In this document: positions 1 to 64,000 of the stretch, in pieces | Layout of the letters: the number at the start of each line of letters is the position of its first letter | Position numbering within the stretch: the stretch's first letter is position 1 | Source of the DNA: Octopus vulgaris | Lineage: Eukaryota | NCBI GenBank assembly: GCA_951406725.2 | Contig: OX597827.1 | Location: 67,518,001-67,582,000 of the forward strand | DNA: 64,000 bases | Direction: 5' to 3' | Position numbers and translations under genes: made by a program | Notes under the pieces: generated by a model | The model's database searches: none | What the model was told of the DNA's origin: nothing | What the model saw: the letters and a program-made list of their open reading frames with translations, nothing else

Positions 1-351
1 GCATATATACATATATACATATATACATATATATGTGTGTGTGTATGTATATATGTATCTATGTATGTATCTATGTACACAACTGGCCAAAATTTCGAAG
101 TCACTGTAAATAACCTTCAGCCGTGTTTGTTATGAATGTATTGTCACCATTAAAAGCGAAAGTTCTTCTCATGTGTCGTATACAAAAGCGATTAGTATAT
201 TTGCATTTGAATCTTCTGGGACGCATTAAGAACAGATATGCAAATCATTGTTCCAGATCTCGCTGTAGTCACTGCAAATAACGATTTCTTTTACAATACA
301 GGTCTTTCTATACACTGTGGTCAGAATACGACAATTCAGCAAGTATTTATA

Positions 352-523
352 CATAGCTTCCTAACCACGTTGTTCCGGGTTCAGTCCTACTGCGTGGCAT
401 GTTGAGAGAGTGTCTTCTGCTCTAGCCTTCTACTCTACCTTGTGAAAGGATTTGTGAGACGGAAATTAAAAGAACCCCGTCCAGTGCATGTATATATATA
501 CATATACATACATACATGTAGAT

Positions 524-575
<52 letters not shown>

Positions 576-687
576 AAAATACCTAGCCTCAACATTTTGT
601 TAATCGTCTATAATAAATATTTCAATACACCTGTTCTTACTGACCCTTATATTATGGCCGCTACTGTGTATACACACATATAGCTTT

Positions 688-734
<47 letters not shown>

Positions 735-985
735 TGTGTGTGTGTGCGTGTGCATGTGCATTTTTGTTTCTGTGTCTGTCTCCCACAATCACTTGACAAC
801 TGGCGTTGGTGTGTTTTCGTCCTCGTAACTTTGCTTTACAGTTCGGCAAAAGAGACTGACAGAATATGAAACACCTTTAAAAAAAATTACTACTGGTGTC
901 GATCCATTCAGCTAAAATGATTTTTCAAGGCGGTACCCCAGCATGGCCGCAGTCAAATGCCTGAAACAGGTAGAGAAGAAAAAAC
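352..985 (+). mobile_element. tRNA-derived SINE family A, diverged copy with internal microsatellites
   Basis: B-box GGGTTCAGTCC, body GGATTTG..GACGGAAA, internal (TA)n/(TG)n, tail GGCGGTACCCCAGCATGGCCGCAGTCAAATG; matches other A copies. Confidence 0.8.
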
Positions 986-1800
986 ATTAAACATGAAATA
1001 TAATATAAAAATGTGATCTTCTTCAAATATTCTTCTTATCTTCATGTTCTTCTTTTAATAAAACATAAAATACGAAAAGTATTACACAACCGGCATCCAC
1101 AAAATTAACTCCTTTGTAGGTAAAAATTATAACCCAGCTGGAAGAATTTACTTGTTGGGAAACTCGATTACGGACCTTGGTCACTCGATGGTTAAGCCTG
1201 TCTCCCTTATCAGATCAAAGATATGCGAACCAGAATTATCGCATTGCTGTGCAATGGACAACATTTTCTGGTTTATGCCTCTATTTTCCAGACAACTTTT
1301 ATGAGGTTTCGCTGTTATGTCTCGCAGGTTGACCTGCCGACACGACAGCGTTTTCTTGATTGGTTTGATAATCAGATTACTATCACTTTAGCTGATTAAA
1401 TTTGCAGCAGGGCAATATTTAATAGCATTAATCACCTAATTATTTAATTACACAAGTCAATATGGTTAATTAGTTTAATCAGAACTATCCATTCTTGAAT
1501 TGCAACTAATTATCAACGAGCCAAAGAGGTTGATTATATAGAGCGGCCTGATATGCAAGAAACAAGAGTGAAATCTTTTGTCAAGCTGCTTCGGACAATA
1601 TGCTACGAATTTGACACTCCTTCGTTATGTGGTTTAAAAGAGAAACTAAACTGTCTTTACGTCATATGTTAATGGTTTAGAAGAGCGATTATAATGTATA
1701 ATGCAGTCCTGTATAATATGTGAGTGTGTATGTGCGAAGGTGTGCATTGTATGGGCACGAGTTCACATACATATGTTCATACACTCACATATACATACAC

Positions 1801-2218
1801 GTGGCGAGCTGGCAGAAACGTTAGCACGCCGGGCGAAATGCTTAGCGGTATTTCGTCTGCGTTACGTTGTGAGTTCACACTCCGCCGAGGTCGACTTTGC
1901 CTTTCATCCTTTCGGGGTCGATAAATTAAGTACCAGTTACGCACTGGGGTCGATGTAATCGACTTAATACCTATGTCTGTCCTTGTTTGTCCCCTCTATG
2001 TTTAGCCCCTTGTGGGTAATAAAGAAATAGGTATTTCGTCTGCCGTTACGTTCTGAGTTCAAATTCCGCCGAGGTCGACTTTGCCTTTCATCTTTCGGGG
2101 TCGATTAGATAAGTACCAGTTACGCACAGGGGTCAATGTAATCGACTTGATCCGTTTGTCTGTCCTTGTTTGTCCTCCTCTCTGTGTTTAGCCCCTTGTG
2201 GGTAGTAAAGAAATAGGA
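1801..2218 (+). mobile_element. SINE family B, head-to-tail dimer
   Basis: Head GGCGAGCTGGCAGAAACGTTAGCACG; B-box GAGTTCAAATTCC; central GCCTTTCATCCTTTCGGGGTCGATAAA (resembles Meta-type SINE domain); body repeats after junction AAAGAAATAGGTATTTCG. Confidence 0.85.
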
Positions 2219-2349
2219 TATATACCTATACATACATATATGTGTGCGTACGTGTGTCAGTGTCTGTATGTATAAGCTACGCATATATACACACGAATAT
2301 ATATAACGGAACAGTAAACCCTCTCTCTCCCTCCCTCTCTCTGTATATA

Positions 2350-3207
2350 CAGGTTGCGATAGGTAAATTGTCGCCATTGTATATTTTTAATTTCGCGCAT
2401 GCACATTGTTTATTTTTGATTTTGTCGAAATACAGAGTATAGTAGGGTCAGTTGCGCACCGTCTGTGAGAAAAACAGCACCCTGATGCAATTCACTCTGC
2501 CAGAAATTTGGAAAAGATATGCTGTACTTCTTGGCATTCGCGCCGGAAGTTCCAGTACGAACAGATTGCGAACACACACAACATCTACCGAGTGTGATAC
2601 AAATCAAACATCGAGTCAATATCATGGTGTTTGGAGTGATCACTAGTGATGGCGACGTTACGCCTCTATTCTCTTCCCACATAGCCTCAGACTCAATACA
2701 GAGGTTTACAACCAGTACCTGGAGGAGGTAGTGCTGCCCTGGGTCAAGAGTGTAGCTTCTAAAATACCCTATGTCTGACAACATGACTGCGCCATGCCAC
2801 ACAAGCAGGAGAACCCAGTCATGGCTGTCAGACAATTTCTGCGACAACATCACTCCTAACATCTGGCCATCTAACTATCCAGACTGCTACCCCATTAATC
2901 ATTATGTGTGGAACGCAGTTAAGAGAGGGACAAACAAAACTCCATGTAACACCAAAGATGAACTGAAGGTAAGTAGATGGCAGCATTCGCCAACTTAAAC
3001 AAGGAAACTGGCCAGAAGAGTTGTAAAAAATTCCGAAGTCGTTTGGAGATCATGGCTGAAGCCAATGGCGATTTTATTGAATAAATTTACTCGTTACTAT
3101 TTCAAGAAACTTTTATATAAAATTAGTAAATATATCTGTTAAAATGAGATGTCAGTGTTATTTTCATTTTTGCGAAATTTAGACGACAATTTATTCACTG
3201 CAACCTG
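2350..3207 (+). mobile_element. Tc1/mariner-superfamily maT (DD37D) transposon remnant, internally deleted
   Basis: Imperfect TIRs CAGGTTGCGATAGGTAAATTGTCG / CGACAATTTATTCACTGCAACCTG flanked by TA; fragments IMVFGVITSDGDV and APCHTSRRTQSWL..WPSNYPDCYPINHYVW with 37-residue spacing; frameshifted. Confidence 0.85.
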
Positions 3208-3277
<70 letters not shown>

Positions 3278-3336
3278 CATACATATACACACACACATAT
3301 ATATATATATGTATATATATATATACATACATATAC

Positions 3337-3426
<90 letters not shown>
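3208..3426. repeat. (TA)n/(CA)n compound microsatellite
   Basis: Direct inspection; representative of dozens of such tracts. Confidence 0.95.
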
Positions 3427-3432
<6 letters not shown>

Positions 3433-3590
3433 TAACAACAACAAACAATAGGTAGTGCATATTGAATGTATTAATTTGTAAAGCTTGGTGAAAAGAGAGC
3501 TCTTTGGACGTTTCGAGCAAAGCTCTTCCACGGAAAGAAAAAAAACGGAAAAAATCCATAAAAGGAACAAAATGGTGTGCATTTACTTTG
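3427..3590 (-). mobile_element. Penelope-like terminal remnant with degenerate hammerhead-like motif
   Basis: Minus strand CCGTGGAAGAGCTTTGCTCGAAACGTC; related to 9808-10035 and 47974-48152; abuts (TA)n. Confidence 0.5.
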
Positions 3591-3749
3591 CTGTTGTGCA
3601 TATGCATGTGTGCGCAACAAAAGAAGAAAGAAGATGCAGTTATGGATCGAAAGCCTTTGATCTTTAGTCGGCTCCCGGCTAGTTTCAACCAAGGAGTAAA
3701 CACAACTATTATTGCTTCTATTACTACTGCTTCGATAACAACCATGGCA

Positions 3750-3796
<47 letters not shown>

Positions 3797-3874
3797 CACC
3801 ACCACTACTACTACCACCAGCACCACCACCACTACTACTACTACTACTAATAATAATAATAATAATAATATTCT

Positions 3875-3947
<73 letters not shown>

Positions 3948-3950
3948 GCT
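3750..3950. repeat. (CTA)n/(CCA)n/(TAA)n compound trinucleotide repeat
   Basis: Direct inspection. Confidence 0.95.
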
Positions 3951-4263
3951 TCGACAATCAGTATCTCCGAATGTAAAATAAATTCGTTAATTCATTTTAT
4001 TTATTATAGTGGAATATGATCTGTAAATATTCTTTTAACATTCAGTCTAAAGATTATTTATGGTATAAGCACAAGCTCTGAGCTCATATATCCCCTAGTC
4101 ACTCGGCAAAATGTGATTTATCATAAAAAGAGATGAAAAAATCGCATCTAGAGAGAGGGGTGGGAGTCAGTGAGAGAGAGGGAAAGAGGGAGTGAAATAG
4201 AGAGAGAGAGAGAGAGAAAGATGTGAGGAAAAAATATAGAAAAAGAGGTGAAAAAAATCACTT

Positions 4264-4323
<60 letters not shown>

Positions 4324-4330
4324 ACAAGTG

Positions 4331-4368
<38 letters not shown>

Positions 4369-4372
<4 letters not shown>

Positions 4373-4621
4373 ACCTTCTCGAGCCTTGGCGTATAGGTTC
4401 CCCACCTGGACGGGACGTCGATCTGTCGCAGGTGAGCTGCAAATTTCAGGAGGAAAGAGTGAAGGAAAGTTGTCGCGAAAGAGTCAACATAAGTTCTGCC
4501 GGAGCCGCGTGGAGCTTAGGTGTTCCGCTTATATACACAGACATCACCCGGTCTGAGATTCGGACCCGCGATCCCTCGACCGTGAGTCTGCTGCTCTAAC
4601 CACTAGGACATGTGACTCCAT
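4369..4621 (-). mobile_element. Chimeric SINE: C-type head with tail E
   Basis: Minus strand C head (CCTAGTGGTTAGAGCAGCAGACTCACGGTCGAGG..AACACCTAAGCTCCACGCGGCTCCGGCAG), then tail CTGCGACAGATCGACGTCCCGTCCAGGTGGG..GGCTCGAGAAGG. Confidence 0.7.
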
Positions 4622-4634
4622 ACACACACACACA

Positions 4635-4703
<69 letters not shown>

Positions 4704-4705
<2 letters not shown>

Positions 4706-4889
4706 TCTTTTACTCTTTTACTTGTTTCAGTCATTTGACTGCAGCCATGCTGGAGCAGCGGGACTTATTCTTTTGTAAGCCCAGTACTTATTCTATCGAT
4801 CTCTTTTGCCGAACCGCTACATAACGGGGACATAAACACACCAGCATCGGTTGTCAAGCAATGCTAGGGCGACACACACAGACACACAA

Positions 4890-4944
<55 letters not shown>

Positions 4945-5098
4945 TACGACGGGCTTCTTTCAGTTTTCATCTACCAAATCCACTCACAAGTCTTTGGTCG
5001 GCCCGAGGTTATAGTAGAAGACACTTGCCCAATGTGCCACGCAGTGGGACTGAACCCAGCACCATGTGGTTGGTAAGCAAGCTACTAACCACACAGCC
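4704..5098 (-). mobile_element. SINE family A
   Basis: Near full-length, (GTAAAAGA)n-type tail, small internal deletion. Confidence 0.9.
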
Positions 5099-5118
5099 AA
5101 TATATATATATATATATA

Positions 5119-5929
5119 CGTGGAGTGGACTGCTCAATGAGTATGCAGACTGCTGTCGTAGTAACAAAGTTAAAGTACGGTGGGTGAAGCAGCTTGGCAC
5201 ACATTGGCCTTGAACTCTGCTGAGCATGCGCACTAAGATTTAGCTTTCTAGCTCACTTCCGTTGTTTACAGCAGTGCTTGGAAGGAAGGTGTATAGCGTG
5301 TGATCATCGCATTGACCATCACAGTTTTCTAAAAGTTTTCATAATTTTCATCGTTCTCCATACAATCAACTGAAACCCGAGCGTCTTCTTGATCAGCTGA
5401 AAGCAGTTTTGGTCCAAACTTGGCAGACACGCGTCTCGTACCCAAATCTTCAGTGATAATGGACTGAACTGAATCGTAACTAATCTGCACATCCGCTGAT
5501 AAATTACAGATGGGGATTCCACGATTTTCCCTGACAGCTGCACGTACATCTGTAACGTTTTTCCCAGGTCTGATTGTTGCGAGTCTTCCAGAAAGTTCGC
5601 CAATGTCGACATTTTTTCGGAAACGTCTGAACCACTCGTACACTTGTGTGTGGTTCAAATACTTCTCTCTATTTACTTTCTGCAACTTTGCGTGGGACTC
5701 AGAGCAGATATCTCGATGACAGCTTTCTCTGTCAAGGTCAATGCGACGATCGCACGCTACACATCTTCCTTCCAAGCTCTGTTGTAAACGGCAGATTTGA
5801 GCTAGAACGTTGAAACTTAGTCCGCATGCAGAGCAGAGTTTAACGTCAACCTGAACTAAGTGGCTTTATTCTGCAAGCTTTTGCTTCGTTATTATGGCAA
5901 CAGTCTCTACACTTATTGATCAGACCTCG
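5119..5929 (-). mobile_element. mariner derivative with two inverted 5' ends and N-terminal transposase fragment
   Basis: ORF fragment VYEWFRRFRK..SGR..VQSIITEDLGTRRVSAKFGPKLL (mariner HTH/linker); about 200-bp diverged inverted arms; TA flanks. Confidence 0.8.
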
Positions 5930-5995
5930 TATAAGGCGGCGAGCCGGTAGCTTGGTTAGGATATTGGACAAAATGCTGCCTTCTGATGTCCACTA

Positions 5996-6004
5996 TAGAT
6001 AGAT

Positions 6005-6043
<39 letters not shown>

Positions 6044-6135
6044 GAGATAGAGAGATAGACAGACAGACGGACGGAGGACGGACGGACAGACAGACAGACA
6101 TACAGACAGGCAGGCAGGCAGGCAGGCAGGCAAGC

Positions 6136-6166
<31 letters not shown>

Positions 6167-6169
6167 TAG

Positions 6170-6207
<38 letters not shown>

Positions 6208-6256
6208 ATAGATAGACAGACAGGTAGATAGATAGGTAGGTAGGTAGGTAGGTAGG

Positions 6257-6303
<47 letters not shown>

Positions 6304-6348
6304 GTAGGTAGGTAGGTATGTAGGTAGGTAGGTAGGTAGGTAGGTAGG

Positions 6349-6424
<76 letters not shown>
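5996..6424. repeat. (GATA)n/(GACA)n/(GGTA)n/(GGCA)n tetranucleotide array
   Basis: Direct inspection. Confidence 0.95.
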
Positions 6425-6425
<1 letters not shown>

Positions 6426-6628
6426 GCGAGGGTGTATCTTCTATGTTTGGGTAAAAGGAAATACATGAGGATCACATAATTATGATTTTAACATTTTCCC
6501 CTCCCAGATTCGCACTTATTGCAGTAGTCCTTCCGTTTGTCTCAGCCCTGTAAAAGAATTCGGGCAGATGGACCTCCAATTCGGCCTTTCACGACACCAT
6601 TAAGCCCGGAACTTTTCAGCTACTCCTA
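6426..6628. mobile_element. Degenerate mariner-type MITE, same family as 55611-55830 in opposite orientation
   Basis: CACTTATTGCAG..GTCCT, GCCTTTCACGACACC and AAGCCCGGAACTTTTCAGC align to the reverse complement of 55611-55830. Confidence 0.65.
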
Positions 6629-7069
6629 ATTAGTGTGTGTGTGCGTCTGTGTGTGCTTGTATTGTCACAAATTAGAGTTTCATTTATAATATAAACATAC
6701 GGCTAAAGACCATTTATCATATACGTACATTGCCACAGCTCATTTATCATCTAGGCACATATATGTGAGCACAGAAATGCTTTACTTCCTTCACCCTATA
6801 TTTTTGCCTTTCCTAATAGCATTATGTCTCCGGTCGCTGTTTCTTGCATGTGTAACACATAACCTTCTGTAATGACTTTATTTCTTGCTCTATATTCTTC
6901 CGATGTATGGCAACCGAGTTTCTCTCGCAGGCTTCGAAGTATGATTAATAACTGGAGTTTGATCTGAATGTGCAGTCAATTTCAGTTAGAGGTTGGTTGT
7001 GCTTCTTCACCAACATTATCGGGATATTTCTGACGTGGATAATATTAGAAGGTTCATCAATACCGCTAT

Positions 7070-7478
7070 ACTCTTTTACTCTTTTACTTGTTTCAGTCAT
7101 TTGACTGCGGCCATGCTGGAGCACCACCTTTTAGTCGAGCAAATCGACCCCGGGACTTATTCTTTGTAAGCCCAGTACTTATTCTATCGGTCTCTTTTTG
7201 CCGAACCGCTAAGTGACGGGGACGTAAACACACCAGCATCGGTTGTCAAGCAATGCTAGGGGGACAAACACAGGCACACAAACACACACACACACATATA
7301 TATATACATATATACGACAGACTTCTTTCAGTTTCCGTCTACCAAATCCACTCACAAGGCATTGGTCGGCCCGGGGCTATAGCAGAAGACATTTGCCCAA
7401 GATGCCACGCAGTGGGACTGAACCCGGAACCATGTGGTTGGTTAGCAAGCTACTCACCACACAGCCACTCCTGCGCCT
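7070..7478 (-). mobile_element. SINE family A, full-length young copy
   Basis: Minus strand AGGCGCAGGAGTGGCTGTGTGG..GGGTTCAGTCCC..tail ACTGAAACAAGTAAAAGAGTAAAAGAGT. Confidence 0.92.
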
Positions 7479-8086
7479 ATAGTAGTTGGTTGTGTTAATG
7501 AATGAAAATAGTTCTTGACTGCGTGAAGGAGTAACTGAACAACACACGCTAACATCTAACAAGAATTTATTGTCGCACATAAAGACAAACTGCGTTGTGC
7601 AATGAAAGCAGCAATATAAAATGAAAGCAGTTGTCCTTTGAAAGCAGCGATAATTACAGATTTCGAGAGAGATAAAACCACGTAGAGTTCGCAGATATTG
7701 CTTATTATATGTTGTGTGAATACTTAGTCCAGTCTTTCCTAGAACTTGGATGTGTATGTAAATGCCTGGAACCGTAGATTGGCAAGAATAGAGACATATG
7801 TTGCACGGCTGCCTCGAAATTCTGCGAACTGTTTTGGGCGCCAGAAGCGGCATTCAAAAAGGTACAAGAAGGAGACTCTAGAAGATTAAATGGACATGAC
7901 GGTTTCACGCTGATTGGTTGCTTTATAGAACGACTACGGGAGACTACTGTGGTCCGGTCGTGATGTTTGGTCCGAAATTTTGGGAAATAGCCTAGTCCAT
8001 TAAGTAGTCCACAGTGCTCAACTAGTATTGAAGTTATCCTGCCCGTTACGAATAAGAGCAAAGTTGAACTCGGTGGTATTTGAATT

Positions 8087-8196
8087 GAAGAAGAAGAAGA
8101 AGAAGAAGAAGAAGAAGAAGAAGAAGAAGAAGAAGAAGAAGAAGAAGAAGAACAACAACAACAACAACAACAACAACTACAACAACAACTACAACA
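8087..8196. repeat. (GAA)n(CAA)n microsatellite
   Basis: Direct inspection. Confidence 0.95.
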
Positions 8197-8985
8197 CCAT
8201 CAATCACGACAAGAGAAATAACAATAGCAAGAAGCAGAAAGAAAGAAAAAGGACAAAATAAAAGAAAAAAACAGAAGACGGACTGAGTTTAAAAAAGAAA
8301 AAAATATGAAAATGAATAAGAGAGTAAGAAGTGGATGAAAGGAGAGGCAGCACAGAAGGAGAGGAAGGAGATATGCGAGGAGATGAGAGCAGAAAACTCG
8401 GTAGTGGATTATAAATATCGTCGACAAAGCAAAATACGGAGAGTACGAGGAGAACTTGACGTAACGGTCAGGGGTTAAGATAACGATACTTTGTTGGTCA
8501 AATAGGAAGAGAGGTTGTGTGTGAGTGCCTACAAGAGAGGAAAGCAGACACCGTCTTTCGCGTGCATAATATAATCGGGGAGTAATAAGGAGAGAGTGAG
8601 GATGGTTGTTTCGTTAGTTTGGTTGGTTGGCTGGTTGGTTGGCTGGTTGGTTGGTATGATCGGTGATGCTTGTGTGTGATCATCAATAAATAATTCGGAT
8701 TTACTGATTGTGCGTGATGATACATCGCTGATTGACGACATAGTGGGAACCATTGATTTCTTAATCCTGATGAGTTTATGTGTATATGTGTGTGTGTATG
8801 TGTGCGTATGCGTTTGTATGTGTGTCTATGTATTATGTATGTATAAATGCAGACATTTGTGTATTTGTATATATACGTACATACATACTTGTACACGCAC
8901 ATATATATACATACGAATGTGTATATAAATATATATGTATAGAAGCACATACATACATATATACGCATATACATATATGTATGTA

Positions 8986-9020
<35 letters not shown>

Positions 9021-9028
9021 TTAACCGA

Positions 9029-9065
<37 letters not shown>

Positions 9066-9290
9066 TATATATACGTACATACATACATATATTTCCACAC
9101 ACATGTATATGCATACACGCACGAATGCGTATATAAATATATGTATAGAAACACATATATACGCATACACATATATGTATATATGTGTGTGCGTGAGTGT
9201 GTGTATCGTGCGTATATATGTATACATATATACATAAGCATATATATCTGTGTGTATTTTATATATACATATATGTATGCACATACACAC

Positions 9291-9338
<48 letters not shown>

Positions 9339-9745
9339 CACGCATACACACGTATATACAACACATTCTGAGATTGAATTATGCAAAAGATGCATGTGGT
9401 TAATGTACAGGAGCAGAGGTCTGATATGATGTAATATATAATAATTAAAAGTTATAAGCTATCATACATAACAATGTTGGGAAGTATTAATACACAGTCT
9501 GTGAGGAGAGCCCTCCTGAACGTTGGTTCGGTTCTCAGTCGTGCCACTATATTTTCATATATAACTTTCTCGTTTTTAAAACATGAAAGTGGGATATGAA
9601 GTCGCGCTGGTTGCTATTTCTAGAGCTCACCCACCGTTTTGTAGCCAGCGGGTAAATATTTTTATCTTTTAGTTGAATGATTCTGGTAATTAAACTCCGC
9701 ATCCAGTTTGTGTAAAAATATAAACGATGAACCTTTGACTTTTTT

Positions 9746-9805
9746 CCAATCCAAGTTCCTTTTATCAAATCCAAGTTCCTTTTATCCAATCCAATTTCTT
9801 TTATT
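9746..9805. repeat. Three copies of a 20-bp minisatellite (CCAATCCAAGTTCCTTTTAT)
   Basis: Direct inspection. Confidence 0.85.
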
Positions 9806-9807
9806 AG

Positions 9808-10035
9808 AGTGAGAATTTAGAAAAACAAAAAGAAAAAAAAACAAAAAGAAAAAGACGAAGACGGGTATGTAGACAACAAACAGATGTATTAGTTTAACGC
9901 TTGGAAATTGAGAGAGTCTTTTATGTTTCCAGCCTACGCTCTTCGACAGTAAAGAACATAGAAATAAACAAGGAAAGAAAATAAAATGAAGAGAAAATAA
10001 AAAGTTTAGTTGCTAGCGATCTATCTTGGCGAATC
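9808..10035 (-). mobile_element. Penelope-like terminal remnant with hammerhead-like motif
   Basis: Closely similar to 47974-48152; minus strand CTGTCGAAGAGCGTAGGCTGGAAAC. Confidence 0.55.
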
Positions 10036-10584
10036 TTTTTTAGAACCAATATTTACACGTTATCATTTATAGCTTTATTTATTTCGAGTTCCACTCTTTA
10101 AAAAAAAGTATTTCATGTCTCTTGAATTTTCATAATTACTATGACGTAAACAATATATTCTATTTTTTATTCAGTTTTTGAAGAAGATTACAGTGCTTCT
10201 ATTAAATTTTCCCTTTGGTCAGAAGTTTATTTTCTGATTTTCACAATAATGAAATGTAACGTCAAGTCATGCGTGTTTTAGTTCAATTCCCTCTTAAAAA
10301 TATAGTTTTAATGGAAGTCATTGGCCATTGTTCTTTATGGAGCATCCTAAACGAGTGGAAAGGGAAGCCTCCTCAATCGGAAACACTGAAAGGAAGTGGA
10401 TTCCGGTAAGGGACCCCAAATTGAGAAGTTACATTGTTCAATCTAGCAACGAAATATGTTTCTATACGCATGTAGGTCATGACCGGATGTGGACGCAGAA
10501 GGTAAAGATCCGGGACAAAAAACGTTGTTATATTGACCTGATGTAATGGTAAATGCTTTTCTCCTACCCGTAATGATGAAAAGC

Positions 10585-10970
10585 GTGGAGGCGCAATGGC
10601 CCAGTGGTTAGGGTAGCGGACTCGCGGTCATAGGACCGCGGTTTCGATTCCCAGACCGGGCGTTGTGAGTGTTTATTGAGCGAAAACACCTAAAAAGCTC
10701 CACAAGGCTCCGGCAGGGGATGGTGGTGATCCCTGCTGTACTCTTTCACCACAACTTTCTCTCACTCTTACTTCCTATTTCTGTTGTACCTGTATTTCAA
10801 GGGGCCGGCCTTGTCACCCTCTGTGTCACGCTGAATATCCCCGAGAACTACGTTAAGGGTGCACGTGTCTGTGGAGTGCTCAGCCACTTACACGTTAATT
10901 TCACGAGCAGGCTGTTCCGTTGATTCGGATCAACCGGAACCCTCATCGTCGTAACCGACGGAGTGCTTCC
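10585..10970 (+). mobile_element. SINE family C (tRNA-Arg-like head), full length
   Basis: A box TGGCCCAGTGG, B box GGTTTCGATTCC, TCG at the anticodon position; 13-bp TSD AATGATGAAAAGC (10572-10584 / 10971-10983). Confidence 0.93.
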
Positions 10971-11239
10971 AATGATGAAAAGCAATGTTGCTCTCCACTT
11001 GATTTGAACTCTGAGGAGCGGTATAAATTCCGCAAGGCATCTAATTCTATGCTGTAATAACTCTGGATGTAAAAGTCCAATTTCATTTATGCAGCGCCTT
11101 CTAGATTTGTTCTTTAACTCTATTTTATCGTTCAACCTTAATACAAAACTTAAAAGTTCTTTGTAGTCTTCAGACTATGCATAATTACAGAAGAGCCAGC
11201 TAAACTGTATACTTGCAATTATATATAAGTAATTATATA

Positions 11240-11777
11240 TTGGGTTGTTCGGAAAGTTCGTGCCGATGTATAGTAGCTTATATTTCAACTTATTTTAGAA
11301 CATGGTTGAGTCCATGAAATAGGATTTGACTACACCTCCATTTAGAGCACAGTTTAAGCTATCTTTTCGTGGAGAAGGTTTATGTTCCTAAAACCTGTGT
11401 TAATTCTGTAACCCTTTAAAATGGAAGATAATAAGTTCATTTTTGGCACTTGATGCTTTGCAAACCTGACAAAAATTGCTGCAGCTCGGCTGGGATGTGT
11501 TACTCCACCCTCCATATTCCCCAGATATTTCTCCTTCGTATTTCCATTTATTCGGGTCTCTGCAGAATAGTCTTTATGGTAAAAATTTCGATTCCTTGGA
11601 TGACGTAATCTTGATGAATTCTTTGCCCTGAAACCACCTCAATTCTGGGAAGTTAAAGGAAATATGGAGACGCATTGTGCAACAAAATGGTTCATATTTG
11701 GTTAATTAAAAATGGCAAGTATTTATTGACCTTTTTCTTTCCTTTAAAAATCGGCACGAACTTTCCGGACAACCCAA
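11240..11777 (+). mobile_element. Non-autonomous mariner (DD34D-type) internal deletion derivative
   Basis: TIRs TTGGGTTGTTCGGAAAGTTCGTGCCGAT / ATCGGCACGAACTTTCCGGACAACCCAA, TA TSD; N-terminus fused to QKLLQLGWDVLLHPPYSPDISPS. Confidence 0.9.
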
Positions 11778-12504
11778 TAATTAGCTCGCTGCATACCGTT
11801 GTTATCTTTGCTATTACTTCTAGTCAACATCTGCTGTTTTATCAGTCAGCACCCACATTAGCTTAGTTGTCCAAAAAGTCAGCCATTTGTAATGTCCTAC
11901 AACTGTCGCATTCCCTACAGTAGTCGACTTAGGGATGTCTTAGTTAAACATAAATAGCATTAATGTTACAAACCTGAGAATGGCTTCAAGCGTCGGGGCT
12001 AGGCCTCTTTATGCTAATGAATATTAAATAACTGATATTCAATGCAAAGCGTATTTTTCATGTTATTATATCATTCAAGTAGTTCTCAGATATTTTTGTA
12101 TGAAATACGTGCATATGCGCATTTGTGAAAAAGATGTCTGCTGTGGTTTCCTTATAAACATAATTGGCTGTGTAATAGTTGTTGGTCATCTTAGAAGCTA
12201 ATAGGCTAATATAGAAGATGTGATCCCACCAGGCAAAATATCAGCAGTTTATTTCTCGTTATCGTCACTATAACATGCTACTTGCAAACAGCCCACTTTG
12301 TCCGAAAGTAATTAGGTTTGTCATGTTAATTTCAAATTCTCCCGACAGTATAACATATTGAGGAAGTAGCTTAAAGAAAGTCGATTTGCTTGCGACACGC
12401 TGCATTAATCTGAATTAATCCCTGTTGACTCACGCACCAATCCATTCAACAAAAGTTGACAACAAGCTGAGATAACTTATATTATATAATGAAAATAGAT
12501 AAAT

Positions 12505-12645
12505 GTAAAGAACCCCTTCGGTCATGAATGACTATGGGATTGCACTTGAAATGTTCCCCGTCGAAGCACAAGTTTGGGCAAGGCTGTTTGTAGAAATCCA
12601 GCAGTCGTCCATGCATATCAGGTTCCCCTTTCAATGCCACTTATG
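12505..12645 (-). mobile_element. SINE family D 3' fragment
   Basis: CCCCTTCGGTCATGAATGAC..GGGATTGCAC matches the 13801 copy. Confidence 0.7.
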
Positions 12646-12742
12646 TATGTACATAAATACATGATGGCCGCCCAATCGTGACACAGGAAAACCAGTACTG
12701 TCCTATAGGAACATTGGGCGCTCAGAACTACCTTTTACGTTA

Positions 12743-12812
<70 letters not shown>

Positions 12813-12814
<2 letters not shown>

Positions 12815-13247
12815 AGGAAAAATTTTTTTAAAAATGCAGAATGCTCAAATGAAAGAAATTACTACTACTTCCTGTCCTGCCAACATGCTGAATTAAACCA
12901 CACAACACATGCTCTTAATCCCTTTGGATCTTAATACCTCAAGGTAATTTTTTCGTGAACAATCATAAAACTCAAGATACACAACGAACTCACAATGTAT
13001 CGGAGTACTTATTTTTTAATTTTTGTACATTTTTATCATTATTCTTTTGCAAAAAACAATGCAATTTTCTTTTTTTCCCCTTTCTAATTTCTAAAAAAAC
13101 TTTTTAAAAACATAAATATTCTTGACAAGTCATACAATGACGAAAACCGGTTGAATAAATATATATTTATATATTTTATCAATTTTTCATTTTAGTAAAA
13201 TTTTCTTTCATTTGAGCATTCTGCATTTTTAAAAAAATTTTTCCTTA
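12813..13247. mobile_element. Penelope-like terminal remnant bracketed by about 47-bp inverted repeats
   Basis: TAAGGAAAAATTTTTTTAAAAATGCAGAATGCTCAAATGAAAGAAA and its reverse complement at 13201-13247; abuts (TA)n; contains a hammerhead variant. Confidence 0.6.
13117..13157 (+). ncRNA. Minimal hammerhead ribozyme motif, U3/A8 variant with one extra A
   Basis: TATTC-TTGACAA-GTCA tacaa TGAC-GAAAA-CCGG-TT-GAATA. Confidence 0.55.
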
Positions 13248-13304
13248 CTTATCATTTCTCCACGTGCGGTCAACACAACCCCACCATTTATTGATCTATA
13301 TATA

Positions 13305-13690
13305 TGAATGGGAGGCAATGCACACCTAAAGGAAAACGTCAGCAATGCCTGTGCAAAATTTTACGTTCGATGAAGCTTATACGACACCTCATAGACCGTC
13401 TCCGCTCTATTGGCATTATCACAAGCCGAACAAAATGCCTGGTGCCAATATGAGTTGCAGGCTCAGGGATGTAGGCGTGCCATGATCTCAAGCATAAGCA
13501 AAAGATCCCCAAAATGTCTAATGCCATTCCTTACATATCGGTTTTATATCAGAGTAGCATTCTCCTAGAGACATGCTTCAACAAGAGCTAAGGGATGCCT
13601 CATTCCCAGTGGTCTTCCAGTACGCTGGACATCATCCCGGATTTTTTCTGCGTGTCCGTGCTATTGCTAGACAGTCGTTGAATCTGCATA
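13305..13690. repeat. Unclassified interspersed repeat, possibly a LINE UTR; second copy at about 57330-57675
   Basis: Shared blocks CAATATG.GT.GCAGGCT..GGATGT, AAGCAAAAGA, AATGCCATTCC, CTAGA.AGTCGTTGAA. Confidence 0.65.
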
Positions 13691-13800
13691 GATAGAGAGA
13701 AAGATATATATATATATAAATACATACATAGATACAAGCATACATACATACATAGAAGCATCCATACAAACATACAAGCAAACATACATACATATATAAA

Positions 13801-14142
13801 GGGGTAAAGACCCCCTTCGGTCATGAATGACCATGGGATTGCACCTAGAAAGTTACCCTCCTAGACACAAGTCCGGGCAAGGTTGTTTATGGAAGACCAG
13901 CAGTCACCCATGCGTACCAGCCTCCCCTCTCCACGCCACCAGTGTTATCCAAGGGAAAGACAAAGGTCGATACAGCTTGGCACCAGTGACGTTGCAACTC
14001 ATTTATACAGCTGAGTGAACTGGAGCAACGTGAAATAAAGTGTCTTGCTCAAGAACACAACACCCAGCCCGGTCCGGGATTCGAGCTCACAACCTCACGA
14101 TCGTAAGCTCGACGCTCTAACCACTGAGCCATGCGCCTTCAC
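13801..14142 (-). mobile_element. SINE family D (tRNA head, CORE-like domain, tail D), full length
   Basis: Minus strand GTGAAGGCGCATGGCTCAGTGGTTAGAGCG..CTCGAATCCC; CORE-like TGTGTTCTTGAGCAAGACACTTTATTTCAC..CTGTATAAATGAG; probable TSD ATACATATATA. Confidence 0.9.
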
Positions 14143-14214
14143 ATACATATATACATACATATATATATGACGAATGAGGGAAACAGAAAATGGGGTTAGC
14201 AAGATCTTTATTTC

Positions 14215-14319
14215 ACACAACGATCGTTTCGACCCTTTCTGCATCTGTCCCTTGCGAGTGAGATACCGCACAACTCATTGTGCTGTACCCTCAGTTACGG
14301 AATGCATCACATCAGGTGT
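14215..14319 (-). ncRNA. Degenerate hammerhead motif with long stem II
   Basis: Minus strand ACAC-CTGATGT-GAT..GTC-GAAAC-GATC-GTT-GTGT; A9 altered; palindromic stem III AACGATCGTT. Confidence 0.45.
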
Positions 14320-14379
14320 CTTTAATCGGCTTACTATTAACCATACACCCAAGGTCCAAATGATTATTTACACACACAC

Positions 14380-14427
<48 letters not shown>

Positions 14428-14466
14428 GTGTACATTTATACACAAAAGATGTGACCCTAACAGGAT

Positions 14467-14629
14467 ACCTTACATGCTAAATGGAACAGCTAAAGCCCAA
14501 ACCAGAGGGAACTACTGAAAATATTTTTATCATATATATGTATGTATATATATATATATATATATATACCTTACATGCTAAAGGGAACAGTTAAAGCTCA
14601 AACAAGTGGTAACTACTGAAAATGTTTTC

Positions 14630-14635
<6 letters not shown>
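14467..14635. repeat. Direct duplication of a 65-bp unit separated by (TA)n
   Basis: ACCTTACATGCTAAA.GGAACAG.TAAAGC.CAAAC..AACTACTGAAAAT occurs twice. Confidence 0.8.
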
Positions 14636-14687
<52 letters not shown>

Positions 14688-14708
14688 CATATGTGTGTAC
14701 TGCCTTCC

Positions 14709-14949
14709 GGGATGGTCCTTTTTTTGCAAATAGATACACGCACTATATATTTATTGTTCACTCGTTTATTGTTGTTCTTATTCTAACTAATGTACATTGT
14801 CCAGAAATCGTTCCTCACACATCTGTGACCTCTTCACCGACACTTTTCGTTTTCCTGTGTGCTCTTGCTCCACTTACTCCATTTTGCTCTTCATAGAAGA
14901 ACAAATATATACTGCGTGTGTTATTTGGCAAAAAAAAAATGGCCGTCCC
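14709..14949. mobile_element. MITE-like element with about 45-bp imperfect TIRs
   Basis: GGGATGGTCCTTTTTTTGCAAATAGATACACGCACTATATATTT versus reverse complement of AAATATATACTGCGTGTGTTATTTGGCAAAAAAAAAATGGCCGTCCC; no TSD seen. Confidence 0.6.
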
Positions 14950-15056
14950 AAAATACAAAACTATGTGTTCCAACACACGATTTAACATCAGGAGAATTGC
15001 AACACAAATTAATATACATATGTGTGTGTGCTTGTGCGTGTGTATGTTTGTGTGTG

Positions 15057-15160
<104 letters not shown>

Positions 15161-15437
15161 ATATAAATTAGAGATAAAACCACTATTATGCAACTCAAAC
15201 AGTGATAGACATAAACCAATACATAAATAACAAATAATATATATTTTTATAAAACATATAACTTATAACTAGATCTCTAAATGTATAAAATGGATGATAA
15301 ATATATTAATTTTATATTTTTTGAGATCTTGTTATAGTTTATGTTTTATAAAAATATATATTATTTGTTATTTATGTATTGGTTTATGTCTACCATTGTT
15401 TGAGTTGCATAACAGTGGTTTTATCTCTAATTTATAT
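15161..15437. repeat. Fold-back inverted repeat with about 125-bp arms inside (TA)n
   Basis: ATATAAATTAGAGATAAAACCACTATTATGCAACTCAAACA.. mirrored by ..TGTTTGAGTTGCATAACAGTGGTTTTATCTCTAATTTATAT. Confidence 0.9.
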
Positions 15438-15495
<58 letters not shown>

Positions 15496-15745
15496 AAATG
15501 TATGTATGTATGTATGTATGTATGTATGTATGTATGTATGTATGTATGTATGTATGTATGTATGTATGTATGTATACACATTATAATTAGGGTTCAGCAA
15601 CGATTTGCTTCACCACATACCGAAGTTTGGAAATAGCAGTCAAAAAATCTTAGCTATTCCTTCTACTTTAAAAGGGGCTCCCAGAAAACCCAAAGTATTT
15701 GAAAACAATCCACGCAGGCAAAAGGCAAAAATAAATTGATATATG

Positions 15746-15794
<49 letters not shown>

Positions 15795-16415
15795 GTACTA
15801 CGGTCTTCCACACAATTCCCGTCGACCAAAACTACATTCACAAAGCATTAATCGGTCTGAGGATATACAATAAAAAACCTGCTAAAAGTGTTGCCGACCG
15901 TGGCTGGAAATGAACCTGAAACCATATCGTTGCAATGAGAGGTTTTTAACCAAACAACTATTACCTGTTAATGGAATTTTGAAGTACCCCCGTATAGGAG
16001 CAATATTGCCTTCTCGAAGGCACTAAACATACTGAACAAGCATGCATGTATAATGAACGTTCCACCAGACGAATAGTATGACACCAGGTCATTAGGATAA
16101 CATGGCTACCAGCCGAGAAATGTTAATTTTACTTTTACTCTTCGCAGATATATTTCGCTATCAATTAATTAATCTATTTACTCAGAAATCGGTAATTTAT
16201 AGAGACTTAACATGGCGTTTTAAACAGTAGGGACATTGTGTAGTTGTGAGATGTTTTGTTGAAGCTAAACTTGAGACAAATTTACAAATCTATTGACTTC
16301 TTAATTCGATATGTAAATCTTTCAATTATCTCAAGCCATAAAAAGGCCAGACGTAATTACCATTGTTGCGCCATTAAGCCATAACACTTTCAGGTACGAA
16401 AATTAATTGTTATAT

Positions 16416-16449
<34 letters not shown>

Positions 16450-16493
<44 letters not shown>

Positions 16494-16547
16494 GTATCTA
16501 GGTTTGTATGCGTGCGTGTGTTTGTATGGATGTATGTATGTATGTAT

Positions 16548-16605
<58 letters not shown>

Positions 16606-16678
16606 GTATGTAAGTATATACATGTGCTTGTGTATCTAGGTTTGTATGCGTGCGTGTGTTTGTATGGATGTATGTATC

Positions 16679-16729
<51 letters not shown>

Positions 16730-16745
16730 GTATGTAAGTATATAT
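16450..16745. repeat. Tandem duplication of a microsatellite-containing unit of about 135 bp
   Basis: GTGTATCTAGGTTTGTATGCGTGCGTGTGTTTGTATGGATG..TACGTATGTAAGTA occurs twice. Confidence 0.85.
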
Positions 16746-17467
16746 GTATATATGTGTATGGGATTTACAACAACTTGACTGCTTCTTCACAGAAACTGTA
16801 AATTTACAAGTTCACCCAAAACGTAAGCGCAGACATGGCGCTTGCATGCTATTTGAGACTAAGAAGTTGTTGCTTCACAACCAAAAAGTCAAGAGTTCGA
16901 GTCTTGAGCCATCCGTCTTTTACGTTAGTCTCGGGATAATCATGTATTGTAAGTAAAACTGGTTGATGAAAACTTCGAGGATGCTCCCTGTAGATGTGTG
17001 TGTGTGTATGTATGTGTGTGTGAGTGAGTGTTCCGCATATGCCTGTGTTTGCAAGCCGTTGGTCTTATATTTGTCTTTAGACTGACACCGCTTAAACAAT
17101 CTTATCTCATTTTTATATCCAGTAACTGAGGTGTGTCACAAATAGCAAGGGTTAAGTTAAGTACCAGGCTTCAGAATAAATACTGGGGGTGATATGATCT
17201 AGTGAAAAAACTTTGTAGCTAGTGTTACAGATGGACTGCATTTCAATAATTAAATGTGGTACCTCAGTAGATGTAAAGCTTCTTTTCTGGTATTCCGGCG
17301 TTGAATATTTAAAGTCAGATCGGGAAAGGAATGATTGATTCCACTTTGGTGTAATATAGACTTTCATTTAATCAAAGTATGTAAAGACTTCCTCCAGGGA
17401 CTCCCAAATGACGCAATGATTAAATAGGGACGTGACCCAGACTATCGCAATACAAATAATTACTATG

Positions 17468-18030
<563 letters not shown>

Positions 18031-18245
18031 AGGAGCGAGCTCGGCGAATCGTTTGCACGCCCGGCAAAATGCTCAGGGGCATTACATCAGTCAGTACGTT
18101 CTGAGTTCAAATTCCGCCAAGGTCGAGTTTGCCTTTTATCCTTTTGCGGTCGATAAATTAGTATAAGTGAAACACTGGGGCCGATATAATCGACTAGTCT
18201 CTTTCCCCCAAAGTTTCAGGCCTTGTGCATTTAGTAGAAAAGATT
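18031..18245 (+). mobile_element. SINE family B, diverged, alternative tail
   Basis: GCGAGCTCGGCGAATCG..GAGTTCAAATTCCGCC..TTTCAGGCCTTGTGC. Confidence 0.75.
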
Positions 18246-18465
18246 ATTAGAATCTAACACACTTCAATAAACAGTGGCAACACTGAAGATTTGTGGAGAA
18301 CGTTTTTCGGGACTTTTCAATATTGAGTGCAACTCTATCAATAAATATAAATAATTAAAACAGGAATAAAATAAACTCAACTCGACTGATGATTTTGTCG
18401 TGCTATAGACGTGTTTCTATATAAATAATATCACTCATAAGAAATTAGATATAAAACCGACCACT

Positions 18466-18853
18466 GGATGCTAGCACTCCGTCGGTTACGACGATGAAGG
18501 TTCCGGTTGATCCGAATCAACGGAACAGCCTGCTCGTGAAATTAACGTGTAAGTGGCTGAGCAATCCACAGACACGTGTACCCTTAACGTAGTTCTCGGG
18601 GATATTCAGCGTGACACAGAGAGTGACAAAGCCGGCCCTTTGAAATACAGGTACAACAGAAACAGGAAGTAAGAGTGAGAGAAAGTTGTGGTGAAAGAGT
18701 AAAGCAGGGATCACCACCATCCCCTGCCGGAGCCTCGTGGCGCGTTAGGTGTTTCCGCTCAATAAACACTCACAACGCCCGGTCTGGGAATCGAAACCGC
18801 GATCCTATGACCGCGAGTCCGCTGCCCTAACCACTGGGCCATTGCGCCTCCAC
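18466..18853 (-). mobile_element. SINE family C, full length
   Basis: 13-bp TSD AAAACCGACCACT (18453-18465 / 18854-18866). Confidence 0.93.
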
Positions 18854-19316
18854 AAAACCGACCACTACCAGCGATCACTACAAAAGCTAGTAATTATCAT
18901 ATCCGTCCAAATGATCATATATAACAATTGTATTAACTACGTGAAAGTGCTCAACATGGAATTAATGTCCTAGACGCATACATGTTTGGTAACTAGACTC
19001 AAACGTATCTCGTAGGATAAGTCATAATTAGTGTTAGTCTTAATCTTTAAATGCTTTCAGTTATTAAACTTCGGCCATTCTGGGGCACCGACTCGAAGAA
19101 TTTTAATTGAACGAATCGACACCAGTGCTAATTTTCTTTTCTTTTATCTAGATATTTATTCTAGCGACCCATTATGCTGAACTGCTACGTTGGGGGACGT
19201 AAACACTCCAACACCGGCTGTTAAGCAGTGGTGGGGACAAACACGGCCACATAATACACATAATAATATATATATATATATGCATATGTATGTATATATA
19301 TGCATATGTATGTATG

Positions 19317-19409
<93 letters not shown>

Positions 19410-19814
19410 ATTCTTGGTAGAATCAGGTATGTAAAAGAATATGCACCACGTAGGTTTGGATAAACCGGGGATGAGCTTCTATGGTCCATTAAATATCCAG
19501 TAGAATGCCTATAACACCAATTTTTTGTTGGTTTGTCTACCATTTTGGGGTCAGCTTCGGCTGGATACGAGCATGTTCCCACTGTGTTCTTGGGATATTC
19601 TATTGTTGTGAGTCCTTTACGGGTTAGCTGCTTATGGCGCCGCCTGTTTGGCGTCGCTGATTCAATGATGTCTTATTGGCATAAGATATTTTAATGTCTT
19701 TCTTTGATAGTCCATCCCCCTTCGACTCCTTCGCCCTCCGTCTCTTTCCATCACAACCTCTCTAATATTCCCTCTCTCAATTTCCCTCTTTTTGTCTCTT
19801 TTACTTTCTCTGTC

Positions 19815-19848
<34 letters not shown>

Positions 19849-19944
19849 AATCTCTTCCCCCTCTCTGTTTATGTGTGTGAATATGTGCCTGTGTGAGTAT
19901 GTACGTATAGAATTTCCTTCTCTCCCCCTATCAATACGCATATA

Positions 19945-20175
19945 TTTCTTATTTCTTTATTGCCCACAAGGGGTAAACATAGAGGAGACAAACAAGGACA
20001 GACAAAGGGATTAAGTCGATTACATCGACCCCAGTGCGTTAATGGTACTTATTTAATCGACCCCGAAAGGATGAAAGGCAAAGTCGACCTCAGCGGAATT
20101 TGAACCCAGAACGTAACGGCAGACGAAATACCGCTAAGCATTTCGCCCGGCGTGCTAACGTTTCTGCCAGCTCGC
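19945..20175 (-). mobile_element. SINE family B
   Basis: Reverse complement of the B consensus seen at 29060. Confidence 0.9.
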
Positions 20176-20838
20176 GTATATTTCTGCGCATGCGTGTACG
20201 TGTATGTCCGTCTGTGTCTGTGTTTGCCCCACCAGATCCAAAAGGAACTTTCACCAAAACAGATTGAATATCCAGTCAACTGTGTCAAATCGTCAGCTTT
20301 TAAACAACCGCACCCAATCCTCTCGTTCCCTCAAAAATCAACTCTGCCATGGATTGGCAGATCCTATCAAAAAACAAAAAATATGGGCTAAATACGACAA
20401 GATGGTCCTGTAGCTGTTGCTTATGAGACTTCGGAGGAAGGCTTGCTTCTGGATGTCTCACGTAGGCTACCGTAAATTGCTTTGATGTCGTGTGAACTAG
20501 TGTCCTTGCCTAAGGTTTAAAGACGCCCAGTTCCTAAGGGTAAACCCGGGAGAGAAAAATGCAGTTGAATAAGCAGTGAATAAACTTCCATGGCTCATTC
20601 CCAAAGAACATTAGGTAGCTTCAATCATTGCTATAACATTGGCATGAAAGTCAAGAAAGCAAACTCTTGCGCGCATGGCACGTCGAAGAGAGAATCTAAC
20701 GCACGATGATCAAACTTATCAATTATGAAAGCGAGACAAGCTGTGACTAGTCCGTCTTTTTATACAGAATTACTTTATGAAATATGCCGTTTCCTTATTC
20801 AAAACGGAAGAGTGTAATTTGAACGCAATTTAGCTGAT

Positions 20839-21360
20839 CTTCTTCTTCTTCTTCTTCTTCTTCTTCTTCTTCATCATCATCTTCCAATCAGTACTCTCGC
20901 CATTAGCCACAAAGAATAATCTCCTACTCGAGCCTACTCTAAGCTACTAAGAATGCGTGTGGCAACATGAAGATCCACCCACCACACACGATAGACTGGC
21001 GGTTGCACGGGCGCGAAAGCTACGTTGTTATCCTCATTCCGTCAACGGTAGCTTATAACGGGTGGAGAGTTGGACCATCCTGGGGTACAAAGGATTCACA
21101 ATCTAGACTAAGGTCTGAAAGTTTCCCACACCATAGTGGGTTACAACATGGCTCCTCTGCTTTGGAGTAGAAGTAGGAAGAAAGAGTGAGAGAAATTTGA
21201 GGTGAAAGAGTACAGCGGGGTTCACCACCAACCCCGCCGGAGCCTCGTGGAGCTTGGGTGTTTTTGCTCAATAAACACTCAAGATGCCCGGTCTGAGAAT
21301 CTAAACTGCGTTCTTACGACCGCGAGTCCGCTGCCCTAAACACTGGGCCATTGTGCGCCC
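20839..21360 (-). mobile_element. Chimeric SINE: C head with tail F ending in (GAA)n
   Basis: C head to CTCACTCTTTCTTCCT, then tail ..GCCAGTCTATCG..GGTGGGTGGATCTTCA..GTGGCTAATGGCG..TGATTGGAAG; possible TSD TTTAGCTG; second copy at 42805. Confidence 0.85.
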
Positions 21361-22070
21361 ATTTTAGCTGCTGTTTGTCGCAGATCTGGCGAGCTTATAG
21401 CTTATCGCTTACTCTTAATTTGTTTCCGTCATTAGTCTGTGACTATGCTGGGGTACCGCTTTGGTGTATTTCAATCGAAGAAAGCCACTACAGCAATTTT
21501 TTTAAAGCCAGGTACTTGTTCTAACGGTTGTCAAGCGATGGTGTAGGACAAACACAAGCACCAGGAAACACAGACACACACGCAAACAAGAATATGTACA
21601 TATATATATATATATATACGATCAACCGATTCGACTCGTGGTTTCCTTCGGGTGGAGGCTATACTTGAAAACTGAACGCAGAACCCTGTGAATGAGAAGC
21701 AAACTTCTTACCACACAGCCACGCCTGAGCTTCACAGAATTTATATAAAAGAATCTATTTTGGTTGTAATAGAATTTTATAGTAAACATCAACTACATTT
21801 ACAGTTAAAATACAATCATCTAAGTTGGCATTTTTTTTATATTTTTATAAGAACACATTTTATTTACTTCTTTTGAAGCCATTTAAATTCGTTCAGTCCG
21901 AAATAAATAAAATTAAATTAAAATCAATAATTTTTTATTTATCTTTAAATGAAATAAAGTAAATATTTTTTCTCTCCTACTCTTTCTCTATCATTACGTA
22001 CATATTTCTCTCTCTGCACCTCACCCACTCTTTCTGTCACTCTGTGAGTGTTTGTGTATATACGTATGTG

Positions 22071-22125
<55 letters not shown>

Positions 22126-22233
22126 GTATGTGTTTTATCTATGTATGTAAATGTCTGCATGTACATATGAATGTAAATATAAACATATGTATATATTTAC
22201 TATTTACATATATACACACATATATATTTATAC

Positions 22234-22348
<115 letters not shown>

Positions 22349-22703
22349 GACATATATATATATATATATATATATATGTCTGTGTGTGTGTGTGTATAAA
22401 TACACATGCATAAACGCACTTATAGGTATATATGCGAATACACACAGATAAAACATGTATATGTATGTGTCTAAATGTACATATGTATATATGTGTGTGT
22501 ATGTATGTATATATATATATGTGTATGTTTGTGTGTTTGTGTGCTTATATGAATATGCATATATATATATTATATATATATAATATATATTATATGTATA
22601 TATATATATTGTATATATAGATGTATATATATAATATGTATGTGTATATATATGTGTGTGTATACATACATATATACATATATACATATATATACACACA
22701 CAC

Positions 22704-22772
<69 letters not shown>

Positions 22773-22855
22773 CACTGTAACATATATTGTGTTATGTGGT
22801 GTCTCAGATAGTATCTTGCATAGAACTCACTATGAGATATAGATGCACTATTTAA

Positions 22856-22918
<63 letters not shown>

Positions 22919-23247
22919 CCTATGCGTAAGCATAAGTGTTAGTGTATAAGAGCTATTGCCTATTTATTGCTATATATATACATTTAATAGTGGCATTTGT
23001 AGTCGACATCAAATAATACGTTAAGAATAAAAGTAGATGATAAACAGGAAATGAAAAAAAATATTTAACATTATTACCTAACGTGCATAAGGTAAAATAA
23101 ATTATTTTTATGTTTTAATTTTACATGATTTAGAACTGAGTGACGCACCGTACTTTATGAAATATATTCCTATCATGTAGACCTTGTGACGTAGTTTCTA
23201 TTCTTGTGTGGATATATCATTTTATTTTGAATGCCGTCTGCCACGGA

Positions 23248-23299
23248 ATATCTGATGATAACGGCGTATTCTACGCACACATGAAACTATAAGTCATGT
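23248..23299 (+). ncRNA. Hammerhead motif, intact core, degraded base of stem II
   Basis: ATAT-CTGATGA-..GCGTA ttc TACGC..-GAAAC-TATAA-GTC-ATGT. Confidence 0.5.
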
Positions 23300-23339
23300 G
23301 GAATCAGCTCAAACTGTTTACTAAATACATATAAGACCA

Positions 23340-23394
<55 letters not shown>

Positions 23395-23440
23395 GGCATA
23401 ATTAAATCTCAGAATGAGATTGAAACAGTAATCTCTCGAT

Positions 23441-23754
23441 AATGTAAAGTATAGAAGCCATCTTATCATAACTAAACACATTGGGGAGGGGGTGTTACTG
23501 TAGCTTTATAGCCCCAAGAGATCGTCGTCTCTAGCTGGCTTTAGACACCATATCAGTGCTCTTGGAGTATTTGCAAAGGGAGGCCGTCCCTTCCTCAGGT
23601 ACCACTCAGGCTTGCGAGGAAGGGATGGCCTCCTTTGCAAATACTCCAAGGGCACTGATATGGTGTCTAAAGCCAGCTAGAGACGACGATCTTGTATATA
23701 TAGTAACACCCCCCCAATGTGGTATATGATAAGATGGCTTCTATACTTTACATT
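23441..23754. repeat. Fold-back palindrome of about 314 bp with a near-perfect 77-bp inner stem
   Basis: Outer arms AATGTAAAGTATAGAAGCCATCTTATCAT (perfect); inner arms AGATCGTCGTCTCTAGCTGG..CCCTTCCTC / GAGGAAGGG..CCAGCTAGAGACGACGATCT. Confidence 0.95.
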
Positions 23755-23755
23755 T

Positions 23756-23794
<39 letters not shown>

Positions 23795-23798
<4 letters not shown>

Positions 23799-23946
23799 GA
23801 GTGTGGTCAGAGGTTTGCTTCCCAACACAGGTTCCGGGTTCAGTCCCACTGCGTGGCACCAGCGGCAAGTACCTTATTCTATAGCCTCGGGCCGACCGAA
23901 GCCTTGTAAGTGTATCTGATAGAAGGAAACTGAAAGAAGCCCGTCG

Positions 23947-23987
<41 letters not shown>

Positions 23988-24200
23988 TTTGTTTGTGTCG
24001 GTGTTTGTCCCCCCACCATCGCTTGACAACCGATGTTGATGTGTTTACGTCCCCGTCATTTAGCGGTTCTGCAAAAGGAATCCCATAAAATAAGTTCTAG
24101 ACTTACAAAGAATAAGCCCTGGTGTCGATTTATTCGACTAAAGAGGGTGCTCCAGCATGGCCGCTGTCAAATGACTAAAAACAAGTAAAAGAATAAAAGA
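23795..24200 (+). mobile_element. SINE family A
   Basis: Head to tail match with other A copies. Confidence 0.88.
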
Positions 24201-24241
24201 ATATATATATACAGAAGAATATATATGTATGTATATATGTT

Positions 24242-24281
<40 letters not shown>

Positions 24282-24395
24282 TGTCTGTGTGTGTGTGTCT
24301 GTGTGTGTGTGTGTGTATTTGTGTGTGTGTGTGTGTGTTTATAATATTATTGTCTGGGAGGGTCATTCTCTTTCACTGCCTTCTTACTTTACACA

Positions 24396-24447
24396 CTCAC
24401 CGGTTCGATTTCCTGCTCGTTGCGTCTTGCACCCTCTTCATCAGAGA
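24396..24447 (-). ncRNA. Degenerate hammerhead motif in Penelope-like remnant
   Basis: Minus strand CTGATGAAGA..TCGAACCGGTGAG; one A of GAAA and the cleavage base appear lost. Confidence 0.35.
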
Positions 24448-24792
24448 ATATATATATTATTATCATGATATATGATAGTTATCATTGTTGATATATATAT
24501 ATACATAAACGGTTTAAGTAACTGAGATTCAAGTAAGTTCTAATGAATTCACATGAATATGGTCCTTAACTAGGATGGACCGGAAATCTATATGGTGTTA
24601 ACCATACGACAAGTGGGGTGATTACAAATAGGAAAAAATTCACTATGAACTATATATGGACAAGCACATATTCTGTAAGTTCAAGACCTTTCATCGGATC
24701 TCCAGGAATCGAACTTTCTTCAATGCAGTTAAACTCACACCCTCATTTGTATCTACCCCTTTTGATGTTTGGGAATCTCTGATGTTTTTTTT

Positions 24793-24876
24793 TCGGCTGA
24801 TGAGTACGAGCCACCTATATCTACTGCAATTTTTGTAGCTTATTAAAGATGTCCTCGTACGAAACAATTGTACCGA
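24793..24876 (+). ncRNA. Canonical minimal type I hammerhead ribozyme
   Basis: Stem I TCGG/CCGA; core CTGATGA; stem II GTACGAG/CTCGTAC (7 bp); GAAA; palindromic stem III ACAATTGT; GUA triplet, predicted cleavage after 24872. Confidence 0.8.
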
Positions 24877-24904
24877 TATTTTGATCCATTCTTGTTGCTT
24901 TTTT

Positions 24905-24944
<40 letters not shown>

Positions 24945-25949
24945 ACAAACAATAATAGCAATGTTTATTACAAAGTTACATAGAATTTTCTGTAATCATT
25001 TTAATATATATACAGCTTTACTTAGACCTACATATGTTTCTATTGCATCGATTAGTAATCGTTGCAAATGCAGCCTTACTATAATACCGATGCAGCTCCT
25101 TTGAGGTATTTGCTTGAATATGTGTGTGTCTTGAGGCTCTGTTTGCACTACTACCACCACCCTTCGCGCTTGAAATCTGCCGCTCCGCTGGTGTGTTTAG
25201 GTGCACGCAATTTAGCGGTTCGATGAAACCAATAGAGTCAGTACAAGGCTTAGAATTAAATTCCTTGAGTCGATTTGTTCGACTAAAACCCTTCAAGGTG
25301 GTGTCCCAGCATGGCCGAAGTCAAATGACCGAAAGAACTGATAGATACACGATATAAATGTGTGTGTGTGTGTGTGTCCTTGTATGTATACGGTTTATGA
25401 ATATATATGTATTATTGCATGTATAGGCATGTCTGTAGCTATGCCATCTTGTGCCGAATACATACATATGTAAAGCAAAGGCGCAGGCATGGCTGTGCTT
25501 TAAGAAGTTGCTTTCCAACCACTAGTGCCATCTAGACATTGAGCACACTTTTGTACAATCTTGTTCCTTGCGGCGTATAACTGTAGAATACGATTTAATA
25601 ATTAATCAGAATTAGTCATTCATAAATGGTTTTGCTCATCACAAATGATGTATGATTAATTCATTAACTAGCGGGACCCGTGAATAATTCACGAAATTAA
25701 TGGTAAATTCATTAGGTTATTTCTGAAAACTTTATCCATAAAGCTTGAAAGCATGGCCTGTGTTGTGTCTATATCAACGGAGAATCATCCGATGAACTTC
25801 AATTTGAAGAACTGTCTCGCCGGCTTTTTTGTCTGACTAAAATTAATAATTTAGAAAATAACGTGTTTCACCAAACAAATTATATATATTTTTTTTAATG
25901 CTTAAAAAGTATTTGGTTACTGATTACGTTTGCTTGCAAAGACATTACT

Positions 25950-26345
25950 ACTCTTTTACTTGTTTCAGTCATTTGACTGCGGCCATGCTGGAGCACTGCC
26001 TTTACTCGACCAAATCGACCCCCAAGACATCCTTTGTAAGCTTAGTTCTTATTTTATCGGTCTGTTTTGCCGAACCGTTAAGTTACGGGGACATAAACAC
26101 ACCAGCATCGGTTGTCAAGCGATGTTGAGGGGACAAACACAGACACGCAAACATACACACACACATACATATACATATATACGACGGGCTTCTTTCAGTT
26201 TCCGTCTACCAAATCCACTCACAAGGCTTTGAATGGCCCGAGGCTATAGTAGAAGACACTTGCTCAAGATGCCACGCAGTGGGACTGAACCCGGAACCAT
26301 GTGGCTCGTAAGCAAGCTACATACCACACAGCCACTCCAACGCCT
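25950..26345 (-). mobile_element. SINE family A, full length
   Basis: Matches the 7070-7478 copy. Confidence 0.92.
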
Positions 26346-27309
26346 ATTATGGATATTTAATTTAGATTTTTTCCCCTGCATTTATTGATTAAAACTGCGG
26401 TGTATTTATTGCTTTCTTGAACATTCTTTGATCTAAGATCAGTTTTAATTCTGCTACTCCTCTAAAGTATGTGACCTACTGGTTTAAATCTTAGCTCTGT
26501 AACGATTTCGTTAAGTGGTCTTGTGCTGGCGCACTTTAGAATGTCTTCATTGGCACTATGTTCTCAGATGAGGTGTAGGGACAGACACCGAATTTCGTTA
26601 TGCAACCATAATATACTACAAAGAATATTAAACGTTTAATTCAATATTGTGTTCTACTGTGTTAGCAGTGCTATTACATCACTTGTTAATTTTCTATAGA
26701 AAATCTGTAGCGATAACCTTAACAAGTATTGTAAATGCTATTATCAGTCCCAATATATCTAAGGCACGTTCGAACCGGTGAACAAGCTTCTCCCGTTTGT
26801 TGATAAATGGTGTTTCCTCACGATGTCTGTGAAGGAAAATCAGACATTCCTGGAATATAATTTCATCAATGTTCAAATACCTTCTAGATTAGTTTTGACT
26901 TTGATCGGAGCAATAAATGCATAAATCAATTATTAATTAATTATCATTGTTAATGCCACTGCACAATAATTAATCCTTTACCGTATATACACAATGCCTG
27001 AGATTTTAGAGATAGGAATCGTGCTTTACATCAACCTTAGAGGTCAATTCATATCTAATTTTCTTGACCTCAAAAGGATGAAAGGCAAAGTCGACCACGG
27101 CGTCATTTGAACTCAAAACGAGAAAAATGTCGTTAAGTATTTTGTCCGGTGTGATAACGATTCCGCCAGCTCGCCGTCGACAGCAAGATAATTAATAAAC
27201 TTAATAAATAATCACATCTTATTGTTGCTGCATGTAAAGGGTGTGCTTAAGTGTATTGGAATTCTCGACACACACACACACCTGTGCTTCACCGAACAGT
27301 AATATACCT

Positions 27310-27635
27310 GGTGAAGGCGCGTAGCTTAGTGGTTAGGGCATTCGATTCACGATTGTGGGGACGTGAGATCAATTCCCGGCGATAAGTTGTGTCCTTGAGC
27401 AAGTAACTTTATTTCACGTTGCTCCAGTCCACTCAACTGGCAAAGACGAGTAGTTCCTGTATTTCAAAAGGGCCGGCCTTGTCAGACCCTGGGTCACGCT
27501 GAACCTCCCCGAAAACTACGTTCAGAGTACACATGTCTGTGGATTGCTCACCCACTTGCACGTTAATTTCACGAGCAGGCTGTTGGGTTGAACGTTTCAT
27601 CTGGAACCCTTGTCGACGTACACGACGGAGTGTTC
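27310..27635 (+). mobile_element. Chimeric SINE: D head/CORE with C tail
   Basis: GTGAAGGCGCGTAGCTTAGTGGTTAG..TTGTGTCCTTGAGCAAG..CCACTCAACTG, then CCTGTATTTCAAAAGGGCCGGCCTTGTC..CACGTTAATTTCACGAGCAGGCTG..CGACGGAGTG. Confidence 0.85.
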
Positions 27636-27917
27636 CTAATACATCTAAAGATTAAGAACTCTTAATCTTTAGTACAATTGGTATGTTCCCATCGAGCATC
27701 ATCGGCGACTCTTGGAATTTTTGTTCATTGTTGTATTAAGGTGCATAAGCTACAGTCACATACACATACACACACACTCTCTCCCACCCACCCCCACACA
27801 CATATATTCACGCGAGAGTATGCTGCAATGTTCTTGACCTTAGGTAAAAGAAAATGCAGGTATATCAGTTATGATTCGATTCAAAATATTCCCTCTCAAG
27901 TTCACGCAGTTATTGCT

Positions 27918-28325
27918 GCGAGTGGCTGATTGGTAAGTAGTTTGCTTACCAACAACATGGCTCTGGGTTCAGTCCCACAGCGCGGCACCTTGAGTAAGTG
28001 TCTTCTACTATAGCTTCAGGCCGACCAAAGCCTTGTGAGTGGATTTGGTAGATGAAAACTGAAACAAGCCCGTCGCATGTATGTATATAAATATATGTGT
28101 GTGTGTATGTACATATGTACTTGTGTGTCTGTGTTTGTCCCCCCCACAATCGCTTGACAACCGATTTTGGTGTGTTTACGTCCCTTAAATTAGCTGTTCG
28201 TCAAAGCAGACCGATGGAATAAGAACTAGGCTTACAAAGAATAAGTCTTGGGATCGATTTGTTCAACTATAGGCTACTTGTTCGACTAATGGCCACAGTC
28301 GAATGACTGAAACAAATAAAAGAAA
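27918..28325 (+). mobile_element. SINE family A
   Basis: Head to tail match, followed by (GATA)n. Confidence 0.88.
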
Positions 28326-28341
28326 CGACAGACAGACAGAC

Positions 28342-28425
<84 letters not shown>

Positions 28426-28431
28426 CTCAAT

Positions 28432-28515
<84 letters not shown>

Positions 28516-28819
28516 ACAGACAGAGATAGATAGATAGTTAATTACGTCCGTCTTATATACATTTCTGATAGGGAAAAACATGCAGCTAATGTGATTACAA
28601 AGCCAATATTATTACAATAGTTTTATTAAGTTAGAAAAAGAATGCTTTACAACTGAATAACAACTGAAGACACACAATAAAATGTCCAGGTTCTCAAACT
28701 GTAATTAAGTATCGGTTAATTGCTCAAATTACCGGCTTTTAGTATTGGCACATTCTCGTCGTCTAGTTTCTGCAACGTGATGTACATTCTGGTACAGAGT
28801 TCTATATTATTCTTAAGAT

Positions 28820-29745
28820 TGGTTTCAAATTTTGGCACAAGGCCAGCCATTTTCAGGGAGGTGCTAAGTTGCTTATATCGATCACAGTGTTCAATTTGTA
28901 TTTATTTTATCGATCCCGAATGATGAAAAGCAAAGTCAACTCCGGCAGCATTTGAACTCAGACTGAAAATCCAGATGAAACGCCGTTAGGCATTTTTCCC
29001 GCCGTGCTAATGGTTCTGCCAGCTCGCTGCCTTTTATCTTCCTTAATATTTATATACGCCAAGGCGGTGAGCTGGCAGAAACGTTAGCACGCCGGGCGAA
29101 ATGCTTAGCAGTATTTTGTCTGCCGTTACGTTCTGAGTTCAAATTCCGCCGAAGTCGACTTTGCCTTTCATCCTTTCGGGGTCGATTAAATAAGTACCAG
29201 TTGCGCAATGGAGTCGATTTAATCGACTTAATCCGTTTCTCTCTCTTTGTTTGTCTTCTCTGTGTTTAGCCCCTTGTGCGTAGTAAAGAAATAGGTTTTT
29301 CGTTCGTCTGTTATTTAAGAGAATTTGACTGCTATTTCTAATTTATGATGCTAAACATGGCGCCTTCCTCGGTTCAAAATGTAGCACATGAAATTTGCTG
29401 ACACTAAAGGTGAAACTTAAAGTACATGATCGATAAATTAAATACCAGTTACGCACTGGGGTCAATGTAATCGACTTAATCCCTTCGTCTGCCCTTGTTT
29501 GTCCCCCTCTATGTTTAGCCCCTTGTGCGCAATAAAGAATTAAGAAACGTTAGCACGCCGGGCGAAATACTTATCGGTATTTCGTCCGTCTTTATGTTCT
29601 GAGTTCAAATTTCGCCGAGATCGACTCTGCCTTTCATCATTTCGGGGTCGATAAATTAAGTACTAGTTGCATATTGGGATCGATCTAATCGACTACCCCG
29701 CCCCCTCCGAAAATTTCGGGCCTTATGTCTAGAATACAAAAGAAT
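28820..29745. mobile_element. Cluster of SINE B copies (28820-29035 minus; 29060-29295 plus; 29430-29745 plus, composite)
   Basis: Repeated B head, Meta-like core and three alternative tails. Confidence 0.85.
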
Positions 29746-30244
29746 ATTCATATACGCATTTTATGGAGCATATTAATATCATATCAGATATGATGTGAAT
29801 AAATCATATAGGATATGTTAATCATATCATATATTCATCATATCATGTCAACATGCGCCCACACACGTGTGTGTGTGCGTGTGTGATGCGCCAGTTGGTA
29901 TTTTAAAACAGTAAATTGTTAACACCATGTGAGAAATTCACTCCAGCGAGGCCTCGTGTTTCTTAGCGGCCCTTGCTGACCAAACCTGCTGTGAAGCATT
30001 TTCTCACGCTACATCAATTACATAATGGAAAGAGGTGGGGCCACATTTGCCGCAAACAAGAATCTTTATTATACCTACACTTAAGGCGGCGAACCGGCCG
30101 AATAGTTACTGCACGAGAAAGTAGGCTTAACAACATTTCTTCCGGGTTTGCGTTCTGAGTTCAAATTACGCAGACATTGACTTTCATCCACGGCTCCTCT
30201 TCCTACAATATTTCAGGCTTTGTACCCACAGAAAAAGTTACACT

Positions 30245-30479
30245 TATTTTCTTTATTGCCCACAGGGGGCTAAACATAGAGGAGACAAATAAGGACAGAC
30301 AAACGGATTAAGTCGATTACATCGACCCCAGTGCATAACTGGTACTTAATTTATCGACCCGAAGGGATGAAAGGACAAAGTCGACCTCGGCGGAATTTGA
30401 ACTCAGAACGTAGTGGCAGACGAAATACTGCTAAGCATTTCGCCCGGCGTACTAACGTTTCTGCCAGCTCGCCGCCTTA
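30245..30479 (-). mobile_element. SINE family B, full length
   Basis: Reverse complement of B consensus ending CCAGCTCGCCGCCTT. Confidence 0.9.
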
Positions 30480-31218
30480 CAAGGAGTCATCAAAGAGTTA
30501 CACTTGCACATGCGCACTTGCACACGCATAACTACACTTGCACATATCTCGTATAGATATTTTTGAACGAACGAGAGTGTATTTCCGTGTGCATGTTCCT
30601 TAACTCAATACATACATTTGCAAACCATACGTTTAGTAATTATCACTGATGGCGAGTTTTCGAAGCCTTATTCATTATGCTTCACAACAAATAGAATGAT
30701 TAAATCAGATTATGTGGGGTGGGGGTGATATTTAATCTGCTTTTGCTTGGTGTCTTGATTGGATTTCTATTTAATTCCAATATTTACTGCGTCTTTGACC
30801 TTTGATCAGTCTCTGGTCTTTGATCATATTTCACTTTCGTAGCTCCCCGATAATGAAACCCTCCTTCGAAATTGGTCCAACACTTCCTTTCTTAAAAGCT
30901 TAAAAAGTGATTAATTGTTATAGAAAATGCCTTCCTTTAATCTTAGCGAGCCTCTGCGCATTTTCAACGATCAATTAAAAATACCAGCTAAATTTTCCTC
31001 AAATCTCACTCATTACTATCTTCAGAGAGAGAAGATGAAACTAGATGATATAATTCTGGATATAGTTTTTCATTCCGGGAACGTCCTTTTTTAAAATCTT
31101 CTATACCTTAGACTAAATAACAAGGTTTCAATTTTTTTTTTTCTCTTTTATAATTTTTTTTGGTGTGTGTGTGTGGGGGGGTAATTTTGCCTTGTATTGA
31201 TTCATCATTGATGTACAT

Positions 31219-31587
31219 GGAAGCACTCCGTCGGTTACGACGACGAGGGTTCCGGTTGATCCGATCCAACGGAACAGCCTGCTCGTGAAATTAACGTGTA
31301 AGTGGCTGAGCACTCCACAGACACGTGCACCCTTAACGTAGTTCTTGGGGATATTCAGCGTGACACAGAGAGTGACAAGGCCGGCCCTTTGAAATACAGG
31401 TACAGCAGAAACAGGAAGTAAGAGTGAGAGAAGGTTGTGGTGAAAGAGTACAGCAGGGATCACCACCATCCCTGCCGGAGCCTCATGGAGCTTTAGGTGT
31501 TTTCGCTCAATAAACACTCACAACGCCCGGTCTGGGAATCGAAACCGCGAGTCCGCTGCCCTAACCACTGGGCCATTGCACCTCCAC
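31219..31587 (-). mobile_element. SINE family C
   Basis: 14-bp TSD TCATTGATGTACAT; 14-bp deletion between CCGCGA repeats in the head. Confidence 0.93.
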
Positions 31588-31980
31588 TCATTGATGTACA
31601 TACCGCACCTGCGGGAGGAAATGCTCTCATGACCACAGCCAGCATTTCCTATTTGGTGCTGAAATTTGTTTCGAAGGTTCGCTTTACCCACCACGCTGGG
31701 TCTATGGGTTGACTATGGTATGTTTCAGGCACATAAGCAGAATTTAACTCGGAACGCAGCGAGCTGGAACATGTACAACACAACCTGTCCGACATTCTTA
31801 CCTTTCCACCAATCCTCCATCTTCGTTACGTATAATTTTATGAACCCTGAAATGACAGCAGGTAATGTCGACCACGGTATGGTTTGATTAGAGAATTAGA
31901 ACAAATACTTCGAAACTTAATCCAACACTCTAATAACTCTACCAATTCGCTGCTATTTTTCTTTCTAAATGTTATATATG

Positions 31981-32398
31981 TTGGGTTGTCCGGAAAGTTC
32001 GTGCCAATTTATAGTAGCTTACCTTTCGACTTATTTTAGAACATGGTTGAGTTCATAAAATAGGATTTGACTACACCTCCATTTAGAGCACAGTTTAAAC
32101 TATCTTTTCGTGGAAGAAGGTTTATGTTCCTATAACCTGTGTTAATTCTGTAACCCTTTAAAATGGAAGGTAAGAAAGTTCACTTTCGGCACTTGATGCT
32201 TTGGAAACCAGATAAAAATTGCTTCAGCTCGGCTGGGATGTGTTACCCCACCCTCCATATTCACCAGATATTGCTCCTTCGGATTTCCACTTATTCAGGT
32301 CTCTGCAGAAAAGTCTTAATGGTAAAACTTTTCAATTCCTTGGATGACGTAAAGAGAAACTTTGATGAATATATTCTTCCCAGAATTGAGGTGGTTTC
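31981..32398 (+). mobile_element. Second copy of the non-autonomous mariner, 3'-truncated with a short inversion
   Basis: Left TIR TTGGGTTGTCCGGAAAGTTCGTGCC; MEGKKVHFRHLML; same deletion junction as the 11240 copy. Confidence 0.88.
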
Positions 32399-32399
32399 T

Positions 32400-32770
32400 T
32401 GTGATGGCATCTGTTTCAAGACAGATGAATTGAGCCTATTCTTATGTTTTCAACGTAAATACTTGCGTTGTTAGCCTGGTTGGACATCCTAACGAAATAT
32501 ACTTGGACATGTGTTACGATTGCATATGGCACGATCAGTGAGACCCTTTCTCGAATGGAAGTCAAAGCTGGAGCGTTGGAGATGAAACAGTCCTTCCCGG
32601 CTATGATTGATTGATCACTACGAAGGAGATTAAAGTAGGTATGATCCTGGTCCGAGAGTAGGCTCGTGATAAAATCTCAGACCATACTAGGCAGATTTTC
32701 TCCCGATGACCGATGCTCAACGCTGATCAGGAGAAGCTAAACCTAAAACATACCACACTGCACTTAGAAC
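32400..32770 (+). mobile_element. Possible degenerate RTE-type LINE 3' fragment
   Basis: Translated pieces FQRKYLRC and LGHVLRL resemble the RTE ORF2 C-terminus. Confidence 0.3.
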
Positions 32771-32781
32771 ATGATGCACAT

Positions 32782-33160
32782 GGAAGCCGTCGGTTACGAC
32801 GACGAGGGTTCCGGTTGATCCGAATCAACGGAACAGCCTGCTCGTGAAATTAACGTGTAAGTGGCTGAGCACTCCACAGACACGTGTACCCTTAACGTAG
32901 TTCTTGGGGATATTCAGCGTGACACAGAGAGTGACAAGGCCGGCCCTTTGAAATACAGGCACAACAGAAACAGGAAGAAAGAGTGAGAGAAAGTTGTGGT
33001 GAAAGAGTACAGCAGGGATCACCACCATCCTCCGCCGGAGCCTCGTGGAGCTTTAGGTGTTTTCGCTCAATAAACACTCACAACGCCCGGTCGGGAATCG
33101 AAACCGCGATCCTATGACCGCGAGTCCGCTGCCCTAACCACTGGGCCATTGCGCCTCCAT
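32782..33160 (-). mobile_element. SINE family C
   Basis: Near-identical to other C copies. Confidence 0.92.
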
Positions 33161-33467
33161 GATACGAACATGATACGAACCAATGATCGTTTAGATGCAT
33201 CATTGATTGCTTGTCGCCAAAGAGAGTTCTGTAATATTCTTAATAAAGTTAATATATCTCAATAGAATTGTTAACTCTGCTCTTACTTGAACATCTGAAG
33301 GCAAAAGTTTCCGCTATCTTACCAATATTTCTGAAAAACCACCGGAATTGTGAGAAGCGTCATTCTGTAAACCAGACAGATAAGAACGAGAATAATGGAG
33401 CAGACAATGATATCGCGAAACCATAATACAAAACTTCGATAAAGAATACTGAATTCTTTCTTCTTTC

Positions 33468-33538
<71 letters not shown>

Positions 33539-33539
33539 T

Positions 33540-33571
33540 CATGCATATACATATGTATAAATGTATGCATG

Positions 33572-33624
<53 letters not shown>

Positions 33625-33721
33625 CATGCATATACATATGTATAAATGTATGCATGTATGCATATATATATATATATATATTTTCTATATATGCATATAC
33701 ATATGTATAAATGTATGCATG

Positions 33722-33756
<35 letters not shown>

Positions 33757-33940
33757 TTATATACATGAATATACATATGTATAAATGTATGCATGTATGT
33801 ATATATATATATATATATTCTATATATGCATATACATATGTATAAATGTATGCATGTATGTATATATATATACATATATATATATATATGTTTATATACA
33901 TGCATATACATCTGTATAAATGTATGCATGTATGTATGTA
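33540..33940. repeat. Minisatellite ATGCATATACATATGTATAAATGTATGCATGTATG plus variable (TA)n, about 6 units
   Basis: Direct inspection. Confidence 0.9.
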
Positions 33941-33963
33941 TGTTTGTGTATTATGTATATATA

Positions 33964-34011
<48 letters not shown>

Positions 34012-34443
34012 GCATGTAATTCGAGATATCTATAATTAGTGATACAGGCTACTTGATTTTTCGTTGATATTTTTCACTTGTAATATATGCTTCGTATTGA
34101 ACCATAAGATAACAAAAAAATCTCAGAATGAAATGAGGTTTTGATAAGGTATCTGACAGGCAACCTAGATATAAGATGATGGCAGTCTGGTATCTTGATA
34201 TCAGCGTTGCTCTCCTTTGCACAGCCAACACTCTCTGCTATTGCCGACCTAGTTCCACATTAGCACCAAGTAAATGCCTATAGATTGAGATCAAAATGCT
34301 GCGGATTTAAGTGCGACATCATTACAAATAAAAAAAGATGCAATGTAAATCTGACAGAAGAAAAAAACTGAAGGATTAAAAGTGAAAGTAGAAAGTTTTT
34401 TGGTGAGAGAATTGTGATAATGATAACAATAATCATAAAAATC

Positions 34444-34446
34444 GTA

Positions 34447-34526
<80 letters not shown>

Positions 34527-34743
34527 GGTGGTGGTAGTAGTAGTAGTAGTAGATTTTGGTGGTGGTGGTGGTGGTGGTGGTGGTGGTGGCATTGCTGGTG
34601 GTAGTGGTGTTGGTGTTGGTGTGGTGTTGGTGGTGGTGATGATGGTGGTGGTTTTAGTGGTGGTAGTAGTCGCTGTAGAAGTAGTAGTTGTGGTGGTAGC
34701 AGTAGTTGAAGTAGTCGTAGTAGTAGTAGCAGTAGTAGTAATG

Positions 34744-34774
<31 letters not shown>

Positions 34775-34815
34775 TGATGGTGGTGGTGTTGATGGTGATG
34801 GTGGTGATTTTGGTG

Positions 34816-34847
<32 letters not shown>

Positions 34848-35064
34848 GGTGGCATTGCTGGTGGTAGTGGTGTTGGTGTTGGTGGTGGTGATGATGGTGA
34901 TGGTTTTAGTGGTGGTAGTAGTAGTAGTTGTAGAAGTAGTAGTAGTGGTACCACTAGTTGAAGTAGTCGTAGTAGTAGTAGCAGTAGTTGAAGTGGTAGT
35001 AGTAGTAGTAGTAGTAGTAGTGTGGTAGTGATGGTGGTGGTGTTGATGGTGATGGTGGTGATTT

Positions 35065-35131
<67 letters not shown>
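34444..35131. repeat. (GTA/GTG)n array with a 254-bp higher-order repeat
   Basis: Marker GATTTTGGT at 34552, 34806 and 35060; GGCATTGCTGGTGG twice. Confidence 0.9.
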
Positions 35132-35132
<1 letters not shown>

Positions 35133-35660
35133 CATCTCGTTTACATTCTCTACTAACAATTTATGGGCCCATTTTAAATATTTGAACCAGAAGTAGGGAA
35201 TCTTATCATGTACAGGTGTCTTCCAATCAAGCTTTTTCTTCTTTATTTTGTTATAATATCTTGTTTATTTCAATTCTTCTTACGGATGCCCACAGTTGCT
35301 AAGATTCTCTGTTCATTGTTCTTTTAACAGTCATTTCCTGGCTTGTCCTTCTCTGCCTATACACCTCCCCAAAATTAATCTTCATCTTTGCCTGCGTTGA
35401 CTTTTCCAGTGCTGTATTAACGCAAATAGTGATGATAATAATAATAATAAATAGTGATGATAATGATAATTCTTTCTAATTTTTGGCACAGGGCCAGTAA
35501 TTTTAAGCGGAGGGGGGAATCAAATCAATTAAATCGAATCCAGTATTCGTCTAGTACTTATTTTATCGTCCACCGACCACGAAAGGGTGAAAGACAGAAC
35601 CTACCACGGCAGAATTTGAACTTGGAAAGTGAAGCTGGAGGAAATGCCGCTATTTTGTAT

Positions 35661-36055
35661 AGGCGCAGGAGTGGCTGTGTGGTAAGTAGCTTGCCTACCA
35701 ACCACATGGTTCTGGGTTCAGTCCCACTGCGTGGCATCTTGGGCAAGTGTCTTCTGCTATAGCCTCGGACCGACCAATGCCTTGTGAGTGGATTTGGTAG
35801 ACGGAAACTGAAAGACGCCTGTCGTATATATGTATATATATGTATGTATGTGTATATATATGTTTGTGTGTCTGTGTTTGTCCCCCTAGCATTGCTTGAC
35901 AACCGATGCTGGTGTGTTTACGTCCCCGTCACTTAGCGGTTCGGCAAAAGAGACCAAGACCCGGGGTCGATTTGCTCGACTAAAGGCGGTGCTCCAGCAT
36001 GGCCGCAGTCAAATGACTGAAACAAGTAAAAGAGTAAAGAGTAAGAGTAAGAGTA
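35661..36055 (+). mobile_element. SINE family A inserted into an older minus-strand SINE B
   Basis: Full A head; B remnants at 35478-35660 and 36056-36070. Confidence 0.9.
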
Positions 36056-36112
36056 ATTCTGCCAGCTCGAAAAAGGTTAAATATTTTGGGGATGAAGTGG
36101 ATGATTATTATA

Positions 36113-36380
36113 AAGGGTAACGTCTCCCTTCGGTCATGAATGACCATGGGATTGCATCTAGAAAACTCCCCTCCCAGTCAAAAGTTTGGACAAGGTTGTT
36201 TATGGAAGGTCAGCAGTTGATTATACATACCAGCTTCCCTTCTCCACGCCACCGATGTTACCCAAGAGAAAGGCAAAGAGGCCGATACAGCTTGGCACCA
36301 ATGATGTCGTAACTCATTTCTACAGCCGGGGTAACTGGAAATACGTGGAATGAAGTGTCTTGCTCAAGAACACAACACAG
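36113..36380 (-). mobile_element. SINE family D, 5'-truncated
   Basis: Aligns to 13801-14060. Confidence 0.85.
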
Positions 36381-37116
36381 ATATTTATTGCTACTCTGTT
36401 TTAACGACTCTCTAGGATGTATGACAACGTTGACATCGGCTGGATTTTGAACTCTGAATGTGAAGGACCGTAAGAATATACTGCAAACCATTTTATCAAA
36501 CGAGCTAACGATTCACTGAATCCAAGGTAAAAAAAAAAAGCAACAAAATCTCAAACATTTTAGGTGAGAGCAAAAAAACGCTTTAATCTACACAAACAAA
36601 TTGTCAGTATGAAATTTATCGAACTCCTATATTTTATCAATACATTATTTATCAAGTCTGATAAGCTTCAGTTTGAATGCAGAACCTAAAGGAATTATAT
36701 AACGCAGATCATTATTTCCACCACTCAACCGATTTTGCTTAATAATATATTCTGATATTTGCATGGATCAAGATGACGCCAGCGTGTGAGAAGTATCGAG
36801 TTTATCATTAATTACGTAAGTGGCGACAGGGTTATAAGCATGAAGCATGTCAGAATAAGGAATTCGTATCACAGATTACGTTATCTCTGCTGTATAGTAA
36901 ATTAGGAAAATCTGAGGAAATTCGTGATATTCTGCCGATATCTTATTCTTGTTAAATTTCGAAAAGAGCCAATATTTTAAGGAACGAAACAATAAGAGTT
37001 TATCAAAATTATGTCTTTAACAGAAATGCATTTACAAGGGGGTTTGTTTGTTTGGTTTAGTTTTCTTTTTTCTTTTTTTGTATGTGAAAATACATTGATT
37101 AAAAAATAATCATCCT

Positions 37117-37282
37117 AGGCGTAGGAGTGGCTGTGTGGTAAGTAGCTTGTTTATCAACCACATGGTTCCGGGTTCAGTCCTACTGCGTGGCACCTTGGGT
37201 AAGTTTCTTCTACTATAGCCCCGTGCCGACCAATGCCTTGTGAGTGGATTTGGTAGACGGAAACTGATAGCCGCCCGGCGTA

Positions 37283-37332
<50 letters not shown>

Positions 37333-37562
37333 TGGGTGTGTTTGTGTCTGTGTTTGTCCCCCTAACATTGCTTGACAACCGATGCTAGTGTGTTTACGTC
37401 CCCGTCACTTAGCAGTTCGGCAAAAGAGACCGATAGAATAAGTACTGGGCTTACAAAGAATAAGTGCTGGGATCGATTTGCTCGACTAAAGGCGGTGCTC
37501 CAGCATGGACGCAGTCAAATGACTGAAACAAGTAAAAGAGTAAAAGAGTAAAGAGTAAAGAA
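37117..37562 (+). mobile_element. SINE family A, full length, followed by an older A head (37569-37735)
   Basis: AGGCGTAGGAGTGGCTGTGTGG..GTAAAAGAGTAAAAGAG. Confidence 0.92.
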
Positions 37563-37794
37563 GAATATAGGCGCAGATGTGGTAGTATAGTGGGGAAGCT
37601 TGTTCCCCAATTATGTGGTCTTGGGTTCATTTCCACTGCGTATTCCTTGGGCAAGTGTCTTATGTTATAGCCACGAACGAACGAAAGCCTTGTGAGTGGA
37701 TCTGATAGACGGAATGAGATCGAAGCCTGCCGTGTGTGTGCGTACGTGTGTGTATGTGTGTATGAGTTCGTGTGCTTGTGTATTTGTATATATG

Positions 37795-38139
37795 TTTCTT
37801 TATTACCTACAAGGGGCTAAACATAGAGGGGACAAACGAAAGGATGAAAGGCAAAGTCGACCTCGGCGGAATTTGAACTCAGAACGTAGCGGCAGATGAA
37901 ATACCTATTTCTTTACTACCCACAAGGGGCTAAAAACAGAGAGGACAAACAAGGACAGACAAACGGATTAAGTCGATTACATCGACACCAGTGCGTAACT
38001 GGTACTCAATTTATCGACCCCGAAAGGATGAAAGGCAAAGTCGACCTCGGCGGAATTTGAACTCAGAACGTAACGGCAGACGAAATACGGCTACGCATTT
38101 CGCCCGGCGTGCTAACGTCTCCGCCAGCTCGCCACCTTA
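37795..38139 (-). mobile_element. SINE B dimer (one unit internally deleted)
   Basis: Junction GAAATACCTATTTCTTTACT. Confidence 0.88.
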
Positions 38140-38584
38140 GTGCGTGTATATTTGTATATATATGTGTGTGTATCTTTGAATTTGTCCACCAAGAGTGCTG
38201 CACAACCGCTGTTGGATTGTTAACGTACCCATAACATTAATATTCTAATTGAATTAAGACTCTGCACCGGCAGAATCATCGCACGCCGGGCAAAATGCCT
38301 CACGGTATTTTGTCCATCTTTACAGTCTGGGTTCAAGCTCTGCCGAGCTGCACGTTCTCCTTCATTATTTCGGGGTCGATAAAATAAGCACCAGTTGATC
38401 GCTGGGGTCTATGTAATGGACTTACCCCTTCCGCAATACTGCTGGCTTTGTACCAAAATTAAAAATCAATAGAAGTGACTGTGTGGTACGTAGCTTGCTT
38501 ACCAACCACAGGGTCCCGGGTTCAGTCCCACCGCGTGGCACCTTAGGCAAGTGTCTTCTACTATAGCCTAAATATATATATAAT

Positions 38585-38760
38585 GAAAGAAATGGGAAGA
38601 CAACAAAAGAACGAAAGAGACCTCGATATTATGTAAATAGAGGAATTTATCTGTAAATATAATATGTGACAATTATACGGTAGCCAAGATAAAACTCCGA
38701 GTTTTGGATGTCGGGGCGGAAGCAAACGCGGCCATCCCTTCAGTTATTGATTTTTTCGAT
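38585..38760 (-). mobile_element. Penelope-like terminal remnant with degenerate hammerhead (38689-38747); sister copy at 53130-53228 (+)
   Basis: Minus strand ATAA-CTGAAG-GGATG..CATCC-AAAAC-TCGGA-GTT-TTAT; sister copy retains CATCCGAAACTCTGAGTT. Confidence 0.55.
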
Positions 38761-38804
38761 GGCCCGATAGTTGAGGAGATGGCAGCGTGGGTTTCTGCCC
38801 TGAT

Positions 38805-39287
38805 ATCTTTATTGGCCACAAGGGGATAAACATAGTGGGGACAAACAATGACAGACAAAGGGATTAAGCCGATTACATCGACCCCACTGCGTAACTGGTA
38901 CTTATTTAATCGAACCCGAAAGAATGAAAGGCAAAGTCGACCTCAGCGGAATTTGAACTCAGAACGTAGCGGCAGACGAAATACCTATTTCTTTACTGCC
39001 CACAAGGGGCTAAACACACAGAGGACAAACAAGGACAGACAAGCGGATTAAGTCGATTATATCGGCCCCAATGCGTAACTGGTACTTACTTTATCGACCC
39101 CGAGAGGATGAAAGGCAAAGTCAACCTCGGCGGAATTTGAACTCAGAACGTAGCGGCAGACGAAATACCTATTTCTTTACTACCCACAAGGAGCTACATA
39201 CAGAGGGGACAAACAAGGGCAGACAAACGGATTAAGTCGATTACATCGACCCCAGTGTGTAACTGGTACTTAATTTATCGACCCCCA
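38805..39287 (-). mobile_element. SINE B headless tandem trimer (about 184-bp period)
   Basis: Junction CCTATTTCTTTACT at about 38983 and 39167. Confidence 0.9.
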
Positions 39288-39659
39288 AACGTGTGCATGT
39301 GTGTGCGCGTATGCATGTGTGTGCGCGTGTGCATGTGTGTGCGCGTGCTTACGATAGACAAATATTATGCTTACGATAGACAAATATTATTGACAAACGA
39401 TAACAGTCAGAAACGTCAGATTATCCATATGGCAATTTCCATTATCAAACTTTTTCTATAAAATTTCCTATAAAGTAATAGATGCTGAAGTTGCCGACTA
39501 GCACCACATACTTCAGATTCCTGATTTTACGCTCCTGCAATCCACTAATCTCATAATTAAATATATAATGATACAATTTATAACCTTCAACGCTTCCGAT
39601 TTACTAAGAAACGTTTAGATATTTCCTAATGGTGTTGTAAAATTATGATATATTATCGT

Positions 39660-39735
<76 letters not shown>

Positions 39736-39753
39736 ATGCATATATATGTATAG

Positions 39754-39795
<42 letters not shown>

Positions 39796-39860
39796 GTGTA
39801 TGTGTGTGTATATGTATGTATGCATGTATCTGTATATACAGATAAGTAGATATATATGTG

Positions 39861-39893
<33 letters not shown>

Positions 39894-40098
39894 ATATATA
39901 TAGATATAGATACATGTATGAATATCTGTATATACATAAATACACAGACGTATACATTTATTAAATATATGTATGTGTACGTGTATATACATATATATAT
40001 ATATATATATGCATAACTTCGAGAATCGTTTAGAATTGCTCCCTCCTCTCTCGCTCTCTCTGTTTCGCTTTCCTTATGTATGTATGTATGTATGTATG

Positions 40099-40132
<34 letters not shown>

Positions 40133-40438
40133 TGTATGCATGTATGTATATATGTATAGATACATACATAGATACATACATACATAGATGGTTGTGTGTC
40201 GTGCATGTGTGTCTGTTTGTCGACACATATACATAAAGACAGACAAGCTGAGGTAGGCGGGCCCGAAGGTAATAGCTCCATAAAACACTCTTTTACACTT
40301 GGGAAAATAATAGGAACATTTATGGAAATTTTACTTATTGGAAACAAATTAGTTTCGCTATTGATCTGATCCCTACTATACATATATCTATGCCTGAATA
40401 TATGTGCACGTATGCGTAACTATGTACATATATTTTTG

Positions 40439-40487
<49 letters not shown>

Positions 40488-41047
40488 CATATATATATAC
40501 AAATTATATATAAATAGTGTAGATGCGTATATGCACACATTTATATGTTTACATTATATAATATATATATGTATATATATATATATATAAATATATATAT
40601 ATATACAATATATATATACACACACTAAATAGTGTAGATGCATATATGCACACATTTATATTTATATGTTTACATTATATAATATATGTTTACATTATAT
40701 ATATATATATATGTTTAAGTATATAAGTATGTATAGATTTTATTCTGGTAACAGAAGGGCTTTCAAATAACATATATATTTCAATATGTTCAGGGCTTGG
40801 CAATTTTACGTAATGGATTCTAAATCTTCTCAATCAACAGAAAAAAAAACAATATTTTGTATTAGCATGTGACGCAAAATGTTTGGTAATTATTTATGAT
40901 TTTTGCTTATATTTCCTGCATACGCATGTAGCTATGCATGTGCGTGTGTTCCTATGTGTGTGTGTTATGTTTGAATGTAAGTAGGTATGCGTGTATGTGT
41001 TTTTAGCGTACGTATATGGATTCTGCCTTTGTACGTGTGTATGTAAT

Positions 41048-41103
<56 letters not shown>

Positions 41104-41452
41104 TGTATGTGTGTATGTGTGGACGGGTGGCTTGATGGATGGATGGATGGCTGTATGCACGGTATGTATGTATGTATGTAAATTTAGTTTATATTACAAA
41201 TTTATATTATGTATTTTATTTGCATTACACATCTGTGTAATGTATCACCACACAAACACACACACACATACACACATAAATATGTATATGTGTGTATGTA
41301 TATGTGGGTGTGTATAATTAGAAAGATAAATAGATAGATATATAGATAGATAGATATACAAATGTATATTCATGTATATATATATGTATATACTTGCATA
41401 CGTATATGCGTATAGATACATATATACGCATATAAATACATACATACAGACA

Positions 41453-41790
41453 GACTTTGCCTTTCATCCTATCGGGTTGATAAATTACGCACCAGTTACG
41501 CACTGGGGACGATATAATCGACTTAATCCATTTGTCTGTCCTTGTTTGTTCCCTCTGTGTGTGGCCCCATGTGGACAGTAAAGAAATAAGAATCTTTAGC
41601 ACGCCGGGGGGAATGCTTAGCGGTATTTCGTCTGTCTTTACCCTCTGAGTTCAAATTCCGCTGAGGTCGGCTTTGCCTTTCATCCTGTCGGGGTCGATTA
41701 ATTAAGTAACAGTTGCGTACTGGGGTCGATCTTATCGACTGGCCCCCTCCCCCAAAATTTCGGTCCTTGTGCCTAGTTTAGAAAAGAATA
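41453..41790 (+). mobile_element. SINE B composite of two units with different tails
   Basis: Same architecture as 29430-29745. Confidence 0.85.
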
Positions 41791-41799
41791 AAGAGTACC

Positions 41800-42250
41800 T
41801 TTGAAACTAATAAGAAAAATCAGCTAGATTATGACAGGGGGATAGCAGTTTATTTAATGCGGCTGCCTGTAGCTTCAACCACGACTTCAAGACGGCGCTG
41901 GAACCTCGCGCATGTGCACTGTGCCAGTTTATGATAATCATGAACATTTGGTCATTAAACCAAAATTCCGCCCATCTGTAAGAGATTAAACATTGAGATG
42001 CAGAACTCTTTTCTCTGGTAGAAGAATACATGCCAAAAGAGCCAGTATTACTCGAGAATTCCATCTTGCATTACTTAAGTTTGGTATTTTCAGAAACTTT
42101 ACTGTATAAAATTTGTCGGTTTCTTGAAATAAATGGAAAGTTCTGGTCAAATGAGATAGAAATTTCATGTCATCTCGCGATCCTACTGATTCAGTAATCT
42201 TCTCTTCACCATTGTCGAAATTAGCCTGAAGTGTCTCGTAATTACTCATA
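41800..42250 (-). mobile_element. DNA transposase remnant, hATm-like
   Basis: RDDMKFLSHLT..KIPNLSNARWNSRVILALL resembles the RDDY..HARW motifs of hATm-type transposases. Confidence 0.5.
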
Positions 42251-42269
42251 AGCTCTGGGATGAATGTAT

Positions 42270-42720
42270 ATTCAATATTAGGAGATGATTTTTCTCCAAG
42301 TTCATGTGTTCTGTATTCTTGAGAAAACCTTCGAATACCTCTTTGGGCTTAGCCACAAGCTCAACTTTTGTGTTGCATGCAGAGCAGTTGGTGTCATACT
42401 CAACTTCGCCCCGCATATGATGACGCCCAAGATTAATATTGTGAGAATTAGGAGACCAGAAATTGAGGTTGGTTGAAATTTTACGACTACTTCTAATTCT
42501 TTCCAGATGTATGGTTAAAAAGCATAATCCAGGTGCCACACAAGCAGCAACTCTCTCCAGCCAGTGTTTGACCACTGTCTCCAGTAGTTTCATTTACCCA
42601 TTTGTATTGAGCCGAGATTCCTGTTCACAGATGTTGACAAAATGGCGTCACCCTCACTGGAAATACACCCAAAGACCATTATTACCTGTGGCGACTTGGT
42701 TTTCATGACGTTCATGTCAT
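42270..42720 (-). mobile_element. maT (DD37D) transposase remnant
   Basis: VMKTKSPQVIMVFGCISSEGD, KLLETVVKHWLERVAA, FWSPNS..CNTKVELVAK. Confidence 0.75.
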
Positions 42721-42804
42721 GTCCTACAACCTTTACAGAGCATTAAACAGCAATCATGGTGGGCGTAGTTTAATACCTAGCGCGAATCTTCATACAACAG
42801 CTGA

Positions 42805-43225
42805 GTGGAGGCACAATAGGCCCAGTGGTTAGGACAGCGGACTTGCGGTCGTAAGTACGCGGTTTCGACTCCCGGTTCGGGCATCGTGAGTGTTTATTGA
42901 GCAAAAACACCTAAGCTCCACGATGCTCCGGCGGGGGGGAGAGTGGTGAGCCCCGCTGTACTTTTTCACCACAACCTTATCTCACTCTTTCTTCCTACTT
43001 CTTCCACAAAGCAGAGGAACCCGTTAAAAGCCACCTTTTACGGAATGAGGATAACAATGTAGCTTTTGCGCCCGTGCAACCGCCAGTCTATCGCGTGTGG
43101 TGGGTGGATCTTCAAAATGCCACACGCATTCTTAGTAGCTTAGAGTTGGCTCGAATTAGAGATTATTCTTTGTGGCTAATGGCGTGATTCCTGATTGGAA
43201 GAAGAAGAAGAAGAAGACGAAGAAC
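42805..43225 (+). mobile_element. Chimeric SINE: C head with tail F, (GAA)n end
   Basis: Same architecture as 20839-21360; possible short TSD AGCTGA. Confidence 0.85.
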
Positions 43226-43431
43226 AACAACAACAAAAGCTGATTCATTTCCAATATTCAGATGGCTTCCAGTCTTTTACATCAATTAGCTTTCTTAAAA
43301 AACTATGTTTATGCTCTTGGAAGCCGTTGACTGCTTACGTATACATCAAGCTGTTTTTAAAAACAAAGGAGACATAAGATAATTGTCAATTTTAGTCTTT
43401 ACACGCTGCATGCACACACAACACACACACG

Positions 43432-43463
<32 letters not shown>

Positions 43464-43539
43464 CTCTCTCTTCCGATGAAGTGCTATGACATTAGATTGC
43501 GAAATGTTATCACATCTTTTGAAACACCCGGTGTATATG

Positions 43540-43584
<45 letters not shown>

Positions 43585-43771
43585 CAACAATTGTCTAACA
43601 TCGATTATAACTTTTTTATAGAAAAACCTTAGCCTATCTGACAGCCGTTTCTGCTTCCAATATTCTATGGTGTTGCCATTGAAAAGTCTGAGAATAATAT
43701 TCGTCATATGACGAATATTTTATTCTTTTATTTTATTTTTTCATGAGATAAATACCTTAATGCCTCTGGTA

Positions 43772-43819
43772 GCCGTGGATAGCACTATTTCGTCCTCTTT
43801 CTGGACTCTTCAGCACAAC
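43772..43819 (-). ncRNA. Canonical minimal type I hammerhead ribozyme
   Basis: Minus strand GTTGTG-CTGAAGA-GTCC agaaaga GGAC-GAAA-TAGTGCTA-TC-CACGGC; 6-bp stem I with 2 GU pairs; AUC triplet; AATAAA signals downstream. Confidence 0.82.
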
Positions 43820-45105
43820 AAAACTCGAAACCTTAAAATTACTTACTCAAAATAGTTTCCACATACCTCTAAATTTCTCCGGAAAAGTACCAACATGGTG
43901 CATAATGTTATTGTATGCTCTTCTAGATTGGGAAGTGATTAATGTGTCCTTTTTGTGGATTGAATGATCTAACCTTTAGCGCGTAATCTCTATGTATCCC
44001 CCAATGCCTATCTTACTTTCAAAGAGATAAAAGCAAAAGTTTTACTTGGTATTTTCAATCGAACTATCCACATACTTCTAGATAAAAAAAATTAATTCGA
44101 TTTCATATTAACCTCTTTTAATATCTTCAAATATGCTGGCCATATTCATGCATTTGATTCAACTACCTTTTCTGCAAATGCTATGGAATTTCTTGATCTT
44201 TTTTAAACTATTCACCTGAAGCAATAAGACTTCCATTCATTTCCTCAGCTTCTACTTCTTGAGATTGTTAAAATAAATTCAAACCCTTTACTGGACATTA
44301 GCACGGTAGAATTATCAGTAACGCAAACATATCACCCACACAGACACTATTTTTTTCTTCATATTTCCCTGATTTTATTGTCTGTCTCTTTTAGTTTAGA
44401 AAAGTATGACGCTCACTTGAATTTTTCATGACAACTTTTGTATTAGCAATTGATTTATTACGGCTGTTAAAGCTGACAGTTCAAGTGCTAATGATTCACT
44501 ATCAAAACTTTTCTCTTTTCCGCTTTCCACTCTTTTTGTATTTTCTAGATATGTGTCCAGTGTTATTGTGTTACACTTGGGCGACACAAAAAATATAACA
44601 AGGTAACGGAATAATTTTTTTAAATAATAATACTTTAAAAAATTAAAAAGATTACCTCTCTTTGTGTACCAGCGAGAACTCCCTAATAACTAACACTCCA
44701 AAACTCAAAAATAAGCCAAAGGTTTCTGGTTTAATTTTTACTTTATTTCGTGCGTAAAAGATTAAGAGGAAACTTTATTAGAATTTTGAAATATAAATGG
44801 GAAATAAGTTCTGAGAACGGCCTTGTAAGTGAGGGTGTTAGTGTTCTTGGCTATTAAATAGTTGTAATATTGATTTCAAATTTTGGCACAAGGACAGCAG
44901 TTTTGGGGTAAAGGGATCAAGTGGATTACATCGCTTCCTATGCTCAACTGGTACTTATTTTACCGACCCATGCAGATGAAAAGCAAAATCGACCTTGGCG
45001 GAATTTGAACTCAGAAATTGAAGACGATTTTACTAACGATTTTCTCCTAACGATTTTACTAGCTCACCGCCTTAAATTGTTGCAAAGTTAAGTTTCATTT
45101 CGTTC

Positions 45106-45273
<168 letters not shown>

Positions 45274-45285
45274 TATACATATACA

Positions 45286-47528
45286 TGATTGATTGATTGA
45301 TTGATTGATTGATTCTAGTTTCAGCTATGAGCTGTGGCCATGCTGGGGCACCGCCATTTGGTGTTGCTACTTGGTTTCACTTCATGGAGGCTTTCTAGCA
45401 ACTGCTATTTGGTGCATGAGAGAGTCGATGCAGCTGCCCTCATCTGCCCCTCCTGCCGTGAAGTTGGTTCATCTGGGACACCTGACAGGAAGAGATCCAG
45501 CTTCATTTTAAAGACATCTGTATCCACCCCATGCAGGTCTCTCAGGTTCTTCGGGAGGATATTGAAGAGCTGTGGGCCTCGGAAGCCCAGGCTATCACAG
45601 TATCTTGTCCTACATCTTGATGGCAGGTTTGGAGTCCTAGGCACCACGCAGTGGCGCCCAGTTCTGGCATTTGCGTAACTCTCGATGCCAAAGTTCAGGA
45701 CACTTCCCTCCAGGATCTTCCAGATGTATATTATGGCATATCTTTCCCGCCTACGCTCCAGGGAATATAATTTTAATCTCTTGAGTCTTTCCCAGTAGCT
45801 TACATTCTGCATAGAGGCTATCTTCTTTGTGTAGCTTCGTTGGATCGCCTCAAGTTCTGTGATCAACTTGACACTGGATGGTGACCATAGCTGAGAGCAA
45901 TAGTCAAAGTGGCTTAGGACAAGTGTCTTCCAGAGGACCATCATGGTTTCTTGTTCTCTTGTTCTAAAGGTTCTAAGAATCCATCCAGCCAGCCGTCTAC
46001 ATTTCATTGTCAGTTTAGCAACATGTACATGAAAGGTCGCGTCATCACTCATGTGAATACCCAGGTCACGCACTGATTGTGCCTCTGGGATTGCAATCCC
46101 TCCGGGTCCAGTGTATTCATTGGGTATTGCATTCAGTTTTGCATGCTGATAGTATAAAGCTTGAAACTTTCCAGCATTGAACTGCATGCTATTCTTTTCA
46201 GCCCACTTGTATATTTCGTCTAGCTCACATTGCAGGTGTTTAGTGTCCTCAGGGTTCTGTATTGCCTGTGAAACTTTTGTATCATCTGCATAACTTGTGA
46301 TCGTGGCTCTCTGCGTGGCTGAGGGCATGTCTGAGAGGGCCATTATGAACAGTAGTGGTCCCAGAACAGTGCCCTGCGGAACACCGCTCACTATTTGTGT
46401 GTTAATGGAGGTGGCCCCATTGGCTACTACCACCTGACTTCTATCCTTCAGAAAGTCATGAAGCCATTCTCCCAGTTTTCCAACTATGTTGAGATCACGC
46501 AGTTTGTGACATATCATTCCATGATCGACTTTATCAAAGGCCTTTGCAAAGTCGAGATATATCACTTCCACATTTGAGTGGTTGAGCAGCCGTTTCAGCA
46601 CCCAGTCATAGTGTTGTAGGAGCTGAGTTAAACAGCTTCTCCCTGGTCGGAAACCATGTTGGGTGTCGGGCAGCAAGTCATTCTCTTCAAGGAAGGTGAT
46701 CAGCTTCCTTCTGACTATTCGTTCCATGACCTTGCTGATGTGTGAGGTCAGAGAGATAGGTCTATAGTTCTTGGCTTCCGCTCTGCTACCTCCTTTATGA
46801 ATGGGGCATATTTTACCTTCCTTCAGTTTTCCTGGAAGTTTGCCAGCTGCAAGGAAGCTCTGAAAGAGGAACTGCAGTGGTCTTGCTAGGACTCTCTTAC
46901 ATGCTTTTAGGAGGATTGCCGGGAATCCATCGGGGCCAGTAGCTGAGTCTGTTTTCATTTCATCTATAGCCTTGGTTACATCGTCTTCATTTATATCGAT
47001 GTAATCTATCGTCGCCGCCTCTGATTTTATATCTGCAGTGGTAAAAAAGTCAGTTGGATTGGTGATTTGGAGATGCCCAAGGGGTGGAGTGAAAACACTC
47101 TTGAATTGTTCATTCAGTATTTCACTTACCCTCATTGGTTTTCCTGTAAGTGTGCCATCCTTTTCGAGGAGTGGCCCTATTCTACAGTGCACTGTAGCTG
47201 TTTCTTTGGCATACCTGTAGAAAGCTCTGGGGTTAGATTTTATGTTTTCTATAGCCCAGGCTTCTTTGTCTGCTCTTTCTTTTTCATGGGAGAGTTGCAG
47301 ACATTTTTCGATTTCCAACAGTTTTATTTTTAGGCGGGACTTTTCACTGCTTTCAATCTGTTTGTTTAGGCGATTTGAAAATTTCGTACGCCGTCTCATT
47401 AAAATTTTCCTCTCTCTGGGGATTTTGTTCTTGTGTACAGTGGCCTTTCTCTCTGGGACACATTTGTAGCATATGGCTTGCATTACAGACATGAATTGTT
47501 GAAGTTTCACGTCGATGTCTGGCGACAT
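45286..47528 (-). mobile_element. 5'-truncated CR1-clade-like LINE with 3' UTR and (AATC)n tail
   Basis: Complete RT domain, 3' UTR, (AATC)n tail at 45286-45312, inserted in (TA)n. Confidence 0.92.
45405..47528 (-). CDS. LINE ORF2 reverse transcriptase (no endonuclease domain; about 707 open codons)
   Basis: NYRPISLTS, QHGFRPGRSC, YLDFAKAFDKV, GVPQGTVLGPLLF, YADD, RDLG, LERRR; the first ~39 aa of the ORF-track call are SINE/microsatellite. Confidence 0.9.
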   Translation of the reverse strand: MSPDIDVKLQQFMSVMQAICYKCVPERKATVHKNKIPRERKILMRRRTKFSNRLNKQIESSEKSRLKIKLLEIEKCLQLSHEKERADKEAWAIENIKSNPRAFYRYAKETATVHCRIGPLLEKDGTLTGKPMRVSEILNEQFKSVFTPPLGHLQITNPTDFFTTADIKSEAATIDYIDINEDDVTKAIDEMKTDSATGPDGFPAILLKACKRVLARPLQFLFQSFLAAGKLPGKLKEGKICPIHKGGSRAEAKNYRPISLTSHISKVMERIVRRKLITFLEENDLLPDTQHGFRPGRSCLTQLLQHYDWVLKRLLNHSNVEVIYLDFAKAFDKVDHGMICHKLRDLNIVGKLGEWLHDFLKDRSQVVVANGATSINTQIVSGVPQGTVLGPLLFIMALSDMPSATQRATITSYADDTKVSQAIQNPEDTKHLQCELDEIYKWAEKNSMQFNAGKFQALYYQHAKLNAIPNEYTGPGGIAIPEAQSVRDLGIHMSDDATFHVHVAKLTMKCRRLAGWILRTFRTREQETMMVLWKTLVLSHFDYCSQLWSPSSVKLITELEAIQRSYTKKIASMQNVSYWERLKRLKLYSLERRRERYAIIYIWKILEGSVLNFGIESYANARTGRHCVVPRTPNLPSRCRTRYCDSLGFRGPQLFNILPKNLRDLHGVDTDVFKMKLDLFLSGVPDEPTSRQEGQMRAAASTLSCTK

Positions 47529-47539
47529 ATATATATATG

Positions 47540-47924
47540 TGTGGAGGCGCAATGGCCCAGTGGTTAGGGCAGCGGACTCGCGGTCATAGGATCGCGGTTT
47601 CGATTCCCAGACCGGGCGTTGTGAGTGTTTATTGAGCGAAAACACCTAAAGCTCCATGAGGCTCCGATAAAGGGTGGTGGCGAACCCTGCTGTATTCTTT
47701 CATCACAACTTTCTCTCACTCTTACTTCCTGTTTCTGTTGTACCTGTATTTGAAAGGGCCGGCCTTGTCACTCTCTGTGTCACGCTGAATATCCCCGAGA
47801 ACTACGTTAAGGGTACACGTGTCTGTGGAGTGCTCAGCCACTTACACGTTAATTTCACGAGCAGGCTGTTCCGTTGATTCGGATCAACCGGAACCCTCAT
47901 CGTTGTCACCGACGGAGTGCTTCC
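47540..47924 (+). mobile_element. SINE family C, full length
   Basis: Matches the 10585 copy; sits at the LINE 5' truncation point. Confidence 0.92.
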
Positions 47925-47926
47925 CT

Positions 47927-47973
<47 letters not shown>

Positions 47974-47974
<1 letters not shown>

Positions 47975-48152
47975 GTGAGAATTTAGAAAAACACAAAAGA
48001 CGAAGACGGGTGTGTAAGCAAAAAACAGATGTATTAGTTTAACGTTCGGGAAGTGAGAGAGTCTTTTACGTTTCCAGCCTACGTTCTTCGACAGAAAAGA
48101 ACACAGTAATAAACAGAAAGAGAAAATCGAAAAAGGTTCAGTGGCTAGCGAT
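47974..48152 (-). mobile_element. Penelope-like terminal remnant with hammerhead-like motif
   Basis: Sister of 9808-10035; minus strand TCTTTTCTGTCGAAGAACGTAGGCTGGAAACGTAAAAGAC. Confidence 0.55.
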
Positions 48153-48624
48153 GTATGTATGTATATATGTATGTGTGCGTGTGTGTATATGTATATATGC
48201 TAAAACAAAGACTTGAATTTATGATATTTTTTTTAATTTTGTACTTATTGTTTCACTAACATAGAAAATATATTTTATGAGAATAATTACTGATTTCAAA
48301 TTTTAGCACAAGACCTTCAAGTTCGAGGGAAGGAAGATAATTGAATACACTGACCCCAGTGCTCAACTGGTACTTATTTTATTGACCCTGAAAAATGAAA
48401 GGCAAAGTCTATCTCGGTTAAATTTGAAATCAGAACGTAAAAACGGACAAAATGCTGTAAATATTTTCCATCGTGCTAGCGATTCTGACACATCTCACCG
48501 CCCTCACATAGATATATATATAGTAACATGAATGTAATGATTTCATAATATAATAAATATTTATAATAAATATTTATACATACATTATTGAGTACCCATA
48601 TGTCATATAAAATAATTTGCTATG

Positions 48625-48856
48625 CAGATGCATGGCTTACTTGTTGTTCTCCTCATCGTAAGATGGTGGTTTCGATTCCTAGACCGGAAACGCGTTGTGC
48701 TCATGCGCAAAACACTTCATTTTACGTTGTTCAAGTTCACTCAGTTGGTAATAATGAGTTAACCCGCGACGGACTGGAATCCTGTCCGGGGAGGATGTAT
48801 ATTCGCCACAGATCCAGCAAACCGGCCTTACGAGCCTATGACTTGAGAAGGACCCT
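48625..48856 (+). mobile_element. Old chimeric SINE: D-like head/CORE with tail E
   Basis: GGTTTCGATTCCTAGACCGG..TTGTGCTCATGCGCAAAACACTTCATTTTACG..CACTCAG..AATGAG, then CCGCGACGGACTGGAATCCTGTCCGGGG..GACTTGAGAAGG. Confidence 0.6.
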
Positions 48857-49196
48857 TGATCCAATTTTGAATATACTTAACCAGAAATTTAACCTCATAC
48901 GAACAGTTTTCTTCATAAATGGGAAAACATTTACAAACATGCAATAGATAGCAGGGATTCGTAGAGGGGCTTTATGAGGACAAAACTCGGATTTAATCGA
49001 CTTTTCGCACATATATGTGTAAGTGTGCGTACGTGGGCGTGTGTTTGTGTGTGAGTTTGTGTGTGTATGTGTAACAAATCAAGACCGGAATGTTTATAAA
49101 ATAATTATTTACACATTGGCAAATTTAAATTTCAAATCATACTATATAAATACATATACAATACAGTATATGCGTCCGTGCGTGTGTGTGTATATA

Positions 49197-49229
<33 letters not shown>

Positions 49230-49244
49230 TTGTTTGTGTGTGTG

Positions 49245-49276
<32 letters not shown>

Positions 49277-50123
49277 CGTGTGTGTGTGTGTGTATTCCTA
49301 TTGGGAGAGGGCGTGATTTCTATCGACAAGAGGTGAAAAGTATGAAATTGGAAGCCACGTATTTGAACCTTGTATGCGTGTTTTGTTTTTTTCGTTTTGT
49401 TTTCTTTGTTGCTGTTTTTTTTTTTTTTTATTATTATTATTAATATACGTTATACAATTTCTGAACTCTGACCTTGTTCATCTGTCACAAACATTCACTC
49501 CTAACGCTCAAACTCTTACGCGTTCTCTGACAATTCTGCAGAATAGATTCGTTGACACTGATGAAAGCAACGCTTCGGTTTCATATCATTTTCTAATGTA
49601 TTCTGGTGTTAAGAGATCAGGTTATCATTGTTTCTTTTCTTCCAGAGCCAATCAGTGATGTATCGTCATGTATCAGCAAAATCAAGATTATTTATTCATA
49701 ATCACGTTCTCTTGACCACATACACACGCACACACACAGACGCGTATACACACACACACTCACGTACACACGTACAAACATATACATGCGTGTAAAGAGA
49801 AATATCTAGCAACAGATACATACACACACGCACACACATACACAGACACAGACACACAGAACTGCGTAGAGATAGACGCAAACGCGTGTAGACTTAAGCT
49901 CAGACACACGCAAACACGCACACACATACACTCTTTCATACATACACATACACACATACAAACACATACATGTGCATATAGGGAAGCCAACGCAATTGAT
50001 ATTTGCACACACACACGTGTGGAAATAGAAGCGATTATGTGTGGACTCAAACACAGACACACGCATTCAAATACACACACACGCATTCAGGCAAGCACAA
50101 ATATAAGCGCACTCACATGTACA

Positions 50124-50193
<70 letters not shown>

Positions 50194-50195
50194 TA

Positions 50196-50461
50196 CAATA
50201 ATCCTTGCCATATCGCGGTTCATCTATCACGGATTTTTCTGGCTAATATCGCGGATTTTTCTGGCTAATATATGCAAATTTATATTGTGGACTCCTCAGT
50301 ACATCTCGGATGTTTCTGGTTAATATATGCAAATTTATATTGTGGACTCCTCAGTATATCGCGGGTTTCTGCGACCGATAATTATTTAGATTTTTTTAGA
50401 TTTTAATTATTTGTGTGGGAGGTTATGGAGCGTAGTACCCGCGATAATCGAGGGATTACTG
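50196..50461. mobile_element. pogo/Tigger-like MITE with internal tandem duplication
   Basis: TA|CAATAATCCTTGCCATATCGCGG ... CCGCGATAATCGAGGGATTACTG|TA; internal TAATATATGCAAATTTATATTGTGGACTCCTCAGTA twice. Confidence 0.75.
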
Positions 50462-50468
50462 TATAGAT

Positions 50469-51600
50469 CAGGCTGAGTAAAAAGTAAGCAACGTTTTGAA
50501 ACATGAAATTTATAACAATATATTTGAACTATACGGAAATTATTTTCATCAAATTAAGTACCATTACAATTAACACGTTTTTGCCAACGAGTTACAAGTT
50601 TGTTTATTCCGGTAACATAAAAATCGGGAGTTCTGGAGCTGATGAATTCTCTGAGTGCACTTTTAGCATCGGTTTGATTTTTGCACTCCTCTCGCAAGAA
50701 ATCCTCCAAGTGCTTGGAAAAGTGATAGTCGTAGGAGAAAGGTCTGGGGAATAAGCTGGGTGGGGAAGAACTTTGTAGCCAATTTCCCTCAATTTCTGGA
50801 GCGTTATTAGTGAAACGTGGGATCGAGCATTGTCATGAAGAATTATTGGCCCTCTTCTGTTGAGCAGTCTGGGACGGAGAAGTAGCAATTTTTCGTTCAT
50901 TTTGGCAATTTCATGGCAATATGTTTCTGCAGTAATGGTGTTTCTGGATTTTAAGAAGTTATTGTGGATGAGTCCATGCAACAGTACACCACCAAGCACT
51001 CACCATAACGTTCTTCTTGAAGAGCTCAAGTTCAGGGAAAGTTTTTGGTGTTTCATTCTGGTCCAACCACTGCGAAGAAGTTTTTTTTTTTTCGTACAGA
51101 ATACACTTTTCATCGACAGTTACAATAGGTCTGGTAGCTGAGAAGAAGCGACGAGCAAATTTCATATTTGCGCGTTTTCTTATTTTCATTCAAATTGTGT
51201 GGTGCCCATTTGTCGAGCTTTTTTGATTTTCCGATCACATGCAAATGGTTGCAGGCAATTTTCTGGCCAACTTCAAGTTCTCTCACCAGTTCAGTTCTCG
51301 AGTGGTTTTGCGTAGATCTTTCTGAGTGACGATCAACTAAAGACCGTCATTAGTTGACCGTCATTGATGACAGATAGGCGTCCACTACGCGCATGATCTT
51401 CAAGTCTCAGTCTCAGGTCTCCACTGCAAAATCGTTTAAACCATTTTCACACTGACCGCTCTCTGGTAATTTCCTCATCAAACGTTTCGTCGATATCGCG
51501 AGCAATTTCAGTTGCTTTACGTCCTTTATTGAAGTTGAATAGCTAAATTTCTCGAACATCTCGCTTTGATAGTTCCATTTCAGATTATTGTAACAACGAG
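50469..51600 (-). pseudogene. mariner (DD34D, Hsmar1/Mos1-like) transposase pseudogene
   Basis: MELSKRDVRE..KWFKRFCSGD; IVTVDEK; ILHDNARSH; VLPHPAYSPDLSPT; multiple stops and frameshifts. Confidence 0.88.
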
Positions 51601-52169
51601 TGCTTTATTGCCCACAGAGGGACAGTACAAAAATGGACAAAGACACAAAATAAAACGAATGACAAGGATGGTATAAAAATTTAATGGAGGAAATGAATGT
51701 CACTCGAACCCCACAATACAAGTGACTTCATTGAAACTTTTTCTAAAACAATTAATCATTTAATCATTACTCAATATCTCCATGTTGAAATCTTTTAAAA
51801 GCTCATAATAGCTTACCGTTGATTACATTTCCCTGGTATCTATTTCCATTTGTGTGATACTGACATTTGCTCTGAAATCCTCTCTTAATCTTTGCGCTTT
51901 TTTTCTGTCCATTAATGTACATTTAACATTCGAGAGCACTCACTAACACTCTTCAATACCGAATTTTATCGACTCGTCCAGACTGCATATTCTCCAGAAC
52001 ACCTCAACGAATGACCCCTTCTAGAAAACCCTGCAACTCTTTTCACAGTGTGGAGGCTGGGAAATTTGGGGTTCCTGTTTGTTTGTAGCTATAGCGTCAG
52101 TGTCTGGAGTGGTAGGGTGAAGGTTGATATCTGCAGGAGGAGGGTGGGTGAAGTTGAGCGCGATGGGGT

Positions 52170-53030
52170 CAAGTGAGGGTAGGATGGGGGTTTACATCAA
52201 TACCTTGAGTTCTCTTTTTCTTCTCTTCTGGCTCACTGCCTTTCACTCTTCTGCTTTCTCTTCCTCCACTTGTGCCTTCTTGTTAGGCTTCTCCGCACTC
52301 TCTCCTGTACACTTGTGCGACTTTCCCTCGAGCCTGTAACACTGCTGGTATCTCTGTGGTCGGTGAAGAACACTTCTTTCTTACGTCGCCTTTCTGGCCA
52401 CATTTATAGCAGCGAGGTTTCCTTCCCTCCACTATGACTTTGAAAACTACCTCGTTATGGTGCAGCCTGGATGATTATCTCCAGAGTCTGCCCTTGCTAA
52501 TTCTACGGTAGCGTTCTCTTTACTCGGAGGACCTCTATCTTCTCTTCAACATCCAATAGTATTGCAGCCACCAGCCAGGCGACATCTACCTGCGGGTGGA
52601 TTTCTTCCACCCTTACACTGGAAGCACGTCTTCCAAGGTAAATAGGTAGAAGTATTACCCCATACGTTTTCAGAGAGGTAGCAGAATGTTTCCTGACCTT
52701 CTCCTCGGATGCGAATCACACCGCCACAGTAGTGTAATTTTTTCCTTCTGGTAAGGTAGGTGACATCCTGCCAAATGGGTCTCAGAGCTTTCCCTACTTG
52801 TATTTTTGTCAATATTTCCATTTTCTTTGCCCCCAGATTATACATTCTATGCATTACTGTCTTTCTTTGTGTGTCCCTTGCAACTTCACTAGGAGGGAAC
52901 ATTTTTACCTCGTGCACCTTCCTTCTCAGGATTTCCTTGTACTTTTTATAAGTCTGCCTCATTAAAATAAATTTCTTCATCTTTTTCGTCAGCCGCAGGT
53001 ACAAAATTCATTTTTCTATATTCTGGTCTA
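52170..53030 (-). mobile_element. Degenerate L1/Tx1-type ORF1 (gag-like) remnant
   Basis: VVFKVIVEGRKPRCYKCGQKGDVRKKC zinc knuckle at about 52370-52450. Confidence 0.6.
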
Positions 53031-53326
53031 CAATATCCAGAAGTCGTTCCGTCTGAAGAATTCAAATGTTCATACATCATGAAGACACAGGTAATGTGCT
53101 TCCCCCTTCAAACAAGGGGGACAGCACGAGCAAGAAGAGACGGCGGCGTGGATTTCCACCTCGGCATCCGAAACTCTGAGTTTTATCATGGCTACCGAAT
53201 AATTGTCACATATTACATTTACAGATATATATATATATATATATATATATTTAATTTTATTTGTTAGGGAATAAAAATTCCGGCATAACAGGGGTTCAAA
53301 TTATTCTCAATGAGGAAATATATATT

Positions 53327-53424
53327 TTCATTTAGAGATAGTAGGCCCCTTTCTCCCAGCATATAAAGGAATTTTAATTTAAATACTTACTACTTTATAA
53401 AGGGTCCTACTATCTCTAAATGAA
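53327..53424. repeat. Inverted repeat with 26-bp arms next to (TA)n
   Basis: TTCATTTAGAGATAGTAGGCCCCTTT / AAAGGGTCCTACTATCTCTAAATGAA. Confidence 0.85.
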
Positions 53425-53522
53425 TATATATATATATACTTTTTAATAAACCTACAAAGACATCACAAAACTGTTACTCAGAGTTTCTGAGTGTATATAT
53501 ATATATATGTGTGTGTATGTGT

Positions 53523-53585
<63 letters not shown>

Positions 53586-54034
53586 CTCATGCTTTGAATT
53601 CTATTTTTTGTATTTTCATCACCAAAACTGTACATATATATATACGCAAGTATGTATGTATGTATATGTGTGTGTGTCTATACATTCCTATATGTGTATG
53701 TATGTAGATGTATGTGTGGAATCCATGAAATGTTCTACAGATTAAAGATGTTACAGTTACCAATCAATTCGAACGCAATTCATCGATGCAATTCATCGAT
53801 TCTAATCCCATTTCTACTCTATTTTCTTCATTCTCTCTCTTAGTAACAACCTCACAACTTAAGACGTGTTATTATTACATCCATATCTTTTTGAAGTTTA
53901 TTCGCAAAGAAATTTAGGAAAATTGACTGAAGTTAAGAATCGAAACTGGAATTTAAAACCTGATAGTTTATAAGATTTAACTATTACTCTGTTACCTAAG
54001 CAACCACAATTCTTTTTCTTCTTCTGTATAATAA

Positions 54035-54073
<39 letters not shown>

Positions 54074-54353
54074 GTAAACGAACTGGGTTCGTGGTTAATA
54101 TCTCCTGCAGTGAATAATTTTGACATCATAGGTGATGTCAAAGGAAACTAACACTTTGAAGAAAGTTTCTAATTTAGGTAAATAATAAATATACATAAAT
54201 ACACATACACACACACACACATACACACACACACATACATACATATAGATAGATTCATAGCTATCCAGGTATGCAAAGAAATATCGATATAGATATACAT
54301 ACACATATATACATTCATAGGTGCACAAACATACACTTATGAATATATAAATG

Positions 54354-54388
<35 letters not shown>

Positions 54389-54389
54389 G

Positions 54390-54429
<40 letters not shown>

Positions 54430-54622
54430 CGTGTGTGTATGTGAGTATGTATGTATAATATATATGTAATGTAAGAACTGTTAAATTTATATAAATATAA
54501 AATATAAATTGTGGGTAAACATTATCTGATAAAGAATTCAATAATTCGGGTAAAGCGGGCAGATTAATTTTCTTATGAAGAGTTCCTTGCGAACACTCAC
54601 ACACTGATATATACATGTGCAA

Positions 54623-54667
<45 letters not shown>

Positions 54668-54835
54668 ATACGGTGTACATTTAAACACATAATGAATCCA
54701 CTCATGGGATTCAACACTCTAGAAAGAACAGCTAGGTTCTATAACCACAAAATTAGGGATAAAATTCGACAGGAACGAAATGAAAAAATAAAAACATTTT
54801 ACCATCTAATTTCCTGGATCAATTGGTTTCACACT

Positions 54836-54877
<42 letters not shown>

Positions 54878-54912
54878 GAAGGCTTGAAAATGCAGTTTTA
54901 AAAGATGCTTAT

Positions 54913-54958
54913 TTACTTGACCGGTTTCACTTTTTTAGGAAAAGATTGTCAAAAGTAA
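54913..54958 (-). ncRNA. Minimal hammerhead ribozyme, U3/A8 covariant core
   Basis: Minus strand TTACTT-TTGACAA-tCTTTT ccta aAAAAGt-GAAA-CCGG-TC-AAGTAA; perfect 6-bp stem I, palindromic ACCGGT, GUC triplet. Confidence 0.65.
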
Positions 54959-55339
54959 CATGTAAAAGCTTTGTTGTGTTAGGTACTGGTTGTCACAAAA
55001 TATTACAATACATATATACATTCTTTGATAATAATAGTAAGAACATGTTAAAAACATTTTACAAGGAAAAATCTTGGGAAAATATAAAAAAAAAGTTCAT
55101 TAAAATATTGAGCACAAAAAGTTGCAATACTTATATACATTCTTTGATAATAATAAAATGTTAAAAACAGTTTACAGAAAAAAAATTTTTGAAAAATTAT
55201 TTATAAGTTCATAAAACCTATTAGAATTTCTTTTTTAATAGTTCATTATAGATGGTTCTAGCTGCAACGTCATGTCTCATCGGTAGATAAATTGTGATGA
55301 CATTTTCGAACAGCTTATGATTTGGGTAATATCGCATGA

Positions 55340-55401
<62 letters not shown>

Positions 55402-55610
55402 TTGTATGTATGTATATATATATATATGTGTATATATGTGTATGTATGCATGTATATATATATGTGTGTGTATACCTATATGTGGGGCTGGTTATATCTT
55501 ATTATATTATGAATTGCATATGAGAGTGTGCGTGCTTTGTGTGAGCTGTTACAAATATCACTATTTCTCGATACATCCGAAAAAGTCAGCTATTTCTATC
55601 CAATGTTATA

Positions 55611-55830
55611 CGAGGGATGCTGAAATGTTCCTGGCTTTAAAGGTATCGCGAAAGGCGTTGTTAGAGGCCCAATCGTCCGAGCTGTTTTGCGCGGCATAAA
55701 AAATAACTGGAGGACCGTTGCAATAAGTGTGTGCATTTGAGAAGGGGAATATTTTGAATAAAATCATGATTAATTGATCCACCTGTAGTTTCTTTTTTCC
55801 CAAAGCCAGAAACTTTTCAGCACCCAGTCG
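55611..55830. mobile_element. mariner-type MITE
   Basis: TA|CGAGGGATGCTGAAATGTTCCTGGCTTT ... AAAGCCAGAAACTTTTCAGCACCCAGTCG|TA. Confidence 0.85.
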
Positions 55831-56943
55831 TATATACACCACAGAATCCGAGAAACCAACCTTATGATCCTACGTTTCGAGAAATACTTTGATACTTATT
55901 TTTCAATACACACTTATTTCTGAGCAGTTTTTCACAGTTTCACTTAGAATCCATTGGTCGGCCCATTGCTATAATGCTGCACAGTCGGACTGATCCCGTT
56001 GCTTCGAAATAAACTTCTTAAAGACTCAGTAGTTTAGTAAAATGAAGAGAAAATCAATACACCACGTTTATTCTATACAGGGAACGAAGTAGTTGAAGAA
56101 AACAAGCTTTTTATTTACGTAGCTTGGCTCACATCTGAATCTGTAATCTTTCTTCATTAAGGTTATTATTAATATAATATCACTGAATTATTCTTAAGAT
56201 AGTGTAACTTGAGTTTATTAACGCAACTTGGAGTTGGAATCCTTTCGGTATATACAGTAAAGTTTCGCTTCTCCGCACCCAAAGTAAGCTGGGAGCGATA
56301 TTGGCGTCCATCCATTCTTTGTCGATAAAACAATATCCAGTCGTATATAATATTTTCTCTTACAAATTAAGCTGGGAGCAACATGACTTCTCTCCATTCC
56401 TTGTCGTATATAACAATCTTCTGACAGATATCTTTTCCCAACAGATATTGGCATTTTAACAAATAAATAAATGAATACTATTTCTTTGTTACTGATGGAT
56501 GGTGAATTGACCATGCCATAATAACGCAATTGGGGTCATAGAAAGAATTTTTCAAAGTTCTACTATCATAGATAGCCGTCGGATGTATTGTAATGGATGT
56601 CTTAAATATTCTTAGTGGAAGTCTGCTGAGATGGTTACTTCAAGATCAACTCAGGAAATTGAAACTGGCTGCCATCGGACTCAAACAGAAAAAGTAGCAG
56701 ACAATGACAGAGAGTCGAAAAGAAATGTTTGAAGCGCTTCCTTTAGATTTGATGAATAAACGAGAGAGAAAAAGCGAAATTCGAACTCCCAGTCAAGCCA
56801 ATTATTATTCATTATTGTATGAAATGTGAAGGTTTTGTTGCTTTCTAAAGTTCATCAACAAACACAAACACGCACACATACACACACAGATAGATGAATG
56901 GATAGATAGATAGACAGAGAGATATATAGACAGACAGATAGAC

Positions 56944-57030
<87 letters not shown>

Positions 57031-57078
57031 CAGACAGACGGATGGACGGACGGACGGACGGATGGATGGATGGATGGG

Positions 57079-57150
<72 letters not shown>

Positions 57151-57151
57151 G

Positions 57152-57219
<68 letters not shown>

Positions 57220-57329
57220 GGCAAATGAAATAAAGTAAGAAAACAGATGTTGAAAGCTCTGCACTTGGTGGGAAGTATAATGTGAGCCCTGCAAGATTTC
57301 CCAAGGCATTTGGATTGTCGCCTCGTCGG

Positions 57330-57675
57330 TGATTGCACATCATAAAATTTTAGGTCCAATAAGGCTTAAACAGCACCTCACAACCCCTCTCCTACTTATT
57401 GACATGATCCAGAGACAAATCAAGGCAAGATATTTAGTGGCAATATGGGTCGCAGGCTGAAGGATGTGGGCACGCCATTATCTTAAGCGTAAGCAAAAGA
57501 CTCCAACAAATGTTCAATGCCATTCCCTGCATATCTGGATTTGTCTCAGGGTGATCTATTCCTTGAGAAAAGCTAAGAAGTGCCTCACTTGCAATCTGCT
57601 CCCAGTGCATCGGACACCAACCAGAAATTTCTGAGGACCCACGCTATTCCTAGATAGTCGTTGAACCTACGTCAG
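57330..57675. repeat. Second copy of the unclassified repeat at 13305-13690
   Basis: Shared blocks as listed for 13305. Confidence 0.65.
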
Positions 57676-58750
57676 CTTCATATGTCTTTTTGACAGGTCT
57701 TGTTTTTAGTCCTGCTGGGTTTCTAGCAACGCTCTTCATCAGACAAACCTAGTTTGGTAACCTGTTTAGTCACTGAAGCCCCAGCATCCGAGCAACAGGT
57801 TATACTGGATTCCATTTCACTAATAACTCGCCTGAATGTATCTTTCTGCTTCTATTTTTCGTCCATTGCTGCGTGGCAACAAATGTTTGTTTGTTTACGT
57901 CCCCGTAAAATAGCGGTTCGGCATAAGAACTTGATCGAATAACTACAAGGTTAAAACATCTGTTTTCTGACTTCATTTCTTTTGCCTAATCTATCTATCT
58001 ATATATGTCTGCAGCAAACACTAAAAAGCATTTTCCCCCAGTGCGGTCGGTGAATGCCAAAAATACCTCACGAAGAAACTTTACTGGGATCTCCTCGAGG
58101 ACAAACCAAAGGAGGAGAAAGCAAAAGCTTTCCAGCAGTAAGTACTGGGATCGATCTGTTCGACTAAAACCCGTTCAAGCGGTGTCCCAGCATGTGACTG
58201 CGGTCCAATGACTGAAGCAAGCATTAAGTTGAAAGATAAAAAGACATAGGATAGCCACTTGAAATCGATAGCATTCATAAGTGTAAAACTTAATGGAAAT
58301 GCAGAAAGATATAGAATTAAAGTAAGGATTGAATATGATGGAACATTTCAAAATAGGAGTGTATTGAAAGAAAAAAAGGCCATGGCGATATTTGTGGCTA
58401 TCAATAGTGATGAAATGGCGTAAGGAATTTTTATGAAGATTGATGTGAAACGATGTCGCTTTAATATATTTCACATAAATTCTATGCGTGTAAAATATGA
58501 AAGTAAGGTTCATGTCGAGGGAAAAAGTAATTACTTTTCAAACTAGTGAAAATGGTGTTAAGAGTTCTTATAAATGTGTGTGTCTGTGTGTCTGTGTTTA
58601 AGTATAAAACTTTTCTGTATATTAAGAAAAACTTTAAAGTATATATGCTTATGTATTGAGTTCTATTCCTCAATAGGTAAGCATATATATAAGCAAGTAC
58701 GTATGTATGCATATACATGTGTGTGTATGTGTGGAGAAAGAGAGAGAGAA

Positions 58751-58791
<41 letters not shown>

Positions 58792-58811
58792 GAGTTAGAT
58801 AGACAGATCTC

Positions 58812-58863
<52 letters not shown>

Positions 58864-59034
58864 CAGACGAATGGATGGATGGATATTAATATAGATAGAT
58901 CGATAGTAATATAGATAGATATTAATCTCTTTCTCCTCCTTGCCTCTTTTCCCTTTATACGTGAGTGTGTGTGTGTGTGTGTGTGTGAAAGAGAGAGAGA
59001 GAGCCAGTGTGTTTGTGCGTGTGCATGTTTGTGT

Positions 59035-59076
<42 letters not shown>

Positions 59077-59077
59077 A

Positions 59078-59124
<47 letters not shown>

Positions 59125-60694
59125 TGTAAAGGTAAGATGAAATGATCAAAGTGTAGGAAGTTAGTAAGCTTCGGTCAGTCCGTAGAAGGTGTAGAAAACA
59201 ACTTTCAGGAACAATCGTGGTTTCTTCATGTAGAAGTTTGTAAATTTCTCTCATATTGAAGTTTAATAAGCTGAAAAGGTTATTTTGTGGTTCACGGTTG
59301 ACATTATCGATCAAATTTCCTGCGAGGTAACATGGCGACATTTGAGACATTTCATTAAGCCATCTTGGACCCGACGAGTAGCTGGCAGATTACCCTTCGT
59401 TTGGGTATCTTTTGGGTATCTACTACTTCCGAGATTCTGTTAACTATGAAACACATGTAGCTTGGATCTTATCTCCTCAATTCCCTAATTTGGGACACCG
59501 TGTGTGTGTGTGTGTGTGTGTCTGTACAGGAGTCCTTACAATTACAGTGTCTTCATTAATGCATTATAACTGCAAGGCTTCAATCTTCACGAAGTTACTC
59601 ATTTCTGATCATAAGCTTGTAAATCGAGTTTGCGCTTCTTTTGAAATATTCGTCGAATATTTTTTGAAATGTGAAATAATAGTCTGAAAAAGTGCTTATT
59701 CGTATGCATGGGGATATGTATATCAATGTCTCTATTTATCTCTTTGCGCTTTTATCCCTCTATCTATCGACTTATACACTTAGCTACCCATGTAACATTT
59801 TGTATTTTTTAATGACTGTCTAATTCCATATCAACCAGACCCTTTATATATTTAATGCATATTTGTTTAGCAACCAGGAATAGCGTAAGCAACCGCATAG
59901 ATGGCACTAGTACACTAATGGTAATACAGTATTGGGTTTTTGTTTAGATTTTGTCAGTCCCCTATGAACACTGAATTTAAGTAACAATAGTAAACATTTC
60001 ATCGATATTGCATTTCTTTTGCCAAGGATTTCCACTGTATTGCAACTGTAATATATGTTGATTCGAGCTGTATGTCTTAACGACATAAACATCACAAAAA
60101 AGAAGTAAGATCTTTCTAGAGAATTTTTTTAAGAACCAGCAGAATACAGACGCGTTGTCTTCCCCCTACCTAGCCTACGTGAACTTAGCCAAGTTTAACC
60201 TGATTGAACCAGACCATATACAATCATTGGACAGTTTTTTTCACAAAAATGAATTTTTGCTCTTTTTCCCGAAAGATATCTGACTTTGCCTGGTGGTGTC
60301 ATCTTTGTATATATTTTACGATACAAGTATATTTCCTGTGATCGTGTCTTGTTCCCATTACTTTCCGGTGGAATGATTCTTCTAGTACCTATTACAGCCA
60401 AGATATCGAGCGGAATTATTTGCTTGTTTCTCTAGTTATTTATTATATTTTCTCTCCGAGGTTACAAAGAATCTATCTCCTTTTTCTCTCATCTAAACCA
60501 GCGGAAGCAATGAAGTATAAAGTGATTTTACTAAAATATTACTGTAAAGTGAAAAGATCAAAAGTATACGCTTCTGCTTATTCAATAATACATGTCGAAA
60601 AGTTTGTGAAAAGCGAAGTCGATAGAACGCAGGAGAAAAACTATTGTTCAGTTGATTAATTTTTCCTTTTCTTTTTCTAATTTCTGATTTAAAA

Positions 60695-61800
60695 TCCCAT
60701 TTACGCAACGATTTTAGACAACTAGACGTAGAATGTTTTGGCCATCAGCGAGGCTAGGATTTCCGAGACACGTGGCTTCACGCCCATCTTAGAGGACGAG
60801 GTGGAGAACGTGTCTCCAAGCCGTCAGGGCATGAAAGGCGGAGCAGCTGTATTTTGGAAACGCCCGGATCTCGCAATGTGAACTATCTTCCTAGAATTAG
60901 AGGGCAAGCCGGAGCTACTGGACGTGAGCAGTAAAGATCAAACCTACCATCTGTTAGCTGTCTACACCCTGCTACAGGTGTTGCGACCAGATTTTATTAG
61001 GCGCCTAGAATCTCATGTAGGAAACGCTCTGCTCTTTAGTGCTTGTAGGAAATTGGAGCGGCATTTGGATGCCGATAGAAAAGCGTCGTAAACTTGGTCT
61101 GATTTTTCAACTATGTATCAAATACCGACTGGATTTCTCGGATGGGATTTACAGTCCACAAATTTGTAATTTGTACAACCGACGAACACAGAAATGAAAG
61201 GAAAGAAACTCGTTACTGGAACCTAAATGCTATTTTCCTTGCGAGCAAAGACACATGACAGTAGATTAGTGAATTAATTCAGCAGACATTGATGGGGCTT
61301 TCGTTAAAATCGGTGATTCTCCCTTAAAAGAGCGATTAGAAAGTAGTCGATAAGTTTTAATGCCACAGTAGCGATAAAGAAGAATAGGTTTAGAAAGAGA
61401 CGGAATAAGGAACTAGAAGGCTTTTGAGAAAGGCATCCCACCAATGTACTTGCAGTGAGATTGACATTGAACTAGTTCTTCAACATGAAGTAGAGCGGCG
61501 AAGTTTTTAGAATTAAGACACATTCTCTGATAAACGAAGGAACGAAATCTGTTCGATAGACCCAAGTAGCAGCGGTGAAACATGGCAACAAAGCTTCTAC
61601 TGACCATAAGGATCGCACATTACATAACCCCCAAGCAGATGTACACGGCCTTTGAGCTGTACTTCGTGTGCTGTTGCAAGTAGCGGACCAGAAGTAAAAC
61701 GGTTAATTAATGCCTTACTTGAGAGCATGCCGTGATTCAGTAATGACCACTGAAATAATGGAAGCTAGAGCAAGCTGCACGAAGGACGGGTTTGAATGGT
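60695..61800 (+). mobile_element. Highly degenerate L1/Tx1-type ORF2 (APE endonuclease region)
   Basis: LAISEARI, GGAAVFWK, EGKPELLDV..YHLLAVY, LVLVGNWS across frameshifts. Confidence 0.6.
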
Positions 61801-62084
61801 TTATCCTACGAGCCTTAAGGTTTCATGTCACACATGCTTGGCAAACTCTTGCCAGATATCAACCAAAACCAACAATAAAACAGGACAGTTCTCAGTCCCT
61901 AGGTGTGGTAGTACTACTGACAAAAAAATCCAGATAAAGGAGAACTATGTTGTTAATTTTCGGACTGGAAGTATTCAAATCACAGCTGTCGAGATTTTGG
62001 TGAGGGAGAAAATGCTAAGAAGCTTCATTCTGAGTTCAAATTCCACATAGACCGACTGGTAGTAGTAGTAGTAGTAGTAGTAGC

Positions 62085-62127
<43 letters not shown>

Positions 62128-62129
<2 letters not shown>

Positions 62130-62240
62130 TTTGGCACGAGTTTTTCTGTGCTTGTTTCCAGTACGTCTAATTCTGGGAACTGCTGTATTTGGAATTCAAT
62201 TAGATACTTCGATATTTCTTTGACTGTTTTGTTACTGAGA
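62128..62240 (-). mobile_element. Short R4/Dong-like LINE fragment
   Basis: EFQIQQFPELDVLETSTEK, homologous to 63607-63730. Confidence 0.65.
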
Positions 62241-62260
62241 ATCATCATCATCATCATTCA

Positions 62261-62263
<3 letters not shown>

Positions 62264-62304
<41 letters not shown>

Positions 62305-63740
62305 TTATGCTTGACTTTTGCTTTACATTTGTGCAAGTTGGCTCCAAGTCTCACCCAGAGATCTCAAGAGACAATAAGCTGGAAGTTCATGTTGGTGTTA
62401 TGCCTAGGATGCCATATATTCGGTTTTGTACATAGTTTTGTTCTAGAGAATGTTTAAGAAACCATAAGAAAATTATGTTTGTTTTAAAACTTAAGATGAC
62501 ATAGAAAGTATTTTGCGTAGGATATGGGTAGTTCCCATGAGCACTATCTTTTGAATTTCTGCCATTTTTGGGTTCCCTGGTATCTGAGCTTGTTTTAGTC
62601 TTCAGGTTCCACATTTTGCTAATTTCTATTTCAAGATCTTTATACTTGCTCATTTTTTGATATGTCTTGACAGATACGTTTATATCGATTGGGACAGTCA
62701 TATCAATGAGGAAGCATGATTTTTGTCTGAAGTCTTTCAATATGATGGCTGGCCTATTAGCATCCATCTTTCTGTCAGTTTGAATGATGAAGTTCCAGAG
62801 GAGTGAGATGTGATCATTTTCAAGCAATGTAGGTGGTTTGTGTTCCAAGCAGTTTTTATCACGGAGCAAGTCCAGGTTTTTGCAAATTACCCAGTGAATA
62901 TATTGTGCAGCTCTATCATGCCTGTTGAGATACTCTGTAGGCGCAAGAAGACTGCACATGGAGACAACATGATCAATGGTTTTATTTTGTTAACATACAT
63001 GGTATGTTGTGCTACTGCCTATCTTTAATAAGTTGGCCTGGTAGTTCCTTGTAGGCAGGAATTGATCTTGGGATGCAATGATAAACCCTTCTGTTTCAGA
63101 TTTCAAGCCAAAAGCCACTAGCCATTGGCTTTATCAACATCGGCATTATTCCCTCTCTTTGGTTATTTGCTACTGAGAGATTTTTCTTGCCATTTATCAG
63201 TAACTAGCAGTATCGCCCGGCGTTGCTCAGGTTTATAAGGGAAATAACTATAAAGAATTTTTAGAGAGTTATAGCCAAAAAATAGCAAAAACATGGAAAA
63301 AAATGATGGTAAATTTTTTTTTGAGATTTAAAAAAGGTGGAGTTGCGTCCCCCAGACAGTTTGTGGTTCGTGTTTCTGATTCTCGACCCCATGTCGAATT
63401 TATCGATTTTTTTCAGAACTGGGGGAACTTTTCAAAATTTTCGCTGCGTTAGTTTTGAATTATGCCATTGGGCTATGTGTGTGTCAAGTTTCATCAGAAT
63501 CGGTTGAAAGCCGTGGTCAGGGTGAGGGTACAAGCAAACAGACACACAGAAACACGCACAGACAAACTGCCGTTTATATAGAGAGAGATAATATCTAAAA
63601 CAGAAGTTTTGGCACATGTTTTCATGTGCTTAGCTTTTTCTGCGCTTGTTTCTAATATGTATAATTCCGAAATTTGTTGTATTTGGAATTCACTTACATA
63701 TTCTTTTGCCTATTTTGTTACAGATTATGATGCTTTCTTG
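62264..63740 (-). mobile_element. R4/Dong-clade LINE (restriction-like endonuclease), 5'-truncated, (TAA)n tail, interrupted by a Helitron
   Basis: GLKSETEGFIIASQDQ, CSLLAPTEYLNRHD, NRPAII..LIDMTVP..KYKDLEIEISKMW; (TAA)n at 62264-62303. Confidence 0.88.
63204..63588 (-). mobile_element. Non-autonomous Helitron
   Basis: Minus strand 5' TC, 3' hairpin CCTGAGCAACGCCGGG then CTAG; inserted between A and T with no TSD; removal restores the host LINE frame. Confidence 0.85.
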
Positions 63741-64000
63741 TTATTATTATTATTATTATTCAGTAGTTTTATTTTTATAGCGTGCTTTCACTTCACTACC
63801 GAGCGCAGCTATGTGTGCCTTGGGTATGTGCTGTGATTTGTTGTGATGCTCTGATGGTTATTGTATTGAAAGTGTTCTGAGTAGGATGTGTGCAGTCCCT
63901 AGTAGTGCAATTTTCTGTATGATATATGTGTTTGTAAGTCCTGGTGTTTTTGTTATGTATTTGTCTGAGTATTTTTTTATCATGCCTAATGCACCTACTA
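63741..64000 (-). mobile_element. 3' end of a second R4/Dong-clade LINE with (TAA)n tail
   Basis: VGALGMIKK..IQKIALLGTAHILLRTLSIQ stop, 3' UTR, then (TAA)n. Confidence 0.85.

Follow-up and report, generated by a model that had tools for sequence, protein, structure and literature searches.

Which kind of element left a hammerhead ribozyme on the minus strand of this octopus DNA, and how would such a ribozyme cut? The stretch analysed here (the window, 64,000 nucleotides) is repeat-rich animal DNA, and an earlier note, made from the letters alone, had proposed an intact ribozyme at 43772-43819(-). Each part named there was located in the sequence: the conserved core on the minus strand (CUGAAGA, GAAA and AUC), stem II (GUCC/GGAC), a 6-bp stem I and a near-palindromic stem III. 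The motif and its surroundings comprise the following features.

43772..43819, minus strand: type I hammerhead ribozyme with an intact core (sequence; RF00163 at 24 bits; shuffles)
43779..43788, minus strand: self-complementary stem III strand of 10 nt, predicted to form 4 bp with a 2-nt loop within one molecule and a 10-bp helix between two (minimum-energy structure of the cofold)
43744..43849, minus strand: long imperfect hairpin extending stem I past an internal loop (predicted fold; z only -1.16)
43720..43745, minus strand: A-rich tract with three AATAAA hexamers (sequence)
43696..43719, no strand: perfect 24-bp palindrome (sequence)
43623..43712, minus strand: high-copy 3' segment that contains a hairpin and, without CUGANGA, a hammerhead-like half core (contig depth; half-core scan)
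43534..43580, no strand: TA microsatellite that borders the repeat on its 3' side and probably was the insertion target (sequence)
43877..44790, no strand: single-copy flank upstream of the ribozyme with no recognised frame, probably outside the element (flat depth; organism E contig)

The features by which a type I hammerhead is recognised (a CUGANGA core, GAAA, NUH, three helices and an open end at helix I) are all present. Stem I pairs 43819-43814 (5' strand) with 43777-43772 (3' strand) and has 6 bp, two of them G-U. The core CUGAAGA lies at 43813-43807 and GAAA at 43791-43788; between them, stem II has 4 bp (GUCC at 43806-43803 and GGAC at 43795-43792) and a 7-nt loop. C17 is 43778, in the AUC triplet, and the predicted cut falls between 43778 and 43777, in agreement with the position given in the earlier note. 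That note had spoken of a minimal type I hammerhead. The ribozyme is of type I, but its helix sizes are those of the 'canonical' form and not of the 'min-HHR' as described in the available part of PMC4209133 (Cervera and De la Pena 2014): in min-HHRs, helix II has 7-8 bp, helix I has 4-5 bp and an additional base usually sits between positions 9 and 10.1, whereas the helices here have 4 bp and 6 bp and there is no extra base.

How far does this motif stand out from chance? The Rfam hammerhead models, to which the earlier note had looked for a check, gave a divided answer. RF00163 (Hammerhead_1) covers the motif at full length (model positions 1-45 of 45; E 0.002 with 601 bases searched), but at 24 bits the match lies under the gathering score of 34 bits, and at gathering level Rfam had no match in the whole window. 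A descriptor that was composed after the motif had been seen matched the real window twice with a stem I of at least 4 bp; when the window was shuffled block-wise 3,640 times with its dinucleotides preserved, the same descriptor gave six such matches in total, and the combination of a 6-bp stem I with a self-complementary strand of at least 8 nt occurred in none of the 3,640. The fold energy of the motif is ordinary (z -0.52), so the evidence for a ribozyme is its core and stem geometry, not its stability. By its sequence, and by its predicted way of working, the motif belongs among the dimer-dependent type I hammerheads.

The dependence on a dimer, which the earlier note had claimed for hammerheads of this build and which Lunse et al. 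reportedly studied by dimer cleavage, was supported by predicted folding. The 48-base motif alone was predicted to form an inactive hairpin (-10.4 kcal/mol, versus -5.1 to -6.8 kcal/mol for the ribozyme fold), where the stem III strand is taken up by the 5' strand of stem I together with the first bases of the core. When natural flank (0 to 190 bases) was included, the pairs of the active stem I in the monomer had a probability of 0.05-0.27, and those of the rival hairpin 0.72-0.94. Two cofolded copies formed the double hammerhead (-25.2 versus -20.8 kcal/mol for two monomers); it was the minimum-energy structure at all four lengths tried, and with 0-45 bases of flank (four lengths) the dimer was better than two monomers by 4.4-7.8 kcal/mol. 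These calculations, made without tertiary contacts or magnesium, predict that one copy takes an inactive shape, whereas two copies form a double hammerhead through the self-complementary stem III. This result fits the published view, in the available parts of PMC4209133 and PMC6765202, that ribozymes of this kind work as dimers and slowly.

The ribozyme sits inside a roughly 270-base repeat (about 43582-43850), which contains no reading frame and abuts the TA microsatellite. A (TA)n insertion feature is thus present as a TA tract (43534-43580) at the 3' end; there is none at the 5' boundary, the position of which is uncertain. In run X17, one related end likewise enters TA repeats (a loose end before 43623, three contigs). 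We found no second copy or tandem unit of the repeat in 42000-46000 or in the window as a whole, and hence no partial tandem (pseudo-LTR) or inverted 5'-truncated partner, an arrangement that is optional in truncated copies.

Downstream of the ribozyme, the earlier note had pointed to AATAAA signals and to a perfect palindrome. The hexamers exist, at 43737, 43732 and 43724(-), against 0.2 that the average of the window predicts for 190 bases; all three lie inside one A-rich tract, however, so their role as signals is unproven. The 24-bp palindrome at 43696-43719 was verified in the sequence and is the sole perfect palindrome of at least 18 bases in the window outside TA runs. Related copies appear to have a different, imperfect sequence at this site (loose ends behind 43682 in 18, 11, 20 and 3 contigs). 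Beyond it, the half core on the minus strand consists of a hairpin within 43640-43690, GAAA at 43651-43648, a self-complementary strand to 43641 and a C at 43640, with UC. The commonest variant at 43662 converts a G-U pair of its hairpin to G-C (contigs, by hand), and one related copy (one contig) has a perfect palindrome at the half-core site. A scan of the window returned 11 half cores, including the two full ribozymes (the other is described below), so the downstream half core may be a decayed ribozyme or chance. Pairing in cis between the ribozyme and this half core was considered and rejected, as stem III could pair but stem I cannot (by hand).

To ask how widely the repeat occurs, contigs of four runs, three of DNA type (organisms A, D and E) and one guessed to be RNA, were aligned to 43590-44790 at 80% likeness, with 43713-43745 (33 bases) skipped as repeat. 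Part of 43600-44600 was found in 20 of the 24 runs listed, and half or more of it in eight of the 24, from organisms A-D; organism E had a small share. Summed contig depth, which is not the same as copy number, was flat over 43877-44790 in the three DNA-type runs. Relative to this flank, all three runs had 8-20 times the depth over the ribozyme and 112-271 times over 43631-43671, in the 3' part. The stretch of about 43582-43850 is a dispersed repeat in single-copy surroundings, and the related copies that the earlier note had led one to expect were found as multi-copy sequences in contigs of three organisms. A single-copy flank, a multi-copy ribozyme and a depth that rises 3'-ward in all three DNA-type runs fit 5' truncation, although divergence of more than 20% would look the same as the 5'-ward fall in depth.

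Among the contigs listed, those from other loci differ from the window at 8-15 letters in 79-88 over the ribozyme, and most continue into hundreds of unlike bases; the ribozyme stretch is the similarity peak among related copies. Upstream, 17 of 30 positions in the loose ends of run X17 are identical to the window (by hand), which indicates that the repeat family reaches further 5' but has diverged. In one frame, these ends faintly resemble the last residues of Hydra frames, too weakly to count. Where loose ends fall in stem I, their changes still pair with the partner strand of this copy (by hand; the contigs' own partner strands are not displayed). Among the joints listed for the four runs, none goes back, and no contig among those listed bridges the ribozyme part and the high-copy 3' part at another locus, 43713-43745 being skipped. 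The locus itself occurs in organisms A and D. In organism E, one orthologous flank contig matches 43928-44790 and then carries 138 unmatched bases, which may mark an empty site or an indel. One contig from the run guessed to be RNA, which may be DNA, is identical over 43746-43878, including the cut site; it proves neither transcription nor cleavage.

Is there a reading frame of the carrier nearby? The earlier note had recognised no Penelope ORF beside the ribozyme, and Pfam, protein and motif searches likewise found none. With stops read as X, the six frames of 41500-45400 contained no Penelope frame or remnant by Pfam. Stop codons in three upstream frames number 17, 12 and 11 against 15 expected, a chance density that gives no coding signal upstream. 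A profile search of one upstream frame against 1.84 billion proteins returned one spurious repeat match only: the match to P0001 (E 1.8e-11) adds up 12 copies of a 59-residue repeat that are 23% identical, and the best single copy has an E of 0.002. A word search with a second frame returned nothing, and a third was compared with Pfam only. Short Penelope protein motifs formed no cluster near the ribozyme. The lack of an RT/GIY-YIG ORF at the ribozyme locus is as expected of a 5'-truncated copy.

Other mobile-element remains lie elsewhere in the window. A LINE reverse transcriptase frame at 45405-47645(-) runs for 746 uninterrupted codons (Pfam RVT_1, E 1e-30); its protein is 89% identical to an unnamed protein, and its best named relative, from Argonauta hians, is 59% identical, which makes an octopod the most likely host. 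A mariner-type transposase fragment (Pfam Transposase_1) lies at 50604-50999(-), with similar sequence, by eye, near 5329-5865 and 32154-32474. The 200-codon frame at 62387-62989(-) has no Pfam match; we take it to resemble the C-terminal restriction-like nuclease of a site-specific non-LTR element.

Hammerheads of similar build were also found elsewhere. The exact-core pattern had no matches in metagenome contigs, whereas a looser pattern matched 17 loci, none of which is similar to the window beyond the ribozyme. Sixteen of them (L001-L016) are one repeat family in two assemblies of another host. Each carries one ribozyme in a dispersed repeat of at least 200 bases, with shared sequence extending 1-248 bases upstream and variable 5' ends, and in 8 of the 16 a TA run lies within 40 bases 3' of the ribozyme; two loci have fewer than 20 bases downstream, and two pairs each represent a single site that is present in both assemblies. 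No ORF was seen in these loci. They show that a hammerhead build like that in the window travels in TA-targeting dispersed repeats. The remaining locus, L017, is a lone motif and the nearest to the ribozyme in the window: 43 bases align at 84%, with differences in both strands of stem I and of stem III. It is a canonical type I hammerhead at 120-153(-) with a long extended stem I and a fold z of -3.4, and it overlaps, in antisense, a leucine-rich-repeat-like frame.

In viral contigs, one locus matched, a 359-base record (L018) that is presumably a plant satellite RNA with another topology; alignment A1 and model R1 included this record, and it was dropped from the covariation count. That count used 12 of the 17 metagenome-plus-window motifs, the others being near-duplicates by eye. 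Six pairs change on both sides, and one of 500 shuffles scored as high; the 12 motifs represent three independent lineages, stems II and III are fixed by the pattern, and the likeness does not imply homology. A search of the window with model R1 yielded no other convincing copy (the next best match had E 0.19) and overlooked the long-stem ribozyme at 24793.

This second intact hammerhead, at 24793-24876(+), has the Penelope min-HHR build: a 4-bp stem I, CUGAUGA, a 7-bp stem II with a long structured loop, GAAA, a perfect 8-nt palindrome and a GUA triplet, with a predicted cut after 24872. Rfam had no match to it. Its dimer fold is -40.0 kcal/mol, versus -31.2 kcal/mol for two monomers, and it lies inside a piece of about 400 bases between TA runs (about 24490-24503 and 24909-24941). 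Two possible decayed cores were seen by eye at 24395-24450(-) and 24550-24600(+). A second Penelope-type hammerhead in the same 64 kb indicates that such motifs are common here.

What, then, carried the ribozyme at 43772-43819? We think that it is probably the tail of a 5'-truncated Penelope-like element, in which it would cut tandem transcripts as a dimer. The closest match for the carrier is the Hydra clade, with Neptune also possible. On this reading, about 43582-43850(-) would be the 3' end of the retroelement, the 5' side of which would have been lost during target-primed reverse transcription as it inserted at the TA microsatellite. A full or tandem element transcript would carry two copies of the 3' end. 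A lone copy, unable to close stem III with its 2-nt loop, would fall into the inactive hairpin, whereas two copies could pair by the self-complementary strand, form the double hammerhead and be cut after the AUC triplet. Cutting would release unit-length RNA, which the reverse transcriptase of the element would then copy. The lone copy seen here, with no partner in cis, is by the predicted folds probably a silent relic that would cut only if two transcripts met.

Several observations support this Penelope reading. The TA tract at the 3' end points to the Hydra clade: of the 27 Hydra-clade families in the available part of the PMC8557442 supplement (Craig et al. 2021), 26 prefer (TA)n, and one family is from Octopus bimaculoides. 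The host is an octopod, and Penelope-like elements are abundant and still active in Octopus vulgaris, with 31 recently active families (PMC13282606); the word 'ribozyme' is absent from the main text of that paper in its available part, and its repeat library may include the family in the window. L001-L016, dispersed as single copies that vary at the 5' end and lie close to a TA run in 8 of 16 cases, are in line with such an element, as are the predicted inactive monomer and favoured dimer. Most Penelope ribozymes in a genome are lone motifs of truncated copies (PMC4209133, available part), and a type I ribozyme with a palindromic stem III near the 3' end is itself a Penelope-like feature. Against the Penelope reading, no frame was found upstream in the searches above, and the carrier ORF was never observed. 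Moreover, the helix sizes are canonical, a form tied mostly to retrozymes in the available part of PMC7229834, and the ribozyme of the octopus Hydra family differs in sequence.

The canonical 6-bp/4-bp geometry, together with the extended stem I, is what recommends another reading, which we hold to be possible but unlikely: a lone monomer of a non-autonomous, retrozyme-like family with a non-coding unit of about 270-350 bases that stands in tandem elsewhere. Transcripts of such units would be cleaved into monomers by the ribozyme acting as a dimer and would then become circles, which Penelope proteins would reinsert. The size of the repeat falls within the 150-450 bp of animal retrozymes (PMC7229834, available part), no ORF was found in the non-coding unit, and dispersed retrozyme monomers are common according to the available part of a preprint (Li, Clavereau and Pollet 2026, bioRxiv 10.64898/2026.07.22.740005), which argues that retrozymes derive from Penelope ends. 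If so, both leading readings rest on Penelope machinery. The identical contig from the run guessed to be RNA would suit a transcribed family, but it is continuous across the cut site, and the run is possibly DNA. Tandem 150-450 bp repeats are absent from the locus (42000-46000) and the window, no joint going back was listed for the four runs, the copies differ by 8-15 letters in 79-88, and depth drops steeply 5'-ward and is not flat over a unit. A more elaborate form of this idea is a long shot: a short, non-coding, TA-targeting octopod retrozyme family, present in several species and transcribed, in which a dimer-dependent hammerhead is joined to a conserved and far more abundant downstream half-hammerhead that would serve as a dimerisation handle or a trans-cut substrate.

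The roughly tenfold difference in depth between the two parts of the repeat raises the question of whether they belong together. It seems doubtful to us that they are two adjacent insertions, a ribozyme piece (about 43720-43850) with an A-rich tail next to a high-copy repeat (43582-43719) of unrelated origin, which might be the terminus of a different Penelope family whose ribozyme has decayed. An A-rich tract does separate the parts, the 3' part has its own half core, Penelope elements insert beside each other (PMC6765202, available part), and no contig of another locus among those listed bridges both; the gap, however, coincides exactly with the 33 skipped bases, so linkage is undetectable among these contigs, and 5' truncation yields the same depth profile. 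It is highly improbable that the ribozyme was recruited by the host to process a transcript at this site whose polyadenylation would be signalled by the AATAAA hexamers. The core is intact, the locus occurs in organisms A and D and the exact contig from the guessed-RNA run covers the motif (weak evidence), but the repeat is multi-copy, no gene is recognised nearby and the monomer is predicted to be inactive. In addition, the organism E flank contig stops matching at 43928, 138 bases before its end, and the element may be absent there. A chance match would accommodate the score under the Rfam gathering level and the ordinary fold energy; it is excluded in practice by the empty result in 3,640 shuffles and by the similarity peak at the ribozyme.

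The ribozyme is of little import alone, as hammerheads with a palindromic stem III are standard parts of Penelope-like elements and their derivatives and number thousands per animal genome. Its modest value is that it flags a family of octopod Penelope elements for which we found no description in the literature, and that it is, by predicted folding, a clean natural monomer-off, dimer-on switch in shape. It would gain importance only if the family turned out to be a cephalopod retrozyme expressed as circular RNA, or if the abundant half core were functional.

Among known systems, RF00163 Hammerhead_1 (the Schistosoma/newt type) shares the core and the GUCC/GGAC stem II and matches at full length, but the ribozyme in the window has a different loop 2 and a longer stem III, and scores 24 bits against a cut-off of 34. 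Animal non-LTR retrozymes, as described in the available parts of PMC7229834 (Cervera and De la Pena 2020) and the 2026 preprint, have the same canonical type I geometry; canonical 6-bp/4-bp ribozymes belong mostly to tandem retrozymes (PMC7229834). They resemble the repeat in the window in being non-coding, AT-rich units of a few hundred bases and are thought to use Penelope proteins. By contrast, no tandem array was seen in the window, and stem III is longer than the 1-2 bp typical of retrozymes (PMC7229834). The metazoan Penelope ribozymes in the available part of PMC4209133 share the palindromic stem III and the dimer-dependent design, and they too occur as dispersed lone motifs with high divergence between copies.

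The Hydra-clade Penelope families offer the fullest comparison, drawn from the available part of PMC8557442, the only report of an octopus hammerhead that we found in the literature. The ribozyme in the window differs in sequence from Hydra-1_Obim, its repeat has no visible ORF, unlike the Hydra-clade families, and its distance of about 260 bases from the 3' end is longer than in most families listed (by hand). Five short motifs (four from the window and one from a related copy) had no matches in the supplement, where long runs are cut or wrapped and a miss is therefore weak. In build, however, the two are alike: Hydra-clade hammerheads are of type I with a short helix II possible, and a 4-bp stem III with a 1-2 nt loop is common to both. 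In six of the 26 Hydra ribozyme rows (counted by hand), stem III consists of 4 bp and a 2-nt loop, and in one, Penelope-2_SK, the loop is likewise UG. Like the repeat in the window, the clade targets (TA)n, carries its ribozyme no more than a few hundred bases from the 3' end and is present in Octopus.
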